IMG/VR virus record: IMGVR_UViG_3300011934_000017
Coordinates: 124,001 to 188,000 of that record
Length of the DNA: 64,000 bases
Reading direction: 5' to 3' (one strand)
Part shown: one piece after another, positions 1 through 64,000 of the stretch
Numbering within the stretch: the stretch's first letter is position 1
How the letters are laid out: each line of letters starts with the position of its first letter
Made by a program: the position numbers and the translations under genes
The notes under the pieces: generated by a model
The model's input: only the letters and a program-made list of their open reading frames with translations
What the model was told of the DNA's origin: nothing
Databases searched by the model: none

Positions 1-487
1 CGGGCAATACTGTATTATCAGGCCACCAATCAGGAGGTGGTCGCCTCGTCCACTTGGCAAACGTCTTATCACACAGGTAAAACACATGATATGCTTGAAC
101 GGCATCATCGCATTTATAGGCTTCAGGCATTGCTTGTGCGAAGTCAGTAAGGCCAATATCAGAAAGATTCTTTGGAGGATTCTCTAAGGCTTCTCTACGT
201 TCAAGGTACGTGTTGTGAACTTTGCCGTATCGATACTCGTACTCTGCACAAAGCTCCTCAAACAACTCAAACAACCAAATATAGTTAGACCGTGAAGCAT
301 ACGACCAGAGAGAACAAGGATGCTTTGGATTAAACGACTTGCAAAGGCCATCATGCGTAGCGTTATCTAACAGCAGATGACCTTCGCTCAACATCTGTGC
401 CGTCTCAATAGGCATCTTGATGATATGTTGGTCGCATTGCATTCGTGCGGCTACTTTAGGATTTCGATCCAGCACGAAGATGTTCAC
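1..487 (-). CDS. denV: Pyrimidine-dimer DNA glycosylase / endonuclease V-like (3' end runs off the window; not in ORF track)
   Basis: Manual translation from GTG at 487 (SD AGAGGA upstream): MNIFVLDRNPKVAARMQCDQHIIKMPIETAQMLS...HPCSLW...NYIWL...YGKVH...FAQAMPEAYK...VQAY, the typical Pyr_excise pattern. Confidence 0.85.
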   Translation of the reverse strand, partial: MNIFVLDRNPKVAARMQCDQHIIKMPIETAQMLSEGHLLLDNATHDGLCKSFNPKHPCSLWSYASRSNYIWLFELFEELCAEYEYRYGKVHNTYLERREALENPPKNLSDIGLTDFAQAMPEAYKCDDAVQAYHVFYLCDKTFAKWTRRPPPDWWPDNTVLP

Positions 488-644
488 GATGCGTTCCTCT
501 AAAGAATCTTGAGTCAGGCTTCTTAGGTGTTTCAACTAAAGCGTTAAGCTGTGCACCTAAGTCTTTGGACTGTTTCTGACCTGCCAGAAGTTCTTTGAGA
601 AAATCGTCGTCGCTCATTGTCATAATGCGCTTGTTATTCGTCAT
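456..644 (-). CDS. small hypothetical protein
   Basis: Fills the gap between mgtC and denV with short overlaps; no recognisable motif. Confidence 0.5.
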   Translation of the reverse strand: MTNNKRIMTMSDDDFLKELLAGQKQSKDLGAQLNALVETPKKPDSRFFRGTHREHLRAGSKS

Positions 645-1305
645 ACTTTTCTTCCTTTCGTTCGCGTAAAAGAGTACGGCGTTTTTTAGCCATGCGGATC
701 AAATCACCATCATACCGAGACTTATGGTAGAAAATAAGTTTGGTCGCATCGGCTAGAACATCGTCAAATGAATCTACAACAATCAAGATAATCGCACCGA
801 GAGTTGAAACTTTTATAGCCGTAGCGATAGCACCTACACCAATACATACACCGATCGAGGCTAACAGCCAAACTGTCGCTGCGCTAGTCACACCGTTAAC
901 GCTGCCTTTCTTCGTGAACATCACACCAGCACCAAGAAAGCCAATACCTGAAACGATCTGTCCAATTATGCGGCTTGGATCAGTAACGATAGTAGCATCG
1001 GACATAGGCATATTGTTAGCCATGTGAATTGATACAGCCACAAAGATGTACGAACCTAAAGAAATGAGCATTGACGTTCTCATGCCTATAGGCTTCTTGC
1101 GTAGCTGTCTTTCCCAACCTAAAATGCCGCCACAGAAGAGGGCAGCGAATACGCTTTTCCAGCTTAAAAGACCAAGCTCGGTTATTTGACTCCACACCTC
1201 TTCAATAGATTGACCTGATAAAAGAACCAGAGCAATCGAACCTAGAGCTAGAGGAATGACAGACAAAAAGATTGACGGCATTTTACGCCGTTTGAATATA
1301 ATCAT
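634..1305 (-). CDS. mgtC: MgtC/SapB family membrane protein
   Basis: GGILGWERQ...GMRT..L.SLG, DPSRIIGQIVSGIGFLGAG and GVTSAATVW motifs; several hydrophobic helices. Confidence 0.92.
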   Translation of the reverse strand: MIIFKRRKMPSIFLSVIPLALGSIALVLLSGQSIEEVWSQITELGLLSWKSVFAALFCGGILGWERQLRKKPIGMRTSMLISLGSYIFVAVSIHMANNMPMSDATIVTDPSRIIGQIVSGIGFLGAGVMFTKKGSVNGVTSAATVWLLASIGVCIGVGAIATAIKVSTLGAIILIVVDSFDDVLADATKLIFYHKSRYDGDLIRMAKKRRTLLRERKEEKYDE

Positions 1306-1317
1306 ACAAGATTGCCT

Positions 1318-1818
1318 TTAAGGAGTAGGAAAATCAATATCAAGAAGTTCAGCCGCCTCGATCAAGGTTGCTTCAACTCCTACTATAGTAAAGCGTTTAG
1401 CGCCTTTACCGTATAGAGGTGAGAGTAGAACATTGCTTTTCTCTTCTAAGGCGTTTTCAGTTATCACGCTTTTCTGTTTGCCGTCTAACCAATCAGTTAT
1501 CTGTCGGAATACAGGATAAGATATGCGGCATATTGTCGTTTCTTCCTCCTCTACAAAGTAGTCAACGGTCAACAAAACTCTGCTAATCTTTTCAGACTGA
1601 ACTATCCACGAGTACGTCTTAGGTTCACCTGTTTGTTTGTCAAACGTTTTAGGTGTTCTACGTGTAACGGCAGGGCAACCAAACAATTTAGGAACTTCGT
1701 CGAGTATGCCTATCACCGTGTCTTTCTTGGCTATCTGCTCTTTGATGTTTCGTGTGACGGACGGTGTTTTAACTTCATGACCGTTACGAAATCGAGGACC
1801 ATCTATAAGTCTAAGCAT
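1318..1818 (-). CDS. hypothetical protein
   Basis: 166-aa ORF in tight co-oriented operon. Confidence 0.7.
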   Translation of the reverse strand: MLRLIDGPRFRNGHEVKTPSVTRNIKEQIAKKDTVIGILDEVPKLFGCPAVTRRTPKTFDKQTGEPKTYSWIVQSEKISRVLLTVDYFVEEEETTICRISYPVFRQITDWLDGKQKSVITENALEEKSNVLLSPLYGKGAKRFTIVGVEATLIEAAELLDIDFPTP

Positions 1819-1831
1819 TACAAGGACTCCG

Positions 1832-2347
1832 TTATAAAATAACTTGGGGAAACTGTTGCAATCTTTTCAGATTAACGGCTTTTTGTTGGGGTGTATATTT
1901 CTTAGTGGAATTCCAAGCCCACTGAAGTAAGGCTTGTCGCTGTCTCATTCTTTTGCTTTCATCTTTTAAATTTCCGGACTTGGTAATCTGGCCTTGGTGA
2001 CGCGCAACAAAAGAACACCAGCGATTGATCTGCCACTCGTCTTCTTCGCCAAGTCTTCTACCGTGAAAATAGTTGCAGTACCATTCGAACCAACCGCCGG
2101 GGTCTGTTCGAATCCAACCATTCTTTTTCCACTTGTAAAGAGGCAGACGGGAAGCTACTTCAAACTTGTTGATTGAAACGTCACCCGGCACACCGCGCGG
2201 CAACACGTTCTTATGTTTGTACCACTTCTTGGGCAAACCTTCAATCGCTCTGACATAAGTGCCTTCAAACACACCAAGCTCGATCATCTGTAAAGGCGTA
2301 TAGGAAGGCGTAAACTTTTCAGACCACTCTGGATACTTTCTAGGCAT
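1832..2347 (-). CDS. conserved Trp/Arg-rich protein of unknown function
   Basis: FTP..TP..M...GVF.GTY...DP.GWFEWYC.YF.GRR...D..QI.RW...RQ.LLQWA pattern; first gene behind a conserved promoter. Confidence 0.75.
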   Translation of the reverse strand: MPRKYPEWSEKFTPSYTPLQMIELGVFEGTYVRAIEGLPKKWYKHKNVLPRGVPGDVSINKFEVASRLPLYKWKKNGWIRTDPGGWFEWYCNYFHGRRLGEEDEWQINRWCSFVARHQGQITKSGNLKDESKRMRQRQALLQWAWNSTKKYTPQQKAVNLKRLQQFPQVIL

Positions 2348-2374
2348 AATTGATCACTCTGAGTAAGAATACGC

Positions 2375-2467
2375 GAACGTTAACAAGCGCCGTAACCAAA
2401 TTAACAAGCGCTCTAAGCTCTTGACTAGACGCACTTTCATTATATCATACTCATATATAGAAAGCAA
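2375..2467 (-). promoter_or_regulatory. sigma70-type promoter (TTGCTT-17-TATAAT, extended -10 TG) plus 28-bp downstream element, copy 1
   Basis: -35 at 2467-2462, -10 at 2444-2439, element AATTTGGTTACGGCGCTTGTTAACGTTC at 2402-2375. Confidence 0.85.
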
Positions 2468-2474
2468 ACAAAGC

Positions 2475-2495
2475 AAAAAGGCCCCGTAGGGCCTT
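2475..2495 (-). terminator. intrinsic terminator after recA
   Basis: AAGGCCC-TACG-GGGCCTT followed by T tract on the minus strand. Confidence 0.8.
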
Positions 2496-2499
2496 AGTT

Positions 2500-3990
2500 T
2501 TATTCGTCGTCGTCTTCATCCGATACTGCCGCAGATTTTTTGTTGGTATTGGAAGCACGTTTGAAGTCTACCAAATACTCATAGCCCTTTCCAGTTGCTA
2601 CCTGTTTTCGTAGAAAGTTTCGGAACAACACAGGCTTTTTCATATTCAGTGCATCGCACAGTGTACGAATGTCGGAGCGATCACCTTCAATCATGGTTTT
2701 GAACTGCGTCCATGTCAGTGTGACACCGTCTAAAGGACTCTTGAAGTCTATGTGGTAAGTCTTTTCTTTGCCTGTAGACTTATCACGTTTCGTAACATCA
2801 AAACCACTCAGGAATTTGATCTTCTTACGGGTGCCTCCAACTTGACCTGTCATCTTCAGATATTGATACGCATCCCATGTCGCACAAAAGCCAGTAGCAT
2901 CACCTTCAGCATTCTCAACAACAAGGCGCATCGTGATGGTCTGGTTAGGAACACCCCCAAGCTTGTTCTTGTGGCTGCGAATCTTGATATAGCGGTACGT
3001 ATCATTACCGTCTGCAATAACAGACTCTTCTTCTTCCAACATACCTTTACCGTGCGGAATGCTGACAGAAGACATACGTAGGCGAACGTCTGAGTAAAAC
3101 TTCAGTGCGTCACCGCAAGGCTCAGTCTCGGAAGGACCATACATTGCCATAGGTACTTTACGAAGCTGATTAACGCCGAGTACCACGATACGCTTGGAGC
3201 GCATCATGCCTTTCACACGCTTTAGGCCGTCGGAGAACATACGTGCTTGAAGCGCCAGCGACTTATCGCCTTCTTCTTTCTCGTCTGCAATACCAGGAAG
3301 CATGGCAGGATAAGAGTCAGTAAGAACGATAGCCTGAATACCTCCATCTTCAGCAGGAACACGAAAGCGATTGGTCTTGGTGAAGTATTTCTTGTCGTAT
3401 AAACCTTTAAGCGCTTTCTGATTCTCTTTGGTGTTATCGTAAATGAAATACCATTTGCCGTTCATTCGCACTTTGTCAGGCAAGACTTTACCCATCTTAG
3501 ACAGGTAGTTAAAGAATTTCTCGCCTGTGTCAGGAGCGTAGTAACGAACACGTGGTGCTACTACCCATTCTCCTGTCACGTCATCACGAACACCGAAAAC
3601 TTTCTCTACATCGCCGCTAACACCCATAGAGTGCATGATGTTTTCAATGTAGTCAGCTTGCGAACTACCTTCATAGTCAAAGTAGCTTGCAAAGCCTTTG
3701 AAAGCTTTCTGACCCATGATAGACGCAAGAATGGTCATGGCTGTTGTAGACTTACAGGACTGCTCGCCGCCGAAGCATGTATACCAACCACCACCTAACA
3801 TGCCTCCAGCTAACGCAACATCTAGCGATAGCAGGCCGGTACTGAATCGAGGTTCGTCTTTATCAATAGCCATAGAAGAGAGTCGAAACTTCTTTTCCAT
3901 GCTATCAATTTCAGCATCAATATGGGAGTAGGGATTAAACGCAGGAACCTCAGCTTCTTCAACACTTGTGCTTTTCTTACGCTTTGCCAT
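2500..3990 (-). CDS. recA: RecA/UvsX-like recombinase
   Basis: STG..SLDVAL.GG, Walker A GGEQSCKST, LTDS, ALQARMFS, GVNQLR, GDALKFYSDVRLR. Confidence 0.93.
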   Translation of the reverse strand: MAKRKKSTSVEEAEVPAFNPYSHIDAEIDSMEKKFRLSSMAIDKDEPRFSTGLLSLDVALAGGMLGGGWYTCFGGEQSCKSTTAMTILASIMGQKAFKGFASYFDYEGSSQADYIENIMHSMGVSGDVEKVFGVRDDVTGEWVVAPRVRYYAPDTGEKFFNYLSKMGKVLPDKVRMNGKWYFIYDNTKENQKALKGLYDKKYFTKTNRFRVPAEDGGIQAIVLTDSYPAMLPGIADEKEEGDKSLALQARMFSDGLKRVKGMMRSKRIVVLGVNQLRKVPMAMYGPSETEPCGDALKFYSDVRLRMSSVSIPHGKGMLEEEESVIADGNDTYRYIKIRSHKNKLGGVPNQTITMRLVVENAEGDATGFCATWDAYQYLKMTGQVGGTRKKIKFLSGFDVTKRDKSTGKEKTYHIDFKSPLDGVTLTWTQFKTMIEGDRSDIRTLCDALNMKKPVLFRNFLRKQVATGKGYEYLVDFKRASNTNKKSAAVSDEDDDE

Positions 3991-4003
3991 TCTATAACCT
4001 CAC

Positions 4004-4025
4004 AAAAACTGGCCGAAAGGGCCTT
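4004..4025 (-). terminator. GGCC hairpin plus T tract just upstream of the recA RBS
   Basis: GGCC-CTTTC-GGCC-AGTTTTT on minus strand; short stem. Confidence 0.5.
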
Positions 4026-4032
4026 ACGAAAA

Positions 4033-4100
4033 AGGATACATATCTAATAGTATCGTCTTTTAGATATGTATCCTACTCGCCGAAACTGAACGAGTAGGAT
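4033..4100. repeat. two overlapping perfect inverted repeats (15 bp and 10 bp)
   Basis: AGGATACATATCTAA 4033-4047 / TTAGATATGTATCCT 4060-4074; ATCCTACTCG 4070-4079 / CGAGTAGGAT 4091-4100. Confidence 0.9.
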
Positions 4101-4194
4101 ATTCGTGCCATCTCTATATGTCATCTATACGTTCGGTATTTCTGTCATTGCGCCCGTCTGCAAACTGTTACCACAAAAACAGCGGTTGCGGCGC

Positions 4195-4344
4195 TCACAT
4201 ACTGCCTACTTCTCGGGGCGGCATCAACCTTGAGCAATCTTGATCGTGTTTATAAACGACCTCAGCTACACTACACAGGTTCACGATAATCGGCAGTTGT
4301 GGTACTGCCACCCAAAGCAGTAGGAGAAACAATATGTATAGCAT
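4195..4344 (-). CDS. 49-aa small protein with hydrophobic N-terminus (below ORF-track cut-off)
   Basis: Strong SD TAGGAGA 5 nt before ATG; MLYILFLLLLWVAVPQLPIIVNLC... Confidence 0.5.
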   Translation of the reverse strand: MLYILFLLLLWVAVPQLPIIVNLCSVAEVVYKHDQDCSRLMPPREVGSM

Positions 4345-4377
4345 AAGGATCTCCTATTGTGCTTTGCTCTTTAGGGA

Positions 4378-5481
4378 TTATTCATCCCAGTCGTCTTCAT
4401 CATCATCAAAGGATACTTTCTTCTTCGATGATTTCTTTTTCTTTACAGGCTTTTTCTTCTTCTTCTTAGGTGCTGGCTCGTCTTCATCTTCATCGTCGTC
4501 CAGATCAACCTTCTTTTTCTTTACAGGCTTTTTCTTTTTCTTTACAGGCTTTTTCTTTTTCTTCTTAGGTGCTGGCTCGTCCTCGTCTTCATCTTCATCG
4601 TCGTCCAGATCAACCTTCTTTTTCTTCTTGGTTGACGCGGAAGAACCTAGATCAACATCGTCGTCCAAATCTTCATCCTCGTCATCACCGCCTTCAGACG
4701 TGGATTCGTCGCCAAGAATTTCCATGCGCTTGAAGTCTTCGGCAGCTTGCTTTTCAGACATACGACCTGCAATATCCAAAAGCTCTGGCGTTAGCTGCCA
4801 TACGAGGTACTCGCCTTCTTCATCGCTGAGTGGTGTGCGACCATCGACCTTGTCTGCACTGTACTTGTCAGAACCAGAAGCTTTCGGCTTGTACTTGATA
4901 TTCACGTCAACACCGTACTTCGGATGTGATATATCAAAAGCTTTCTTTTTACCTGTCTTCTTGTTCTTAACGATGTTGGTCTCACCGAGTTCTTGCATAC
5001 GGGAAACCATAGTATTGGTCAGACGGATAACGCGAACAGGAGTCCAAGACTTAGACTTGATATCTTTAAAGCCAGTCTTCTTTTCTTGCTTCGCCAATTC
5101 TGCTTTTCGAGCAGGTTCGTCTTCTTGTAGATCGCGGACGATAGCGTTCACAAGATAAAAGTGCTCGCTACGCATGGTTGCTTCTTGACCACCTTCGGTA
5201 GACAAGTCACAATACGGGCAATGCGCATCAAGCGGCTCTTCTTCGTTTTCTGGATTAAAGCTTACACAGAAACGCGGAATGTTAACCAGCTTCTTTTCTT
5301 TGCCTGCGTAAATCTTGATCCAGTGACGGCGAACAGGTAGAATGTCGGCCTCTAAGAAACGCAGTTGTACCCACTCGTCGGGATGATCGGTAAACTTATA
5401 GATATCTATAAGCTCTTCAAGACGCAACGAATCACGGTTGCCTGTCTTGGGTTTCATTTTACTAAAGCCTTTACCAGACAT
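4378..5481 (-). CDS. single-stranded DNA-binding protein, T4 gp32-like, with blocky acidic/basic tail
   Basis: RFL...RRHW, C...CPYCDL, YLVNAIV pattern as in gp32; lies next to recA; duplicated DDDEDEDEPAPKKKKKKPVKKKK tail. Confidence 0.7.
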   Translation of the reverse strand: MSGKGFSKMKPKTGNRDSLRLEELIDIYKFTDHPDEWVQLRFLEADILPVRRHWIKIYAGKEKKLVNIPRFCVSFNPENEEEPLDAHCPYCDLSTEGGQEATMRSEHFYLVNAIVRDLQEDEPARKAELAKQEKKTGFKDIKSKSWTPVRVIRLTNTMVSRMQELGETNIVKNKKTGKKKAFDISHPKYGVDVNIKYKPKASGSDKYSADKVDGRTPLSDEEGEYLVWQLTPELLDIAGRMSEKQAAEDFKRMEILGDESTSEGGDDEDEDLDDDVDLGSSASTKKKKKVDLDDDEDEDEDEPAPKKKKKKPVKKKKKPVKKKKVDLDDDEDEDEPAPKKKKKKPVKKKKSSKKKVSFDDDEDDWDE

Positions 5482-5524
5482 AGTAATCTCCTGTCAATGA
5501 AATGAAATGAATGTGTTCGAGCAC

Positions 5525-5532
5525 TATTTACA
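5525..5532 (-). promoter_or_regulatory. TGTAAATA motif (candidate phage-sigma promoter)
   Basis: Intergenic, about 45 nt upstream of ssb, correct orientation. Confidence 0.6.
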
Positions 5533-5534
5533 GT

Positions 5535-6551
5535 TTAAGAAATGCCTTCTTCTCGCATCTGGTTTTGCATCAAGGCCAATTCGTCGGCGGTAAAATATTC
5601 ACCTATGTCAAGGTAAAGCCTAGCACACCCAGAAATATCAGCATGTTTAGCTAAGTACATAACGATAGAGTCCGTTTCACCTCGTTCAAAATCGTGGTGT
5701 ATATCTTGGCCGTCACCTAAGACATTGTGCAAGCTTTTGGAGTCGTCTTCACCTGCAAGTTCATCTAGGCTGACGCTGTGATTCATAAAGCCGGTGTTTT
5801 TCTCTGCAATCTTTTTACGGTGGGATTGAGGAACGACATAGGCAATACCGTATTCGTGCTCTACCGTATTGCAGGTCTGAGCATTGAGAATCCACCAATT
5901 TAGATAGGAAGTCAAGGCACCCTTGTTACTATCATACTTATCAATCGCCAGCAAAATGCTTTTAAGAATAGACTGCCGAACATCATGAAAATCAAAATTA
6001 CTTCCGTTTGCATCTATGTGGATTTTGGCTTGCTTGGAAGAAAGCTTTAGATAGTGGTCTAACACTTTGGATCGACATTCATAAAATTTGGCTAAATAGG
6101 AAGCACTGATAGACATAATGCGATAAAAGCCTTGTCTGTCTGTGCGAAGCTGTGAAGCCTGTTTGTCCAATCTTTGCTTTAACTGGAGCCTGTGATTTCT
6201 ATCTGTCGTCATCATAGTGCTGTAGTCAGACAGGTAGTTAGGAAACATACGAAGAACTCTGCCTACGAAAACGTGCAGGAAGGAGCGTTCAAGCCTAGCT
6301 TCTCGTAGGAGTTCGAATTTCTCTGAACGATCCTCAGATACAAGAAACCTACATAGAATTTCTACAGTACGCTCTCTAGGCAAAGAACTGGGTTTTCTTT
6401 TCCTGTTAGCAGACACCAGCACTAAAATATAGGAGACCTGTTCATCAAAAACATCAGAGTTTAATATTATGGGCTCTAAAGCTTTATACAAGAACAGGTC
6501 CATCACTTGCTGGATCTGCTCACCTGTCAAATTTTTAGCAAGCAGAGTCAT
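5535..6551 (-). CDS. phage-encoded sigma70-family RNA polymerase sigma factor
   Basis: Region-2-like DVRQ...LLAIDKYDSNKGALTSYLNWWI; region-3-like SVSLDE. Confidence 0.78.
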   Translation of the reverse strand: MTLLAKNLTGEQIQQVMDLFLYKALEPIILNSDVFDEQVSYILVLVSANRKRKPSSLPRERTVEILCRFLVSEDRSEKFELLREARLERSFLHVFVGRVLRMFPNYLSDYSTMMTTDRNHRLQLKQRLDKQASQLRTDRQGFYRIMSISASYLAKFYECRSKVLDHYLKLSSKQAKIHIDANGSNFDFHDVRQSILKSILLAIDKYDSNKGALTSYLNWWILNAQTCNTVEHEYGIAYVVPQSHRKKIAEKNTGFMNHSVSLDELAGEDDSKSLHNVLGDGQDIHHDFERGETDSIVMYLAKHADISGCARLYLDIGEYFTADELALMQNQMREEGIS

Positions 6552-6559
6552 CGTGTTTC

Positions 6560-7261
6560 CTACTTTTTGAAGTGTTTGCGTACCGCGCGAATGATAAAGC
6601 TGTCGATATTAGTTTTGCTAGGCATGGTACCTGTTTCGGATACGTCCGAAGTGCTTCGGTATGCAATTAAAATATGTTTGGCATTAAGTTCTTCGCCGAC
6701 GATCTTAAAGAAACGATTGGGAATGGAGAATCGAACACCTGCCGTAGCATTGATATACCAGTTCAAGGCTTCTTTGTATTGCTCCAAGTCTTCTTGAAGA
6801 CTTACCTTGTATTCATCCTGCCCTTCTATATAGCGGAGAAGTTCCTTTTGTTCGTGTTTGGCCTCACCAAATTTGTTACGTACTTCATCTAGCGCAGTAA
6901 CGGCTTGTTGGAGCTTAGCCCGTAAAGGTTGTACTTCTTTGTCTTTCGCTTCAAGGTCGGAATTGTGCTGAGCTTCATCCTTATTTTTCTGGGCTTGAAG
7001 CATTTCCACATCGACCAAAGAATCTGCTTCACGCTCAATGAACAGGTCACGTTGAGTACGCAACGCTTTTAGGTTGGCTTCCAACTGCTGACCACGAACC
7101 TGGGACAGATTTAAAGCCTGTTCTGTACGGACAGCCCGTTGATAAAGCTCGTTGTTTTTTGTCGTAACATCGGTCAGTTGAGAACGTAGTTGGCGAATTG
7201 TTTCTTCCAAAGTGAACGGTTCTACGTTTTCAACGACTTCGGTATCTATATTATCAGACAT
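6560..7261 (-). CDS. coiled-coil protein
   Basis: Long heptad-like L/E/Q/K-rich helix. Confidence 0.7.
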   Translation of the reverse strand: MSDNIDTEVVENVEPFTLEETIRQLRSQLTDVTTKNNELYQRAVRTEQALNLSQVRGQQLEANLKALRTQRDLFIEREADSLVDVEMLQAQKNKDEAQHNSDLEAKDKEVQPLRAKLQQAVTALDEVRNKFGEAKHEQKELLRYIEGQDEYKVSLQEDLEQYKEALNWYINATAGVRFSIPNRFFKIVGEELNAKHILIAYRSTSDVSETGTMPSKTNIDSFIIRAVRKHFKK

Positions 7262-7262
7262 T

Positions 7263-7931
7263 TCATTTCTCTTTTCGAATTAGCTCACGAGCGGCCGCTA
7301 CAAGATGTTTGCAAAGACCTGGCGCCATGGACGGGTTTGTTACTACGGGTGGTTCGCCGTTGCCGTACACAATACGACTAGCGCCATGTGCAGCATTGGC
7401 ATACTCAAACGTGAATACATAGGATTCACAACTGCAGGAGCATATAATCTTTCTATGTCGATTAATAGGCTTCTTAGCAGGATTGTTTTCTTTATCCAGC
7501 TCAGCACCTATGATGAAAGTGTTGTGCTTCCGTCGAACTTTGTTCGGTCTAAAAGGGTCGTTCGTTATTGCTACTGCTTTTAACGCAGGCAGTCCAGAAC
7601 GTGTTTTGGTGATCTTCTTTTCGTAAAGCTCAACGTCTTGCGAGTTGTTCACCATGAGTCTTGGTGTGCCACGCACAAGCTGGCGCAACGTCATACCTTT
7701 GCGAGACAAATCCGTTTCAGGTAACTGCTTTGGTGTCTTCGGATTCAGTCCTGATAGCTTGTAAGAATAGTTTGGACGACTCACTTTTGCTTTCTTTGGT
7801 TTTCTCGCTTTAGTCTTGCGTTCCATGTCAGAAGATTTAGACTTTCGCTTTGATGCTTCTACCTTTGCTTTGCTTGGTCGTCTGCTTTTGTTATTTTTGG
7901 ACAAAGGAAGCGCTTTGTGTTTCTTTTTCAT
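7263..7931 (-). CDS. SWIM-type Zn-finger protein with basic N-terminus
   Basis: CSCSCESY...LCKHL (CxC...CKH). Confidence 0.7.
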   Translation of the reverse strand: MKKKHKALPLSKNNKSRRPSKAKVEASKRKSKSSDMERKTKARKPKKAKVSRPNYSYKLSGLNPKTPKQLPETDLSRKGMTLRQLVRGTPRLMVNNSQDVELYEKKITKTRSGLPALKAVAITNDPFRPNKVRRKHNTFIIGAELDKENNPAKKPINRHRKIICSCSCESYVFTFEYANAAHGASRIVYGNGEPPVVTNPSMAPGLCKHLVAAARELIRKEK

Positions 7932-8005
7932 ATAAAACCTCCAGGTTGTCTCTCAAATTACAGAAGCAAAACGCCCTTAAAGTCGAGACATACTAGCTAT
8001 TTACG

Positions 8006-8668
8006 CTATTTGGTTTCAGATTCTTTTTCCACCAAACTGAGAAATTGTAGAATAGAGTCTCTGGACCAGTTGTCAAATGTTTTTCCTACGACCGTTCCAT
8101 CGTACTTGGTTTTTGGATCTAACTTGAACCAGAGAACTTCAATAAGCTCGTCCGTTTCTAAAAGGTCTTCATCTTCTCCTAGAAATTTCGAAGAAGGTCT
8201 TGTGTCTGATCTAACAGTTTCTTCGTGGAAGAGATTGCGCCAGCTTTTAGGTTCTGACTCTTCGAACACCATTTGCTGGCCGGTGTGTTCTACAAGCTTA
8301 GCTTTCGGTCCAATGATGTTACTCATATTTTCCATGATACGGGAAAACACCAGTAAATCCATAGAACTGAAATCATCATCTTTGATGCTGAGTGTGAAAG
8401 TTGCTAGCTTTGCAGTTTCCATCTTGCTCTCCTTAGAATATGGGGATTCTGGTTCAGGAATAGGAGTCTCAACAACATCGAGAATTTTAGACATAAAAAG
8501 CTCGTCCTGTTCACCGTGCAACCAAAGGTGAGAGTCTTCCTCTAGTTCCTCATGAAACGGCTCATAGAACCACTCTAATAAAACCCACTTCTTGAAAGGC
8601 TTTCTATGATTCATAGAGGTCAGTACCCAGTACCAACCTGGCTTTCTATTTTTGTCGTTTGTGTTCAT
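8006..8668 (-). CDS. hypothetical protein (possible internal start at 8422)
   Basis: 220-aa ORF; in-frame ATG at 8422 has SD AAGGAG. Confidence 0.65.
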   Translation of the reverse strand: MNTNDKNRKPGWYWVLTSMNHRKPFKKWVLLEWFYEPFHEELEEDSHLWLHGEQDELFMSKILDVVETPIPEPESPYSKESKMETAKLATFTLSIKDDDFSSMDLLVFSRIMENMSNIIGPKAKLVEHTGQQMVFEESEPKSWRNLFHEETVRSDTRPSSKFLGEDEDLLETDELIEVLWFKLDPKTKYDGTVVGKTFDNWSRDSILQFLSLVEKESETK

Positions 8669-9137
8669 TGATAACCTCGAAGGAGCGCTTAGTTATTTCT
8701 TGATGATGTTCCATCAACTCTTTTCGAACTTCTGTCAAAATGCGACCAAGATGATTTTGACCAGTGCCTTCTACTTTACCCCAGAATCTATCGCCATGAT
8801 TGTTTCCTTCTTCTAACACAGCAGGGTACGTACCGATCAGTGAAATAGATAGATCAGGATTCTGTTTAAATTTCATGCGTACAATATTTTTCATCACGCG
8901 AAGCTTAACGTCTTCCCAGTCTTCACGCATAACAACCTTGTATCCAAAATGCTTTGCTTGCTTGGGCGAAGTAGCTTCAGCGATCTTTCGTTTCATCTGC
9001 CTATCACCAGTCTTGGCTGCCTGATAGGCGTGTTCAGAAGTCGGATAAGTAATGCCCCTACGTTCAATAGGGGCTGCATAGAAGTTGCTGAGGAAAAAAT
9101 ACTTTCCTCGAAAGCGATCAATTAGAGTGACGGTCAT
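8646..9137 (-). CDS. NADAR (YbiA-like) family protein
   Basis: FLSNFY, SEHAYQAAK, W...K..VM....KF.QN, E....DRFWG, G.N.LG..L..VR. Confidence 0.93.
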   Translation of the reverse strand: MTVTLIDRFRGKYFFLSNFYAAPIERRGITYPTSEHAYQAAKTGDRQMKRKIAEATSPKQAKHFGYKVVMREDWEDVKLRVMKNIVRMKFKQNPDLSISLIGTYPAVLEEGNNHGDRFWGKVEGTGQNHLGRILTEVRKELMEHHQEITKRSFEVINEHKRQK

Positions 9138-9540
9138 CTTCTAGCTCCTCTTTCAATAAATCTCTTTCGTCAGGACGTATATTGTGTAGAATTTCAATGG
9201 CACTCTGGATGCGATCTTCTGCCGTCATGATACGACCCTGCACCGAGGAATTACCAAAACGCTTGCTACTTCTAAGTCCTTGGCAGACTGCTACTTGGTC
9301 GGACAGTTTATCTAGCAGGTCATAAAACTCTTTTTCAGGATTTTGCTGGGCTTCGTGCCCAATCTTACGTGCTTTCCACTGAACAACACGCTCTTCAGTG
9401 CTTCTTGGTTCTACGTGCGAATACATAGCATCTTCCGCGTTTTCGAATGCGTTTTTAGGACGCACAACACCTAAAGAAAACAAAGACGGATGCAGGTTGC
9501 GAAAGAAAGAGGTAAATGAGGCTTTACGAAGGATTGACAT
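9118..9540 (-). CDS. hypothetical protein (start trimmed from 9783)
   Basis: ATG at 9540 with SD AAGGA; the longer track ORF overlaps the upstream gene. Confidence 0.65.
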   Translation of the reverse strand: MSILRKASFTSFFRNLHPSLFSLGVVRPKNAFENAEDAMYSHVEPRSTEERVVQWKARKIGHEAQQNPEKEFYDLLDKLSDQVAVCQGLRSSKRFGNSSVQGRIMTAEDRIQSAIEILHNIRPDERDLLKEELEDDRHSN

Positions 9541-9589
9541 GGTGCTTCCTTGTTTTGAACGCGCAACGCGCATTATGTAGAGGTAGAAG

Positions 9590-9835
9590 TTAGATGTTAA
9601 ACGATTGTGATTTTCTGGGATCTGGATCACCGTTGTAGAAATCCCATTCATCACTATTGATAAACCCGAACGTGAAGTCCCAATCAGGAGTGTCTTTAAG
9701 ACGAATAGATTCATTGTTTTTCGTGACGATAATAATCTCCTTGGTTTGGTTATCCCAATACCAGTAGCCAAGAAAGCCAGCACAGGTCATTTTCTTACCG
9801 TGCTTCATCCAGTTAAAAGCTGTTTGGAATCTCAT
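9590..9835 (-). CDS. DUF2829 / Tad2-like small protein
   Basis: M.F..AF..MK.G.K....GYW.W......T...I.SDEW pattern resembles the DUF2829 family. Confidence 0.5.
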   Translation of the reverse strand: MRFQTAFNWMKHGKKMTCAGFLGYWYWDNQTKEIIIVTKNNESIRLKDTPDWDFTFGFINSDEWDFYNGDPDPRKSQSFNI

Positions 9836-9845
9836 AGTATAATCT

Positions 9846-10046
9846 CTAGCCTTCTAATGGTCCGTATTTATGCTTCTTAGCGAATTTGTAACACCACGTT
9901 TCAGAAACCATAGTCGCACAGGTCTGACAGAGAGGCATCACACCGCCTCGCCACCAATACAGCGTTTGCTTTTTACATTTAACGCAATCTTCTATGCCGT
10001 ATTTGAGGAGTTCAGGATCATTTTCTTTGATTACAGGTACAGGCAT
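9846..10046 (-). CDS. small Zn-ribbon protein
   Basis: CVKC...CQTC. Confidence 0.6.
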   Translation of the reverse strand: MPVPVIKENDPELLKYGIEDCVKCKKQTLYWWRGGVMPLCQTCATMVSETWCYKFAKKHKYGPLEG

Positions 10047-10061
10047 CTGGTATCTCCTATG

Positions 10062-10397
10062 CTATAAGCGAAGACTTCTTGCCGACGTAGATCGTGTAGG
10101 CGAGGATTTGACATCAAGGCGATCCGCAATGTTTTGAATTTCTTCCAGTTTAGGAATGTCTTCAGACTCTATTGCTTCTATTTTGCCCAACAGTCGATTG
10201 ATATCCTCTTCACGAGAGCTTGCGTATTTCAAAGCCTCGTCTACCGTATCAAAATCAGGACAAATTTCAGGTGTTTTAGGTTGGGCACCAGAGACCGTAG
10301 AATACTTGGCGTAGACAGCATCATACTTCGCGTTTATACGTGCAACCAGTTCTTTAGCTTTCTTTAGATAGGAAGTTGTTTCTTCAAAGGTACGCAT
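10062..10397 (-). CDS. hypothetical helical protein
   Basis: 111-aa ORF in operon with SD AAGGA. Confidence 0.65.
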   Translation of the reverse strand: MRTFEETTSYLKKAKELVARINAKYDAVYAKYSTVSGAQPKTPEICPDFDTVDEALKYASSREEDINRLLGKIEAIESEDIPKLEEIQNIADRLDVKSSPTRSTSARSLRL

Positions 10398-10406
10398 GAG
10401 GCTTCC

Positions 10407-11078
10407 TTAGTTTTGTTTGAGAATTTTCTTTAGCTTACTATATTTACATTCTTTCGTGACGATACCGACGGTCTTTGCTTTTGTCCTAGAGTGCTGTATA
10501 AACTTGGAGTGTAAGCATGACGTGTCTAAGATTAGACCTGAACTAAAGGCGTCCAAAGCTGCCTTCTCAAAAGATTTTACGTCTACTATGTTTGTGGAAA
10601 GTGCAGGACCGTTGGAGAAGACAAGCGCAAACTTGAAACCATCAGATACAGGCAACAGCTTTAAAAAACTCAGATCGAAGCCTGACTGAAAGGCCGAAAA
10701 CAAAACGCAGTGCAATACGTTAGGTTCTATCAGAATAAAAATCTTTCCGTCGTCTTTAAGAACCCTGCTACAAAAAGTGAAGAAAGGGTCCACGTAGAAA
10801 GCCCATGCTTTAGGATGTAGCAAAGCTCGCACATTGAAGTGATAGTGGTCTGGATATGTCAACACAAGACCAACGGATTTATCACTCAGCTTCCTCATGC
10901 CTTCAGACAGATTGGTATAAAATAAAATGGCAGAGCCGTCATCCGTTTGAAAAGCTTTTTGATCACTGCGCTTAACGCGATCATACGCCGACAGTACGTG
11001 GCCTCCATGTACGTCGCATTCCGAAATAATGGAAACATCTATTGCCGTACAACCACAACTATAGACGTTGATCTTCAC
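10407..11078 (-). CDS. degenerate DNA amino-methyltransferase-like protein
   Basis: LSDKSVGLVLTYPDHY (cf. DLI.TDPPY), RVLKDDGKIFI, GLILDTSCLHS (cf. VLDPF.GSG). Confidence 0.5.
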   Translation of the reverse strand: MKINVYSCGCTAIDVSIISECDVHGGHVLSAYDRVKRSDQKAFQTDDGSAILFYTNLSEGMRKLSDKSVGLVLTYPDHYHFNVRALLHPKAWAFYVDPFFTFCSRVLKDDGKIFILIEPNVLHCVLFSAFQSGFDLSFLKLLPVSDGFKFALVFSNGPALSTNIVDVKSFEKAALDAFSSGLILDTSCLHSKFIQHSRTKAKTVGIVTKECKYSKLKKILKQN

Positions 11079-11449
11079 GACAGCTTTCCTTCGTCTCCGT
11101 CCATAGAGTTATCAGGCGGCACATAGTCGAATTGGCTTTTCATTTCAAAAGACGGACCTACGTAGTCTACAAAAGGAAAGTCTTCTATGTCACCTGACTG
11201 CCAACGTTCAATCGCTTCAACGAATTTGCCAAAAGAAACAAGCACCGCTACTGGTAGATCGGACAGCAGCTTTATCTCCATCATATCAGAGTTAACGACG
11301 GTGAAGCCCATAGCTTTAACGTCCATATCAAAGTAGGATATTAGTCGGTAATCCTCTTCGACAGGCAACACAACATAGGCAGAGCTTTGTACTTCTTGCA
11401 GTTGAGAGTTTAAGTCAAGAATCTCGGACTTTAGATCAGAAAATAACAT
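11075..11449 (-). CDS. hypothetical protein
   Basis: 124-aa ORF overlapping the next gene by 4 nt. Confidence 0.65.
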   Translation of the reverse strand: MLFSDLKSEILDLNSQLQEVQSSAYVVLPVEEDYRLISYFDMDVKAMGFTVVNSDMMEIKLLSDLPVAVLVSFGKFVEAIERWQSGDIEDFPFVDYVGPSFEMKSQFDYVPPDNSMDGDEGKLS

Positions 11450-11450
11450 A

Positions 11451-12155
11451 CTAGCTCCTGTCTATCGAAAACTCCAAAGAGGAAGAAACTAAGTCTTTGG
11501 CGAGGAGTGGTTTATCATGAATGATGCGGCTATCAAACAACGCCATGTATTCATCGTTATCACACACTATGGAAAGAACACGGTTTTTAGCCATCATAAA
11601 GAATGTTTCTGCACCGTTCGCTTCTATGATATCCTGAAGTCTTTTAACTCCTTTCAAAAGGGCTTCTGTGTCAGGATGGGTCTTTAGCAGAATCAAGTGA
11701 TCATACGGAATGGAGCCGGTAGCGGCAAGGTAGTTGTATGTCTTCCAGTGCAAGTCTAGCTTCCACTCCAGTCGTTGGCAAAGCTGGTGCGCATCATGAT
11801 CTTCATACGTAGCAAACCAACGTTGTGGTTCTACCTTTTTCTTCAAGTGACGTATGAACGCAAGCTCTCTGCGGGCTTCGTCAAGGCAAGGCTGTGCGGT
11901 CACCTTACGCGCTTTCTGCTCGTCAATGTTACACTGCGCCAGCATCTTTCCGCTCTTAGACTCTGTATCATCTGAGAGGATAACCTTCGAAGCCAATACT
12001 TTTGCCTGTGCTCGCAAACTTTCAGCCATAGAAGATTGAATGGCAAAGTCTCGATCCTCTTCCAATTCACACAGCACACGGTAGGCTTCATCGCACGTAT
12101 GGCAATTACTCAGAATAAGGTGAGCAATTTCAAACCTTGAATGTTTCCAATGCAT
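11451..12155 (-). CDS. hypothetical helical protein (start trimmed to MHWKHS)
   Basis: ATG at 12155 with SD GGAG. Confidence 0.7.
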   Translation of the reverse strand: MHWKHSRFEIAHLILSNCHTCDEAYRVLCELEEDRDFAIQSSMAESLRAQAKVLASKVILSDDTESKSGKMLAQCNIDEQKARKVTAQPCLDEARRELAFIRHLKKKVEPQRWFATYEDHDAHQLCQRLEWKLDLHWKTYNYLAATGSIPYDHLILLKTHPDTEALLKGVKRLQDIIEANGAETFFMMAKNRVLSIVCDNDEYMALFDSRIIHDKPLLAKDLVSSSLEFSIDRS

Positions 12156-12319
12156 AGTTCTCTCCAAAGCAAAATACCCGTGATGAAAGCAATTCAAAAG
12201 CTAAACTCGAAAGTTCGTTTTGATATTGACTCCCAAACACGGGTATTTATTAACAAGCACCAACATGGTCAGTGCTTGTTGTACCGGCAACGATTTTTAA
12301 TTAGTTTGAAGCGGCAAGC

Positions 12320-12796
12320 TTATAGCTCGTCGTCAAAATCATCGAAGTCGTCAGACTTTGCAGCTTTCTTGGCTTTCTTAGTCTTCTTGCCTTTGGCAGG
12401 AGCAGCTTCATCGGCAGCTTTCTTGGCTTTCTTAGTCTTCTTGCCTTTGGCGGGTGCTTCTTCTTCAGCAGCAGCTTTCTTACCTTTCTTGCCTTTCTTG
12501 CCTTTGGCGGGTGCTTCTTCTTCAGCAGCAGCTTTCTTGCCTTTACCTTTCTTGCCTTTGGCAGGCTTTTCTTCGGCAGCAGCTTTCTTGCCTTTACCTT
12601 TCTTGCCTTTGGCAGGAGCGGCGGCAGCTTCTTCGCCATTTTCTACGACTTCAAGTTGAGCCTGCACGTTTACGATTGCTTCATCGATTTTATTAGCCGC
12701 TTGGCCTAGACTCTTTTCTGAAGCTTGCAAGGCGCGAAGTTCTTTCTTGAGACGTGAAGCTTCGGCGCGCTGTTGAAGTTCTACTGTTTTAGCCAT
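12320..12796 (-). CDS. histone H1-like Lys/Ala-rich protein with tandem repeats
   Basis: Five AAxxxPAKGKKxKKxKK units after an N-terminal coiled coil; ends DDFDDFDDEL. Confidence 0.8.
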   Translation of the reverse strand: MAKTVELQQRAEASRLKKELRALQASEKSLGQAANKIDEAIVNVQAQLEVVENGEEAAAAPAKGKKGKGKKAAAEEKPAKGKKGKGKKAAAEEEAPAKGKKGKKGKKAAAEEEAPAKGKKTKKAKKAADEAAPAKGKKTKKAKKAAKSDDFDDFDDEL

Positions 12797-12852
12797 TTTC
12801 TACTCTCCGAGATTTACTGCAAAAATACAACGTATGTTGTAAGAAGGGATCA

Positions 12853-12880
12853 AAGAACGGAAACAACTTCCGTTCTTTTT
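12853..12880. terminator. hairpin between acidic-protein gene and H1-like gene
   Basis: AAAGAACGGAA-ACAAC-TTCCGTTCTTT. Confidence 0.6.
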
Positions 12881-12887
12881 ATTTACA
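12880..12887 (-). promoter_or_regulatory. TGTAAATA motif
   Basis: Intergenic, upstream of the H1-like gene. Confidence 0.55.
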
Positions 12888-12921
12888 CTTTACCAGGTTT
12901 CTAAAATTAGACGATTAGGAA

Positions 12922-13314
12922 TTATTCGTCCCAGTCATCGTCATCGTCTTCATCTTCATCATCTTCATCATCTTCATCATCTTCATCATCTTCATCATCT
13001 TCATCTTCATCATCTTCATCGTCGTCGAGGTCTTCATCGTCGTCGAGGTCTTCGTCCTCGTCTTCGTCCTCGTCCTCTTCGTCAGCTTCATCTTCATCTT
13101 CATCTTCATCGTCATCGCCGAAGTCATCATCCTCTTCATCATCACCGGAATCATCTTCACCGTCTGGAACGGATTCGGCAACAGCGTCGGTAAGCGTGTC
13201 TAGCGTATAACCAGCAGCCTGGGCTTCGGACAATAGAGTAAGAATTGCGGAAGCAAGCAGTTCTTCCAAGTTCAGTTTTGGAGCTTTTGCTGCGGTTTTC
13301 TTTGACTTCGCCAT
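12922..13314 (-). CDS. highly acidic protein (poly-D/E C-terminal half)
   Basis: Basic N-terminus, short helix, long D/E tract built of 9-nt tandem repeats; ends DDDDWDE. Confidence 0.8.
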   Translation of the reverse strand: MAKSKKTAAKAPKLNLEELLASAILTLLSEAQAAGYTLDTLTDAVAESVPDGEDDSGDDEEDDDFGDDDEDEDEDEADEEDEDEDEDEDLDDDEDLDDDEDDEDEDDEDDEDDEDDEDDEDEDDDDDWDE

Positions 13315-13390
13315 TTTTAATTCCTCAATACTGATAAGATTTAGTCGAGCATATCGACAGATAGTTTTTACACTTTTACTTCAACTTACT

Positions 13391-14059
13391 TCAGAGGTCT
13401 TCGTCATCTAAGTCGTCGTCTTCTTCCTCGTCGTCGTCTTCATCTTCCTCGTCGTCGAGGTCTTCATCTTCCTCGTCGTCGAGGTCTTCATCTTCCTCGT
13501 CGTCCTCGTCCTCCTCTTCATCTTCGAGGTCTTCATCTTCTTCATCAAAATCTTCTTCTACAGGCTTTTTCTTCTTAGCCTTTCGTGAGGACTTTTCGTT
13601 ATCTTCTTCGTCCGCAAAGACTTCGATGTGGACGTTATCGTTTGAAAAGATTGTAGTAATCTCTCCAGTAACGGAATCTTTTACCGTCAAGGTACCTGTA
13701 GCAGCATCGCGGCGAACAAGACCTTTCACCGTGTACATAAGCTCAGACTTGATAAGGGTGATGCTTGACGGCTCACCTGGCTTACCGAAAACTTTGACAA
13801 CATCGCGGATTAAAAATGTTGAAATGCGAGTCTTTTTTGAGGCGTTAGTTTTCTTATGACGAAACACAACGCCTGTTTCATCGTAGGAGACTAGAAAACC
13901 ATTTAGCGTTACAGGTACGCGCATAGCATAGACGTTTACGGTATGTACCGCTTTCTTCGCGTCTAAGCCTACACCAGCTTTGATGCCGCGTAGACGTTTT
14001 GAAATCTTTTCAGACTGTGATAGGCGACCACGAGGTGCGCGTGTTGCTGACTTAGCCAT
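13391..14059 (-). CDS. beta-rich protein with acidic tail
   Basis: Basic N-terminus, globular middle, D/E tract ending DDLDDEDL. Confidence 0.8.
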   Translation of the reverse strand: MAKSATRAPRGRLSQSEKISKRLRGIKAGVGLDAKKAVHTVNVYAMRVPVTLNGFLVSYDETGVVFRHKKTNASKKTRISTFLIRDVVKVFGKPGEPSSITLIKSELMYTVKGLVRRDAATGTLTVKDSVTGEITTIFSNDNVHIEVFADEEDNEKSSRKAKKKKPVEEDFDEEDEDLEDEEEDEDDEEDEDLDDEEDEDLDDEEDEDDDEEEDDDLDDEDL

Positions 14060-14105
14060 TTGAGCTTCCTTCAGATTAAAGAAAATTGCTTGTCTTACGA
14101 ATTAG

Positions 14106-14113
14106 TATTTACA
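14106..14113 (-). promoter_or_regulatory. TGTAAATA motif
   Basis: Between terminator hairpin 14124-14143 and start codon 14059. Confidence 0.6.
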
Positions 14114-14123
14114 CTTTATTGCA

Positions 14124-14143
14124 GAAGGGGCAGATGCCCCTTC
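14124..14143 (-). terminator. GC hairpin after the 14146-15366 gene
   Basis: GAAGGGGCA-GA-TGCCCCTTC. Confidence 0.6.
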
Positions 14144-14145
14144 GA

Positions 14146-15366
14146 TCATACCATCAAAAGAATGTCGGAATTTTCAGGCATCAGCAGTGCGGCTGCTTGC
14201 TGTGCAGTGTTGCCAGCAGGGAACAAACGGTAGATATCGTTATCCAGATCAACCGCACAGTGATGCAAGTAATTCGTGGAGATAATAACCGCTTCGCTTC
14301 CTTCTTCTACTGAGTAATGCTGTAGAAGTTCTACCACAGCAGAATCCAGCAGGTCTTCAGAACTAAAGGCGAAAGTCAGACGGAAGTCATCTTCTTCCAT
14401 GCTTGCGGCTTTAGCGTAGTTAGAAATGATACGCTGAATTGTAGCGAACGGTTTGATCAGCGAAGAGGAGCCTACAAGCAACGGCATCTTCACATTAACA
14501 GCGATGGTCGGACGAATTACGATAGTGCCGTCTTCATCGGTGTCAAACACTGCCCAGGTACCAAAGTGGTAAGATTCTTCGGCAGGAACTGTGTGCGTAG
14601 TAGGAGAAGCCGTAGCATTTACTTCTGTTACGCCAACAGAATCAAGGCCGTCTTCGTCGTCCTCTTCTGTGTCTTCAGTCTCTTCTTCCTGATGGAGTTC
14701 AATGAACTTGAATACAGGGTTCGAAGGATCAGGAAAGGCACCGTACATGATATTGTTGATATCCGCATTCATGTGATCCATCATGGCAGTAACACGATCT
14801 TCTGTGTTAGAGGCAGGACCAAAGAACACAACACTACGGTCAGACATACGGTCAACGTAACGCGCTAGCTCTGCAAGGTTGTCACGAATAAGACCGTACG
14901 GGTTATTCTTTTTACCAATGCCTTTGCGCATCGGGCTGTTCACGCTGTAGAACGCATCACCGATACGAACAACATCAGGAACATCGGCAGTTTCGCGTGA
15001 AACGTTGAGCATGATACGCGGAGCGATTCGCAGGCGCACAGAATCATTGCCTGCAAACAGTTGATTCAAAGTAGGTGCTGTTTCTTCTTCTGCTTCGCCT
15101 TGTTCTGGTTCTTCATCAACTACCATTTGAGTTGATTCGAGTTCAATCTCTGGAACCGATTCAACAGGCTCGCGATCACCTTCTGCGAAAGAACGTGCGG
15201 ACATGGATACGCCGTTATTATCGCGCTTAGCCATAAGCTCTGAAATTTCGGCATCAACATCGCTGTTTTGGGTACGGTTTTGATCAGTCATTTTCTTTAC
15301 CTCTTTTTCGTTTTGGGATACCATCTGCTGGTGAAGCTGGGAGCGTCTACTGCTCACTCTGTCCAT
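14146..15366 (-). CDS. acidic hypothetical protein (alternative start 15291)
   Basis: 406-aa ORF; both ATGs have SD-like sequences. Confidence 0.75.
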   Translation of the reverse strand: MDRVSSRRSQLHQQMVSQNEKEVKKMTDQNRTQNSDVDAEISELMAKRDNNGVSMSARSFAEGDREPVESVPEIELESTQMVVDEEPEQGEAEEETAPTLNQLFAGNDSVRLRIAPRIMLNVSRETADVPDVVRIGDAFYSVNSPMRKGIGKKNNPYGLIRDNLAELARYVDRMSDRSVVFFGPASNTEDRVTAMMDHMNADINNIMYGAFPDPSNPVFKFIELHQEEETEDTEEDDEDGLDSVGVTEVNATASPTTHTVPAEESYHFGTWAVFDTDEDGTIVIRPTIAVNVKMPLLVGSSSLIKPFATIQRIISNYAKAASMEEDDFRLTFAFSSEDLLDSAVVELLQHYSVEEGSEAVIISTNYLHHCAVDLDNDIYRLFPAGNTAQQAAALLMPENSDILLMV

Positions 15367-15376
15367 GTAATGTCTC

Positions 15377-16870
15377 TCACTCGGAAGTAATGATATACAC
15401 TGGAAGCTTCTGTTCTTTATTTACACTTCCCAGTTCTACAGGTCGTGCAATGATTCCAGTGACCTTTTGATCGGGCATACGTTCTGCAAACTTCTCAACG
15501 TATTTACAGTAGGCTTTTTCTGTAAGCGGACCTCCTTTCGTTCTAAGAACCGAGTAGTCGTCAAACAAATTGTCGTTGGTCACAGCAAAACCGTTCGATT
15601 GCAAATGTCGATTAACGTGCTGACCGACAGGTATAGGACGAACGTTACCGCGACTGCCGTAGTAAATGTCAGAAGCGACAAACCTGAAGTAGTTTTCAGG
15701 GCTACGAATGAACTGGTCAATGCGATACTTTGCATTGGCGTCCCGCAGCGAATCGAGGGACCTCTTGAGCTTTTCAATTTTGCTCTGAAGCAGAGGGACA
15801 GCTTTGCCTTGCTTGATTATCTCAGCATTCTTTTTGATAGAAGAGGCGGCAGCTTTAAGTTCGGCTGCCTCTTCGTAATTCTTTTTACGCTTTGCGCGGC
15901 TGTGTTTCTTGCGCGCCTCTTCAAACAGGTCTTTCAGACGTTCTAATTCGGAACCGTCTTTGATTCTTTTAATCTTCTCTTTCTTCTGGTCAATGTCATC
16001 CAATAGATCAACTACTTCAGGGCAGTCTACTATGGGTCTACGTTCTTCGTTCAGAGTACCTAGAAAATAATCGAACAAGGCAGAGACGGACTTAACTTCA
16101 GGTAGATGCGACTTGATGCTGTCTTTCATCGAGTCTGGAACAGTCAGTGTACCAGCCACAACAAAATAGTTTGCAGGACCAGAAAGCAATTCTGATACGT
16201 TACCGTGATAATCAGGATTGATCAGACGTTTGCCGTTAGAGCCAATGTAATTCGGTATGTCTAACTTGATAGCAACATCAAGACTAACGCGCTCACCGTC
16301 TAGGCCACCGATACGCACGTCATACAGGTAACTGTAGCTTCGCTTTTCGGTCTTGTGAATACGATAAACCACAAACATGCGCAGACCTGCGAGAAGTGGT
16401 GATATCAAATAACTGCCTTCAGGCACACCTCGAACAGGCTCTTTTTTGTACTGAGGTAACATCGAGGTATAGATATCATCCAACATCGCAGGATAAGCGT
16501 ATTCTTCAAGATTCGAAATGTGTTTTTTCAAATCACTCTGGCATTCTTCAAACTCAAGAGGACCAGAACCAAGTAGCGCGAAGTTTGCCCACGACATACC
16601 GTGAGCGTCGCTTTCTGGAACACCAAGACCTACAGAATACATCATGGACAGCGTGTACATGTCATCAGTATTACCTGACGTGGCACCTTTAGCAATCTTT
16701 TCGACTACCGTCTTCGCAAGATTAGGCATAATATTTGCGGTCTCTTCATCGGTTAAGTAAAGAGGGAAGTCCAAGATAGAGCCAGGATACGGAGTATGAA
16801 CAACGCAGCGCTCGACCATGAACAAACGGTAAAAAAGATCGCTCAAAGGCTCATGTAACTGATCCATCAT
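15377..16870 (-). CDS. SEL1-repeat plus degenerate NAD-ligase adenylation-like domain with coiled-coil/UVR insert
   Basis: MYTLSMMYSVGLGVPESDAHGMSW (SEL1-like); SPLLAGLRMFVVY, VVAGTL, FVASD, LQSNGF, VTGIIAR in ligase-motif order; NYEEAAELK (UVR-like). Confidence 0.45.
   Translation of the reverse strand: MMDQLHEPLSDLFYRLFMVERCVVHTPYPGSILDFPLYLTDEETANIMPNLAKTVVEKIAKGATSGNTDDMYTLSMMYSVGLGVPESDAHGMSWANFALLGSGPLEFEECQSDLKKHISNLEEYAYPAMLDDIYTSMLPQYKKEPVRGVPEGSYLISPLLAGLRMFVVYRIHKTEKRSYSYLYDVRIGGLDGERVSLDVAIKLDIPNYIGSNGKRLINPDYHGNVSELLSGPANYFVVAGTLTVPDSMKDSIKSHLPEVKSVSALFDYFLGTLNEERRPIVDCPEVVDLLDDIDQKKEKIKRIKDGSELERLKDLFEEARKKHSRAKRKKNYEEAAELKAAASSIKKNAEIIKQGKAVPLLQSKIEKLKRSLDSLRDANAKYRIDQFIRSPENYFRFVASDIYYGSRGNVRPIPVGQHVNRHLQSNGFAVTNDNLFDDYSVLRTKGGPLTEKAYCKYVEKFAERMPDQKVTGIIARPVELGSVNKEQKLPVYIITSE
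15418..15425 (-). promoter_or_regulatory. TGTAAATA motif
   Basis: At the end of the upstream gene, about 50 nt before the 15366 start. Confidence 0.45.
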
Positions 16871-17234
16871 TTTTCTCCACCTGTTTTCGTATTCCGTTTA
16901 CATTGTCTGCAAACTCCAGAATAACATTAATCTCTTCGTCTTCTACTTGGTTATTTACAGCATTGAGAAACAGCTTTCTTTGCATGACACAAATGGCCTC
17001 GTCCGTAATGTGCGTACGGAACGCAACGAGGTCTTCATTAGCATGGATAAAAACATCATTCACCTGCTCTATGAATTTAGGTGAAAGATTGCGTTCACTC
17101 TTTTCAGTCGAGACAAATTCAGGAGAAAACAACACAGGTAAGGGATTGCCTGCTTGTGTTGTACCAGACTCTGATTCCATTATAGCAAAATAACGCTGTA
17201 GAAAAGTTCTTACACTAGGTGTACTCATTTTCAA
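16851..17234 (-). CDS. hypothetical protein
   Basis: 127-aa ORF in operon. Confidence 0.65.
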   Translation of the reverse strand: MKMSTPSVRTFLQRYFAIMESESGTTQAGNPLPVLFSPEFVSTEKSERNLSPKFIEQVNDVFIHANEDLVAFRTHITDEAICVMQRKLFLNAVNNQVEDEEINVILEFADNVNGIRKQVEKNDGSVT

Positions 17235-17268
17235 ACTCCAAAAGAGGCCGAAGCCCCTTGAACGTGTT

Positions 17269-17640
17269 TTACATTTTTGATGCGTCTTTCAGCTTTTTCA
17301 GCGGTGTAATCTTCAGCTTGATAGATGCAGGCTTGGCTTTGAACGTTGTCTCTTCACCGGTGAACGGGCTGATACCTTTACGCGCTTTCTTTGCAGGCAC
17401 TTTCTTGCTGGTAATCTTGAACAGACCGGACAGCATGAACTCACCGATACCACGCTTGCGCACATGACCAAGCATTGTTTCTTCTAGTGCATCCATGACC
17501 TTCTTAACATCTTTCTTGTCCAGCTCAGTCTTCTCTGCCAGATGCTCCAGAAGCTGAGTCTTAGTCATCTTTTCTTTGATGGCCTTGGGAGCAGTTGCTT
17601 TGGTAGCTGCTTTGGCAGTTGCTTTTGGCTTAGTAGTCAT
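17269..17640 (-). CDS. HU/IHF-family DNA-binding protein with Ala/Lys N-terminal tail
   Basis: MTKTQLLEHLAEKTELDKKDV...GLFKI...ARKGISPFTGE...FKAKPA. Confidence 0.92.
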   Translation of the reverse strand: MTTKPKATAKAATKATAPKAIKEKMTKTQLLEHLAEKTELDKKDVKKVMDALEETMLGHVRKRGIGEFMLSGLFKITSKKVPAKKARKGISPFTGEETTFKAKPASIKLKITPLKKLKDASKM

Positions 17641-17671
17641 TTTGAATTCCTTAATAAAATATAAAAGTTGC

Positions 17672-17947
17672 TTAGTGTTGCAGGTCGTTCAGGAGTTTCA
17701 CAATCTTTTCTAGGATGTCACTGCCGTAGCTCTCTACAATATGCGTCTTAGGTGGGTCGCACCGATTAGCGTGAAGCATATCCTCCAGACGCGACACCTC
17801 AGGCTTCAAACTTTTTTGCACCCGTGCCTTGACGCGATGCATGTCATCAGCATGGTGCACTTCGTTTATTTGGAGTTGGTCTTTCAAACTTTTTACCTCA
17901 CGCTCCAATTCCTCGATACGCGCTTGGGCTTCAGCTAATCTACTCAT
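17672..17947 (-). CDS. small coiled-coil protein (start trimmed to MSRLAE)
   Basis: The longer track ORF includes hairpin 17975-17994. Confidence 0.65.
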   Translation of the reverse strand: MSRLAEAQARIEELEREVKSLKDQLQINEVHHADDMHRVKARVQKSLKPEVSRLEDMLHANRCDPPKTHIVESYGSDILEKIVKLLNDLQH

Positions 17948-17974
17948 GACAGTTTCTTGAAAAGTTTGCAGATG

Positions 17975-17994
17975 GGCGGGGCATCTGCCCCGCC
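17975..17994 (-). terminator. GC hairpin after the 18005-19582 gene
   Basis: GGCGGGGCA-TC-TGCCCCGCC. Confidence 0.55.
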
Positions 17995-18004
17995 GTGTCA
18001 CTAC

Positions 18005-19582
18005 TTACAGGGCGTCGTCAAAATCATCGAAGTCGTCTTCGTCTTCGTCTTCGTCTTCGTCTTCGTCTTCGTCTTCAAACTCTTCCTCGTCTTCTTCTAG
18101 GTCATCTTCGTCCTCGTCTTCAAATTCTTCTTCATCGTCTTCATCTTCAAACTCTTCCTCGTCGTCTGCTTCGTCCTCGTCTTCGTCCTCCTCTAGGTCA
18201 TCTTCAAATTCTTCTTCATCGTCGAGGTCCAGATCATCTTCTACCTCTTCTACCGTGTCTTCGATAATCTCCATGCGTACAACTTTTGCTAGATCAACCA
18301 GCTTGACCTCTTCAGTGTCGAGCACGAACAGAACAACTTTTGACTTGGCGTCGGAGAAGCCGATAACGAGGGCTTCACTGCCACGGTACTCAAGCTTGGT
18401 ACCAATGTCAACTTCATCGCCAAGCTTCGGCTCGATCACATCGTCAAAGTTTGCATCCCAGCCTTCGATGGCGCGCGCAATCTTTTTGGTGTCTAACGCA
18501 TCACCTACGATAGCTGCAATCTTTTCTAGGCGAGTATCGTCTTCAGTAGACGATTCTTCGGCTTCAGTCATTGCGGCCGCGTATGCCTCAATATCTTCTT
18601 CAGAGGCGTTGGTGGGCAACAGACCGATTTGAAGGGTCAGGCGTTCTTCGTTGTACATGCCGCCGGTAGTCGCTACGGTCAGGTCAAGACCTGTCAGGTC
18701 TTTCAAGATGTTGCCAATGTTGTCACGCACCGCGTCTTCAATCTTTTTAGTCATCGCATCGTTGAAAGTTGACACAGGCTTCAGCTTCTTGGTGTCACCG
18801 CTTGCGCCACGCTTGCGGCGCTTGATGCCAGAGCTTTCTTTATCTTCGGCAGCGGGCTGCTTGGGCTGCTTGGGTGCTTTCTTTTTGCTGTTCAAAAGTT
18901 CACGCAGCTCGGCGACTTTGACACCACGTGCTTCAGTGCGATCTTCGATCTTACCAGCATCGACCAGTGCTGTGATAAGCTCCTTGCGTGTCATCTTTTT
19001 CTCAGAAGACGCTGCAGGCTGCTTCGGCTGCTTAGGTGCTTTCTTTTTCGCGTGAAGTTCACGCAGTTCCTCGATGGACACGCCTTTGGCTACGCGACGG
19101 TTGCTAATCTTGCCAGCATCTACCAGCGCTGTAATCAGTTCTGTACGTGTCATCTTTTTCTCAGAAGAGGCAGCAGGCTGCTTCGGCTGACGTGGCTGCT
19201 TGGGCTTCTTCTTAGACAACTTTTCTACCATGCTGCGAAGTTCTGTGATGAGAATGCCTTTGGAGTCGGAGCGCTTTTCAAACTTCTTGGCTTCAACGAG
19301 GGCGGTGATGCAATCGCGGCGAGTCATCTTGCTTGCGTCATTTTTCATATCTTTATCTCCGGTTGTCTTGGGTGTAGTTGTCTTGGGTGCATCTTTTGCA
19401 GGGCTGTCGCCAAGCTGCACAAGACCACGTCCTTTCTTTTTCACGTCAGCGGCTTGCACAACGATGCCGCCTTTGGTCTTGTAAGATACGCGACCGACCT
19501 TTGCGATGCGATCTTTTGAATCGTCTGCCAGGGTGATGCTCATGCCTTCGAATGACTGGTCTGCTTTTTGACGTGTAGCCAT
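18005..19582 (-). CDS. repeat protein: three helix-loop-helix (HeH/Rho-N-like) units with PKQP linkers and an acidic tail
   Basis: KMTRxxxITALVxAxKxxxRxxxxGxxxxELR x3; ends DDFDDFDDAL; ATG at 19582 with SD GAGAG. Confidence 0.8.
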   Translation of the reverse strand: MATRQKADQSFEGMSITLADDSKDRIAKVGRVSYKTKGGIVVQAADVKKKGRGLVQLGDSPAKDAPKTTTPKTTGDKDMKNDASKMTRRDCITALVEAKKFEKRSDSKGILITELRSMVEKLSKKKPKQPRQPKQPAASSEKKMTRTELITALVDAGKISNRRVAKGVSIEELRELHAKKKAPKQPKQPAASSEKKMTRKELITALVDAGKIEDRTEARGVKVAELRELLNSKKKAPKQPKQPAAEDKESSGIKRRKRGASGDTKKLKPVSTFNDAMTKKIEDAVRDNIGNILKDLTGLDLTVATTGGMYNEERLTLQIGLLPTNASEEDIEAYAAAMTEAEESSTEDDTRLEKIAAIVGDALDTKKIARAIEGWDANFDDVIEPKLGDEVDIGTKLEYRGSEALVIGFSDAKSKVVLFVLDTEEVKLVDLAKVVRMEIIEDTVEEVEDDLDLDDEEEFEDDLEEDEDEDEADDEEEFEDEDDEEEFEDEDEDDLEEDEEEFEDEDEDEDEDEDEDDFDDFDDAL

Positions 19583-19617
19583 GATGATATCTCTCTCTGT
19601 ATTTGCTTGCTTAAATT

Positions 19618-19709
19618 GAACGTTAACTAGCACCGTAACCAAATTTCTATCTGCTCGTTTTGGCTCGCTGCTACATCTTCATTATATCACATCTACAACC
19701 GCTCTGCAA
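19618..19709 (-). promoter_or_regulatory. sigma70-type promoter plus 28-bp element, copy 2
   Basis: TTGCAG-17-TATAAT (19686-19681); element 19645-19618. Confidence 0.85.
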
Positions 19710-19797
19710 CAACTTTCTGCTGTGGTGGTGTGAGGTGTGCTGTGGTGCAGTCGAATCAAAGATTGCACGGTGAGGGGGCGCTGCCCCCTCTGGTATA

Positions 19798-20169
19798 TCA
19801 GCTTTCTAGTTCGCGTACGGTCTGTGCCACGTAGCTGTCTTCTCCGAGCAAGGTCGCTAATCTTTTCGCCAGCGCTACATGACCAGGAAAATCTTTCCAG
19901 GACTTGGTGCGACCCTCAAAGACCACATCAACGTAGGATGCCAGCGCTGAAAAGTTCTTGCGCTTGTGGCCATGCAGAGAAAAGACTTGCAGGTACGGAC
20001 CAGATACTTGGCTGTGGTTTTCGATCATTTCGAAAATGTAGCCTCGGTCCTCAACGATGATAACGTGGGTGTGCTCACCCTGATCATCAACGTCTTCCAG
20101 TTCAAACTTTTCACCGCCCTGTGCTACCAGTGCTTCTTCCATTGCTAAGATGTCGGCTAGCTGAGTCAT
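19798..20169 (-). CDS. early protein, paralog family member A
   Basis: GGEKFELE.D..G...VI / AL...VD....KSW...HVALA.RL. Confidence 0.8.
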   Translation of the reverse strand: MTQLADILAMEEALVAQGGEKFELEDVDDQGEHTHVIIVEDRGYIFEMIENHSQVSGPYLQVFSLHGHKRKNFSALASYVDVVFEGRTKSWKDFPGHVALAKRLATLLGEDSYVAQTVRELES

Positions 20170-20200
20170 GATGTTGCCTCTTCAATTTACAGTTTAGGTT

Positions 20201-20292
20201 GAACGTTAACAAGCGCCGTAACCAAATTGCGCTGCTCTCGTTTTTGCTTGGTCTTACATCTTCATTATATCACATCTGAGACCACACCACAA
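20201..20292 (-). promoter_or_regulatory. sigma70-type promoter plus 28-bp element, copy 3
   Basis: TTGTGG-17-TATAAT (20269-20264); element 20228-20201. Confidence 0.85.
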
Positions 20293-20319
20293 CGACTTTC
20301 TGCTGTGGTGTGGTGCGTA

Positions 20320-20694
20320 TTAGCGCATGTGGAGCGCTTCTTTTGCCTCGGGTACAAAATTCGCATCAGGAGCAAACTCTACCAGGCGTACAACTAGAGC
20401 CACGTGGGTGCTAGATTCTACCCACGACTTGATGCCGGGTAGCTGTGCTGGTGAGGCCCAGAGAAGATCAAGTGCCGACACCAATGAGTCAATATCATCA
20501 TAGGCATCCGTCAGTTTAAAAGTTCGTATTCTCTGGCTGTCACCGTCTGCGGACGATTCGAACAACACCGCACTGCCGTCTTTCGGAAGCAGGATCACGG
20601 CAGTATAATCACCGGTCTGATCTGGGCATTCTAGTTCGAACCGCTCACCGCCGATCTGAAGCAGTGCGTTTTCCATAGCTGTCATGAAATGCAT
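20320..20694 (-). CDS. early protein, paralog family member B
   Basis: GGERFELE.PD..G.YT.VI / LD..W...KSW...HVALV.RL. Confidence 0.8.
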   Translation of the reverse strand: MHFMTAMENALLQIGGERFELECPDQTGDYTAVILLPKDGSAVLFESSADGDSQRIRTFKLTDAYDDIDSLVSALDLLWASPAQLPGIKSWVESSTHVALVVRLVEFAPDANFVPEAKEALHMR

Positions 20695-20701
20695 GTTGTC
20701 A

Positions 20702-20798
20702 CCTCTACAAACTTTACAAGGCAGCGAACATCAACAAACGCCGTAACCAAGTTCTGCTGTGCTCGCTGAGGGGTTGGTACTACATCTTCATTATATCA
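20702..20798. repeat. 97-bp perfect direct repeat, copy 1 (RBS, 28-bp element and extended -10 promoter; promoter copy 4)
   Basis: Identical to 23922-24018; element 20753-20726, -10 at 20795-20790. Confidence 0.95.
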
Positions 20799-20825
20799 CG
20801 TCAGGAGTCAAAAGAACAGCATTTT

Positions 20826-21155
20826 CTATGAGGCGGTCTTTACAATGCTTGGTATGCTCGATTCGGGTACGATTTCTGCTAGACGTTGGGCTAACTTGAC
20901 GTGGATGGGACAGTCTAACCAGCAGCGCTTACCACTGTTTTTTGACCCCCAGAAAAGATCGACGTGCCAGGCCAGTGCTTCGAAATTGCTTCGGGATGTG
21001 GCTGCATCTTTTAAAAAGATCACCTCTTGAACGCTACAATCATCAAAATAGGTACAAGCTGTAGCTCTACCTTGACTGGCTTCTAACATGACCACGATGC
21101 AAAAATCGGAATCAATCTGCTCAAGGGCGAATCTTTCAAGGTGGTTAACGGGCAT
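20826..21155 (-). CDS. early protein, paralog family member C
   Basis: ERFALE...D / FEALA.HVD.FW...CW.D.P.HVKLA.RL. Confidence 0.75.
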   Translation of the reverse strand: MPVNHLERFALEQIDSDFCIVVMLEASQGRATACTYFDDCSVQEVIFLKDAATSRSNFEALAWHVDLFWGSKNSGKRCWLDCPIHVKLAQRLAEIVPESSIPSIVKTAS

Positions 21156-21165
21156 AATGGTTCTC

Positions 21166-21489
21166 CTAGTAGAGTAGTTTGCGAAGCGCTTTGGCGCCAG
21201 AACAAGAGGCAGTACCTAAGCCTGCCTCTAAGTGCAGGTAATGATAGAGTGCATCCCAATGAAAGGTACCTCTATCCGTTTCGGGATAGAACGCTTTAGT
21301 CGATAGAAAAGTCTGGCCGTTACTCTGAAGGTCTCCGTGAAGTACAACGACCGTACATTCTTCACTGTAGAAAACGTCTGTCTTGGGATACAAAAGCGGA
21401 CCTTCAATCGCGCTGTTTCGGAAGAGAAAGTGTGTGAAGTCAGTATCGGACTTCAAAGACTGGACTAACCTATCAATATGTTTTTGCAT
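21166..21489 (-). CDS. hypothetical protein
   Basis: 107-aa ORF in operon. Confidence 0.65.
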   Translation of the reverse strand: MQKHIDRLVQSLKSDTDFTHFLFRNSAIEGPLLYPKTDVFYSEECTVVVLHGDLQSNGQTFLSTKAFYPETDRGTFHWDALYHYLHLEAGLGTASCSGAKALRKLLY

Positions 21490-21499
21490 CTTTACATCC

Positions 21500-22255
21500 T
21501 CAGTTTTTATGTATCATGTAGTCGGCAACGATCTTGGCAGCGTCACGTCCTACAGAGTCATCATTAGCCAGATGTATATTCAGGCGTAGCATATCTTCAT
21601 GCTGTCCAAAATGTCCCCACATGTTTTCATACTCGTCTTTGGTAGGTGCACCTCGATCCAAAAAGCTTGATTGACCTCCGCTTTTCGTCAACTGACACCA
21701 GCGACCGAAAACACCTGTCTGTGACTCCAGAATAATCTCAAAGACGATCAGGCTAACGCGAATATAACGCATAGCAGGATCATTATGAAACATGACAGGT
21801 ATATCCACGTACATTCTTGAAGTGGGATGATCTTGACCTAACAGGTAAGAGTTTAGTCGCAGAGGCAGCTTCGTTCCTGGGCGCAGCGGGTGGTCAAACC
21901 AGCGTAGTGAGTGTGCGAAGTATTTATCCAGGTGTGTCTTATCGATCAGTGGGTAGAAAGGGGCACCAACTGCTTTTACAGGACGGGGCCATTCGCGGTT
22001 CTCCAAAGAGAACATCGAAGGTGCGCAAATAACATCAGGTGAATCCAGTGAGGCGACGGAATACCCGTGTGTAGAAAAGGCAGGCTTCAACCGAAGCTCG
22101 TTATACATGAAATCCAAGATCAACTTTCCACCTTCTTCGATAGTCTCACCTGCGTCTTCGAACACATACTCCATGTAGAAATAAGGAATCGAATGGCCTT
22201 CTTTACTGAGTGAGGCACCTTGAATCAAATTTTCTAAATACAAGCGGTCGTTCAT
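21500..22255 (-). CDS. hypothetical protein
   Basis: 251-aa ORF with SD GAGG. Confidence 0.7.
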   Translation of the reverse strand: MNDRLYLENLIQGASLSKEGHSIPYFYMEYVFEDAGETIEEGGKLILDFMYNELRLKPAFSTHGYSVASLDSPDVICAPSMFSLENREWPRPVKAVGAPFYPLIDKTHLDKYFAHSLRWFDHPLRPGTKLPLRLNSYLLGQDHPTSRMYVDIPVMFHNDPAMRYIRVSLIVFEIILESQTGVFGRWCQLTKSGGQSSFLDRGAPTKDEYENMWGHFGQHEDMLRLNIHLANDDSVGRDAAKIVADYMIHKN

Positions 22256-22265
22256 AATTAGTACC

Positions 22266-22532
22266 TCATTTACGGTTAGTTCTTAGGTGAACGCTGCGAT
22301 CTGGAAACGGCGGTGAAACACGTCCCAGAATCTTCACAACATAGGACATTCGTATGTTGAAAGTTCTTGACGACATAGGACACCAAACAGTAAGCTCGGC
22401 CATTCCAGAACGTGCTCCGTTTAGATTTAACATGCCAGGCGAAAGCAACAACACAGTATAATCGGGATCACCGTTGTTCCCAAGAATCTGTAGCCACGTA
22501 CCGCTCATTAAATTGTCAGTGCCTAGTTTCAT
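22266..22532 (-). CDS. hypothetical protein (start trimmed; ATGA-coupled to upstream gene)
   Basis: ATG 22532-22530 overlaps TGA 22531-22529 and has SD GGAG. Confidence 0.65.
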   Translation of the reverse strand: MKLGTDNLMSGTWLQILGNNGDPDYTVLLLSPGMLNLNGARSGMAELTVWCPMSSRTFNIRMSYVVKILGRVSPPFPDRSVHLRTNRK

Positions 22533-23080
22533 TTCTTTGCTCCAAGTTGTTTTTCCAACGACCGATAAAGCTCTTCTTTTCGCTGCTGTATTGTCAGTTC
22601 CATCTGGCAAAGTTCGTGATACTCCATAAGCGCTACAGCCTTTTCACCTATATTCAACGCGGTAGGTGACTCTCTCTCTTCGACGCGAGGTTGAGAAGCA
22701 ATCTCTTTGTGCTCGGCCAGGTGTTCTGGATTAATCACTCTACGTCCGTGTGCCAAACCGATACGATAACCATACGACGCTCTGCCGTGCATGTACTTTG
22801 GTTGAATACGACGATTGGTGCGATATACATCGGAAAGTCCTTTTCTATGTGCTTGACTCAATACCGAAGAAATGGCAGAAATAAAAGAACGTACATCGTG
22901 GCTTTCTAGGCTTTCAATCTTTATGCATTGCCGATCGAGAATGCAGAAAGCAATGTCAACCGAGGTGTAGAAAACGGACGAGTCAACATTTACCATAGCA
23001 CCGAGAGTGCCAATCACACGGGTTCTAAAACCGTAATCAAGGATATTTGAGACGCGCTTATCTGAGAATGTTTGAAACAT
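22529..23080 (-). CDS. hypothetical protein
   Basis: 183-aa ORF with SD GGAG. Confidence 0.7.
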   Translation of the reverse strand: MFQTFSDKRVSNILDYGFRTRVIGTLGAMVNVDSSVFYTSVDIAFCILDRQCIKIESLESHDVRSFISAISSVLSQAHRKGLSDVYRTNRRIQPKYMHGRASYGYRIGLAHGRRVINPEHLAEHKEIASQPRVEERESPTALNIGEKAVALMEYHELCQMELTIQQRKEELYRSLEKQLGAKK

Positions 23081-23130
23081 GATACAACTCCAAGAATAAA
23101 AGAAGTGAGGGACATCGCGCCCCTCTAGGT

Positions 23131-23421
23131 TTAACCGTACGTGAAAAGAAACGACTCGCCGTCTTTCTTGAGACGAATGGCTCGAATCAGTGGACCGAAC
23201 GAATCGCTTTCAAGATCATACCACTTACCTGCGGCAAACCCTTTGGCCTTAAAAAGATTTGTCGCTGTCTCCTCTCACGACTCAAAACTTTTTGCTATAC
23301 AAGGTAAACCATGTTCCACTCTGTGCTTGTTAGCGTGGCGGATAACGTCATGCGTCATACAGAAGCCTGACTCGTCGGACGTATCAAGCTCCGGGAAATC
23401 ATCAATCGTTAAATGAGGCAT
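23131..23421 (-). pseudogene. 96-codon frame split by one in-frame TGA (23277-23275)
   Basis: SD GGAG + ATG at 23421; MPHLTIDDFPEL...KSFES*EETATNLF...LFTYG-TAA stays in one frame. Confidence 0.55.
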
Positions 23422-23434
23422 AGTCTTTCTCCAG

Positions 23435-23455
23435 AAAAGCGGGGCCTAGCCCCGC
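23435..23455 (-). terminator. intrinsic terminator
   Basis: GCGGGGC-TAG-GCCCCGC-TTTT on the minus strand. Confidence 0.75.
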
Positions 23456-23464
23456 GAGTAGAAG

Positions 23465-23914
23465 TTAGAAACAGTTCTTGATTGCGCCCATCACTTCAGG
23501 CAAGCGACCAGTAACAAGCGAACTTTCGTACATGAATTTCGGCTGAGCACCGTTGAACACATCGTGCTCGGTGTTTTCATCTTCAATGAAGGCTAGGTAC
23601 ATATCGCTGTTGACAGAACTCTGGCCAACAGGCAAGCGACCGTGCTTGATGTTGAAGGTACCAGGCTCAACTTCTGCACCGAGCATGACAACGACTCGGC
23701 GACGATCAATAAGACCAATACTGAATCCTTCTGCAAACTCTGTATCGTGTAGTTTCACCGAAGCCACGTCCTGTTCAGACACACCAGAAAGGTCATGTGC
23801 AAACTTCGCAAGCTCGCGGCAGGCAGAAATCGAACCGGCTTTCATATCTTCACCGAGGCGTGAAATAACAGACCAGATAATACCGAGACCAGAAATTTTA
23901 TCGTATGCGTACAT
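23465..23914 (-). CDS. hypothetical early protein
   Basis: Directly behind repeat copy 2 (RBS GAGG). Confidence 0.75.
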   Translation of the reverse strand: MYAYDKISGLGIIWSVISRLGEDMKAGSISACRELAKFAHDLSGVSEQDVASVKLHDTEFAEGFSIGLIDRRRVVVMLGAEVEPGTFNIKHGRLPVGQSSVNSDMYLAFIEDENTEHDVFNGAQPKFMYESSLVTGRLPEVMGAIKNCF

Positions 23915-23921
23915 GATATAT

Positions 23922-24018
23922 CCTCTACAAACTTTACAAGGCAGCGAACATCAACAAACGCCGTAACCAAGTTCTGCTGTGCTCGCTGAGGGGTTGGTAC
24001 TACATCTTCATTATATCA
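23922..24018. repeat. 97-bp perfect direct repeat, copy 2 (promoter copy 5; -35 TTGTAT at 24038-24033)
   Basis: Identical to 20702-20798. Confidence 0.95.
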
Positions 24019-24038
24019 TACCCAGCACCTGAATACAA

Positions 24039-24314
24039 CTACTGAAGCAGGAGCTCAAGATCAGCTAGGCTGGTACCTAGAATAGCATCCTCAGAGAAAG
24101 TTGAAATAAGCCGTGCGTTATACCAATGAGCGCTGGGATGCTCGTTAGGTATCTTACGACACATCTGCGCCATTACGTACATGGCAAAGTGCGGGTATTC
24201 GTATGCTGAATAGCTTTCAGGATTATCCGGCATCTTCATACCCGAGTTGGAAGCTGCTTGAGCCAGACTGCGAATATCCATGAGGGCGTTGAAGTCTTCG
24301 GTACGCTTATTCAT
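24039..24314 (-). CDS. hypothetical protein
   Basis: ATG at 24314 with SD GGAG. Confidence 0.7.
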   Translation of the reverse strand: MNKRTEDFNALMDIRSLAQAASNSGMKMPDNPESYSAYEYPHFAMYVMAQMCRKIPNEHPSAHWYNARLISTFSEDAILGTSLADLELLLQ

Positions 24315-24582
24315 CTTCTTCTCCAATTAGTTCTTCACGTTTAGCAACACGAATGGCTTTCTTGACGGCAGCCAGCAGATCGTACAGGTCTTCGACAGGT
24401 ACTGACAAGCCTTTCGAGGTAGGTGCAAACTTTTCCATCTTCTCCGTCTTGTAGTAGCGACGAAGATCAACCATAGACTTCTCTTCAAACTCGTTTATGA
24501 CCATTCGCACCTCTGAACCTTTAGCGCTGTTCAGGCGAGCGATACGATGAACGGAGTTAGGCTTAACGTAGTTCTTAGGCAT
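24307..24582 (-). CDS. PC4/p15 (transcriptional coactivator-like) ssDNA-binding protein
   Basis: EVRMVINEFE...VDLRRYY......PTSKGLSV. Confidence 0.85.
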   Translation of the reverse strand: MPKNYVKPNSVHRIARLNSAKGSEVRMVINEFEEKSMVDLRRYYKTEKMEKFAPTSKGLSVPVEDLYDLLAAVKKAIRVAKREELIGEEDE

Positions 24583-24631
24583 GATAAAAATCCTTTGCAG
24601 AATAGCCCCGGACTGTCCGGAGCATGAGAGT

Positions 24632-24967
24632 TTATACGGAAAAGATTACGTCGTACTTGGAGAGGAGAACAGGTCCCAATTCCCAGACGTAAGCATCATA
24701 CAGGAAGTCATTGTCTTCCTGCTTGCTCCAAGTTTCTTGCTTCTCGATCCAGTCGATCATCTGATCCACAGTATCAAAGAAGGCAGCGTGAATATTCCCC
24801 CAGCCACAAGGCCACGCTTTCTTGCGATACACGCAGGCATACACAGCGGTGTCTGGCCAGATATGCCCATGAAGATCGTGGTCTTCAATGTGCGACTGAA
24901 GGGCCGATACAAACTTTTCAGGTGCAGTTGAAAATACGGTACCGGGCTGCTGAATGATGTAGGGCAT
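24632..24967 (-). CDS. hypothetical early protein
   Basis: SD GGAG; first gene behind promoter copy 6. Confidence 0.7.
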   Translation of the reverse strand: MPYIIQQPGTVFSTAPEKFVSALQSHIEDHDLHGHIWPDTAVYACVYRKKAWPCGWGNIHAAFFDTVDQMIDWIEKQETWSKQEDNDFLYDAYVWELGPVLLSKYDVIFSV

Positions 24968-24988
24968 GATGTTTCTCCAAGATACAAG

Positions 24989-25080
24989 GAACGTTAACTA
25001 ACGCCGTAACCAAATTGCGTTACGCTCGTTAGGGGCAGGTGCTACATCTTCATTATATCACAATTTAAGCTGTCCTACAA
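24989..25080 (-). promoter_or_regulatory. sigma70-type promoter plus 28-bp element, copy 6
   Basis: TTGTAG-17-TATAAT (25057-25052); element 25016-24989. Confidence 0.85.
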
Positions 25081-25106
25081 GGACTCTAATTGCTGAGGAG
25101 AATACT

Positions 25107-25583
25107 ATGCATTTCTACGATGAAATTCAAAAGAACAAACCACGCAAGGTCGAGGTAGAAAAAGCACCGACCGACGTTTTGATTCTGAAGCGGGAGTACA
25201 TGCGCGAAGGCACACACGGTACGTTTATCTTTCCCGACGGCAGCAAGCTAGACACTCTGGAGCTTCCGTGGAACGATAACAAGCAACGGGTGTCCTGCAT
25301 TCCCGAAGGAAAGTATAAGCTGAGAAAGCGTTACTCTCCTGTCGTGAAGCGATCTTCTGGAAATGAGTTCGCTAACGGGTGGGAAGTAACAAACGTAGAG
25401 AACAGGACCTACATCATGATTCACCCTGGAAACTACGTGCGCAACTTCTTAGGTTGTATTGGTGTTGGGTTGAGTAAAGGTTTCCAAGGCAACTCACCTG
25501 TCATCTGGAACAGCCGTGCAGCTTTTCGCAAGTTCATGGCTAAGATGAAAGTTCACGAAGAGTGGACGCTTATCGTAGAGTAA
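25107..25583 (+). CDS. DUF5675 family protein (putative L,D-transpeptidase-fold cell-wall enzyme)
   Basis: R......T.G......TLELPW.DN....SCIPEG.Y...R.YI.IHPGN......GCI.VG. Confidence 0.85.
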   Translation: MHFYDEIQKNKPRKVEVEKAPTDVLILKREYMREGTHGTFIFPDGSKLDTLELPWNDNKQRVSCIPEGKYKLRKRYSPVVKRSSGNEFANGWEVTNVENRTYIMIHPGNYVRNFLGCIGVGLSKGFQGNSPVIWNSRAAFRKFMAKMKVHEEWTLIVE

Positions 25584-25584
25584 C

Positions 25585-25624
25585 AAAAAGCCCCGCTATC
25601 CTTAATTGGACGCGGGGCTTTTTT
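25585..25624. terminator. bidirectional terminator between convergent genes
   Basis: AAAAAGCCCCGC...GCGGGGCTTTTTT. Confidence 0.85.
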
Positions 25625-26147
25625 ATCGGTGACGCACTCTGTTTTTGCCGCAGCGACGACAAGGTCTTGGAGCTATTGACCTGCGAATGATGTTGAGATT
25701 CTTGTTCTGTGGTGTGATGCTTGCTGTAGACTGACCGAACTTGGCAGCGTGTCTCTCCATGACTAGACTCTCATTAAACATATCCTTGTACGACCATGCT
25801 TTTTGGTGTGCAAGCTCCCATGCGGGAATATCAATAGCTTCGTCTAGTAGAGACAGTACCATTCCCCGTGGTATTACTTTCTGCGGCTTTCCCTGACCTA
25901 CCTTGAGCACTGTGCAATCATCTTCGGCAATAACAATCGGGGAATGATGCTCGATGTTATTGTTGATGATAAGGTAGTGATCTTTGCCTTCTGTGCCGGG
26001 AGAACGAAAAGCAGGAACGCGCAACCAAGAGTCTTCCCACGGTTCTTCAGTCTTTGGGTCCCAAGGCAAATTCCAAGAACGCAGAAAGACCAAGACGTAA
26101 GCGTTGAAAGTGATATTGCTGGGATTGTTGTGAACGTAGACTTCCAT
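25623..26147 (-). CDS. hypothetical protein with C-terminal CxxC
   Basis: 174-aa ORF with SD GAGG. Confidence 0.7.
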   Translation of the reverse strand: MEVYVHNNPSNITFNAYVLVFLRSWNLPWDPKTEEPWEDSWLRVPAFRSPGTEGKDHYLIINNNIEHHSPIVIAEDDCTVLKVGQGKPQKVIPRGMVLSLLDEAIDIPAWELAHQKAWSYKDMFNESLVMERHAAKFGQSTASITPQNKNLNIIRRSIAPRPCRRCGKNRVRHR

Positions 26148-26155
26148 ATAAACCT

Positions 26156-27715
26156 CTACAATGTAAGACCCGACTTCACTTTGTCCGGATTCTTCAGATA
26201 AGCCGCAACACGCTTCTGTGTGTCTTTAGCTGCGCGAGCACCAGGGTCTTTCAAGTCTTTAGTCAGACCTTCAATTTCTTTTCGTAAGGCTGCAATCTTT
26301 GTTTTCAGATCGGCTGCTTCCAACTTAGCCAGCTTACGCACCTGACGATTCAGAATGATAGTGGCGTCTGCTTCGGGCATCTTCATTGCCTTGGCCAGTG
26401 TCGCGTCAGGATTATCTGCTACCAGCACTTTAGGCAGCACCTTCAACAACTTCTCCATATTCTCAACAGCGAACAGGTAGACCTCTTGTAAGTGAAGCTC
26501 TTTCTTGGCTTTCTCAAGCAGGTTCTCAACCAACCGTAGCTCCAGAGCAATGCGATACTTGATCCAAGCACTAAAGAACTTGTCGTATCCAAGATAGTGG
26601 AAAGCATTGCGGTCATCTTCTTTTCGAACCGTGATACCAAGACGATAGCTTACTTTACTGGTAGTCTGCTTTTCTACCTTCTCTACAATATCGTAGAAGT
26701 CTTCAGTGCCGAGACCTTTCTGGCACTCAATGATAAACAAGGCGCCGTACGGGCCACTGCCTTTAGACTTCTTGCCTTGCTTGCTGTAACACTTGCGAAC
26801 ACCGTCAATGTTGCTAATCTTTTCCAGTGTCTTATCAATCTGGACAGTAGATGACAAACCAGAAGGAACGAAAGAACGGATGTATAGGGTCTTCTTATCG
26901 TAGTCCTCTTCAAACAGCGGAGCATACGTAACACTGCCTTTGCCTGTCTTTACCATTTCCTCCATGTCGGCTCTTTCAATAGACGCATCGCATCCCCAAG
27001 CGTGTTGCACCTCTAGCATAGATGCTAACTTCTTGGAGCTAATCGTCTTGCCTTTGAGCAGTGCAATAACTACCTTGGCTACGCTGCGAAACGAGAAGCT
27101 TGGGTTACCTGCGCGAACGCCGTATGCTGGCGCTGGTATGTTACCATTAAACAATGCATACGGTAGTAGTGATGGAAGAAACAGGGGAATCGTATCGTCA
27201 CCACTGAAGTTGGGAACCTTCGGCACAACCTCTAAGTAGTCACGGTCTAGCATGAAGCTATTCGTAAACTTACTCATACGTGCTTCAGTGTAACGCTGAG
27301 CAGCAGGAGGATTGATCGGTGTACCCCAGTTACCTTGACCGTCTACCGCAGGTGGCATTGTGTTTGCAATCGTAACCATCGCACCGTAAGCAGCGCTATC
27401 ACCATGCGGGTGATATTTACCGATGGTGTCACCAACAGTACGTGCAGACTTTTTATACGAGCTGGACGGACGCAAGTTAAGACCAGCTAATGACCAAAGT
27501 AATGCGCGGTGCACAGGCTTCAGACCGTCACGATAATCGGGTACCGCACGATCTTCTACAACGTAGGCACCGTAGATGCTAAGTGCTTCGGCTGTGAACT
27601 TGTCTAAGCCTTGGTCCCGTAATGTGGTGTCAGTGATACCAGGCATCGGGAAAATAGACAGGTCATCAGTCTTTGCAACTTGAGTGGTCTTTGCTTTGCG
27701 TGTTTGCTTTACCAT
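26156..27715 (-). CDS. gyrA: type IIA topoisomerase subunit A (GyrA/ParC-like), no C-terminal pinwheel
   Basis: DGLKPVHR, KKSARTVGDTIGKYHPHGD, GQGNWG, AAQRYTEARMS (catalytic Tyr). Confidence 0.95.
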   Translation of the reverse strand: MVKQTRKAKTTQVAKTDDLSIFPMPGITDTTLRDQGLDKFTAEALSIYGAYVVEDRAVPDYRDGLKPVHRALLWSLAGLNLRPSSSYKKSARTVGDTIGKYHPHGDSAAYGAMVTIANTMPPAVDGQGNWGTPINPPAAQRYTEARMSKFTNSFMLDRDYLEVVPKVPNFSGDDTIPLFLPSLLPYALFNGNIPAPAYGVRAGNPSFSFRSVAKVVIALLKGKTISSKKLASMLEVQHAWGCDASIERADMEEMVKTGKGSVTYAPLFEEDYDKKTLYIRSFVPSGLSSTVQIDKTLEKISNIDGVRKCYSKQGKKSKGSGPYGALFIIECQKGLGTEDFYDIVEKVEKQTTSKVSYRLGITVRKEDDRNAFHYLGYDKFFSAWIKYRIALELRLVENLLEKAKKELHLQEVYLFAVENMEKLLKVLPKVLVADNPDATLAKAMKMPEADATIILNRQVRKLAKLEAADLKTKIAALRKEIEGLTKDLKDPGARAAKDTQKRVAAYLKNPDKVKSGLTL

Positions 27716-27726
27716 AACAACCCCTT

Positions 27727-29772
27727 TTAATCTTTAAGACCGAGTAAGCGACGACGATAAACAGCATCTTCAGCCACAACACCGCGGAAGAAACGCTCCT
27801 GCTCTTTGTCAGCAAACGGATTGATTCGAATCATCTTACGTGTACCAGGATTGAATGCGATCGGTTCAAGGTATGTTTCATCAACTTCACCCCAACCTTT
27901 GATACGTACAATATCTTTATCTTTCACTGAGGCTGGCGCTTGTGCTCGTGCTTCTGCAAACGTCATACCGCCGTAAAGTTTGTTATTCTTTACAACTGCG
28001 TAAAGCGGAGCTTCGATACACCACACGCGGCCTTCTTTGAACATATCTGGCAACAGGCGATAGATAGCAGCTAGATACAGGACAGCAATGTGACCACCAT
28101 CTGGATCAGGGTCAACCAAAAGAATGACGTTCGCTGTGCGCAACTTTGCCGTGGACAGCGTTGGGTTCTCTGCTTTAGGGTCAAGTGTCTTTACATCAGC
28201 ACCAAGGGCCGTAAGCATCTGCTGAATTTCAGAGTGTGCCAGCACTTTAGACAACGGTGCTTTGAGAGCATTCAGCGGCTTACCACCAGCGGGAAGCACC
28301 TCTTGGTAGTCAGAGTTGCGAGCATCAATCGCGGTTCCAGCCGCGCTGTCACCCTCCACAATATAGAGTTCACGTTCACTGGGCTTGGCACGATCAGCGA
28401 CAGCAAGACCTGCAGGAAGCGCAGAGCCTTTAGTCTTCTTTTTCACATCAGCCATAGAACGCACAACAGCCGCAAGATCGGTACGACCTTTACCCATAGC
28501 CTGTGCGCGTTTAACGATGGCTTTAGCGGTCTTCTTATTTTTATCAAAATACTCTTCAATCGCAGGAAGCAAAGCATCGTAAACTTCACGGTCTACTTTC
28601 GACGCCAGCTTATCTTTTACCTGAGACGTATACTGTGCCCCATGCATTCGAAAGTCAAACAGACCTGTAAGGCCAATCAGCAGGTCAGAGCCTTTGAAGC
28701 CGAGCGCACGACCTTTACCTTTGGTAGTAGGTGTGAAGGGCTTGATTGCTTGTACGACAGCATCCGTAAAGCCTTTAACGTGCCAACCACCGTCGGCCGT
28801 GGGACTTGTATTGACAAAGCTCAAAAAGTTGTCGATATCAGGATGATCTGCCCATGTCACTGCGCAGCTAATGTAGTCGGACTTGAATGTGAATGGTTTG
28901 CCAAGCGGCGTAAGCTCTCGGCTATCACACATGGTCTTGGGAATCCATGAAAGGTCTTTCTTATTCTGAAAGACAGCACTCTTAACTTTTTCTTTGCGCA
29001 CGACTGTAAGGCGAATGACCAGACCTGGATTAAGATTAGCCATGTACTTCAACCAATCAGCAACTTTCTTTGCGTCAGGTTCTGCCTTAACAAAATTCTT
29101 GGGCAGCTTCTTTCCACGTCGTGCGGATTCTGACACTACATCTTGGTCAAGGCGACACGCGATAATAGTGCCGTACTTCTGGACTTTCTTGTCTTTCAAA
29201 AGCGCCATAACATCAGCGTCAACTTTCTTTACTTTGACAGGATGATCGCCTTTGGTGGTAATCTCACCTTGCTCGAAGCTTTGATAGACCAGATTGCCGT
29301 TGTAAGTAGACCATGCGCGTAGACTTGAACTGATAGCATTCACGGCAGCTACACCTATACCGTGTGTGCCCGCACTGGTCTTGTAGGCTTTGTCGTTGAA
29401 CTTACCGCCTGCGTGTGTGCGTGTCAGTGCAGCGGTCATGATTGTAATCTTTTCACCGCTTTTCAATTTCTTAAAGTCGGTTGGAATACCACCTGCACCA
29501 TCGGCAACAACTAACAGGTCATTATCATAGTCGATGACCACTTCGATCAGATTGTTACGACCGCTGATATGTTCGTCGTAGGAGTTGTCAACTTTTTCTT
29601 TCAGAGCACGGCGAGCCATTTCTTCACCAAGCTCACCTAGGTACATGGTAGGGTTGGCGCGGATACCTGAAAGTCCCTCCATTATTTCGAAGCCTTCTTG
29701 TGAAGCTGACTTCTTTTTAGTTTTCGAAGAGCCTGTCACGTCTACCTCTTGAACACCTTTCTTTCTGGCCAT
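27727..29772 (-). CDS. gyrB: type IIA topoisomerase subunit B (GyrB/ParE-like)
   Basis: EKVDNSYDE, DGAGGIP, HAGGKF, GTHGIGV (GHKL ATPase); EGDSAAG, DPDPDGGHI (TOPRIM); KGWGE. Confidence 0.95.
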   Translation of the reverse strand: MARKKGVQEVDVTGSSKTKKKSASQEGFEIMEGLSGIRANPTMYLGELGEEMARRALKEKVDNSYDEHISGRNNLIEVVIDYDNDLLVVADGAGGIPTDFKKLKSGEKITIMTAALTRTHAGGKFNDKAYKTSAGTHGIGVAAVNAISSSLRAWSTYNGNLVYQSFEQGEITTKGDHPVKVKKVDADVMALLKDKKVQKYGTIIACRLDQDVVSESARRGKKLPKNFVKAEPDAKKVADWLKYMANLNPGLVIRLTVVRKEKVKSAVFQNKKDLSWIPKTMCDSRELTPLGKPFTFKSDYISCAVTWADHPDIDNFLSFVNTSPTADGGWHVKGFTDAVVQAIKPFTPTTKGKGRALGFKGSDLLIGLTGLFDFRMHGAQYTSQVKDKLASKVDREVYDALLPAIEEYFDKNKKTAKAIVKRAQAMGKGRTDLAAVVRSMADVKKKTKGSALPAGLAVADRAKPSERELYIVEGDSAAGTAIDARNSDYQEVLPAGGKPLNALKAPLSKVLAHSEIQQMLTALGADVKTLDPKAENPTLSTAKLRTANVILLVDPDPDGGHIAVLYLAAIYRLLPDMFKEGRVWCIEAPLYAVVKNNKLYGGMTFAEARAQAPASVKDKDIVRIKGWGEVDETYLEPIAFNPGTRKMIRINPFADKEQERFFRGVVAEDAVYRRRLLGLKD

Positions 29773-29802
29773 AATACAATTCCTGATATCGATTGTCTTC
29801 TA

Positions 29803-29810
29803 TATTTACA
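29803..29810 (-). promoter_or_regulatory. TGTAAATA motif
   Basis: Between terminator and gyrB start. Confidence 0.6.
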
Positions 29811-29824
29811 CTAATCTCAGAAAC

Positions 29825-29855
29825 AAAAAGACCTCACAATTAAGGAGGTCTTTTT
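29825..29855. terminator. intrinsic terminator
   Basis: AAAAAGACCTC-ACAATTAAG-GAGGTCTTTTT. Confidence 0.85.
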
Positions 29856-29875
29856 GATATTGCTTTAGCGATTGA

Positions 29876-30244
29876 TCACGGTGCATAGTCCATCAGCATT
29901 TCTGCTAATGTTTCACAGTTTCGGCGAGTAAACTTCATACGCGCTTTTTTCATGTAATCCGCACAAAGATCAATAATCTCGCCTTCATCTTCTACATCTT
30001 CCATGTCTGGAAGTTCTTCACCAGTGGTCGTCTGAATACGATCCCGAACGTAGTCGTCAAGAAAGTTTGCAAACTTTTGGCGCTTACTCATTCCCATCAT
30101 CCGAGAAGAACCATAGTCTGTCTGGTTGCTGATTTCCAAAATCATTGCATCTTGTTTCTTCACGTCTCTAGGAACATTACCATCAATAGCGTTTTTGATA
30201 CATTCAGGAATATCGGAAGCGGCGGTGCTGATATAAACTTTCAT
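29876..30244 (-). CDS. hypothetical protein
   Basis: 122-aa ORF, SD GAGG; starts MKVYISTA. Confidence 0.7.
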   Translation of the reverse strand: MKVYISTAASDIPECIKNAIDGNVPRDVKKQDAMILEISNQTDYGSSRMMGMSKRQKFANFLDDYVRDRIQTTTGEELPDMEDVEDEGEIIDLCADYMKKARMKFTRRNCETLAEMLMDYAP

Positions 30245-30260
30245 AGTATAAACCTCTGAG

Positions 30261-30695
30261 TTAAGACTTTATTGAGCTAAGTAACGAAAACACATCAAGA
30301 CCGCGAAACAGATAATCAACAGGTGCTTCCCACAATATGACTCTATTGCCTCGCGTATCAATGCGCACCACGTTGAAATAAATTATGTTGTTTTCCGCAC
30401 TTAACACGATGTTGGCTATGGCGGACAACGGCCCTACAATGTCCAACTGAAGTTCAGCACCGTCTCGAAAAGAAAATCGAATACGGTATTGAGGAAACAC
30501 TGTGCGAAGATAGTCTATAAGATCAGAAGCATTTTTCTGAAACATAGGATCAACAAGAGGATTGTATTGTACGTCCGCACGATTGCGAAAGTCTTCCCGT
30601 GCGGACATATTTAAAAGAACGAGCTTATGGACGATAAACGCGCCATCTACAATGACGTTCCGCGTGTCTGGAGCTAAGCTATAAGCGCTGGTCAT
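30261..30695 (-). CDS. hypothetical protein
   Basis: SD GAGGTG; behind promoter copy 7. Confidence 0.7.
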   Translation of the reverse strand: MTSAYSLAPDTRNVIVDGAFIVHKLVLLNMSAREDFRNRADVQYNPLVDPMFQKNASDLIDYLRTVFPQYRIRFSFRDGAELQLDIVGPLSAIANIVLSAENNIIYFNVVRIDTRGNRVILWEAPVDYLFRGLDVFSLLSSIKS

Positions 30696-30710
30696 AATTC
30701 ACCTCAATCT

Positions 30711-30784
30711 AAACGTTAACTAAGTCCGTAACCAAGTTTAAAAGTTCTCTATAATGGAGCTGTCTTGCTTTTACAGTATATCAC
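30711..30784 (-). promoter_or_regulatory. extended -10 promoter (GTGATATACT) plus 28-bp element, copy 7
   Basis: -10 at 30780-30775; element 30738-30711; -35 not evident. Confidence 0.75.
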
Positions 30785-30804
30785 GTTTAGAAAGAAAAAG
30801 ATAG

Positions 30805-31617
30805 TTAAATCGACCGTGCGTTTTCTCGCTGCCAGAACGTAGCGATGGTCTTCACACCCCCAATCACTGGAGTGCCCCCATGCAGACTGTTTGGGTCTAT
30901 AGAGCCTGTATCATTAATGTTGGCGAAGAACACAGCATCACCTTTCTGAGGAGATACTTCGAAGCCAGCTTTCGGAAAAGAAGTTTTACCTCCAGAATTA
31001 GCTGCGTGTAGATAGACCACGGTAGTACCTACTCTTTGACCACCTCCGTTTAAATGCTTTTTAGAGCCTTCGATATTGGGATTAAACCAGTCATAGTGCG
31101 GCTTGTATTGTTGTCCTATTTCATATCGTAGAATCTGAAACAGTTCTGAATTTTCTACAGGCCATTGGGTCATTGTGGATATGCGATTAGCCACATCATT
31201 CAATACAGGGCATTCCTCATACGTAAGATGGCAACCAGAAGAGGTACGTGCGTCATGCTTCACACTACCTCCACCTTCATAGTCCACAACACCAGAAGGC
31301 TTCAGTCCTTTTTGTTCTGTTGCCTCTAGTATTGTATCGGCTTCTTGTTCTGAAATAAGTCCACGAATTAAAACGGCATGTGGGTTGTTTAAACGGCACA
31401 GAACATGGATATCGTGACCGCCAATAGAAAAATGATCTTCAACGATGCGAGGTCGTGACACTTCAAAGCCAAAAGCTTCGGCTAACGCTTCTGAAGCATC
31501 TGAAGGAGACCAACAAATTCTTACCATTTCTAGTTTCAGTTGCGTTCTGTCACAGCCACGAGAAACGCTTTCCTCGAGCCAGTTACGCCAATCAGTACCA
31601 TGCATATCCATCTTCAT
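30805..31617 (-). CDS. 2OG-Fe(II) dioxygenase, prolyl 4-hydroxylase-like
   Basis: QILRYEIGQQYKPHYDWF (HxD), GQRVGT..VYL, GGKTSFP, SLHGG.PV..G.K. Confidence 0.92.
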   Translation of the reverse strand: MKMDMHGTDWRNWLEESVSRGCDRTQLKLEMVRICWSPSDASEALAEAFGFEVSRPRIVEDHFSIGGHDIHVLCRLNNPHAVLIRGLISEQEADTILEATEQKGLKPSGVVDYEGGGSVKHDARTSSGCHLTYEECPVLNDVANRISTMTQWPVENSELFQILRYEIGQQYKPHYDWFNPNIEGSKKHLNGGGQRVGTTVVYLHAANSGGKTSFPKAGFEVSPQKGDAVFFANINDTGSIDPNSLHGGTPVIGGVKTIATFWQRENARSI

Positions 31618-31625
31618 AGAAATAC

Positions 31626-32201
31626 CTAATCCAAAGAAAATTCTGAAAATGCGGAGTAGTCATCAAACTTATGCATATTGTGGTCGCTTAGAAAGTCCGT
31701 CAGCAACACAGGATTTTTCTTAGAGCCACCGAGAATTACATTAGCTATCCAACGTCCGTATTTACCTGACTTTTTAGTTCGTATAACGTAGCTTTTGTTC
31801 AGCAGTAGGTCTTCCGCCATTTGAGAAGCTAAGATACCGTGTGCAAGTTCCGCAGCGTTAGCTGACCGCCACGTAGGTTCAGGAGTATCGAAGTCTTCAA
31901 GACGGAAAGTCTCTTGTACGGATACGTTGAAACCAAGATCGACGTTGGCCTCAAACGTATCACCGTCGATGATACGTGTTATGGTAGCACGATAATAAAA
32001 TAAGTCTTGGCCTTCGAAGATCAACGTGGCTTCTATAGCATCTGCCTTTTCCTTGTACTCTTTGTTCCAAGCGTGAAGCACAACATCTTGATGATGAAAG
32101 GCACCGCACTTAGGACATTCAGTAACGAAGTATGGCACAGGGAACCACGAAAGCGTTCCATCACAATCCTCACTAGGACAAGGTGAAGTAATTGCATTCA
32201 T
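31626..32201 (-). CDS. SNase/thermonuclease-family nuclease with N-terminal Zn ribbon
   Basis: RIIDGDTF..VDLGF...RL..FDTPE...KYGRW; CPSEDC...CPKC. Confidence 0.85.
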   Translation of the reverse strand: MNAITSPCPSEDCDGTLSWFPVPYFVTECPKCGAFHHQDVVLHAWNKEYKEKADAIEATLIFEGQDLFYYRATITRIIDGDTFEANVDLGFNVSVQETFRLEDFDTPEPTWRSANAAELAHGILASQMAEDLLLNKSYVIRTKKSGKYGRWIANVILGGSKKNPVLLTDFLSDHNMHKFDDYSAFSEFSLD

Positions 32202-32206
32202 AAAGG

Positions 32207-32632
32207 TTATTTACCTAACATCTTAACATGAGAAACAAGAAAGTTTTGGACATTGTTCACATACTGAGGAACAGTAGGGAGCTTAGCTACCTGTAAAAAC
32301 GCTCTCACATGTTGAGGCTCAATAGGCACATCGACGCCAACAGTACCCTTGTCACTCCATACGACTTTTTGAAAACGTTTCCAGATAACGTCTCGGAAGA
32401 ATTGATGTACCATAGCTTGAAAGCGTTTATCTTTGGCCACCAAGCTGTATGTACGTCCTATAAAGTCGAGCACATCAGGCGCTTGCTTGGGCTTTATGGT
32501 GCCGTTTCTAAGATCGAGGAGGGTATCTTTATCTTTTGCGGAGGAACACTCTGCAATAAAGTCAAGGGAGCCGTCAATATTGTTGCTCGCCTGAATTGTT
32601 CTAGTTTTAGCCATGCTAAGTTCAATCTGCAT
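32207..32632 (-). CDS. hypothetical protein
   Basis: 141-aa ORF; starts MQIELSMA. Confidence 0.7.
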   Translation of the reverse strand: MQIELSMAKTRTIQASNNIDGSLDFIAECSSAKDKDTLLDLRNGTIKPKQAPDVLDFIGRTYSLVAKDKRFQAMVHQFFRDVIWKRFQKVVWSDKGTVGVDVPIEPQHVRAFLQVAKLPTVPQYVNNVQNFLVSHVKMLGK

Positions 32633-33116
32633 CTTCTTCTCCTTCGTCTTCTGAGTCTTCTTCTAGGTCTGCATCCTCGTCTTCCTCTTCTCCTAGGTCT
32701 GCATCCTCGTCAGCATCTTCGTCTGGCTCGTCATCATCTGCATCGTCATCTGACTCGCCATCATCGTCCCCATCATTGGCATCGCCGCCATCAGCATCAT
32801 CGGCATCATCGTCGGCATCATCATCACCAGCATCGTCATCACCTTTTTCTTTGGAATCATCGTCATCAAGATCAAGACCTTTAGTAAGATCGTCACCTTC
32901 TTCTTCGGGCTTCTCTTCACCATCTTTCTTTTCTTCACCTTTTTCTTTTTGCTCTTTCTTAGCTTCTTCTTTCTTCTGCTCTCGGTCTTCTTTCTTTTCT
33001 TCTGCCTCTTCTTCTTCGGAAGGCTCAGTTTGAATAGCCGTTCCAGGATCGGTAGGTCCATAAGAAGCTAACACTTCGCGCATGGAGTTTTCATCAAATG
33101 ATATGGAAATAAACAT
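32622..33116 (-). CDS. acidic low-complexity protein
   Basis: SD AGGTG; starts MFISISFD; E/K block followed by D/A/E tract. Confidence 0.7.
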   Translation of the reverse strand: MFISISFDENSMREVLASYGPTDPGTAIQTEPSEEEEAEEKKEDREQKKEEAKKEQKEKGEEKKDGEEKPEEEGDDLTKGLDLDDDDSKEKGDDDAGDDDADDDADDADGGDANDGDDDGESDDDADDDEPDEDADEDADLGEEEDEDADLEEDSEDEGEEDAD

Positions 33117-33128
33117 GTTCTTCACCTG

Positions 33129-34166
33129 CTATTCGATATTTATGGCTGAAATAAGCTCTTGCTTATCTTCCTCGTCGGAAGGGTGTTCAGACATAAAATC
33201 TTTGAGTGTTTTTCGGAGTTTCTTATCGTTAAAGCAGACACCTAACATAGGACATTCCTTATAGTAGGCAATCTCTTTCTCATAAAACGCCAACGTCTTG
33301 CAAGGTTTATGCTTTATTGCCTTATCTGGATTTTGTTGTTTGAAGCTTTCTACTCCAGCCTTAAACTTCAATCTTTCGTTCTTTATGAGCGCCGCGCATT
33401 CTTCGTCCCACTTGTCTGTCCAGGTTTCTGAGTATTCGAAGAAATTAAACGGGTTGTCGCGGCTAAAATAAATCAGACTAAATCCTGCAATATCCATGTT
33501 GTACTTCTTCTTCAGAACCCAACAGTATGTAGGAAGCTGCTTTAAGTGACCTCTCTGAGGAAGCTTACCGCTGTCCATTTTATTCTTGGTGGTAGTCTTA
33601 TAATCCGCTACCCAGTATCTTCCATCTTGCATCTTTATGATACAGTCAATATGACCCTTTAAACCGCGGTAATTGATTTCTTTCTCAACGTACTCCATAC
33701 CGCTTTTGCATATAGGGCACTTATTATTTGTACTATTCTTCCGTGTGAGCTTTCCTTTACGCACTATTTGACCGTGTTTGTCGTAAAGATCGAGTCCTCT
33801 GGCACCTTTTTTGCATTTATGATTAATGCACTTCCAGTCACCAAAAATCTTTCCAGAAAAACCCATGTGAAATTGAATGTTCTCGTGGGCTTTTGTGCCT
33901 ATAGAGGTGAAGTAGTCCCCTGAGGCGGAACACTCGCTCTCGAAATAACCTATAGAGGCTCCTTTTGTAAGCTTCATGAAAACTAATATGCTACACAAAG
34001 GAAAAGCAGAGGGTCTATACTCAGGTCTTCTTCCTTCTTTTGTAGAGTATACGTTTTCCATAGCGTTCTCGTAGAGCTTGCCCGCTATAGATGTGGCTTT
34101 TGATCGTCTCGGAGGAAAACCACCTTTGGTAAACGTTTTCTTCTTAGGGATACGTGAATTAAACAC
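33129..34166 (-). CDS. Cas4-like / PD-(D/E)XK exonuclease (solo)
   Basis: RPS..P.C, GT..H, GHIDC...ADYKT, QL.TY, C-terminal C...CP...C; internal CxxC. Confidence 0.85.
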   Translation of the reverse strand: MFNSRIPKKKTFTKGGFPPRRSKATSIAGKLYENAMENVYSTKEGRRPEYRPSAFPLCSILVFMKLTKGASIGYFESECSASGDYFTSIGTKAHENIQFHMGFSGKIFGDWKCINHKCKKGARGLDLYDKHGQIVRKGKLTRKNSTNNKCPICKSGMEYVEKEINYRGLKGHIDCIIKMQDGRYWVADYKTTTKNKMDSGKLPQRGHLKQLPTYCWVLKKKYNMDIAGFSLIYFSRDNPFNFFEYSETWTDKWDEECAALIKNERLKFKAGVESFKQQNPDKAIKHKPCKTLAFYEKEIAYYKECPMLGVCFNDKKLRKTLKDFMSEHPSDEEDKQELISAINIE

Positions 34167-34179
34167 AAGTGAATCCTCG

Positions 34180-34216
34180 TGTAAATATAGTCATTATTTA
34201 CACATAAATGTAAATA
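34180..34216. promoter_or_regulatory. three TGTAAATA motifs in the divergent Cas4-like/primase gap
   Basis: Plus 34180-34187, minus 34195-34202, plus 34209-34216. Confidence 0.6.
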
Positions 34217-34249
34217 GCATCTATATAAATTACAGCTTGGGATGTTTGC

Positions 34250-35230
34250 ATGAGCGATGCCCGTCAAATAATATTCGATGAAATAACGTCCAAGATAGGT
34301 GGTAGCAAAAAGCTGGCTGGCGACACCTATATGATATGTTGCCCTTACCACAGCGACAGCACACCGTCTGGAGGTATCAACCTGGCGGTAGAGTCGAACA
34401 TACCACTAGGCTACTATCACTGCTTTGGTTGTGGAGAGAAACGTCATTGGAACTCATTGGCTGAGACGCTAGGTCTTCACCAGTTCAAAGATTGGGAATT
34501 GTCTTTCAAAGGAAATGGAGGCACAGAAAAGAGAAAATCAAAGACGGTAACCTATGAGACACATAAACAAGAATTGCGTCGGTCACTCAACACGTATGAA
34601 AGCATCGACTGGCCTGCGAATATGTCATGGCGAGGCTATAACGGTACCCTACTGCGTAAGCTTGGTGGCGTCTTTTATAATGATCCGATGACAGATCAAG
34701 TAATGCTGTTCTTTCCTGTGTACATAAATAAAAAGTACAAAGGTGGCGTAAGAGCTTACCTAGAAAAACAAACAAACGGCCTTAGCTATCTGACAACGAA
34801 AGGAGAGTGGGTAAAAGACTACGGTCTTCTTGGTTACGAGTACATAAAACGTATTATGCGAAAGCGACAGTATACTGCGGTCGTGCTTGTTGAAGGACCA
34901 AGAGATATGCTTCGACTGATAGACAACAAGATACCTGCATTGGCTGTACTAGGTTCCGAAAACTTCTCAGAGAAAAAGCTTTTACGTGTGCTGGCGCTTA
35001 ATTCTTATATAGAAACAATATACGTGATGCCAGATAACGATAAAGCAGGAACCAAGATGTACTCAATCGTTAAACGAGTAGCCAAAGATATGGTAAAAGT
35101 GAAAAGACTGAAGCTGCCTCGTGAGAAAGACATGGAAGGCAATCTGATTAAAATGGATCCAGATGATGCACCGATCGGTCTTATTCAGCAAGTGAAAAAG
35201 ATTATAGAAGCAAGCCGAAAAGCCGCGTAA
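34250..35230 (+). CDS. dnaG: DNA primase (Zn finger plus TOPRIM)
   Basis: CPYH.D..PS...HCFGC; LVEGPRD; MPDNDKAG. Confidence 0.92.
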   Translation: MSDARQIIFDEITSKIGGSKKLAGDTYMICCPYHSDSTPSGGINLAVESNIPLGYYHCFGCGEKRHWNSLAETLGLHQFKDWELSFKGNGGTEKRKSKTVTYETHKQELRRSLNTYESIDWPANMSWRGYNGTLLRKLGGVFYNDPMTDQVMLFFPVYINKKYKGGVRAYLEKQTNGLSYLTTKGEWVKDYGLLGYEYIKRIMRKRQYTAVVLVEGPRDMLRLIDNKIPALAVLGSENFSEKKLLRVLALNSYIETIYVMPDNDKAGTKMYSIVKRVAKDMVKVKRLKLPREKDMEGNLIKMDPDDAPIGLIQQVKKIIEASRKAA

Positions 35231-35252
35231 TAAAAACACACAGTTCAGACAC

Positions 35253-35280
35253 AAAAAAGGCCGCATTTGCGGCCTTTTTT
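35253..35280. terminator. bidirectional terminator
   Basis: AAAAAAGGCCGCA-TT-TGCGGCCTTTTTT. Confidence 0.9.
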
Positions 35281-35306
35281 GTGTCTATGGTAAATGCTTA
35301 GAAGAT

Positions 35307-35927
35307 TTATTCGTCTTCCATTACATCCATAGCTTCGACACACCATGCTTTCAGCTCGGCACTGGATGTGTTATCCATGAGGTACTGGACGTCTTTTGCG
35401 TTCATTGTATCAAGCTTAGTCTCAAGCTCTACAATCAAGTCCTCAACGCCTTCTTCTGAAGCGCGTAGCAGAATGTTTTGTACAAACTGGCTAACGTCAT
35501 CTTTGGCTTTCGGAGGCTCTGCGTTAACGCTTTCTTCGACAGGTGCTTGGAAGCTCAGGTCGTTGTCTTCTTGCAGAACGTCGAAGATGCGGTCGTATTC
35601 TTTCTGGGCACGAGGATCTTGTAGAAATTCCTCTGCGCTTTCGCTGCTAACGATATGTACGAAACCGCGAGCAACCAAACGACGGAAGTTAGGGTTGCGA
35701 AGAACGTCTTCTTTGGTAGCAAAGGTAGATAGATCGACCGGAATGAAAGTAACCGGTACCTGTACAGAAATTTTCTGTTGACCAGAATCTACCACAACAA
35801 AGTTTACGTTGCCGCGCGGATTGCTTTTGTTCAGCACGTAAATTTGTGAAGAGTCAGACTTTTCAGCCTGTGCTACGTTTTGACGATCCATTTTTACTTT
35901 AATAGGCATTATTGTCTCCTCAGACAA
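35307..35927 (-). CDS. hypothetical protein
   Basis: 206-aa ORF overlapping the upstream stop; SD GAGG. Confidence 0.75.
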   Translation of the reverse strand: MSEETIMPIKVKMDRQNVAQAEKSDSSQIYVLNKSNPRGNVNFVVVDSGQQKISVQVPVTFIPVDLSTFATKEDVLRNPNFRRLVARGFVHIVSSESAEEFLQDPRAQKEYDRIFDVLQEDNDLSFQAPVEESVNAEPPKAKDDVSQFVQNILLRASEEGVEDLIVELETKLDTMNAKDVQYLMDNTSSAELKAWCVEAMDVMEDE

Positions 35928-36474
35928 CGTTATTGAAAAGGGTGTTTCCAGAGTCCAGAATCTTCAAAGCTTTTTGTGCAGCTAGAAAATCCTTATTGCT
36001 AAGTTGAAGGGCGTCTTTGAGTTTGAATTTGGCTCCTACTATTGAGGTTGTAAGGCTTTCATCAAATATCAGAGTAAGCATCCAAGTTTCGAAATGAAGC
36101 TTTTTCAGAGTCAAAGGTTCAGAGGTTATCAGGTCGTCGATTATATTGGATTTGCCTTCTACATAATTGAAACCATCTGTCTCTGTTTTTGTTTCAGTCA
36201 GAACAGAAATAATCCGCTGTAACATAATCAAATGTTTAACCTGCTCAACAGCCCTTTTTCTCAGTTTAGTAACGTCTTTTACCGAAAGCTCCTTGTGCGG
36301 AAACTTGTAGTGTAAGAGTTCATGGTCCGAAAAAGGCTTGTCTTCAGAACTAAACGTTATGTCTAGCCCTAAACAGTTATTCCGTGTTCGTGTTGAGTGG
36401 AACTTGCACGTAGTAACGCAACACTTGGTCTTAAACTTGTAACCTGAATGCAAAGGGCACGTCTTTATTTCCAT
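35920..36474 (-). CDS. Cys/His-rich N-terminus hypothetical protein
   Basis: CPLH...CC..TCKFH...C. Confidence 0.7.
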   Translation of the reverse strand: MEIKTCPLHSGYKFKTKCCVTTCKFHSTRTRNNCLGLDITFSSEDKPFSDHELLHYKFPHKELSVKDVTKLRKRAVEQVKHLIMLQRIISVLTETKTETDGFNYVEGKSNIIDDLITSEPLTLKKLHFETWMLTLIFDESLTTSIVGAKFKLKDALQLSNKDFLAAQKALKILDSGNTLFNNVV

Positions 36475-36499
36475 GAAACCTCCAGTCCGCGTAGTAGTG

Positions 36500-36507
36500 T
36501 ATTTACA
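36500..36507 (-). promoter_or_regulatory. TGTAAATA motif
   Basis: At the ruvC stop, about 25 nt upstream of start 36474. Confidence 0.55.
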
Positions 36508-37087
36508 ACTTTGGACTAGATTCGAAGTGGTTTAGGAAAGAGTTTAGTCTGTTAGGTCCTTCCAAACATTCAAATGGTTCTAAGTCAAAATGCTTGCAAG
36601 CATGATAGATTCCCATAAGCGAACAGTCCAGTTCGTGCACCGTTTTTCTTTCAGCTTTTGGCAGAGGTTTTACCAGCTCTTTGAGTTCATCGTAAAGCTC
36701 ATTCAGAGGTTTAACGTCTTCCTCTTTGAACCTTCGGTTGAAGCTGTTCTTCCAGGTCGATGCGGTGTACAGATGGAGTTGCGGGTACAAAGTCACAAGA
36801 ATACCGAGCATCATGTTGATGGACTCTATGGTAATTCCTTTGAGACCTCTTGATTGAAAGCGTTCAGCAACAACCAAATCAAAAGGACCGAACTCGCTTT
36901 CCAGACTAAGAATTTCTGCCATGAAGCTGCGATACTCGTTACGAATCGTAGCAGGGTTTTTAATCGTGTCGTAAACAAGCTTGGTTCCCATAACGCGAAT
37001 TTTTAAGCGGGAGCTTGATGCGAGTTTAATAACGGATGCGGCGTAGTTTGTGGTGCCGGGGTCCATTGAGAGTACAGTTATTGTCAT
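36503..37087 (-). CDS. ruvC: RuvC-like Holliday junction resolvase
   Basis: VLSMDPGTTNYA, VVAERF, TWK, HELDC; ATG at 37087 with SD GGAGG. Confidence 0.8.
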   Translation of the reverse strand: MTITVLSMDPGTTNYAASVIKLASSSRLKIRVMGTKLVYDTIKNPATIRNEYRSFMAEILSLESEFGPFDLVVAERFQSRGLKGITIESINMMLGILVTLYPQLHLYTASTWKNSFNRRFKEEDVKPLNELYDELKELVKPLPKAERKTVHELDCSLMGIYHACKHFDLEPFECLEGPNRLNSFLNHFESSPKL

Positions 37088-37172
37088 GGGGACCCTCCAT
37101 AGGTATATAGCGCAAATTACTAAACGAAGGTCTGATAATTTCAATTACATGCTAGAGTCTCAGGAGAATGAC

Positions 37173-38327
37173 ATGGCTAGAATACGCAGAGGTACGGGAG
37201 GCAAGCTCCGTAAAAATGCAAAGAACTTTACGCACAAACAAGCGCAAGCACGTTTGCAAGAAACGGTAGCACCCTTTAACAAACAGGTAGATAACTCGCT
37301 ACGAGTAAATGCTGTAGAGATTGATTATTACCAGACACAAAACAAAATAGGCAGACCATGTACTTGCGACAAGATACAAATATATGATGAACAAAAGACG
37401 CGAGACGGTGGCAGCAATTCAAATCATATAGAACCAGTTGTACCTACCGTAGACGAAGACAGTAGCTCAAGATTAGATATTGAGCTTCAGGACGACAATC
37501 TGTTTGGTGATGGGCCTGCTGAAAAGCTGTACGGTGAAAACGTATATGATGTTAGTGGTTCCGACAATCTGAAAGACGACGATATTCCTGACGAAATATA
37601 TCGAAACATGTTGGCAGGCGAAGGCGACGTAGCCATGTCTGAAACCTCCATGTTCGGTTCAAATGCTAACTGTGGAATATGCTATCGTGTAGGTTTCCAG
37701 CCGGGGTACAAGTCATACGGCAAACAGCGTACATTGTTGACCACGTGGGACATTAAAGACATAAGCAGTTATAATGTTGTCACGACCGAGACACCTAATA
37801 AGATGCGGCGTCAAGGCCCCAAAACAGACTACACGTTTGTTGAGTTCACCTTGTTCGTTCCGAAGTATTTCAAGTCTTGTATTTTCAGCATTCGAAACAA
37901 CACACAGATTCTACAAGGTGAGCGGATTCGAGCGTTTAACCAACCGCTGACTTTGAAAACGTTGAAAGACAATGCAGGCAAAGAAATTGTGGTTCGAGTG
38001 GATGCGTTGGAGTTCACGCATATTGTTGTCGAGTTTGATCTAGGTGTTCAAAAGACATATGCCAATCTAGGACCAGAAAGCCAAGCGCTTGACTATTCCA
38101 AGATGGATGCGCTTTCAAACTTTCCTTTAGTTCTTCCTCCTTCTATTCACGAGGTCAATACAGGTGATGTTATAGTCATCAAAGACCGAAAACTGGTACT
38201 AAAAATCATAGACCTGGAGAGAAAGATAACAGCAGATAAGAGGCAATTAGAATGGACAGTTCAAACTCGACTAATCCAAAAAACAGAACCCTTGAGAGAC
38301 ATTGCGAAGGGCATGAAGATTCTGTAG
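37173..38327 (+). CDS. probable virion/structural protein
   Basis: SD CAGGAG before ATG 37173; CTC and CGIC..VGF..GY motifs; beta-rich C-terminus; function is inference. Confidence 0.7.
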   Translation: MARIRRGTGGKLRKNAKNFTHKQAQARLQETVAPFNKQVDNSLRVNAVEIDYYQTQNKIGRPCTCDKIQIYDEQKTRDGGSNSNHIEPVVPTVDEDSSSRLDIELQDDNLFGDGPAEKLYGENVYDVSGSDNLKDDDIPDEIYRNMLAGEGDVAMSETSMFGSNANCGICYRVGFQPGYKSYGKQRTLLTTWDIKDISSYNVVTTETPNKMRRQGPKTDYTFVEFTLFVPKYFKSCIFSIRNNTQILQGERIRAFNQPLTLKTLKDNAGKEIVVRVDALEFTHIVVEFDLGVQKTYANLGPESQALDYSKMDALSNFPLVLPPSIHEVNTGDVIVIKDRKLVLKIIDLERKITADKRQLEWTVQTRLIQKTEPLRDIAKGMKIL

Positions 38328-39742
38328 GAAGAAAGAATTACATTGTCACCGTAAAAAGAAATGTCGTCAAAGAAGACGTGCTGGATGAATTACAGCGCCC
38401 AGAATGCGGATGCGTCCATCGAAGCGTCGAAGTAACCGACTTCCAATCGTTGAGCAGAAGGAATTTCACAGTAGCTTTGACTGTGGAAGAGCGGGATATC
38501 CTGAGAGAAAGCGACAATGTGGTTGATGTTGTTTTGGAAGAAGGCTTCAATAGAATGAAGCCTGTGCTTGAAGAGCAACTGATTAATCCTGCTTTTGAGA
38601 ATAGCGCTTCAAGCACCCACGACAACTGGGCTCTGGATCATTGTGCGTTTCGAAACGGATACAAGTACATTTACTCGCACACCGGAAAGAACGTAGACAT
38701 AATCTTCATTGACTCAGGTGTGGACCCTAATCACTCTGAGTTCGAACAGAACGGTGTATCCAGAGTCCGCGTTATTGAATGGGAAGCTGGACAGTTCAGC
38801 ACTAAGCCAGATCAATACGTAGACACGGAGGGTCATGGGACTGGTGTGTCTAGCTGTGGTGTAGGCAAAAGACAAGGCTTCGCAAAAGACAGTGACATAT
38901 ATAGCATAAAGATTTTTGATAATGATGCCTACAGCCCGTTAAAAGCGTTGCAGCTTGCGCGTACTTGGCACAATCAAAAGACGAACGGTCGTCCTACCAT
39001 AGTGAACAATAGCTGGGGATATTCAGCGGAGTATCCACCTGGGCATCCTAAAGCAGGACAAAAGCATCCTGTTCAAGTAGCTGTGATAGATGCTGAAATC
39101 GAATCCATGATAGACGCGGGCATTATAGTAGTAAGCGCAGCAGGAAATGAAAATCACCACGTAGCCGCAGAAGGCACTGCCGAATACGATGATTTTTACT
39201 ACACAGACAGCAGCGGTAACTACACCGAAATTATGGAGGATGCTGCATACTTTGATAGGAACAATCGATACACGCCGGGCGGTTCTGCCGAGACGATATG
39301 CGTTGGTTCAATAGGTGAGTTCTATCCTACTTCCAGATTCATAAGGTCATGGTTTTCTAATTTTGGAAGTAGGGTAGACATATTTGCTCCAGGACGTGTG
39401 ATTCAGTGTGCTCAGTCCTTAACAACAAACGATCTAAAGAAAACCAATGGTACTTCTTTTTCTTCCGGCATTCTGAGCGGTATAATTGCGCTTTGGTTAG
39501 AGATAAACCCGACTGCGAATCAAATGGATGTTAGAAAATGGCTGAGTAGGCATGCCTTTTCAAGCGAGGTCGTAGGCAGTTTAGAAGGTGCAGAAAATCA
39601 AACAGCCAGAGTATTGTTCAACGGTGTCAGAGCAGCTAAAGACACTCCTCATACAATACTGTTGAAGCAAGGTAATCAATGGTATCCAGTACAACATATA
39701 ACCAGCAATAAACGAGCCGTATATGGCAGGAGAATTTCATGA
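38252..39742 (+). CDS. subtilisin-like S8 serine protease
   Basis: Triad motifs IFIDSGV (D), GHGT (H), NGTSFS (S); oxyanion AAGNE; I9-like NYIVTVK prodomain. Confidence 0.9.
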   Translation: MDSSNSTNPKNRTLERHCEGHEDSVGRKNYIVTVKRNVVKEDVLDELQRPECGCVHRSVEVTDFQSLSRRNFTVALTVEERDILRESDNVVDVVLEEGFNRMKPVLEEQLINPAFENSASSTHDNWALDHCAFRNGYKYIYSHTGKNVDIIFIDSGVDPNHSEFEQNGVSRVRVIEWEAGQFSTKPDQYVDTEGHGTGVSSCGVGKRQGFAKDSDIYSIKIFDNDAYSPLKALQLARTWHNQKTNGRPTIVNNSWGYSAEYPPGHPKAGQKHPVQVAVIDAEIESMIDAGIIVVSAAGNENHHVAAEGTAEYDDFYYTDSSGNYTEIMEDAAYFDRNNRYTPGGSAETICVGSIGEFYPTSRFIRSWFSNFGSRVDIFAPGRVIQCAQSLTTNDLKKTNGTSFSSGILSGIIALWLEINPTANQMDVRKWLSRHAFSSEVVGSLEGAENQTARVLFNGVRAAKDTPHTILLKQGNQWYPVQHITSNKRAVYGRRIS

Positions 39743-40356
39743 ACGACAAGAGCCTAGAAATTTCAAAGAACATGGTAGTATTAGCACGTCGTCGCAAAGG
39801 TAAAGGAAAGAAGCGTGGTTCAGCGCGTAGCCAGATGCTAAAGATGGTCATGCCTATGCTTTCCCGTGAACATGGAGAGAAACTAGCAGAAGCTATCGAA
39901 CACAATAACGTAAGTCTGCTACGCCGCACATGGGATTCAATTAAACATGATCTATCGGAAAAGCTGGCGAATGAAGCTACTGCCAGCGACTTTGCTTCTG
40001 AAGTCCAAGAAATCTTTGATAAAGTCTTTAAAGACCTTGAAGAAGAGTTTCTTTCACAATCAGCGTCTAAGAACAGAGGACGTTTGTTAACAGGCACCGC
40101 GCGTATTCCCTCTTTGACTCGTGATCTAATTGCAGATGGTTATGTTGAATTTACCGATGCAAAAAATAACGTCTATACTGTGACTATCACGCAGCTTGGT
40201 GTTAAGAAAGTTGGAAATCCTCAACCAATAATCTATGCAGGCGCTTTAATTACCTCTGATTCCGGAATGAAAGAAGGTATATCTGCTTCTGGAATTTATG
40301 CTGACGTTTGTTCGGAGATTATTATTTCTGCTATGTCGCTGTCAGAAAACGATTAA
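39739..40356 (+). CDS. hypothetical protein
   Basis: ATGA-coupled to the protease gene. Confidence 0.75.
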   Translation: MNDKSLEISKNMVVLARRRKGKGKKRGSARSQMLKMVMPMLSREHGEKLAEAIEHNNVSLLRRTWDSIKHDLSEKLANEATASDFASEVQEIFDKVFKDLEEEFLSQSASKNRGRLLTGTARIPSLTRDLIADGYVEFTDAKNNVYTVTITQLGVKKVGNPQPIIYAGALITSDSGMKEGISASGIYADVCSEIIISAMSLSEND

Positions 40357-40372
40357 ACCTACCGAAACCTCT

Positions 40373-40400
40373 AAAAAGGGCGGCAAATGCTGCCTTTTTT
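40373..40400 (+). terminator. intrinsic terminator
   Basis: AAAAAGGGCGGC-AAAT-GCTGCC-TTTTTT. Confidence 0.75.
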
Positions 40401-41360
40401 CGTGTCTGAAGCGTGACGCTGAAACATCAAATGTAACAGAGTGTTAACCATGCAAAAGCACTCTACAGGGCTGTTTGAAAGCATTGGGGGCGTCATCCAT
40501 GCAAAACCAATGCTTTTGCATGTCTGTAAGCAAAATACCTTGTTACAATTCGTTACAAAAAAGTTTTGTGTGGAAGAAATGCGTTTTTAGACCGTTTGGA
40601 GCCTCTGTCCTGTTAAAAAACGTCAAAATATCAACCTTGTTTTTTAGACGCCTTAAAATCAGGCTAAAAATCACTCATTTTTAACGATTTCCTCAAAACC
40701 AAAAAGTGTCAATACGCAGTATTGGCGCAGATTGCGTTGAGCAGCAAAGCGTGAAGAGCTAAGCGAGGCGCAGCCGAGCATTAGCGATGATGCTTGAGTA
40801 ATGCCTCAGCAAACAAGAGACGCTAGGCGGCGCGAACACTTAGAGCCCGTCTCGTCCAGAAGCGTTGAGCGCAGCGAATAAGCGAAGGGGTTCCAAGCGA
40901 AGCGTTAAGCGTTCCAAGCGCTGCGAGGCAGCGCGATAGCAACGAGCGTAGCGAGTTGCTTAAAAGAACCTATCCTACGCGATCCTACGACTGATTCATT
41001 TAAAGAACGTTAAGCAATTAAAAATTGCATTCTTTTGGATCATGTTAAAACAGGCCGAACTCTGTCTTTGCTAAGACCATAGCAGACCTTAAAACAAGGT
41101 GAATTAATAGGACGTGTGGAATTAAATGAGCCAGTCGTAGGACTGCGTAGTGTTGTATAATGTTAAAGGTCCAACTCGCTACGCTCGTCGTCCCTAACGC
41201 TGCTTCGCAGCGTTTCTCTAATCCTTTCCGCTTCGCGGTACCGCGGGCTAACGCCCGCTCTCGCTCACTTCGTTCGCTCACCTTAAAAAACCTAATTTGT
41301 CAGTTCAAAAATCAAAGTCTTTTCAAGACAAACTTTTTAAATGAAAAACTTTTGTTGCGC
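40401..41360. other. about 1-kb non-coding region, candidate replication origin
   Basis: A/T tracts, then a purine-rich GCGAAGC/GAGCG flank, an AT-rich core and a mirror pyrimidine-rich hairpin flank; 17-bp inverted repeat 40942-40958 / 41172-41188. Confidence 0.5.
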
Positions 41361-41368
41361 GCTTTAAG

Positions 41369-41376
41369 TGTAAATA
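41369..41376 (+). promoter_or_regulatory. TGTAAATA motif upstream of the modification operon
   Basis: 33 nt before ATG 41410. Confidence 0.6.
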
Positions 41377-41409
41377 TTGAACAGATTATATGGAAAACCG
41401 GAGATTACG

Positions 41410-42885
41410 ATGGGAAAACAGTTACCCGAAGAGCTAAGGTATCAGCTTCTTGTTTTCGACTATAAGAAAGCTAACAAGGCACGCAAGCTCTGGAAAAAAC
41501 GTAAAGGAGATAAGGATAAAGAAGCCCATAAAAAGTTTTGCTATGGATTAGGAGCAAAGCTAGACGTTTCTCCGAAAGTAGTTAGCTTCATCGTCAAAAA
41601 CAATAAATGGGCAGATCAAAAGCCCGCAGAGCATGTAAAATCATTACCAACAGGCCTTCAAGAATACGATAAACCTTCTTTGAAGCCTGAAGCCTTAGTC
41701 AGAGGAAGAGAATTATACATATCTCCTAAAAACTGGCGCAGGCTCAACGAGCATTACACCAAAGGAAAAATAAAGAAAGCTATTGTTCGCGCTGTTAGAA
41801 AGCTAGATTTACCTGCACCTGTTCAACCTATAAGCCAAGAGCAAGCAGATGATAGCTTTCGAGCACTGAAAAAGTTGCGTTCTGACAGCATGATAAAACG
41901 TATGCCTACCTGCACACGGTGGGATTATAAATACGGTATTTCCGACGTTGTTATTGACGCACCTCGAACAGGAAACGAATGCTCAAACTTTTATCATCAG
42001 GAGTCACGTTGGTGGTGCGACTATCAGAGTATTCCGTCACCGATGAAAGTATGGAATTCTGATCTTCACATGTATTCCATGATGAATGCTTTATGGACGT
42101 TGAAGTTTAAGAAGATTACAGGACCAGAGCTTCGCACAGCTATAAGTGTCCGTAAATATGTGGCTAGTCAGTTTAAACCTTCTGCCGCCAAAGCGTTTTA
42201 CGAGCTATTTGACTGCAAGCACGTTTACGATCCTTCCAGTGGCTGGGGAGACCGTCTAGCAGGCTTCATGGCAGCTAAATGCACCAAGTCCTATTGCTCT
42301 ACGGATCCCAACAGCAGACTGTACGACGACTATGAATTGCAGAAAAATCGGTACGGTGGAAAGAAAGAAATAAACATGTACTGTCACGGTAGTGAAATCA
42401 AAGGTGGTGTTCGCAAGATGTACGGACACAGAGTTGATACTGTCTTTACTTCGCCTCCTTATTTCAATGCCGAACGCTACAGCGAAGACGAAGGCCAAAG
42501 CTTTAGGCAGTTTGATGAAATAAGTGCGTGGCGTGAAAATTTCCTGTTTCCTTCTTTGAAAAATGCGTGGAATGCTTTGACTTCAGAAGGTGAACGCGGT
42601 GGCATTCTAGCAATCAATATTTCGGACATATACAACTCTTCGGATAAAACTCGCGGTGAGATATGCGACCCTATGAACGATTACATATCTTCGCTGAAAG
42701 GTGCTCGATACATCGGTTGTATTGGTTTGCGTCTAGCTAAACGTCCTGAGAGCGGTGCACTTGAAGGTAAACAAGGTGCAAGTATCGAACCTATCTGGGT
42801 CTGGGCTAAAGGTGGCTCTTGGGAGCTAGACGATTATATAGATAACGGATTTAAGACTAAGAAAGTAAAAGGTCTTTGGGGATAA
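41410..42885 (+). CDS. DNA amino-methyltransferase (N4-C/N6-A type)
   Basis: FKPS.AK, SAM motif YDPSSGWGDRL, catalytic FTSPPYF; SD GGAG before ATG 41410. Confidence 0.85.
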   Translation: MGKQLPEELRYQLLVFDYKKANKARKLWKKRKGDKDKEAHKKFCYGLGAKLDVSPKVVSFIVKNNKWADQKPAEHVKSLPTGLQEYDKPSLKPEALVRGRELYISPKNWRRLNEHYTKGKIKKAIVRAVRKLDLPAPVQPISQEQADDSFRALKKLRSDSMIKRMPTCTRWDYKYGISDVVIDAPRTGNECSNFYHQESRWWCDYQSIPSPMKVWNSDLHMYSMMNALWTLKFKKITGPELRTAISVRKYVASQFKPSAAKAFYELFDCKHVYDPSSGWGDRLAGFMAAKCTKSYCSTDPNSRLYDDYELQKNRYGGKKEINMYCHGSEIKGGVRKMYGHRVDTVFTSPPYFNAERYSEDEGQSFRQFDEISAWRENFLFPSLKNAWNALTSEGERGGILAINISDIYNSSDKTRGEICDPMNDYISSLKGARYIGCIGLRLAKRPESGALEGKQGASIEPIWVWAKGGSWELDDYIDNGFKTKKVKGLWG

Positions 42886-42886
42886 T

Positions 42887-43597
42887 ATGGCACATATCAT
42901 TGAAGCAAACAGTATCGACAGTCTTTGGTATCGTACTATGAATACCTTACTGACTGAAGGCGATAAGATTAGCGGTATTCAAGAAATTCCTAATCTGATC
43001 TTGGTTCTTAAAAAGAATTTTCGATCCTCTGAGTTTTTCGATAAAGAGTTTCGTCGTATTTTTGGAGACGAACGAATAGACTTTGCATCTTCTGTAACGT
43101 TTGTTCCTCCGAAAGAAGGCATGGTAAGTCCTTCATACGAACAGAATGAGCCCAAAGCTAAGTGGACGAAAACTTACTGGGGTCGTATGATCAGTTTTGA
43201 CGGAAGTGTTAATCAGATTGAGGAAGCAATCAAAAAGCTTTCTAAAGGTAAGAATACCAAGATGATTTCTATAGGTATTTATGCGCCTTCTTCCGATCAT
43301 CGCAAAGTCATGGGTGGTGTGCCTTGTATGACTGCTATCGATATAAAGCCTAGAAATGGAAAGATTGATCTATCTGTTTTCATGAGGTCTATGCGATTCT
43401 CTAAGTCGGGTTATGGAGACGTTCATGCCTTGTGTGAACTAGGTAAATATATCTGTGAGCGCTCTAACATGGAAATGAACAGCCTCACCATGTTTGCGAC
43501 CTCTGGACACACTTTTTACTCTGGTGAAGAGTTTACAAACTGTAAAGCTCTTATGGAATCAATGAAAGAACGCAAAGCAGAGAAGGTAAGAATATGA
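42887..43597 (+). CDS. thymidylate-synthase-fold nucleotide-modifying enzyme (atypical)
   Basis: YWGRM...NQI, VPC (nucleophile Cys), RNGKI...FMRS, final D eleven residues after R, GHTFY. Confidence 0.75.
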   Translation: MAHIIEANSIDSLWYRTMNTLLTEGDKISGIQEIPNLILVLKKNFRSSEFFDKEFRRIFGDERIDFASSVTFVPPKEGMVSPSYEQNEPKAKWTKTYWGRMISFDGSVNQIEEAIKKLSKGKNTKMISIGIYAPSSDHRKVMGGVPCMTAIDIKPRNGKIDLSVFMRSMRFSKSGYGDVHALCELGKYICERSNMEMNSLTMFATSGHTFYSGEEFTNCKALMESMKERKAEKVRI

Positions 43598-44409
43598 AGC
43601 TCAGCCTTAATAATCCAGTTGAAACCCATCGTATTGGCAAATACGAAGTCTTTGTCAAGCGTGATGATATGATGGGTGATAATAAAATTCTTCCACCTTG
43701 GGGAAAGATGGACGCCATTGATAGTATTCTTCAAAGAATGGATCTTAGCGTACCTCTTATACAACTGAATGTCTTTGGTTCTTGGAGTGGTTGGGCACTC
43801 GCACGTCTCGCTAAAAAGTATGATTGCGAAGTACATGTGGTTCATCCTAAGACGAAGAAAATCACTGACGACTATATAGGTGTGATGGAAGAAGCAGGTG
43901 CTATCATTCATCCTATTCGACATAATATGATGCGCGTTTTGTACGCTCAGACGAACAACAGGGCGAAAGAAGAAGGTATGAGAATGCTGCCGTATGCATT
44001 CAACACACCGAAATATCTAAACGCTATGGCAAGACGTTTACGCGCTACTTTAGAAGAGCTGGGTCCCATAGATAACTTGGTGGTAAGCTCTGGTAGTGGT
44101 GTGACTGTTACGGGACTGTCTAAACCTTTTCTTGATCTAAATCCTAAAGGTCAAGTCTACACTGTTTGCGTTTCGTCCGAAAATTCGATTCGTAAAACGT
44201 TTAACAGTCGTGAAGTCAGCACTGATCCTGTTCACATTATCAAGTCACCGTATGAGTTTGGTGATACGATGCCTAAAGTTGAAGTTCCTTTCTCTTGTAA
44301 TCAGTTTTGGGATAAGAAAGCTTGGCATTGGTTGACGGAGAACAAGAGCATTCTTAAAGGTAAGCGTACACTGTTCTGGAATCTAGGTGGTGAGTATACA
44401 TTTTTGTGA
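43594..44409 (+). CDS. PLP-dependent fold-type II enzyme (ACC deaminase/D-Cys desulfhydrase-like)
   Basis: VFVKRDD...WGK, VVSSGSGVT..GL, LFWNLGG. Confidence 0.8.
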   Translation: MKLSLNNPVETHRIGKYEVFVKRDDMMGDNKILPPWGKMDAIDSILQRMDLSVPLIQLNVFGSWSGWALARLAKKYDCEVHVVHPKTKKITDDYIGVMEEAGAIIHPIRHNMMRVLYAQTNNRAKEEGMRMLPYAFNTPKYLNAMARRLRATLEELGPIDNLVVSSGSGVTVTGLSKPFLDLNPKGQVYTVCVSSENSIRKTFNSREVSTDPVHIIKSPYEFGDTMPKVEVPFSCNQFWDKKAWHWLTENKSILKGKRTLFWNLGGEYTFL

Positions 44410-44420
44410 GGATTGAATAA

Positions 44421-45263
44421 ATGGGCAAGCCGAAAGTTAAAGAATGTTTGATACGTAACCTGGAAAGATATGACGGACCTTTTGCTGTTCTTCTGTCGGG
44501 TGGTGCAGACAGTCACGCTAATCTTTTCGCATTACTTGAGATGGGCGCAGACGTACACGTATATAGCTGCACCTTAGAAGACAGGGAAAGCAGGGATTTT
44601 ATTTGTGCTCGCAGGACTGCTGAAATCTTTGATCTACCTTTCACACCTGTTATTTTACCTACAGACCTCGACCAGCTCCTTGTAGATATTCGAGAGAACA
44701 TGAGTCTTATCGGAACAAAAGGCAAGGTAGAGGTAGAAGCTTTATGGGCGTTTCGTAAAGCCGTTGATATTATAACAGAACCTAGTATCGTCAGCGGTCT
44801 GTCAGCAGGTATGTATTTTTGTTTGACCAAGAAAGGCAGCATACACTACGCACATACAGGAAGAATCGACGAATATCGTAGAGAGACATTTAAAAGAGCC
44901 TCTAATCCTAATAATCAAGGGGCCAAGATGAAACGATATTCGAAAAGCGTTGGAAAGAAGTGGATAAATCCTTGGATAACCCGAGGAATGCTAAAGACGT
45001 TCTTAGGAACTACATGGGAAGATGTAAATAAACCACGACAAAAAGAAGCGATCCGCGCAGACTTTGAAAAATACTTTGCAAAAACCAAAGTGTTTAATCA
45101 ACGAGACATGCACAAAGGTGATAGCGGTATGTCTGAGCTATTCGCTAAATTGTTGGAAGACCCTAAGGTAAATGTTAGGAATCATAAATCTGTTGTTGGT
45201 ATCTACAATATGATACGAGCAGAAGAGCTGGCCAGAGTAAATAAAGGCCCTGGCTTGTTCTAG
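44421..45263 (+). CDS. asparagine-synthetase C-terminal-like PP-loop ATP pyrophosphatase (no glutaminase domain)
   Basis: AVLLSGGADS, D...AR..A..F.L, VSG.SAG, NPW, KE..R..F. Confidence 0.8.
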   Translation: MGKPKVKECLIRNLERYDGPFAVLLSGGADSHANLFALLEMGADVHVYSCTLEDRESRDFICARRTAEIFDLPFTPVILPTDLDQLLVDIRENMSLIGTKGKVEVEALWAFRKAVDIITEPSIVSGLSAGMYFCLTKKGSIHYAHTGRIDEYRRETFKRASNPNNQGAKMKRYSKSVGKKWINPWITRGMLKTFLGTTWEDVNKPRQKEAIRADFEKYFAKTKVFNQRDMHKGDSGMSELFAKLLEDPKVNVRNHKSVVGIYNMIRAEELARVNKGPGLF

Positions 45264-45275
45264 TCGGAGAATGCA

Positions 45276-45938
45276 ATGCTTACTTTCCAACATTTAGATA
45301 AACTCACCATAAACGAATTTTTTGAAAGCGACTTGTTTTTTGAGTTGCACTCTCTGTCTGGTATGAGCATATTTAGCGGTAGTACGGAAACAGTAAAAGA
45401 GAAATTGCTAGATTCTGTACACAACCAACAAGAAAAGGTTTCACACAACCTCGTATGTTCGAATGGAAAACCTGTTGGTTTCTTTTCTTTGAAGACGCAC
45501 AGTACCTACTTTTACTACGACACCTTTACAGATACAGTAGAAGACTTAGGTAATGCGGTAGAGTTTTCTAGTTGGTTTGTTTCTAGTAGCTATAAAAATC
45601 TAGTTTCTCCTACCGCCGCTATAATGAGAAAAAGCTTAGAAATGGCAAGTGACATTGGACGCATTGCTGTGTTTGGTGTGCGAGCACAGTATTACGAAGA
45701 CGGTACTCCAATGTTTCTTTCTGCGAATAGAGATTGTTGGAGTCACGAACCGCGACCAGACTACAATATATCTAATGGGCCTAAAAACTTGTCTGTGACG
45801 CATCCTTCTTTTCATCCTGATTCTTTTGGTATTTTAAAAGCTGCTCACCTGTTTGGCTTTAATATGTTTGGTTTAGATGCTTACGACGGGAGTCCTAAAT
45901 ATCGCAAGTTTCTTTCTTCAATGAAATCTGTTGAATGA
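45276..45938 (+). CDS. GNAT-like protein
   Basis: NGKPVGFFSL...EFSSWFVSSSYK...IMRKSLEMA follows GNAT strand/helix order; weak. Confidence 0.45.
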   Translation: MLTFQHLDKLTINEFFESDLFFELHSLSGMSIFSGSTETVKEKLLDSVHNQQEKVSHNLVCSNGKPVGFFSLKTHSTYFYYDTFTDTVEDLGNAVEFSSWFVSSSYKNLVSPTAAIMRKSLEMASDIGRIAVFGVRAQYYEDGTPMFLSANRDCWSHEPRPDYNISNGPKNLSVTHPSFHPDSFGILKAAHLFGFNMFGLDAYDGSPKYRKFLSSMKSVE

Positions 45939-45982
45939 GATTCTGCAATATCCACTATGTAATGGTTTGATGAGGATAAATA

Positions 45983-46963
45983 ATGTCGATTACCGTAGAA
46001 AAAGACGATTATATAATCGTTCGTTACCGCAACAAGTCCGTTCTTTGTTTTGTGTTGAATGGAAAAAGCTGTAGAGGCGTTATAGAAAAAACGCTTCATA
46101 CCGATGATCCTGAGAATATCACTTACGAAAGTGAAAACGTTCTCTGTAATCTGGGTCCCAACCCACAAAATGGCAAAATCTACGGCATTGATGTTACACC
46201 GTATCGAAGCACCATAGATACAAAGACGTTTGGCCCCATTCATCTATTCCGTGACGTTCCTAAAAAGGAGCTTAAAGCGCTTCGTTCTGCAATGAAGACG
46301 GTGCACAAGAAATTTGAGAAAGAGGCGAGCACTGCCTTTCTACCTTTGTATCAAATGCACATTCTACCGAAGAAGGGCAAGTATGCAGGGTCATATCTAG
46401 CCAAGTCTAAAGGCAGTGAAGTATGGGACCAGATTAAACTGCATCCCGACACATTCGTTGATCCTATCTATAACGAATACCTGATTGCCCACGAGTTTGC
46501 ACACGGCCTCTGGTACCGCTGTGTGCCTATGGATATCCGAGCTAAGTGGATCAATCTATATCAAAAGCGTCGTAAGCTAAACTCTATTAATCAAAAGCAT
46601 CTGGACGAGCTTTACCAAGAGCTTATGCGTTATGAAGGTGGTATTCGTGATTACATCAAAGAAGTAGCCGACGATGAAGAAAAACTGGTAATCAAGGAAG
46701 TGTTGAACTACTTCAAGCGTTACCAGAGTATGTCTTCAGATGATGTGGAGCTCTTGTTGTTACATGATAGTGGCAAGCTTGCTGATATGTGGCCGAGCCG
46801 TGCTCTACTATCAGAGACCAGTCCCGACATTTCCACCTATTCTATGGTCAAGGTAGAAGAATTTTTTGCAGAGGCTGTGGCTTATCATTTTACAGGAAGA
46901 ACGTTACCTAAAGATGTTCAGAAAGGCATTTCTATCACCTTCAAAAAGTGCAAACAAGCTTAA
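45983..46963 (+). CDS. zincin-like metallopeptidase
   Basis: AHEFAHG (HExxH) and distal EEFFAEA. Confidence 0.75.
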   Translation: MSITVEKDDYIIVRYRNKSVLCFVLNGKSCRGVIEKTLHTDDPENITYESENVLCNLGPNPQNGKIYGIDVTPYRSTIDTKTFGPIHLFRDVPKKELKALRSAMKTVHKKFEKEASTAFLPLYQMHILPKKGKYAGSYLAKSKGSEVWDQIKLHPDTFVDPIYNEYLIAHEFAHGLWYRCVPMDIRAKWINLYQKRRKLNSINQKHLDELYQELMRYEGGIRDYIKEVADDEEKLVIKEVLNYFKRYQSMSSDDVELLLLHDSGKLADMWPSRALLSETSPDISTYSMVKVEEFFAEAVAYHFTGRTLPKDVQKGISITFKKCKQA

Positions 46964-47009
46964 TTCTAGCAGGGAAGCTTTTTAGCTTCCCTTTTTTAGG
47001 TTCAAATAG

Positions 47010-47017
47010 TGTAAATA
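47010..47017 (+). promoter_or_regulatory. TGTAAATA motif
   Basis: Intergenic, 35 nt before ATG 47053. Confidence 0.55.
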
Positions 47018-47052
47018 TTACTCAATATAACGCTATACTTAAGGCAATACTC

Positions 47053-47766
47053 ATGAACCTAACTAAAATCATGGAAAACAATTCAAGGCTGTTCTCTCAC
47101 GTTATAATCCCTAGACGAAGCGCTCCTACAAAAATTCGTCCCATTTTACCTCTCAAGATTAAGTTTCTAACAAAACCTAATTCTAAGCAAATCCTTTATT
47201 CTGGTTTGTACTTTTGCATTCCAGATAATCTTCTGTTTTACGAAATGGACTTACTAGAAAAGGCAATTATAAGCAGGTTGCCTGACATTTCTCAACCTTT
47301 GAACATACCGTATAGTCTGGTTACGAAACTAGATCCGTCATTTTATGGATACATAAATGGATTTCACGTCGAAGACAATAAGGCTTATATAGAATCTGCG
47401 AATTGTCTTTTTGTTAATCCTGACTCACCTTTATTACCTACGTCGCTCGAAGACCCTGCTTATGGTGTACTGCTTCCCCTTTATGAGGCGTCTGCTTGCT
47501 TATCTTATCTGTTAGCTTCCATATCCCTATATAGAGCTGGTGACTTTGATACTCTACCTACGATGCTAGAGAAGACTTGGAGTAAAGTAGAAAAAGCTTC
47601 AGGTGTAAATATGACTAAAGCATCTTTCATCGACGGTATGTTTAGAATCGGTCCTGACTTATTTGGTAACTCTATAGAAGATGATTGTGTGGCTCCCGGA
47701 CTTGCGCATCTTCTAGGTAGCTTTTTGTCTTTAGATACTGACGTGTCGAAACATTTGGAGTGGTAA
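47053..47766 (+). CDS. hypothetical protein (start trimmed)
   Basis: The track ORF's GTG start overlaps the upstream gene; first ATG is at 47053. Confidence 0.65.
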   Translation: MNLTKIMENNSRLFSHVIIPRRSAPTKIRPILPLKIKFLTKPNSKQILYSGLYFCIPDNLLFYEMDLLEKAIISRLPDISQPLNIPYSLVTKLDPSFYGYINGFHVEDNKAYIESANCLFVNPDSPLLPTSLEDPAYGVLLPLYEASACLSYLLASISLYRAGDFDTLPTMLEKTWSKVEKASGVNMTKASFIDGMFRIGPDLFGNSIEDDCVAPGLAHLLGSFLSLDTDVSKHLEW

Positions 47767-47768
47767 TC

Positions 47769-48914
47769 ATGGCTAAGAAAGCAAAAGCAGCACCAATTGA
47801 GACAACTACTAGCGGTGCACTGGCTGTAAAATACAGACCTGCAAAACTGAAAGACTTGTCTGGTCAACCACATATCACTACTCAGCTAAAAGGCATGTTC
47901 AAGTCTCGAAAAGTACCTGGCGCTTTTTTGATTGAAGGTCAAACAGGCGGCGGTAAGACGACTCTAGCGCGTATCATTCATAGGTACTTGAACTGCGAGA
48001 AAGGTACGGCTTGCGGTAAATGTGAGTCATGCCGTATTGACCCTAAGAACCATCCTGATCTTGTTGCTATAAACGCAGGTACTGATGGTAAAGTAGACGA
48101 CATTCGAAAGCTTGTCAAAGGTGCGCGTGTTGCTCCTTACCACAACAAACGTATTATCCTGATCGACGAGGCACATAAGCTAACAGGTGCTGCGGCAGAA
48201 GCTTTGCTGGTACCTTTGGAAGAACCAAGTCGTGATACCATCTGGATTTTGTGTACAACGAATCCTGAAAAGATGCTACCTACGATGATCAATCGTTGTG
48301 TGCATTTCACAATGAAGCCAGTCGAGCACCAAGATATCGTTAGTCGCCTTACTTTCATTGCAGAGAAAGAGAAAGTAGATTTAAGCGGGGAAGACGGTCA
48401 AGAAGCTTTGAGCCTGATCGCTGACTTTTCCAACGGCAGTATGCGTCATGCTGTAGCGCTTCTGGAGTCTGTGCTTTATGCTGTCGCTGGCGGTGCAGAT
48501 ATCAGTAACAAAGAGGTACTGTCGGCGTTTATTCAAAACTCCGAAGTTGATTTAGACAAGGCTGCCGTCAGTCTAGTCGCTGCACTAATGAATAATGATC
48601 TTAAAGGTGCTATTCGCTTTGTACGTAAAGCAGGTAACACACGCGGTCTTGTAAGCAAGTCACGTTGGTTAATTGACTACTGTATAGGCGCTAAGACTAA
48701 GACAGCCAAGTTCAAGCCGTACTCCGGTCGATTGTTTGAGAAGCTGGTCTCCGACAAAGGTATTGACGTTCGATTGGATGCTTTGCTGTTGCTTCAGATG
48801 ACCATTGTCGATGCTGAAATGAAGATGAATAGCACGTCCATCGATGAATCCGTTATTCTCCAAACAGCTATCGCCAAATACGCCTTCGATAATGTTGAGG
48901 AAGAGGAAGAGTAA
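47769..48914 (+). CDS. dnaX: clamp-loader AAA+ subunit, DNA Pol III gamma/tau-like
   Basis: KYRP...GQ, GGGKTT.AR, CGKCESC, IDEAH.L, LEEP, TTNP...NRC. Confidence 0.93.
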   Translation: MAKKAKAAPIETTTSGALAVKYRPAKLKDLSGQPHITTQLKGMFKSRKVPGAFLIEGQTGGGKTTLARIIHRYLNCEKGTACGKCESCRIDPKNHPDLVAINAGTDGKVDDIRKLVKGARVAPYHNKRIILIDEAHKLTGAAAEALLVPLEEPSRDTIWILCTTNPEKMLPTMINRCVHFTMKPVEHQDIVSRLTFIAEKEKVDLSGEDGQEALSLIADFSNGSMRHAVALLESVLYAVAGGADISNKEVLSAFIQNSEVDLDKAAVSLVAALMNNDLKGAIRFVRKAGNTRGLVSKSRWLIDYCIGAKTKTAKFKPYSGRLFEKLVSDKGIDVRLDALLLLQMTIVDAEMKMNSTSIDESVILQTAIAKYAFDNVEEEEE

Positions 48915-51292
48915 TGATAGAAGTCGATTCCTTTATTCTCCGAAATATCGTCTACTTCAACGAAGCCAAAGTTCCTGTACGTAAGAATAATGGTTTCGTT
49001 ATCATTTCTGGTCTAAACAAAGACAGTCGTATTGCAGAAGATCAAAACAACGGTGCAGGTAAGTCATTGCTTTGGTCGGCGTTTCCTAACGCATTGTACG
49101 CGGCTGCTCCTTCTAGCACAGCTAAGAACACAAAGAAGGACATGCTGGACAGTTCTAAGTCTGAGATTGAAATACGTTTTAAGAACAACAGGCAGCAGAA
49201 GGTAAAGGTAGTTCAAAAGCCTTCTAAGTGGCTAGTGTACGAAGAAGAACCTGATGGTTCCCTGAAAGATATCAAGTCACACCGCGTATCTAATCAGCAA
49301 GAAAAAATAGCAGAACACTTTCCTCTTTCACAGGACGAGTTCTATGCTTACACATACCTATCCAGTATTCAAGGCCAGCGCCTGCACTTTCAAGTAGAAA
49401 AGCCTGCTGAACGCCTTAAGTTTATCACTTCTATTTTTCAGTTAGATGCTTATGACAAGCTGAAGAAATATTTTACCAACATGCTTGGTAGAATCAAGGA
49501 TGAACAGACTAGGTTCTCCGTTCTTGAGTCGAAGCTTTTAAACGCTAACGTCCAGCTTGAAAGAATCCAATGGACTGAAGAATCAGTAGAGAAAGCCAAG
49601 AGAGCCAAGGAAAGCTTTGCTGATCTAAAAGTGAGGCGTGATAGTATAGCAAGAAGCGTTTCTAAAGGTGAGACACGAGTAGGTCAAATAAAGTCTTTGG
49701 TTCGTCTGCTAGAAAAGAAAGAAGCGTTAGGTATTCCAGAAGATACCGATGTTGACGATATGAAAGCCAAGCTTTGTGTACGGATGAAAATCATTCGAGA
49801 CTATGAAGCTTACCTCAAGGAGCTAAAATCGTACCAAAAGCGTGTGTCTAAAATCGAAGAGGCTTTGGAAGAACTCAACACCAAAGACTTGACCGATAAA
49901 AAGACGTTGAACAAAAAGCTTCCTAAGCTTCACAGTAAAGCAGAAGATTTGGTTGCTGATATTGAAAGGGCGCGGGAAAGCGAACGTAAAAGAAGCAGGC
50001 TTGCCGATAAAGTAAAAGAGTGCCGTAAAGAACTCAAAAGCTTAGGCTTCTCCTCTGCTGATGACGTTGATACAGATACCGATTTGGACGATGATATTTC
50101 TATCTGTCGTACCACACTCCAGTTAAAGAAGCTTTTAGACTCCAGCTCCGACTCTACTTGTCCTACCTGTATGCAGTCAGTAGACCTGAAGTCCATCAAG
50201 ACCAGTGTTAAGAAAGCAGAAAAGCGTCTGAAGAAACTGGAGACATTGAACAAGGCACGGCGTGTTCTTACCGAGCTGCAAGACTTTGAAACAGAGCTAG
50301 AGTCTGTGGAGAAAGTTGATTCTGTCGATAGTCTAAAAGAAACATTGAATGATACCAAATCGAAAATTCAAGCTGCCGAGAAAGAACTCAAATTGCACGG
50401 TCGCTTGCAAGAATTAAAAGAACAGCTTGCGGAAGAGGAAGAACCTAAGGCACCTAAAAAGACGCCACCTAAAAACGCCTCCATAGATGACATAGATGAA
50501 AAGCTGGCGCTGTTGAATGAGTTTGCCAAGATCGACCATTCTATCGAAGTGTTGATCGACGGTAGTAGCTTTTTGCTAAAGGCTTCCAAGAGTCCTGAGA
50601 AAGCATTGTCTAAGACCAAGATACAGTTAGATGATCTTTCGGCACAACTGGCTAAGCTTGATGCCGCCTATAAGATGGTGTCTAAACTTGTTAGTGAGTA
50701 CGACCTGCGTCTCGGCGAATACAGGGTTCTTTCAAAACAGAAGATTGAGCTGGAAGCCGAGTTAGAAGAGATTAAACCTATTCTTGAAAAGAGGGACCTG
50801 TACAAAGCACTAGAAAAAGCGTATAGCGCAAAAGGCTTGAAAGTATCTAAGGCTAATGAGATTGTACGTCTATTGGAAGCCAACCTGAATCGTTACTCTA
50901 ATCTGATCTTTGCAGAACCATTTACGTTCAAAGTATACGCGACTGAGCAAGGTGTCTTTTGCGACGTAGACCGAAACTCTGGTAAAGATTCTGATGTGCG
51001 CCTGCTTTCCGGCTCCGAGTCTGATAGTTTCCGTCTGCTGTTTATGCTAAGTCTATTACTTATGGTTCCGTCAGATCGCCGTACAAACTTCGTGGTGTTA
51101 GATGAACCTGAGTCACACATGGATCCCAGAACGCGCAATCTGTTTGCAGAGCGTTACATTCCTTTTCTACGCGAAGTAGTTCCACACCTATTCTTGATTA
51201 CTCCACAAGACCATCATATCTATAGTGACTTTGATCATTGGACTGTCGAGAAAGCTAACGGTGTTTCTACTCTCAAAATCAATTCACTGTAA
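48914..51292 (+). CDS. sbcC: SbcC/Rad50/gp46-like ABC ATPase
   Basis: NGAGKS, long coiled coils, Zn hook CPTC, LSGSE, LDEPESHMD. Confidence 0.93.
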   Translation: MIEVDSFILRNIVYFNEAKVPVRKNNGFVIISGLNKDSRIAEDQNNGAGKSLLWSAFPNALYAAAPSSTAKNTKKDMLDSSKSEIEIRFKNNRQQKVKVVQKPSKWLVYEEEPDGSLKDIKSHRVSNQQEKIAEHFPLSQDEFYAYTYLSSIQGQRLHFQVEKPAERLKFITSIFQLDAYDKLKKYFTNMLGRIKDEQTRFSVLESKLLNANVQLERIQWTEESVEKAKRAKESFADLKVRRDSIARSVSKGETRVGQIKSLVRLLEKKEALGIPEDTDVDDMKAKLCVRMKIIRDYEAYLKELKSYQKRVSKIEEALEELNTKDLTDKKTLNKKLPKLHSKAEDLVADIERARESERKRSRLADKVKECRKELKSLGFSSADDVDTDTDLDDDISICRTTLQLKKLLDSSSDSTCPTCMQSVDLKSIKTSVKKAEKRLKKLETLNKARRVLTELQDFETELESVEKVDSVDSLKETLNDTKSKIQAAEKELKLHGRLQELKEQLAEEEEPKAPKKTPPKNASIDDIDEKLALLNEFAKIDHSIEVLIDGSSFLLKASKSPEKALSKTKIQLDDLSAQLAKLDAAYKMVSKLVSEYDLRLGEYRVLSKQKIELEAELEEIKPILEKRDLYKALEKAYSAKGLKVSKANEIVRLLEANLNRYSNLIFAEPFTFKVYATEQGVFCDVDRNSGKDSDVRLLSGSESDSFRLLFMLSLLLMVPSDRRTNFVVLDEPESHMDPRTRNLFAERYIPFLREVVPHLFLITPQDHHIYSDFDHWTVEKANGVSTLKINSL

Positions 51293-51302
51293 GGGTACCA
51301 CC

Positions 51303-51635
51303 ATGTTCCGTCAGCGATTTTCTTGTCTGAATCTTCCTCAGCACCAGTTCAACGATACGTTTCGACTTTGGTTATCGGACTTGGATATCGCTAGACCCTT
51401 TTTGTTGGATGCTGATTGTGAAGAGTATTTTGTAATAGGTCAAAACGCTTTCAGCTTCATTGTACGTATGGAAGATCGAAGCTACCATTCTGTGCCTGCA
51501 CAAGGATTAGATAATTATCTAGGCTTGCTAAACAATGTAAAAGTCTACGGTAACGCATTAAGCAAATCCGATAATAAAAAAGCTTTTGACCTACACGACA
51601 ACGACATTGAATATAGGATAGAATACAAATGTTAG
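51303..51635 (+). CDS. hypothetical protein
   Basis: ATG at 51303 after AAGGG. Confidence 0.6.
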   Translation: MFRQRFSCLNLPQHQFNDTFRLWLSDLDIARPFLLDADCEEYFVIGQNAFSFIVRMEDRSYHSVPAQGLDNYLGLLNNVKVYGNALSKSDNKKAFDLHDNDIEYRIEYKC

Positions 51636-52387
51636 TTCTTGGTTCCGCTAACCACTCTCCCGATTTTATTTTGGTTTACCTGAAAAAGAAACTCAAAGCA
51701 GAAGAAAACAGAATAGCGCTGATAGCCTCCGAGACACGTATAGTAAACAAACGAAAGCCTTTCGACTTCTATATTTTTCTGAATCCTAAGGCGTTGCGTC
51801 GGAACCTGAAAATCGTGAATAAATTGGACAGTGTAGGTATTGTTTGCGGTCCACCTATTGAGCTAAACAACTTCGAAAATTTAATGCCTTTAGATCACGA
51901 AGAGTCTGACTCTCCACATCTGGAGGCTTTTTTGTTGGACACAATAGATAGAAACTCCTTTAAGCCGAAACAGTCACAACCTATTGTGTATCGTTCTATT
52001 GACTATGCTATGGTTGTGCAGGACAAAGTGGAGTCTTTTACAGGTATCCTCACGTCTTTTATGACGTTTGTTTATACGATGCCTAGCTCTTCGCACCAGA
52101 AACCCGTTAAAGAATTGGCGTGTAAATGGTTGGTCAGCGGAGCGTCTTTGGAGCAGCTAGAGAAAAAGCTCCAAGAGCTAACGAAAGACGTATACCTTAC
52201 AGATAAGCAGAAGGCCCGATTCCTTTCGTTGTTGAGTTCTGAATCGGCATTGGCATACAAGGACGCCTTACAAGAAGCTAAACAATACTCCATAGACAGC
52301 ATAGATTTCCGCAATATTGCAGACAAGCATTCCGTGTCAGCTTACGAAATGCGCTATATGCTGTCCGTTGTAAAAGCTCTGAAGTAG
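51629..52387 (+). CDS. hypothetical protein in the replication block
   Basis: 252-aa ORF overlapping the previous stop. Confidence 0.7.
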   Translation: MLVLGSANHSPDFILVYLKKKLKAEENRIALIASETRIVNKRKPFDFYIFLNPKALRRNLKIVNKLDSVGIVCGPPIELNNFENLMPLDHEESDSPHLEAFLLDTIDRNSFKPKQSQPIVYRSIDYAMVVQDKVESFTGILTSFMTFVYTMPSSSHQKPVKELACKWLVSGASLEQLEKKLQELTKDVYLTDKQKARFLSLLSSESALAYKDALQEAKQYSIDSIDFRNIADKHSVSAYEMRYMLSVVKALK

Positions 52388-52395
52388 TGTAAATA
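52388..52395 (+). promoter_or_regulatory. TGTAAATA motif
   Basis: In a 31-nt gap upstream of 52419. Confidence 0.6.
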
Positions 52396-52418
52396 GTTTC
52401 TACACAAGGAGATTAATA

Positions 52419-52604
52419 ATGCCTAAAAATTGCTGTAACGAATCGCTTGCTCTTGTATCGGTATACGATGCTCCTGAATCGGGCTATGCGTATAATCTGT
52501 TTGTCTGCCAGTCTTGCGGCACCATAATCAAAGAAGATGTTTGGAGCAATTCAGGCACCTTGACAGTAAAGACAAACGGTGAGGTAGTACATGAGCGTTC
52601 TTGA
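52419..52604 (+). CDS. small Zn-ribbon protein
   Basis: SD AAGGAG; NCC...CQSCG. Confidence 0.65.
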   Translation: MPKNCCNESLALVSVYDAPESGYAYNLFVCQSCGTIIKEDVWSNSGTLTVKTNGEVVHERS

Positions 52605-53655
52605 GGGTATTGCAACTGCGGACTGGCATTTTGGTGGACTAGCTAAGCACTTTCCAGATCACGTTCAACGGACCATATACGAAATAGACAAGGTATATCG
52701 GTACGCTATAGAGAACGGTATTCAACACGTATTTATGCCGGGTGATGTTAGCGATACACCACACATGCCTTACGAAGTGTATATCGCGCTTGTCCTGTTC
52801 CTTAAGAAATACGACGGTCTGATTAATACCTATTACATTCCTGGCAATCACGATTTTTCAGACGTTAAGAAAACAAGCATGGACCTTCTTAACGTTCTTT
52901 ACCAAAATCAGTTCTTCGAGACATTCCATCTACATCTACAGTACAAAGAAGATGAAATTGATGGGGTGCCTATTAATTTCCTTCCTTATCCTATGAAAGA
53001 AGCGCCTGCTTCTAATATTCCTCACCTAAATTTCTCTCACATAACATATAACGGCGCCATTGGTGATAACGGACGCAAGCTTAGGGTAAACGACGAGTTT
53101 ATACAGAATCCCGGTGATTTTAATATAAGTGGGCATATTCACCAGTACCAGTATATGAAGTCTAAGCGAGCCGTTTATTGTGGTAATCCATTTCAGAAAA
53201 ACTTTGGAGAGAAACTGCCAAAAGGCTCCATTCATTTCAAAGCTTCTGGTGGAAAAGAGAAGATTGGATTTAAGCACAAATTTGTAGACAACAAACCTGA
53301 CTTCAAGCTTCTTAACATCAAGATAGAAAGCAGGGATGACTTTGCAAAACTATCTACATCCGATGCTTATCGCTACAAACTATGGATAGCTCCGGGTATC
53401 GAACTTCCCAAAGACTTGCGTGTTCGCTTCCCTAACATAACAGGTGGCATTTTCGATCTTGAGTCCAAGGTAAAAACAAAAGAGATTGAAGCCGCTAGAG
53501 ATTTGGCTACGGGTTCTGTTTCGAACAGAGTAGACCTTACTTCTGGTCTTAAAACTTATATGAAGAAATCTGGCTTCAAAAAGAGAGAATACCAAGAAGC
53601 CAAGTCTATAGTCAAGCAAGCCGCCAACGAACTCGGTTTAGATTTAGGAGAATGA
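52591..53655 (+). CDS. sbcD: SbcD/Mre11/gp47-like metallophosphoesterase nuclease
   Basis: ADWH, GDVSD, GNHDF, SH, GHIH. Confidence 0.92.
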   Translation: MSVLEGIATADWHFGGLAKHFPDHVQRTIYEIDKVYRYAIENGIQHVFMPGDVSDTPHMPYEVYIALVLFLKKYDGLINTYYIPGNHDFSDVKKTSMDLLNVLYQNQFFETFHLHLQYKEDEIDGVPINFLPYPMKEAPASNIPHLNFSHITYNGAIGDNGRKLRVNDEFIQNPGDFNISGHIHQYQYMKSKRAVYCGNPFQKNFGEKLPKGSIHFKASGGKEKIGFKHKFVDNKPDFKLLNIKIESRDDFAKLSTSDAYRYKLWIAPGIELPKDLRVRFPNITGGIFDLESKVKTKEIEAARDLATGSVSNRVDLTSGLKTYMKKSGFKKREYQEAKSIVKQAANELGLDLGE

Positions 53656-53656
53656 A

Positions 53657-54004
53657 ATGCCAAAACGTCTTTATTATATCTGCGATCCTAATTTACCCGT
53701 AGCGACTCCTAAACGTATTCAGCTTTCGGGTCGTTGTCTTCATTTTTTCGATCTGAAGGACCTAACGTACATAGGACAATCTTATGGAGCTTTAGCTCTA
53801 TCGCATAGAGGTATTTCTATCTGTGTAGGTCTTGAAATGGCTAAGAAACTTTCCAGCCGGAACAAAGATTACGTGTACGTGTTTGACACATTAAATATAG
53901 AAGTAAGCGATACTGAAGCCTTTTGTCGATCCATAATAGAAATGTTACGTGATAGAATGGAGGCGACTTGGTATCCGCCTGCAGGATTTGAAAGAGGAGT
54001 CTGA
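53657..54004 (+). CDS. hypothetical protein
   Basis: 115-aa ORF with SD AGGAG. Confidence 0.65.
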   Translation: MPKRLYYICDPNLPVATPKRIQLSGRCLHFFDLKDLTYIGQSYGALALSHRGISICVGLEMAKKLSSRNKDYVYVFDTLNIEVSDTEAFCRSIIEMLRDRMEATWYPPAGFERGV

Positions 54005-54106
54005 TTTATATAAATGTAGGAGTTTCTTTGGTTTTGTAATTTATCTATGAAAAGTCGCTATATACTTTTCCTACTTTATCCGACAAATAGTAATTTGTTA
54101 ATGTCA

Positions 54107-54147
54107 CTGAAGCATAGAGTGACCCGGGCGCAAGCTCTATGTTTCAG
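54107..54147 (+). other. 13-bp RNA hairpin in the 5' leader of the basic-protein gene
   Basis: CTGAAGCATAGAG 54107-54119 / CTCTATGTTTCAG 54135-54147 (one G-U pair). Confidence 0.6.
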
Positions 54148-54190
54148 AAGCATTGCTCATTGATAAGTTTCAAAAACTGGAGGCTCCAAC

Positions 54191-55084
54191 ATGGCCACTC
54201 GTAATAAAGTAAAAGATCCGCTTGACAAGAAAAAGCGGAAAAAGGTAGACAATAGTCCTGAAGCCAAAAAGCGTCGTAAAGACGCGAAAAAGGACTACAA
54301 CAAAAACAAGAACAAGGCCAAGCAATCGCGTAAGAAAGCTGAAGCCAAAATGACGCCTAAGCAGGAACGTCTGAAGAAAGAACGTGGTTACGTCCTACGT
54401 CTTCGGAATAAAGGCGTCAGTGAAGCTGAAGTTAAGCGCAAGCTGAAAGATTACCGTGCCAAGCTGAAAGGCGAGCCTACTTCTGCGGCCAAACGCAAAG
54501 CAGCTACAAAAGCTCTACGTGAAAAATTCGGCGCAGCCCGTAAAAAGATCATTTCCGATCGTCGGGAAGCTCGCGGTATTTACAAGAAAGCTCGTGAAGC
54601 CAACAAGAAGTTGGAGTCACCGGCCAAGCGTAAAGCCGCTAACTTGAAAGCTAAAGGTAAGTTCCAGAAAAAGCTTGCTGCTCTGACTAAGCGCCGTACT
54701 AAGCTTATCGAGTCTCGCAAGAAAGCTTCTGAGAATATTAAGGCCAAGTATCCTCGTGCCCCTCGTGCAACGGGCGGTAAGAAGCCTACTCCTACGAAGC
54801 CGAAGCCGGGACGCAAGCCTGGCAGTCGCAAGCCTGCTGATAAACTTCCGCCGAAGAAAGATGGCCGTAAAAAGCCGAAAACCGGTGATAAGAAGCCAAA
54901 AGCTGGAGGCACAGGCAAGAAAGGCGGAGACCGTAAGCCAAAAGCTGGAGGCAAGAAGCCAACTTTGAAGACTGATGGACCGAAGCCCGGCGGCAAGAAG
55001 CCGAAAGCTGGAGGCACAGGCAAGAAAGGTGGAGATCGTAAGCCGAAAGCTGGCGCTAAAGTACCACGTCGCGCCAAGAAGTAA
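54191..55084 (+). CDS. extremely basic K/R/A/G/P-rich protein (protamine/histone-like)
   Basis: SD GGAGG; repeated KKPKAGGTGKKGGDRKPKAG units. Confidence 0.8.
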   Translation: MATRNKVKDPLDKKKRKKVDNSPEAKKRRKDAKKDYNKNKNKAKQSRKKAEAKMTPKQERLKKERGYVLRLRNKGVSEAEVKRKLKDYRAKLKGEPTSAAKRKAATKALREKFGAARKKIISDRREARGIYKKAREANKKLESPAKRKAANLKAKGKFQKKLAALTKRRTKLIESRKKASENIKAKYPRAPRATGGKKPTPTKPKPGRKPGSRKPADKLPPKKDGRKKPKTGDKKPKAGGTGKKGGDRKPKAGGKKPTLKTDGPKPGGKKPKAGGTGKKGGDRKPKAGAKVPRRAKK

Positions 55085-55122
55085 AACGCTATCAAGCTTA
55101 GTTAAGTACGGCTAATGCCGTG

Positions 55123-55162
55123 AAACGCGCAATAAGGCCGAGCCCTGTTGCGCGTTTTTTTT
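55123..55162 (+). terminator. intrinsic terminator
   Basis: AAACGCGCAA...TTGCGCGTTT followed by T tract. Confidence 0.75.
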
Positions 55163-55180
55163 GTTTCCAAGGAATTTTTT

Positions 55181-56281
55181 ATGAGCACACCACTAAAAAT
55201 TGCAGACCAGAGTCAGAATATGGAAGACCTGCGCAATGCCCGTTCTTATAATGATATTGTGGTTGTTTTAACTCGCATAATGACAGCATCAAATTCTATT
55301 CGCTCTAAAGTATCCAAATATCTGCTAAAAGTTTCCAATACTGATCTTGATATTGATTCTGGTGAAATTCAATTTGATAGAGGTGATCTACGTAAGGTAC
55401 ATGCGGATCTAACTACACTCGAAGTGGCTGTTTATGAAGTGCGTTATGCCCGATCTATAGTCCACATTGTACCTTCCGACGAAAAGCTAAGTAAGCTGGA
55501 AACTTTATTCACTCGACTAGACAATCAGTTGGTTCGTTCGAAAAACACTTGCTTTAAATACTTGGACGAGGTAGGTAAACGTTTAGAGCCTGAAAAACTT
55601 CAAGATTTCTATACCTTTGTTACCAAGGTTCTGTCTCGCAGTCTTCCTCAAGTACGTATTTCTACGTTTTTGATTCCTACACCTGATGATAAGACTTCCA
55701 TCGTTCGTTACATAGTTCTCAGAGGCTTGACCACAAAAGGCGGTTATACTGTCCCAGAGTTTCTGATAGCGCTTCATGCCCAAAACAATTTTGATGACTC
55801 TTATTCCTATCTCATTTCTTTTCCTGTTCGTCCGCTAGATACGGAGAACAAGGTATCGATAGCTTCGAAAGGTAAACTGGAAAGTCTGTTGAGAGATAAG
55901 ATATCTAACCTATTTCAGGTGAAAAAAGTAAAGTCTATCTCCATTAAGACTCGCAGACCTATTGAATTGTTGTCCAGTGTACGTTCTGTGGAAGTTGACA
56001 GAGGGGAAGTAAGAGTGAACCTCGAATCAGGCTCAACAGGTTCTGACATAAACCAGATTCTAAGTCGTTGCCTGCCTTTACTTCATGCTGCCTTTGAGAC
56101 AAAAGACCCTAGAATTGACATTCTACACAGGGTAGAGGCCAAGTCTGACGGTTCAAAACTGATCACATTTCTTGTGGCTAATCGTAATTTTCATGATAAG
56201 AAGGCTCTTGATGCGTTTCGAGACGTTTTGAATCTTGGAAACGAATCTTACACCAATCTACTCAATTCACTGGACGACTAA
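55181..56281 (+). CDS. probable virion protein
   Basis: ATG at 55181 with SD AAGGA; context inference. Confidence 0.7.
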   Translation: MSTPLKIADQSQNMEDLRNARSYNDIVVVLTRIMTASNSIRSKVSKYLLKVSNTDLDIDSGEIQFDRGDLRKVHADLTTLEVAVYEVRYARSIVHIVPSDEKLSKLETLFTRLDNQLVRSKNTCFKYLDEVGKRLEPEKLQDFYTFVTKVLSRSLPQVRISTFLIPTPDDKTSIVRYIVLRGLTTKGGYTVPEFLIALHAQNNFDDSYSYLISFPVRPLDTENKVSIASKGKLESLLRDKISNLFQVKKVKSISIKTRRPIELLSSVRSVEVDRGEVRVNLESGSTGSDINQILSRCLPLLHAAFETKDPRIDILHRVEAKSDGSKLITFLVANRNFHDKKALDAFRDVLNLGNESYTNLLNSLDD

Positions 56282-56282
56282 T

Positions 56283-57470
56283 ATGCTACCCAATTTCATG
56301 AAAAAATTGCGGTCTTTCCGCGATGTTTTGAACTTCATTCGCACGGCTCCTGCTGCTGCTATAATGCGTCTTTTTACTTCGCGTAAAAGCAAATATGATG
56401 AACTAATGCGCAAGGTAGATGGATTCGTTACTATCCTTGAGGCCAGCGACAACGTAACTACTCTCGATGTGTCTGGAGGACCTGTAAAGAAAGGCGGAAA
56501 GACTGTAAGCTTTAAAGACCGTGCTGCCGTACCTATCGACAACTTCAAGGTACCGAATCGGAGTAAGCTTGCCGAAGACGTTCAACTGTTTGAAGGATTG
56601 GAGCAGTCCCTCGAAGAGCTTGAAGCAATGATGCTTGGTATCAGAAACCGAAAAGATCCTGCATCCCGCAAGTTTATGAAAGAAATGAAAGAATATCACG
56701 TTAACATGACCAAACAACGGGATAAACTTCACGATGCTATGGATGACCTGTCCAATAAGCATCTTCCGCCTGAAATGAAAAAGCTGATTGCGGCACTGCT
56801 TCGACACGTCGATGCCACTATTCCTAAGGATTCTTACGAAGGCATGAGTCGTGACGTGTATGTTACCTCTCACAATTCTTTAGGTAACGACAAAGACAAC
56901 GAGCCTATAGAGTTTACCTGTTATCTGTATATAGAAGGTCTGATGGAAGATGCTTTTAGAACAAAAGAGTTGATTTTGGTACTTACAGGTACTGTTCATG
57001 AAGACGTATCGAAAGCAGGTTCTTCCTTCTATCTGACATTCAACCTCACTGCTCTGACACGTTTTGCTAATCCAGGTGCTTTCAAAGAAGGCAAAGATTT
57101 AGCAGGTACCAATCTATCTAGTCTGATCAAGTCTATGGAGAAAGAAGCTACTCGCCTTATTTCTATGAACTCTATGATGCCGCATATTGGACGTAGAAAG
57201 CTGAAAGCAACACCTCAGCAGATTCAATACAGCGGCATTATGGACGTTGACGGTGTACTGGACGTTGGTGTTGAAGAGGACAATGTTGTTATCAAAGTCA
57301 TCGATATGGACGACGATGTTATCAACGAAGATCTGTGGCCCGAAATCATCGTCTATCTGCGCAAGGTACTTCGTGCGCCTCGCAAGTCCTCTTTCGTATA
57401 CACAATAGAGAAAGCAAAAGGCGTTAAGTATATTCGGGTATCCAGCGTAAACAACCCAGCGAGTGTTTAA
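56283..57470 (+). CDS. probable virion protein
   Basis: ATG 1 nt after the upstream stop; context inference. Confidence 0.7.
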   Translation: MLPNFMKKLRSFRDVLNFIRTAPAAAIMRLFTSRKSKYDELMRKVDGFVTILEASDNVTTLDVSGGPVKKGGKTVSFKDRAAVPIDNFKVPNRSKLAEDVQLFEGLEQSLEELEAMMLGIRNRKDPASRKFMKEMKEYHVNMTKQRDKLHDAMDDLSNKHLPPEMKKLIAALLRHVDATIPKDSYEGMSRDVYVTSHNSLGNDKDNEPIEFTCYLYIEGLMEDAFRTKELILVLTGTVHEDVSKAGSSFYLTFNLTALTRFANPGAFKEGKDLAGTNLSSLIKSMEKEATRLISMNSMMPHIGRRKLKATPQQIQYSGIMDVDGVLDVGVEEDNVVIKVIDMDDDVINEDLWPEIIVYLRKVLRAPRKSSFVYTIEKAKGVKYIRVSSVNNPASV

Positions 57471-57493
57471 GTCACCGCTCAGGAGGTGACATA

Positions 57494-58498
57494 ATGTATA
57501 TTCATCAAAGAGCTGGGTTCATCCATCAAAGAACTGGCTCAAACTTTCGAGTAACACCTTGGCCGACTTCTGGCGCAGGGCATTTTCGACTATTTAACAA
57601 ACCTAAGCTAAGCACCGATCTATCTGTTATTGCGGAGTATATAGCGGAAGCCCTTTTCAATACTAACAGAGCGTTCGTTAGGCATTCCACTTTCACACTG
57701 GTCAATGTTGTGTCACCTATCGCTAATCTCAGCTATGGGTACAACAAAGAACCGTATGAATCCATACGTCGTTTTCATCCCCTGTCATTTACGTTCGCGT
57801 TTACTCGACGTGATACTTACAACGGTGTGTATCGCCCTCGTTTTATGCTGCGTCCGTATCCTCAAACTACATTCTGGGGATTCACGTTATTAGGAAATTC
57901 TGACTTTCTCACAGTCAATATTCCTAAGCGTGTTATGAGAGAAGCGGGACTACTCATTCCCAACATGCGTGAAATGGAATGGCTGTACATGGCGATAGGA
58001 GCTTTCTCTAAAGGCTTTGCACGACAGTTTGATTTCTATACGACGAAAGGAATGTTTCGACAGAAGCCTATTTCCGTAGAAGTAGCTAAAAGTAGATTCT
58101 ATCACGCTCGCTTTCAAGCCATGTTAAAGCGGGTGCCTTATAACTACTGGGGCTACAACAGGGATATGTGGCAGCTTGCTCCCAACTTCATTAGTCCTCG
58201 TGCTGCAAACGAAGACTTTCTGGACTTCTACTGCCGCTATCTGTCGGAAGAGTTTTACGAACAGTACAAGACCAACAATGTTAAACGCATTGAACGTGCA
58301 GCCCGTGATTACCTGAAGCCAGGTGTACAGCAAGCGATTAATGCTGTTAACGCACAGTCGATTCCTGATAACCCTAGTAGAAATTTCTTGACCGTTCAAC
58401 ACATGCTAGACAACAATATCAGCAGTCTAGGCAGAAAAACTGGTGTGGATAACATCGTTCAAGATTTACTATCCAACAACTTTGGAGAAGATTCATGA
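57494..58498 (+). CDS. aromatic/Arg-rich hypothetical protein
   Basis: Strong SD AGGAGGT. Confidence 0.75.
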   Translation: MYIHQRAGFIHQRTGSNFRVTPWPTSGAGHFRLFNKPKLSTDLSVIAEYIAEALFNTNRAFVRHSTFTLVNVVSPIANLSYGYNKEPYESIRRFHPLSFTFAFTRRDTYNGVYRPRFMLRPYPQTTFWGFTLLGNSDFLTVNIPKRVMREAGLLIPNMREMEWLYMAIGAFSKGFARQFDFYTTKGMFRQKPISVEVAKSRFYHARFQAMLKRVPYNYWGYNRDMWQLAPNFISPRAANEDFLDFYCRYLSEEFYEQYKTNNVKRIERAARDYLKPGVQQAINAVNAQSIPDNPSRNFLTVQHMLDNNISSLGRKTGVDNIVQDLLSNNFGEDS

Positions 58499-59730
58499 GT
58501 AACGTTGTTTCCGTACTAGAAGGTGATACGTGTACGCTTGTTGAGCAGTTTGTGGATGACTTTGAGGATCCACTGTCGCTTGCCAACACTGAAGCGGGTC
58601 CAATGATTCGGGTGTACGATGATGATCATGACTTGATTGTAGAGCAGATTGCTGTACCAGATCATAAAGGTCAACCTGGTGATTGGTCTGTTGATATCAC
58701 AATTCCTCAGATCGGTCTGACTGAAAAGAAACAGTTCACTGTCATTTGGACGTTCAAGACTTCAGACAATGAGGTGCACCGCTCCAAGCAAGCCATCTTT
58801 GTTGAACCCGATAGCGAAACCCGTGAGTCGGATATAATCGTTGTGGTAGGGCGTGATCGTATCATGCAGGTAGCACTGCCTGTAGACTTCACACCAACCG
58901 TAGTTGAGACACCTGGTGATCCTGCAACAAAGACTCCTGCTGTTCGAGGTGTAGAAGGTGACACTCTTCGATTCTCATTATTCCGCAACAATATTCCTTT
59001 GTTCGGCGAAGAGGGTCTTATTTATGGCGCCAAAGACTCGGGTATTAAGCTTACGCAGCATATAGGTAAGACCGTTGCTACGCTGCCTGCTTCAGTAGGA
59101 AAAGCTAAGCTTGAACCTCTGATTTTGATGGTAGACTATTCAAAGCCCGGCATGATCATACCCACTACGTTGACGTACAAGGTGTGGCCTATAACGCCTC
59201 AAGTTTTGATTGCTGCTTCTCAGATGGAAGACTTCATCAACAAGGCGCGTATTCAAAACGTCATTCCAGAGCTTGATTACACTCAGCCTGATTTGATTCA
59301 ATACCTGTATCGAGGTCTAGCGTTACTTAATTCGTTTCCTCCTCACACAACGAATTTTACTGGTACCAACATGCAGGGTATTTTGTTGGATGCTTGGTTG
59401 CAGTGTAGTTCTTACTACGCATTAGCCTCACAGCTTCAGGCAGAAGGCGCAATGGCTTTTGACTTCTCAGGTCAAACCGTAAGCCTTAACATTGACCGTA
59501 CTCCTGCTATCGAAAGTGCGTTAGGTCGGGTAGAGACCGCATTAGATCAAAACGTTAAACCACTTAAAAAGCTACTTGCTAAAGCAGGCGTTCTTGATGG
59601 TGACGGTTCAGCAGGCGGTCAAGCTATAAACGGTGCGCATCATCTGGGTACTTTGGGCGTTATGAATGCTCCTACTACACGTCTTCCACATGCTGGGCAC
59701 AAAGGTTCCTGGTTCCGTCCATTCTATTAA
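58495..59730 (+). CDS. probable head-tail connector/neck protein
   Basis: Ig-like N-terminal strands; C-terminal helical region AFDFSGQ.VSLNIDRT; role is inference. Confidence 0.55.
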   Translation: MSNVVSVLEGDTCTLVEQFVDDFEDPLSLANTEAGPMIRVYDDDHDLIVEQIAVPDHKGQPGDWSVDITIPQIGLTEKKQFTVIWTFKTSDNEVHRSKQAIFVEPDSETRESDIIVVVGRDRIMQVALPVDFTPTVVETPGDPATKTPAVRGVEGDTLRFSLFRNNIPLFGEEGLIYGAKDSGIKLTQHIGKTVATLPASVGKAKLEPLILMVDYSKPGMIIPTTLTYKVWPITPQVLIAASQMEDFINKARIQNVIPELDYTQPDLIQYLYRGLALLNSFPPHTTNFTGTNMQGILLDAWLQCSSYYALASQLQAEGAMAFDFSGQTVSLNIDRTPAIESALGRVETALDQNVKPLKKLLAKAGVLDGDGSAGGQAINGAHHLGTLGVMNAPTTRLPHAGHKGSWFRPFY

Positions 59731-59742
59731 TAGGTATTTACT

Positions 59743-61077
59743 ATGATTATTCATCACGATAACACTGTCCTCGCTGCTGCCAATAAGGATCCGCGCAATT
59801 ATGGTTGGTACGAACTCACGGGCGCAAAAGCTACCTTCGAACATGCTCACAAGACACATGAGCTAATTCTATCTCGCGGTGAGAAATATGGCCTTAAGGA
59901 GTACCGAGGTAAAGTATTTCTAGTAGACGGCAGTGATTTGAGTATTCAATTCAGTCTTACACTGGATGAAGCTACTAAGCTTGTTAAGAAGTCTAAGCCT
60001 TGGTCAGGAAAGATCAGTCGCTACAAAGTAAATGCTGGCGCTCCTAAGCTGTCTGGACCTAAAGCTTCTGGACCTAAAACGATTGTTACAACGCCTAGTT
60101 CTGCTCCCAGCGATTCGCTAAAAGGCTTAGACATTCTAAAAGCATTAGGCAAAAGTAAACCAGAAAGTGACAAAGAAAACGGTATTTCGTTTAAGCGCGT
60201 TGTCGCTTCTGGTACTCCATCTACTGTAATGCGTAAGCTCACTAAGATGGGTTTGGCTAAAGCGCAAAAACATAATGAGGAGCCTTTTGTTGAGTGCGAT
60301 GACGGTGTTCTGCTCGTCAAACGTCACGAGTTGAAAGAATCGCTTATCATGTTCTTCAAGCCTACGACATGGAAAAAGTATAAGAACCTAGAAGCACAGC
60401 CTGTTAAGACTCCGAAGACGCCTAAGACTCCTAAAGAGCCCGTGTCCGCTCGTCCTCCAAAGCCACCTAAGACTACAACTACTAATTCAGGTCAAAAGGT
60501 ACAGCACACACCTCGTACGGAAGCTGTCAAACTGATGGATTCTGTTAACGGAGCACCTCTAAGTGCAACGTCTATGCCTGTAGAGCTAAAAGACCCTGAA
60601 GTTTATGCAGCGTCCTTGTACGGTCGTGAAGTTAGCACAGGGCGTCGAACATCTCCTAGATCCGTGACTACTGTAGGTTATGCTCACATCAAAGGCAAAT
60701 TCTGTCTTGTCGGAGTCTCCACCAGTATGAAAGGTGTCAATATTGTAGGCTTTCCCCTCACTGATGTAGAGAAACATGCTACAAAACGACTTCAGGATCC
60801 TCAGCTTTCTTATAAAGATTTCTTGTATATGAGGAATTTAGCTTCAAATGAAATAAACAACATTCATGAGCGCAGAGCCAACACCAAAGAGGAATCCCAC
60901 GAGAAGTTTGAACGTATGAATCCGCAACCGGGTATGCGAGCCACTATTAAGTTTTCCAACGGAACGCAGTCTACGACTATCGTAGATGTACGACGTTCTG
61001 ACGCTACTATTGGAATTAAGGGAAGTGGCAAGAAGCTTCGTTGGATTCCAATGAGCATGGTAAAGTTTGTTGAATAA
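59743..61077 (+). CDS. probable virion protein, shared N-terminal domain paralog 1
   Basis: VLAAANKDPRNYGWY...GEKYGLK..RG..F..D...GKI; PKTPK linker. Confidence 0.75.
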   Translation: MIIHHDNTVLAAANKDPRNYGWYELTGAKATFEHAHKTHELILSRGEKYGLKEYRGKVFLVDGSDLSIQFSLTLDEATKLVKKSKPWSGKISRYKVNAGAPKLSGPKASGPKTIVTTPSSAPSDSLKGLDILKALGKSKPESDKENGISFKRVVASGTPSTVMRKLTKMGLAKAQKHNEEPFVECDDGVLLVKRHELKESLIMFFKPTTWKKYKNLEAQPVKTPKTPKTPKEPVSARPPKPPKTTTTNSGQKVQHTPRTEAVKLMDSVNGAPLSATSMPVELKDPEVYAASLYGREVSTGRRTSPRSVTTVGYAHIKGKFCLVGVSTSMKGVNIVGFPLTDVEKHATKRLQDPQLSYKDFLYMRNLASNEINNIHERRANTKEESHEKFERMNPQPGMRATIKFSNGTQSTTIVDVRRSDATIGIKGSGKKLRWIPMSMVKFVE

Positions 61078-61092
61078 CTCTGGGATTCCATT

Positions 61093-62721
61093 ATGATAAC
61101 GCAAATGTATAGAGAGGTTCTTTCTGCTTCTAATCGAGATCCTCTACAGTATGATTGGTACAAGGTAGTTTCTGACACAAAGACCAAGATTGATCTTGGC
61201 ACTGTCGTCATGGAGCTATCTAAGGGTGAGAAGTTTGGCATCAAGAAGACACGCGGCTCATTCTTCATTATTGACGAAGACAACCTCGCTAAGCAGTATA
61301 AGGTAGAAGAACGTCACGTCAACCGTATTTTGAAACGTTCGAATTCTTTCCGAGGTAAAATCGACGGAATTAAGGTGGGCGGAGCTTCGAGTTCTGCTAA
61401 AGAGCCTCGTGCTCCGAAGCAACCCAAAGAGCCTGTAACACCTAAAGCACCTAGTGCCCCGAAGCGACCTAAAGAGTCTGCAACACCTAAAGCACCTAGA
61501 GAGACTTCAGGTATAATACGAAGAAGGCCCAAACAGCCTAAACAACCTGAATCTTCTGATGGACCTAAGGCACCTAAACAACCTAACGCACCGAAGCAGC
61601 CTCGTGCTCCTAAGCAGCCCAAAGAACCTAAGCAGCCCAAAGAACCTAAGTCGTCTACTATAACACGTAGAGCACCTAAAGAGCCTGTTATCGACGACGA
61701 GCTGGATACGGACATTGATGACGAGCTGGACGAAGACTGGGAAGAAGAAGACCTCGATCTTGAAGGGGATGAGGACTTAGAGGATGAGGACTTAGAGGAT
61801 GAGGACTTAGAGGAAACTGTTAACGCAAAGCCTGATATCAACGACGATGACGACGCTTTGTTAGCAGCTTTTCCTAAAGCTAGAGGGCGTATAAGAAAGA
61901 AAACTCCTTATCAGAAAATGTTAGAAGAGGACGCAGCAGAAGAACAAGCGGCCCGTGAGGTTAGGAAAGAAGAAGTCAAGCCGTCTCCTGTATATGATGC
62001 TCCCGCACCTGTGAAGCGCGATATATCGAAGATTAAAGTTCCTTCTGTTTCCGAACTTCCACAACCTATTGACGATGCCGATTTTAAAAGGCTCGCAAAG
62101 GCCGCGCAAGCCCTTTCTATTGCATTGTCTCGTAAAGAAAATTCTTTGCCGAAAGAGTCTCAAGAAGTTTTAACTTGGCTCAACGCTTTGACTTCCAATA
62201 TCTCTCCGCTTGAAGAGGAATTTGCAGTCAAATTCCCTAAGAGAAGCATGTGGCCTTCCATCGAAGAGTTTAGAAACTTCCTTAACGACTGTCTGCAAAA
62301 CGCCTTAAATCGCACAGTGTCTTTGGCTGTGGGTAACATTGAAAACGAAGTTGACCTTCTTTTGGGCGAGTATGCTGAGCATAAATTCCAAGAAAGCGCT
62401 TGGCGAGCCAACATCACCAAGACAGAGTACCATATCGAAGATGTGCTAAGCAATCTAGGCTTTGAACAGAAAGACGACTCTGCCGTTCTAACTTTGGATT
62501 CGTCCTCTTTTATTCAAGCAGCGTATAACCCAGAAGGCAAAGGCATCAAATTAGAGGTTCAGAAACACAGCTTGCAGCAGGTAGAGACTCAACCCGATGA
62601 TGAAGGTCTTGTTAAGAAAACCGAGAAGATTTTACCTGACGGTCCAGCTAAAAAGCTTCTAATTCCTTTCTCAAAAACTGCTAAAGCCAATATAGAGCGC
62701 CTAGTAAACGCTGTTCGGTAA
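61093..62721 (+). CDS. probable virion protein, shared N-terminal domain paralog 2, with PKQP repeats and acidic tract
   Basis: VLSASNRDPLQYDWY...GEKFGIK..RG..F..D...GKI; (DEDLE)3 encoded by a 15-nt tandem repeat at 61768-61812. Confidence 0.75.
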   Translation: MITQMYREVLSASNRDPLQYDWYKVVSDTKTKIDLGTVVMELSKGEKFGIKKTRGSFFIIDEDNLAKQYKVEERHVNRILKRSNSFRGKIDGIKVGGASSSAKEPRAPKQPKEPVTPKAPSAPKRPKESATPKAPRETSGIIRRRPKQPKQPESSDGPKAPKQPNAPKQPRAPKQPKEPKQPKEPKSSTITRRAPKEPVIDDELDTDIDDELDEDWEEEDLDLEGDEDLEDEDLEDEDLEETVNAKPDINDDDDALLAAFPKARGRIRKKTPYQKMLEEDAAEEQAAREVRKEEVKPSPVYDAPAPVKRDISKIKVPSVSELPQPIDDADFKRLAKAAQALSIALSRKENSLPKESQEVLTWLNALTSNISPLEEEFAVKFPKRSMWPSIEEFRNFLNDCLQNALNRTVSLAVGNIENEVDLLLGEYAEHKFQESAWRANITKTEYHIEDVLSNLGFEQKDDSAVLTLDSSSFIQAAYNPEGKGIKLEVQKHSLQQVETQPDDEGLVKKTEKILPDGPAKKLLIPFSKTAKANIERLVNAVR

Positions 62722-62814
62722 TCCTGCCCTATGTTGTGCTGTTGAAAACCTGTCCAATATCGTAATTTAACTTGCTATAGCAAGCATTTACCTTCCTATG
62801 TAGGAGAATCAAAA

Positions 62815-63693
62815 ATGAGTAACCACTCACGTTCCGTTGTGAACACCATGGTATCCGAACTCAATCGCAGCAAGAAGCCGCGTATCAATATTGTTGATGT
62901 TCAGCGTACCGCAAACGAAGGCTACGCTCGAATCACCGCCTCCGTTACCCACACTACTGCCAGCCGAAACGACCACGATCTGGTCATGCAGGCTATCAGT
63001 GATGTTGCTGGCGCTAAAGTTCGTCCAGTCGAAGGGTCTTTTCACGCACTGGCCTCCAGCGATGTTGGTGACACCATTACAGGTATCGTTACGTCAAATC
63101 CTGAGACTGTTGCATACGATGAAGCCGACTCGCAATTCAAGGCTGTATCAAGCAACATGTTTATGGATGAAGAAGAACAGCTTTGGGCACTTCGTACTAC
63201 CGAAGCTGGTGATCTGCTGGTCAAGAGTCGCGGCAAAGAAGACGCTGATATCATTGCAGACCTAATGACCAGCCTTTCAAGCTCCGATGTTGGCACTCTG
63301 GCGTTCGAAGCAACCGCTTCTGCTAACCGTGACAAGGGTGTACGTAACAGTGTAGAAGGCGGTGACTTTCTTTCATTCGTTAATCCGCAGACTGAGCAAG
63401 TTGAGTTCGGTGCTGTTGTTGCATCCGTGTTAGATTATAACGGCTCTGAAATGAATCAACTGGTTGTCCAATCTTCGAACGGATCCTCTCCTGTTCAGAT
63501 TGACCGTGCTTTGGCTCTTGGTGTGTTCGACGACGTAGACTACGATGATTCTGGTCTGATCGACGAAAATAGTGTCGAGGCTTCTGCTCACACGTTGGAC
63601 TTCATTGCGTCTTACTACCAGAAAGTCTTTCAGCGCGATCCTTCGTACTTCGATAAGTTCATGGAACGTTGGATGAACCACAAGTTCTGCTAA
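62815..63693 (+). CDS. probable structural (head-associated) protein
   Basis: SD TAGGAG, highly biased codons, own terminator; function is inference. Confidence 0.75.
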   Translation: MSNHSRSVVNTMVSELNRSKKPRINIVDVQRTANEGYARITASVTHTTASRNDHDLVMQAISDVAGAKVRPVEGSFHALASSDVGDTITGIVTSNPETVAYDEADSQFKAVSSNMFMDEEEQLWALRTTEAGDLLVKSRGKEDADIIADLMTSLSSSDVGTLAFEATASANRDKGVRNSVEGGDFLSFVNPQTEQVEFGAVVASVLDYNGSEMNQLVVQSSNGSSPVQIDRALALGVFDDVDYDDSGLIDENSVEASAHTLDFIASYYQKVFQRDPSYFDKFMERWMNHKFC

Positions 63694-63700
63694 GTCTACT

Positions 63701-63727
63701 GGGGGAACTTTTCGTTCCCCCTCTTTT
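63701..63727 (+). terminator. intrinsic terminator
   Basis: GGGGGAAC-TTTTC-GTTCCCCC-TCTTTT. Confidence 0.75.
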
Positions 63728-63742
63728 GGAGGTTAGTCGCCT

Positions 63743-64000
63743 ATGGCTCGCAAAAAAGGAGCAACTGAGATAGATGTATCAGGCAGTGGGTTTATTGATG
63801 ATCGAGGTCGTCATGTTAACACTGATATACCTGAAGACGCGCGCCGTTCTAGCTCTGGTAAATCCAACTCGAAGCAACGCTTAAAGGATAAGCAAAGCAA
63901 GGCGGCTAAACGCAAAAAGGAGATTGAAGAGGAGAACGAGCAAGCTAAAGCACCTTCACAGCGTAAGAAGAAAAAGAAGAAAGAAGACACGTATTCCTTA
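63743..64000 (+). CDS. 5' part of a gene running off the window (not in ORF track)
   Basis: SD GGAGGT; MARKKGATEIDVSGSGFIDDRGRHV...; open to window end. Confidence 0.8.
   Translation, partial: MARKKGATEIDVSGSGFIDDRGRHVNTDIPEDARRSSSGKSNSKQRLKDKQSKAAKRKKEIEEENEQAKAPSQRKKKKKKEDTYSL

Follow-up and report, generated by a model that had tools for sequence, protein, structure and literature searches.

The N-terminal peptide shared by the topoisomerase II large subunit ("GyrB") and an otherwise unrelated 318-aa protein (p318) of a jumbo phage related to Pseudomonas phage PaBG is one copy of a motif of roughly nine residues, G-x-x-E-[IV]-D-V-[ST]-G, located in lysine-rich tails or loops, which PaBG-like jumbo phages keep on three proteins and move among DNA enzymes, most likely, as inferred from sequence comparison, to bring them to one common partner. 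The DNA analysed (the window) is a stretch of 64,000 nucleotides, positions 124001-188000 of the IMG/VR virus record IMGVR_UViG_3300011934_000017 (G000 below), which is 220,237 bp in size, has direct terminal repeats and a G+C content of 44%. Its closest cultured relative is PaBG, with 70% identity to the PaBG "DNA topoisomerase II large subunit", and it belongs with Lu11, NCTB, and the Dickeya and Erwinia jumbo phages (PMC7412058). Unless stated otherwise, coordinates are those of the window.

The sharing of a 15-residue N-terminal peptide by the two proteins, pointed out in the first-pass annotation, is confirmed. The GyrB gene (27727-29772, minus strand, 681 aa) starts with MARKKGVQEVDVTGS at 29772-29728, with the motif core GVQEVDVTGS at 29728-29757, while the open reading frame at 63743 (plus strand) starts with MARKKGATEIDVSGS at 63743-63787, with the core GATEIDVSGS at 63758-63787. 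Eleven of the 15 residues are identical, against only 29 of 45 nucleotides, within the 8-residue core 1 of the 4 identical residues uses the same codon, and the similarity stops after residue 15. A six-frame fuzzy search of the whole genome finds the 15-mer only at these two places, and among 27,730 pairs of N-termini this pair scores highest (BLOSUM 53 against 37 for the next), whereas shuffled N-termini reach at most 34, or 41 with the first five residues held fixed. The 9-residue core taken alone is, however, not significant within this one genome (28 against a null maximum of 34), and the decisive evidence is its conservation in relatives. Both genes are preceded by a G+C-rich, terminator-like hairpin with a T run followed by their own ribosome-binding region (29790-29850 and 63694-63742), but the two upstream regions share no sequence, so the genes are expressed from unrelated contexts.

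The gene of p318 runs past the window end (63743-64000 in the window, genome 187743-188699, plus strand) and belongs to the family phrog_23026 of unknown function. Thirty-three p318 homologues, down to about 33% identity, keep an N-terminus composed of basic residues followed by G-[IV]-x-E-[IV]-D-V-S-G-G and then by D-[DE]-R-G-R-x-x-N-x-D-I-P (PaBG has RRIDVSG); p318 carries the motif in all lineages examined, and the motif is ancestral in this family. The rest of the conserved N-terminal region (GFIDDRGRHVNTDIPEDARR, 63788-63847) is specific to p318 and is not shared with the other carriers. In the AlphaFold2 model (one alignment row, taken from a GenBank record, was left out of the first structure prediction) residues 1-15 lie in a segment with pLDDT below 50, predicted to be disordered, followed by a lysine-rich disordered/helical region and a confident C-terminal three-helix bundle. 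The bundle gives no functional clue: it has no meaningful PDB match (best E 0.24), and its viral matches at E<=0.001 are uncharacterised proteins of related jumbo phages, JA11, PaBG, phiRSL1, Motura, and two further entries.

The 681-aa GyrB is a phage-type topoisomerase II large subunit (for the type see PMC7824862), with Pfam PF00204 and PF01751 assigned to the protein itself and PF02518 to close relatives, in agreement with the presence of GHKL ATPase, transducer, and Toprim domains in one chain, and with the gene of the medium, GyrA-like subunit (26156-27715, minus strand) directly downstream. A lysine-rich linker (SKTKKKSASQEGF, 29689-29727, minus strand) separates the motif from the conserved start of the GHKL ATPase domain, and it varies in length and sequence among orthologues while the motif is kept. 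In GyrB the motif was acquired secondarily. A clade of nine orthologues with 100/100 support contains this phage, and eight of the nine have G-V-x-E-[VI]-D-V-[TS] inserted between MAKK and the conserved KKKSASQEGF, one of the eight being degenerate, while the ninth has lost the insert. Outside that clade the extension is lysine-rich but lacks the core, as in PaBG (MAKEKIKKGKKSASQEGF) and in the related genomes G002, G004, G005, and G008. The one exception is P0058, a GyrB orthologue from the PaBG-like clade, which carries DRTIDVSGDD, the variant of its own clade; the GyrB tree thus needs at least two gains and one loss. In the closest relative, G001 (IMGVR_UViG_3300020473_000013), an HNH homing-endonuclease ORF of 355 aa (15783-16850, minus strand, of locus L033) is inserted at the 5' end of the GyrB gene and a 35-aa remnant of the displaced 5' end (16911-17018, minus strand) lies upstream; both 5' versions carry the motif.

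Further carriers were found by six-frame scans of five complete genomes followed by comparison of orthologues. The 274-aa protein p279 (phrog_17701), encoded just outside the window (genome 120702-121526, minus strand; L130:1706-2527:-), ends with KKGGIKHFDVS, and most of its 48 homologues end in the motif after a lysine-rich stretch, including those in all eight genomes in which the lineage variants were compared. p279 is annotated as "DNA topoisomerase" or "topoisomerase 4 subunit A" in PHROGs and in the PaBG record, but it is modelled as a zinc-ribbon region, helices, a small SH3/Tudor-like barrel, and a disordered tail (pLDDT below 50 for most of the tail, residues 241-267 and 271-274), with only generic structural matches (Z at most 6.5) and no PDB sequence hit, so there is no structural or sequence support for a topoisomerase. 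The third constant carrier in the lineages examined, p411 (56283-57470, plus strand, 395 aa from the conserved Met, function unknown), encoded two genes upstream of the head-tail connector gene, has the motif in a lysine-flanked internal loop (NVTTLDVSGG, 56451-56480); the G001 orthologue has DVTEIDVTGS, that of Lu11 VIEVRGG, and that of JA11 AIELSDI. The GyrA-like subunit has a basic N-terminal tail without the core in this genome, but carries the motif in its N-terminal region in the relative G005 (NRGDIEIDVSEAQ). The RecA/UvsX-like recombinase (2500-3990, minus strand) likewise has only a basic tail here, while in PaBG (GDVEIDVST) and in the relative G002 (VAVIDVSGD) its N-terminal extension carries the motif. 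The zinc metallopeptidase (phrog_17197; 45983-46963, plus strand) has no N-terminal extension here, but in G002 and PaBG it has a lysine-rich extension with the motif. The annotated start of the PaBG zinc endopeptidase probably lies too far downstream, since an in-frame GTG with a Shine-Dalgarno-like GAGGG 8 bases upstream (KF147891, 130461-130571, upstream of PaBG_00182) adds a 37-residue lysine-rich extension carrying the motif and matching the ATG-started G002 orthologue. Finally, phrog_21298 carries the motif in an acidic loop in PaBG, G002, G005, the relative G011, and Lu11.

A scoring matrix built only from p318 tags finds 11 hits of at least 15.6 bits outside p318 in five genomes, against 1 in reversed sequences, and seven of the 11 lie within about 45 residues of a protein end; the p411 copy scores 23.6 bits with this matrix. 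Several candidates were not accepted. The N-terminal INIVDVQ of p292 (62815-63693) looked like a further copy but is not conserved in orthologues, and the sequences KVAEGVEK in GyrB of Lu11 and G011 and AVEGGDLV in RecA of JA11 are suggestive only and were not counted.

The motif differs between lineages (DVSG, VSGD, VRG in Lu11, and ELSD in Dickeya/Erwinia phages), but the carriers within one genome share the same form. In G000, p318 has ATEIDVSGS, p279 IKHFDVS at its C-terminal end, p411 VTTLDVSGG, and GyrB VQEVDVTGS. G002 has IDVSGD in five proteins—RIDVSGD in both p318 and p279, VIDVSGD in RecA, KIDVSGD in the peptidase, and LDVSGD in phrog_21298—with a weaker EKIDINS in the p411 family. 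In G011, p318 has FDVSGGS, p279 VNVSGGN, and phrog_21298 LDVSGGR. In Lu11 the serine is replaced by arginine in all three constant carriers (ISVRGGDDD in p318, LTVRGDEGEDE in p279, and IEVRGGSDD in p411), while JA11 and Y3 have AISLDD[FI]G in p318, PIELSDY and IVELGDLDD, respectively, in p279, and AIELSDI and TIELADI in the p411 family. Across eight genomes the identity between tags of different families is 0.487 within a genome against 0.375 between genomes, a difference reached by 0 of 5000 permutations, or by 10 of 5000 with one genome per lineage, although the tags were aligned by hand and related genomes are not independent samples. The codons differ among copies within a genome, so recent copying of DNA does not explain the concordance.

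The peptide is thus short, lies in segments predicted to be disordered, is better conserved than its flanks in the GyrB, p318, and p279 alignments, occurs at either protein end or in loops, has been gained and lost on unrelated proteins, and changes in concert within a lineage. This is the signature of a short linear docking motif, with the core G-[VI]-x-E-[IV]-D-V-[ST]-G in this lineage, co-evolving with one receptor. The motif itself, its carriers, its conservation, its gains and losses, and its concerted variants are established by the comparisons, while the binding, the existence of a single receptor, and the destination of the carriers are inferred. In this view the alternation of hydrophobic and acidic residues suggests binding as an added beta-strand, and the basic flanks would contact DNA or an acidic surface, so that the carriers would be brought together at one place. 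As most carriers act on DNA (topoisomerase II, RecA, and the lysine-rich p318 and p279), a DNA-bound phage hub, i.e., a replication/recombination or DNA-organising centre, is considered the most likely place, and this explanation as a whole is favoured with moderate confidence only. The monomer models of p318 and p279 do not dock their own tags, and the prediction of a complex of GyrB residues 1-24 with p279 1-240, SSB 1-330, and p318 170-318 returned a score of 0.01, which counts neither for nor against binding. DNA polymerases lack the motif in the scans and no sliding clamp is detectable with five Pfam clamp families, so on present evidence the classical replisome hub is not the receptor.

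The proposal of the first-pass annotation, that the peptide is a short docking or sorting tag recruiting both proteins to one partner or site, such as a replication/packaging hub or virion loading, is partly supported. The conservation is at the protein level, as had been claimed, and the absence of the motif from orthologues, named beforehand as a ground for rejection, was not observed, since it is conserved in orthologues of both proteins and occurs on further ones. However, the functional unit is not the 15-mer, as MARKK is only a generic lysine-rich flank; the motif is not only N-terminal; it is ancestral in p318 and secondary in GyrB, which lacks it in PaBG and other relatives; and the other basic N-terminal tails that had been listed (RecA, DnaX, and GyrA) are lysine-rich extensions without the core in this genome, although RecA and the GyrA-like subunit carry it in other lineages. 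The partner or site to which it leads is not shown, and both a replication hub and virion loading remain compatible with the data.

The main rival, considered less likely, is a virion-loading signal which, like the T4 capsid targeting sequence, would direct its carriers into the prohead or virion, so that p318, p279, p411, and in some lineages topoisomerase II, RecA, or the peptidase would be packaged and delivered with the DNA. It is favoured by the location of p318 and p411 in a conserved block with the head-tail connector gene and by the fact that in PaBG the giant helicase encoded just downstream (gp202) and gp191 encoded just upstream are virion proteins, several virion proteins being proteolytically processed (PMC7412058), and T4 shows that unrelated proteins can share a short conserved targeting peptide (PMC3012670). 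On the other hand, the motif is C-terminal in p279 and internal in p411, the G000 counterparts of gp202 and gp191 start without it, no hit in a basic context fell on either protein in PaBG, and the major capsid protein has no such site. None of the tagged PaBG proteins (gp113, the RecA gp116, gp182, and gp198) is among the 14 identified virion bands, which is weak evidence, because only Coomassie-visible bands were analysed; a search for virion proteomics found only this PaBG gel-band table, the Dickeya phage paper containing no mass spectrometry. An unlikely but more novel variant of the sorting idea is that the peptide with its basic flanks (a basic stretch, then phi-D-V-S-G, then a basic stretch) would admit DNA enzymes, p318, and p279 into a so far unrecognised compartment, condensate, or DNA-bound body built by PaBG-like jumbo phages, as a phage counterpart of a nuclear localisation signal with lineage-specific variants matched to its receptor.

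A protease recognition site or degron, by which a phage or host protease would trim the lysine-rich tails or destroy the carriers at a set time, is improbable. Concerted change across unrelated substrates is also what co-evolution of a protease with its sites would give, PaBG virion proteins are processed, and terminal positions suit degrons, but in many p279 proteins the chain ends right at the motif (DVS-stop), leaving nothing to cut off, the processed major capsid protein lacks the motif, and no N-terminal sequencing data exist to back this reading. A sliding-clamp-binding motif is still less probable. Placement at either protein end, basic flanks, and gain and loss among DNA enzymes are typical of such motifs, and a clamp loader is encoded (47760-48914, phrog_5846), but five Pfam clamp families (PF00712, PF02768, PF09116, PF02916, and PF00705) give no match in the genome, no DNA polymerase was hit in the motif scans, the sequence does not fit the QL[SD]LF or PIP consensus, and p411 and p318 are not obvious replisome clients. 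The absence of any function, with the similarity arising by chance, by compositional convergence in lysine-rich N-termini (23 of 236 ORFs have basic ones), or as a leftover of recent DNA copying at a GyrB 5' end that does get exchanged, as the homing endonuclease in G001 indicates, is contradicted by the conservation in dozens of orthologues of three families while the flanks drift, by independent gain on five enzyme families (counting the two topoisomerase II subunits separately), by the differing codons, and by the concerted variants.

Shared address or docking peptides are already known, whereas the three positions in the chain, the hopping between subunits and enzymes, and the lineage variants are unusual; a limited literature search yielded no description of this peptide, nor was it mentioned in the parts consulted of the PaBG paper (PMC7412058) and of a comparative survey of jumbo phages (PMC7824862). 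[quoted passage not shown] It is, however, strictly N-terminal, and it is removed by the prohead protease, whereas the present motif is also C-terminal and internal, sits in lysine-rich tails, is carried mainly by DNA enzymes not shown to be in virions, and is not similar in sequence. Clamp-binding peptides (the eukaryotic/archaeal PIP box, the bacterial QL[SD]LF, and the C-terminal tails of T4 gp43, gp33, and gp55) are short motifs at either end of many DNA enzymes, often with basic flanks, gained and lost quickly and bound by one hub, but here no clamp gene is detectable, the polymerases lack the motif, and the consensus is different. Judged by its positions in the chain, by the lack of a match to the Pfam clamp families in the genome, and by the lack of the motif on the polymerases, the peptide is a member of neither of the two. 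Encapsulin cargo-loading peptides are short N- or C-terminal peptides that load unrelated enzymes into an HK97-fold shell; their consensus is different, phage heads are filled with DNA, and there is no evidence that the present carriers are inside the capsid. The TonB box of outer-membrane receptors and colicins, an acidic/hydrophobic strand-forming peptide ([DE]-T-x-x-V-[ST]-[AG]) in a disordered N-terminal region which binds by beta-strand addition, gives a structural precedent for how E-[IV]-D-V-[ST]-G could dock, although it acts in the periplasm in an unrelated system, the present carriers are cytoplasmic enzymes, and the likeness is in pattern only. Chimalliviruses sort DNA enzymes such as RecA-like proteins and topoisomerases to the phage nucleus, but no simple linear import signal is known to be established for them, and PaBG-like phages are a separate group that has not been reported to build a chimallin nucleus.

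If the peptide is a docking label, it gives a direct experimental handle on how a large, poorly understood group of jumbo phages, comprising PaBG, Lu11, the Dickeya and Erwinia phages, and many uncultured aquatic relatives, organises its DNA enzymes, since one 9-residue bait should pull out the receptor, the same peptide fused to a reporter should show where the carriers go, and the concerted variants offer a natural specificity swap. Different lineages tag different subunits of the same enzyme, or RecA instead of topoisomerase, which in this view shows that recruitment is rewired often. A docking role would also assign a first functional feature to three conserved proteins of unknown function (phrog_23026, phrog_17701, and the p411 family).

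A second shared terminal peptide is present in the window: the SSB (4378-5481, minus strand) ends with FDDDEDDWDE, and a 130-aa protein (12922-13314, minus strand) ends in a long poly-Asp/Glu run followed by the same DDWDE, resembling an acidic SSB tip. A 222-aa neighbour (13391-14059, minus strand) also has a poly-acidic tail, and these acidic tails could be counterparts of the lysine-rich ones. The 272-codon ORF upstream of the clamp-loader gene and overlapping its start (46948-47766, plus strand) has no PHROG hit and low recognition in the protein atlas, so it may not be a real gene; PaBG has two small genes at this position. Two adjacent paralogous ORFs of 444 and 542 aa (59743-61077 and 61093-62721, both plus strand), sharing an N-terminal N[KR]DPxxYxWY domain followed by proline/lysine-rich repeats, are inserted between the connector gene and p292 relative to PaBG and JA11, and further copies of the N-terminal domain lie at genome 113677-114564 (minus strand) and 198923-200854 (plus strand).
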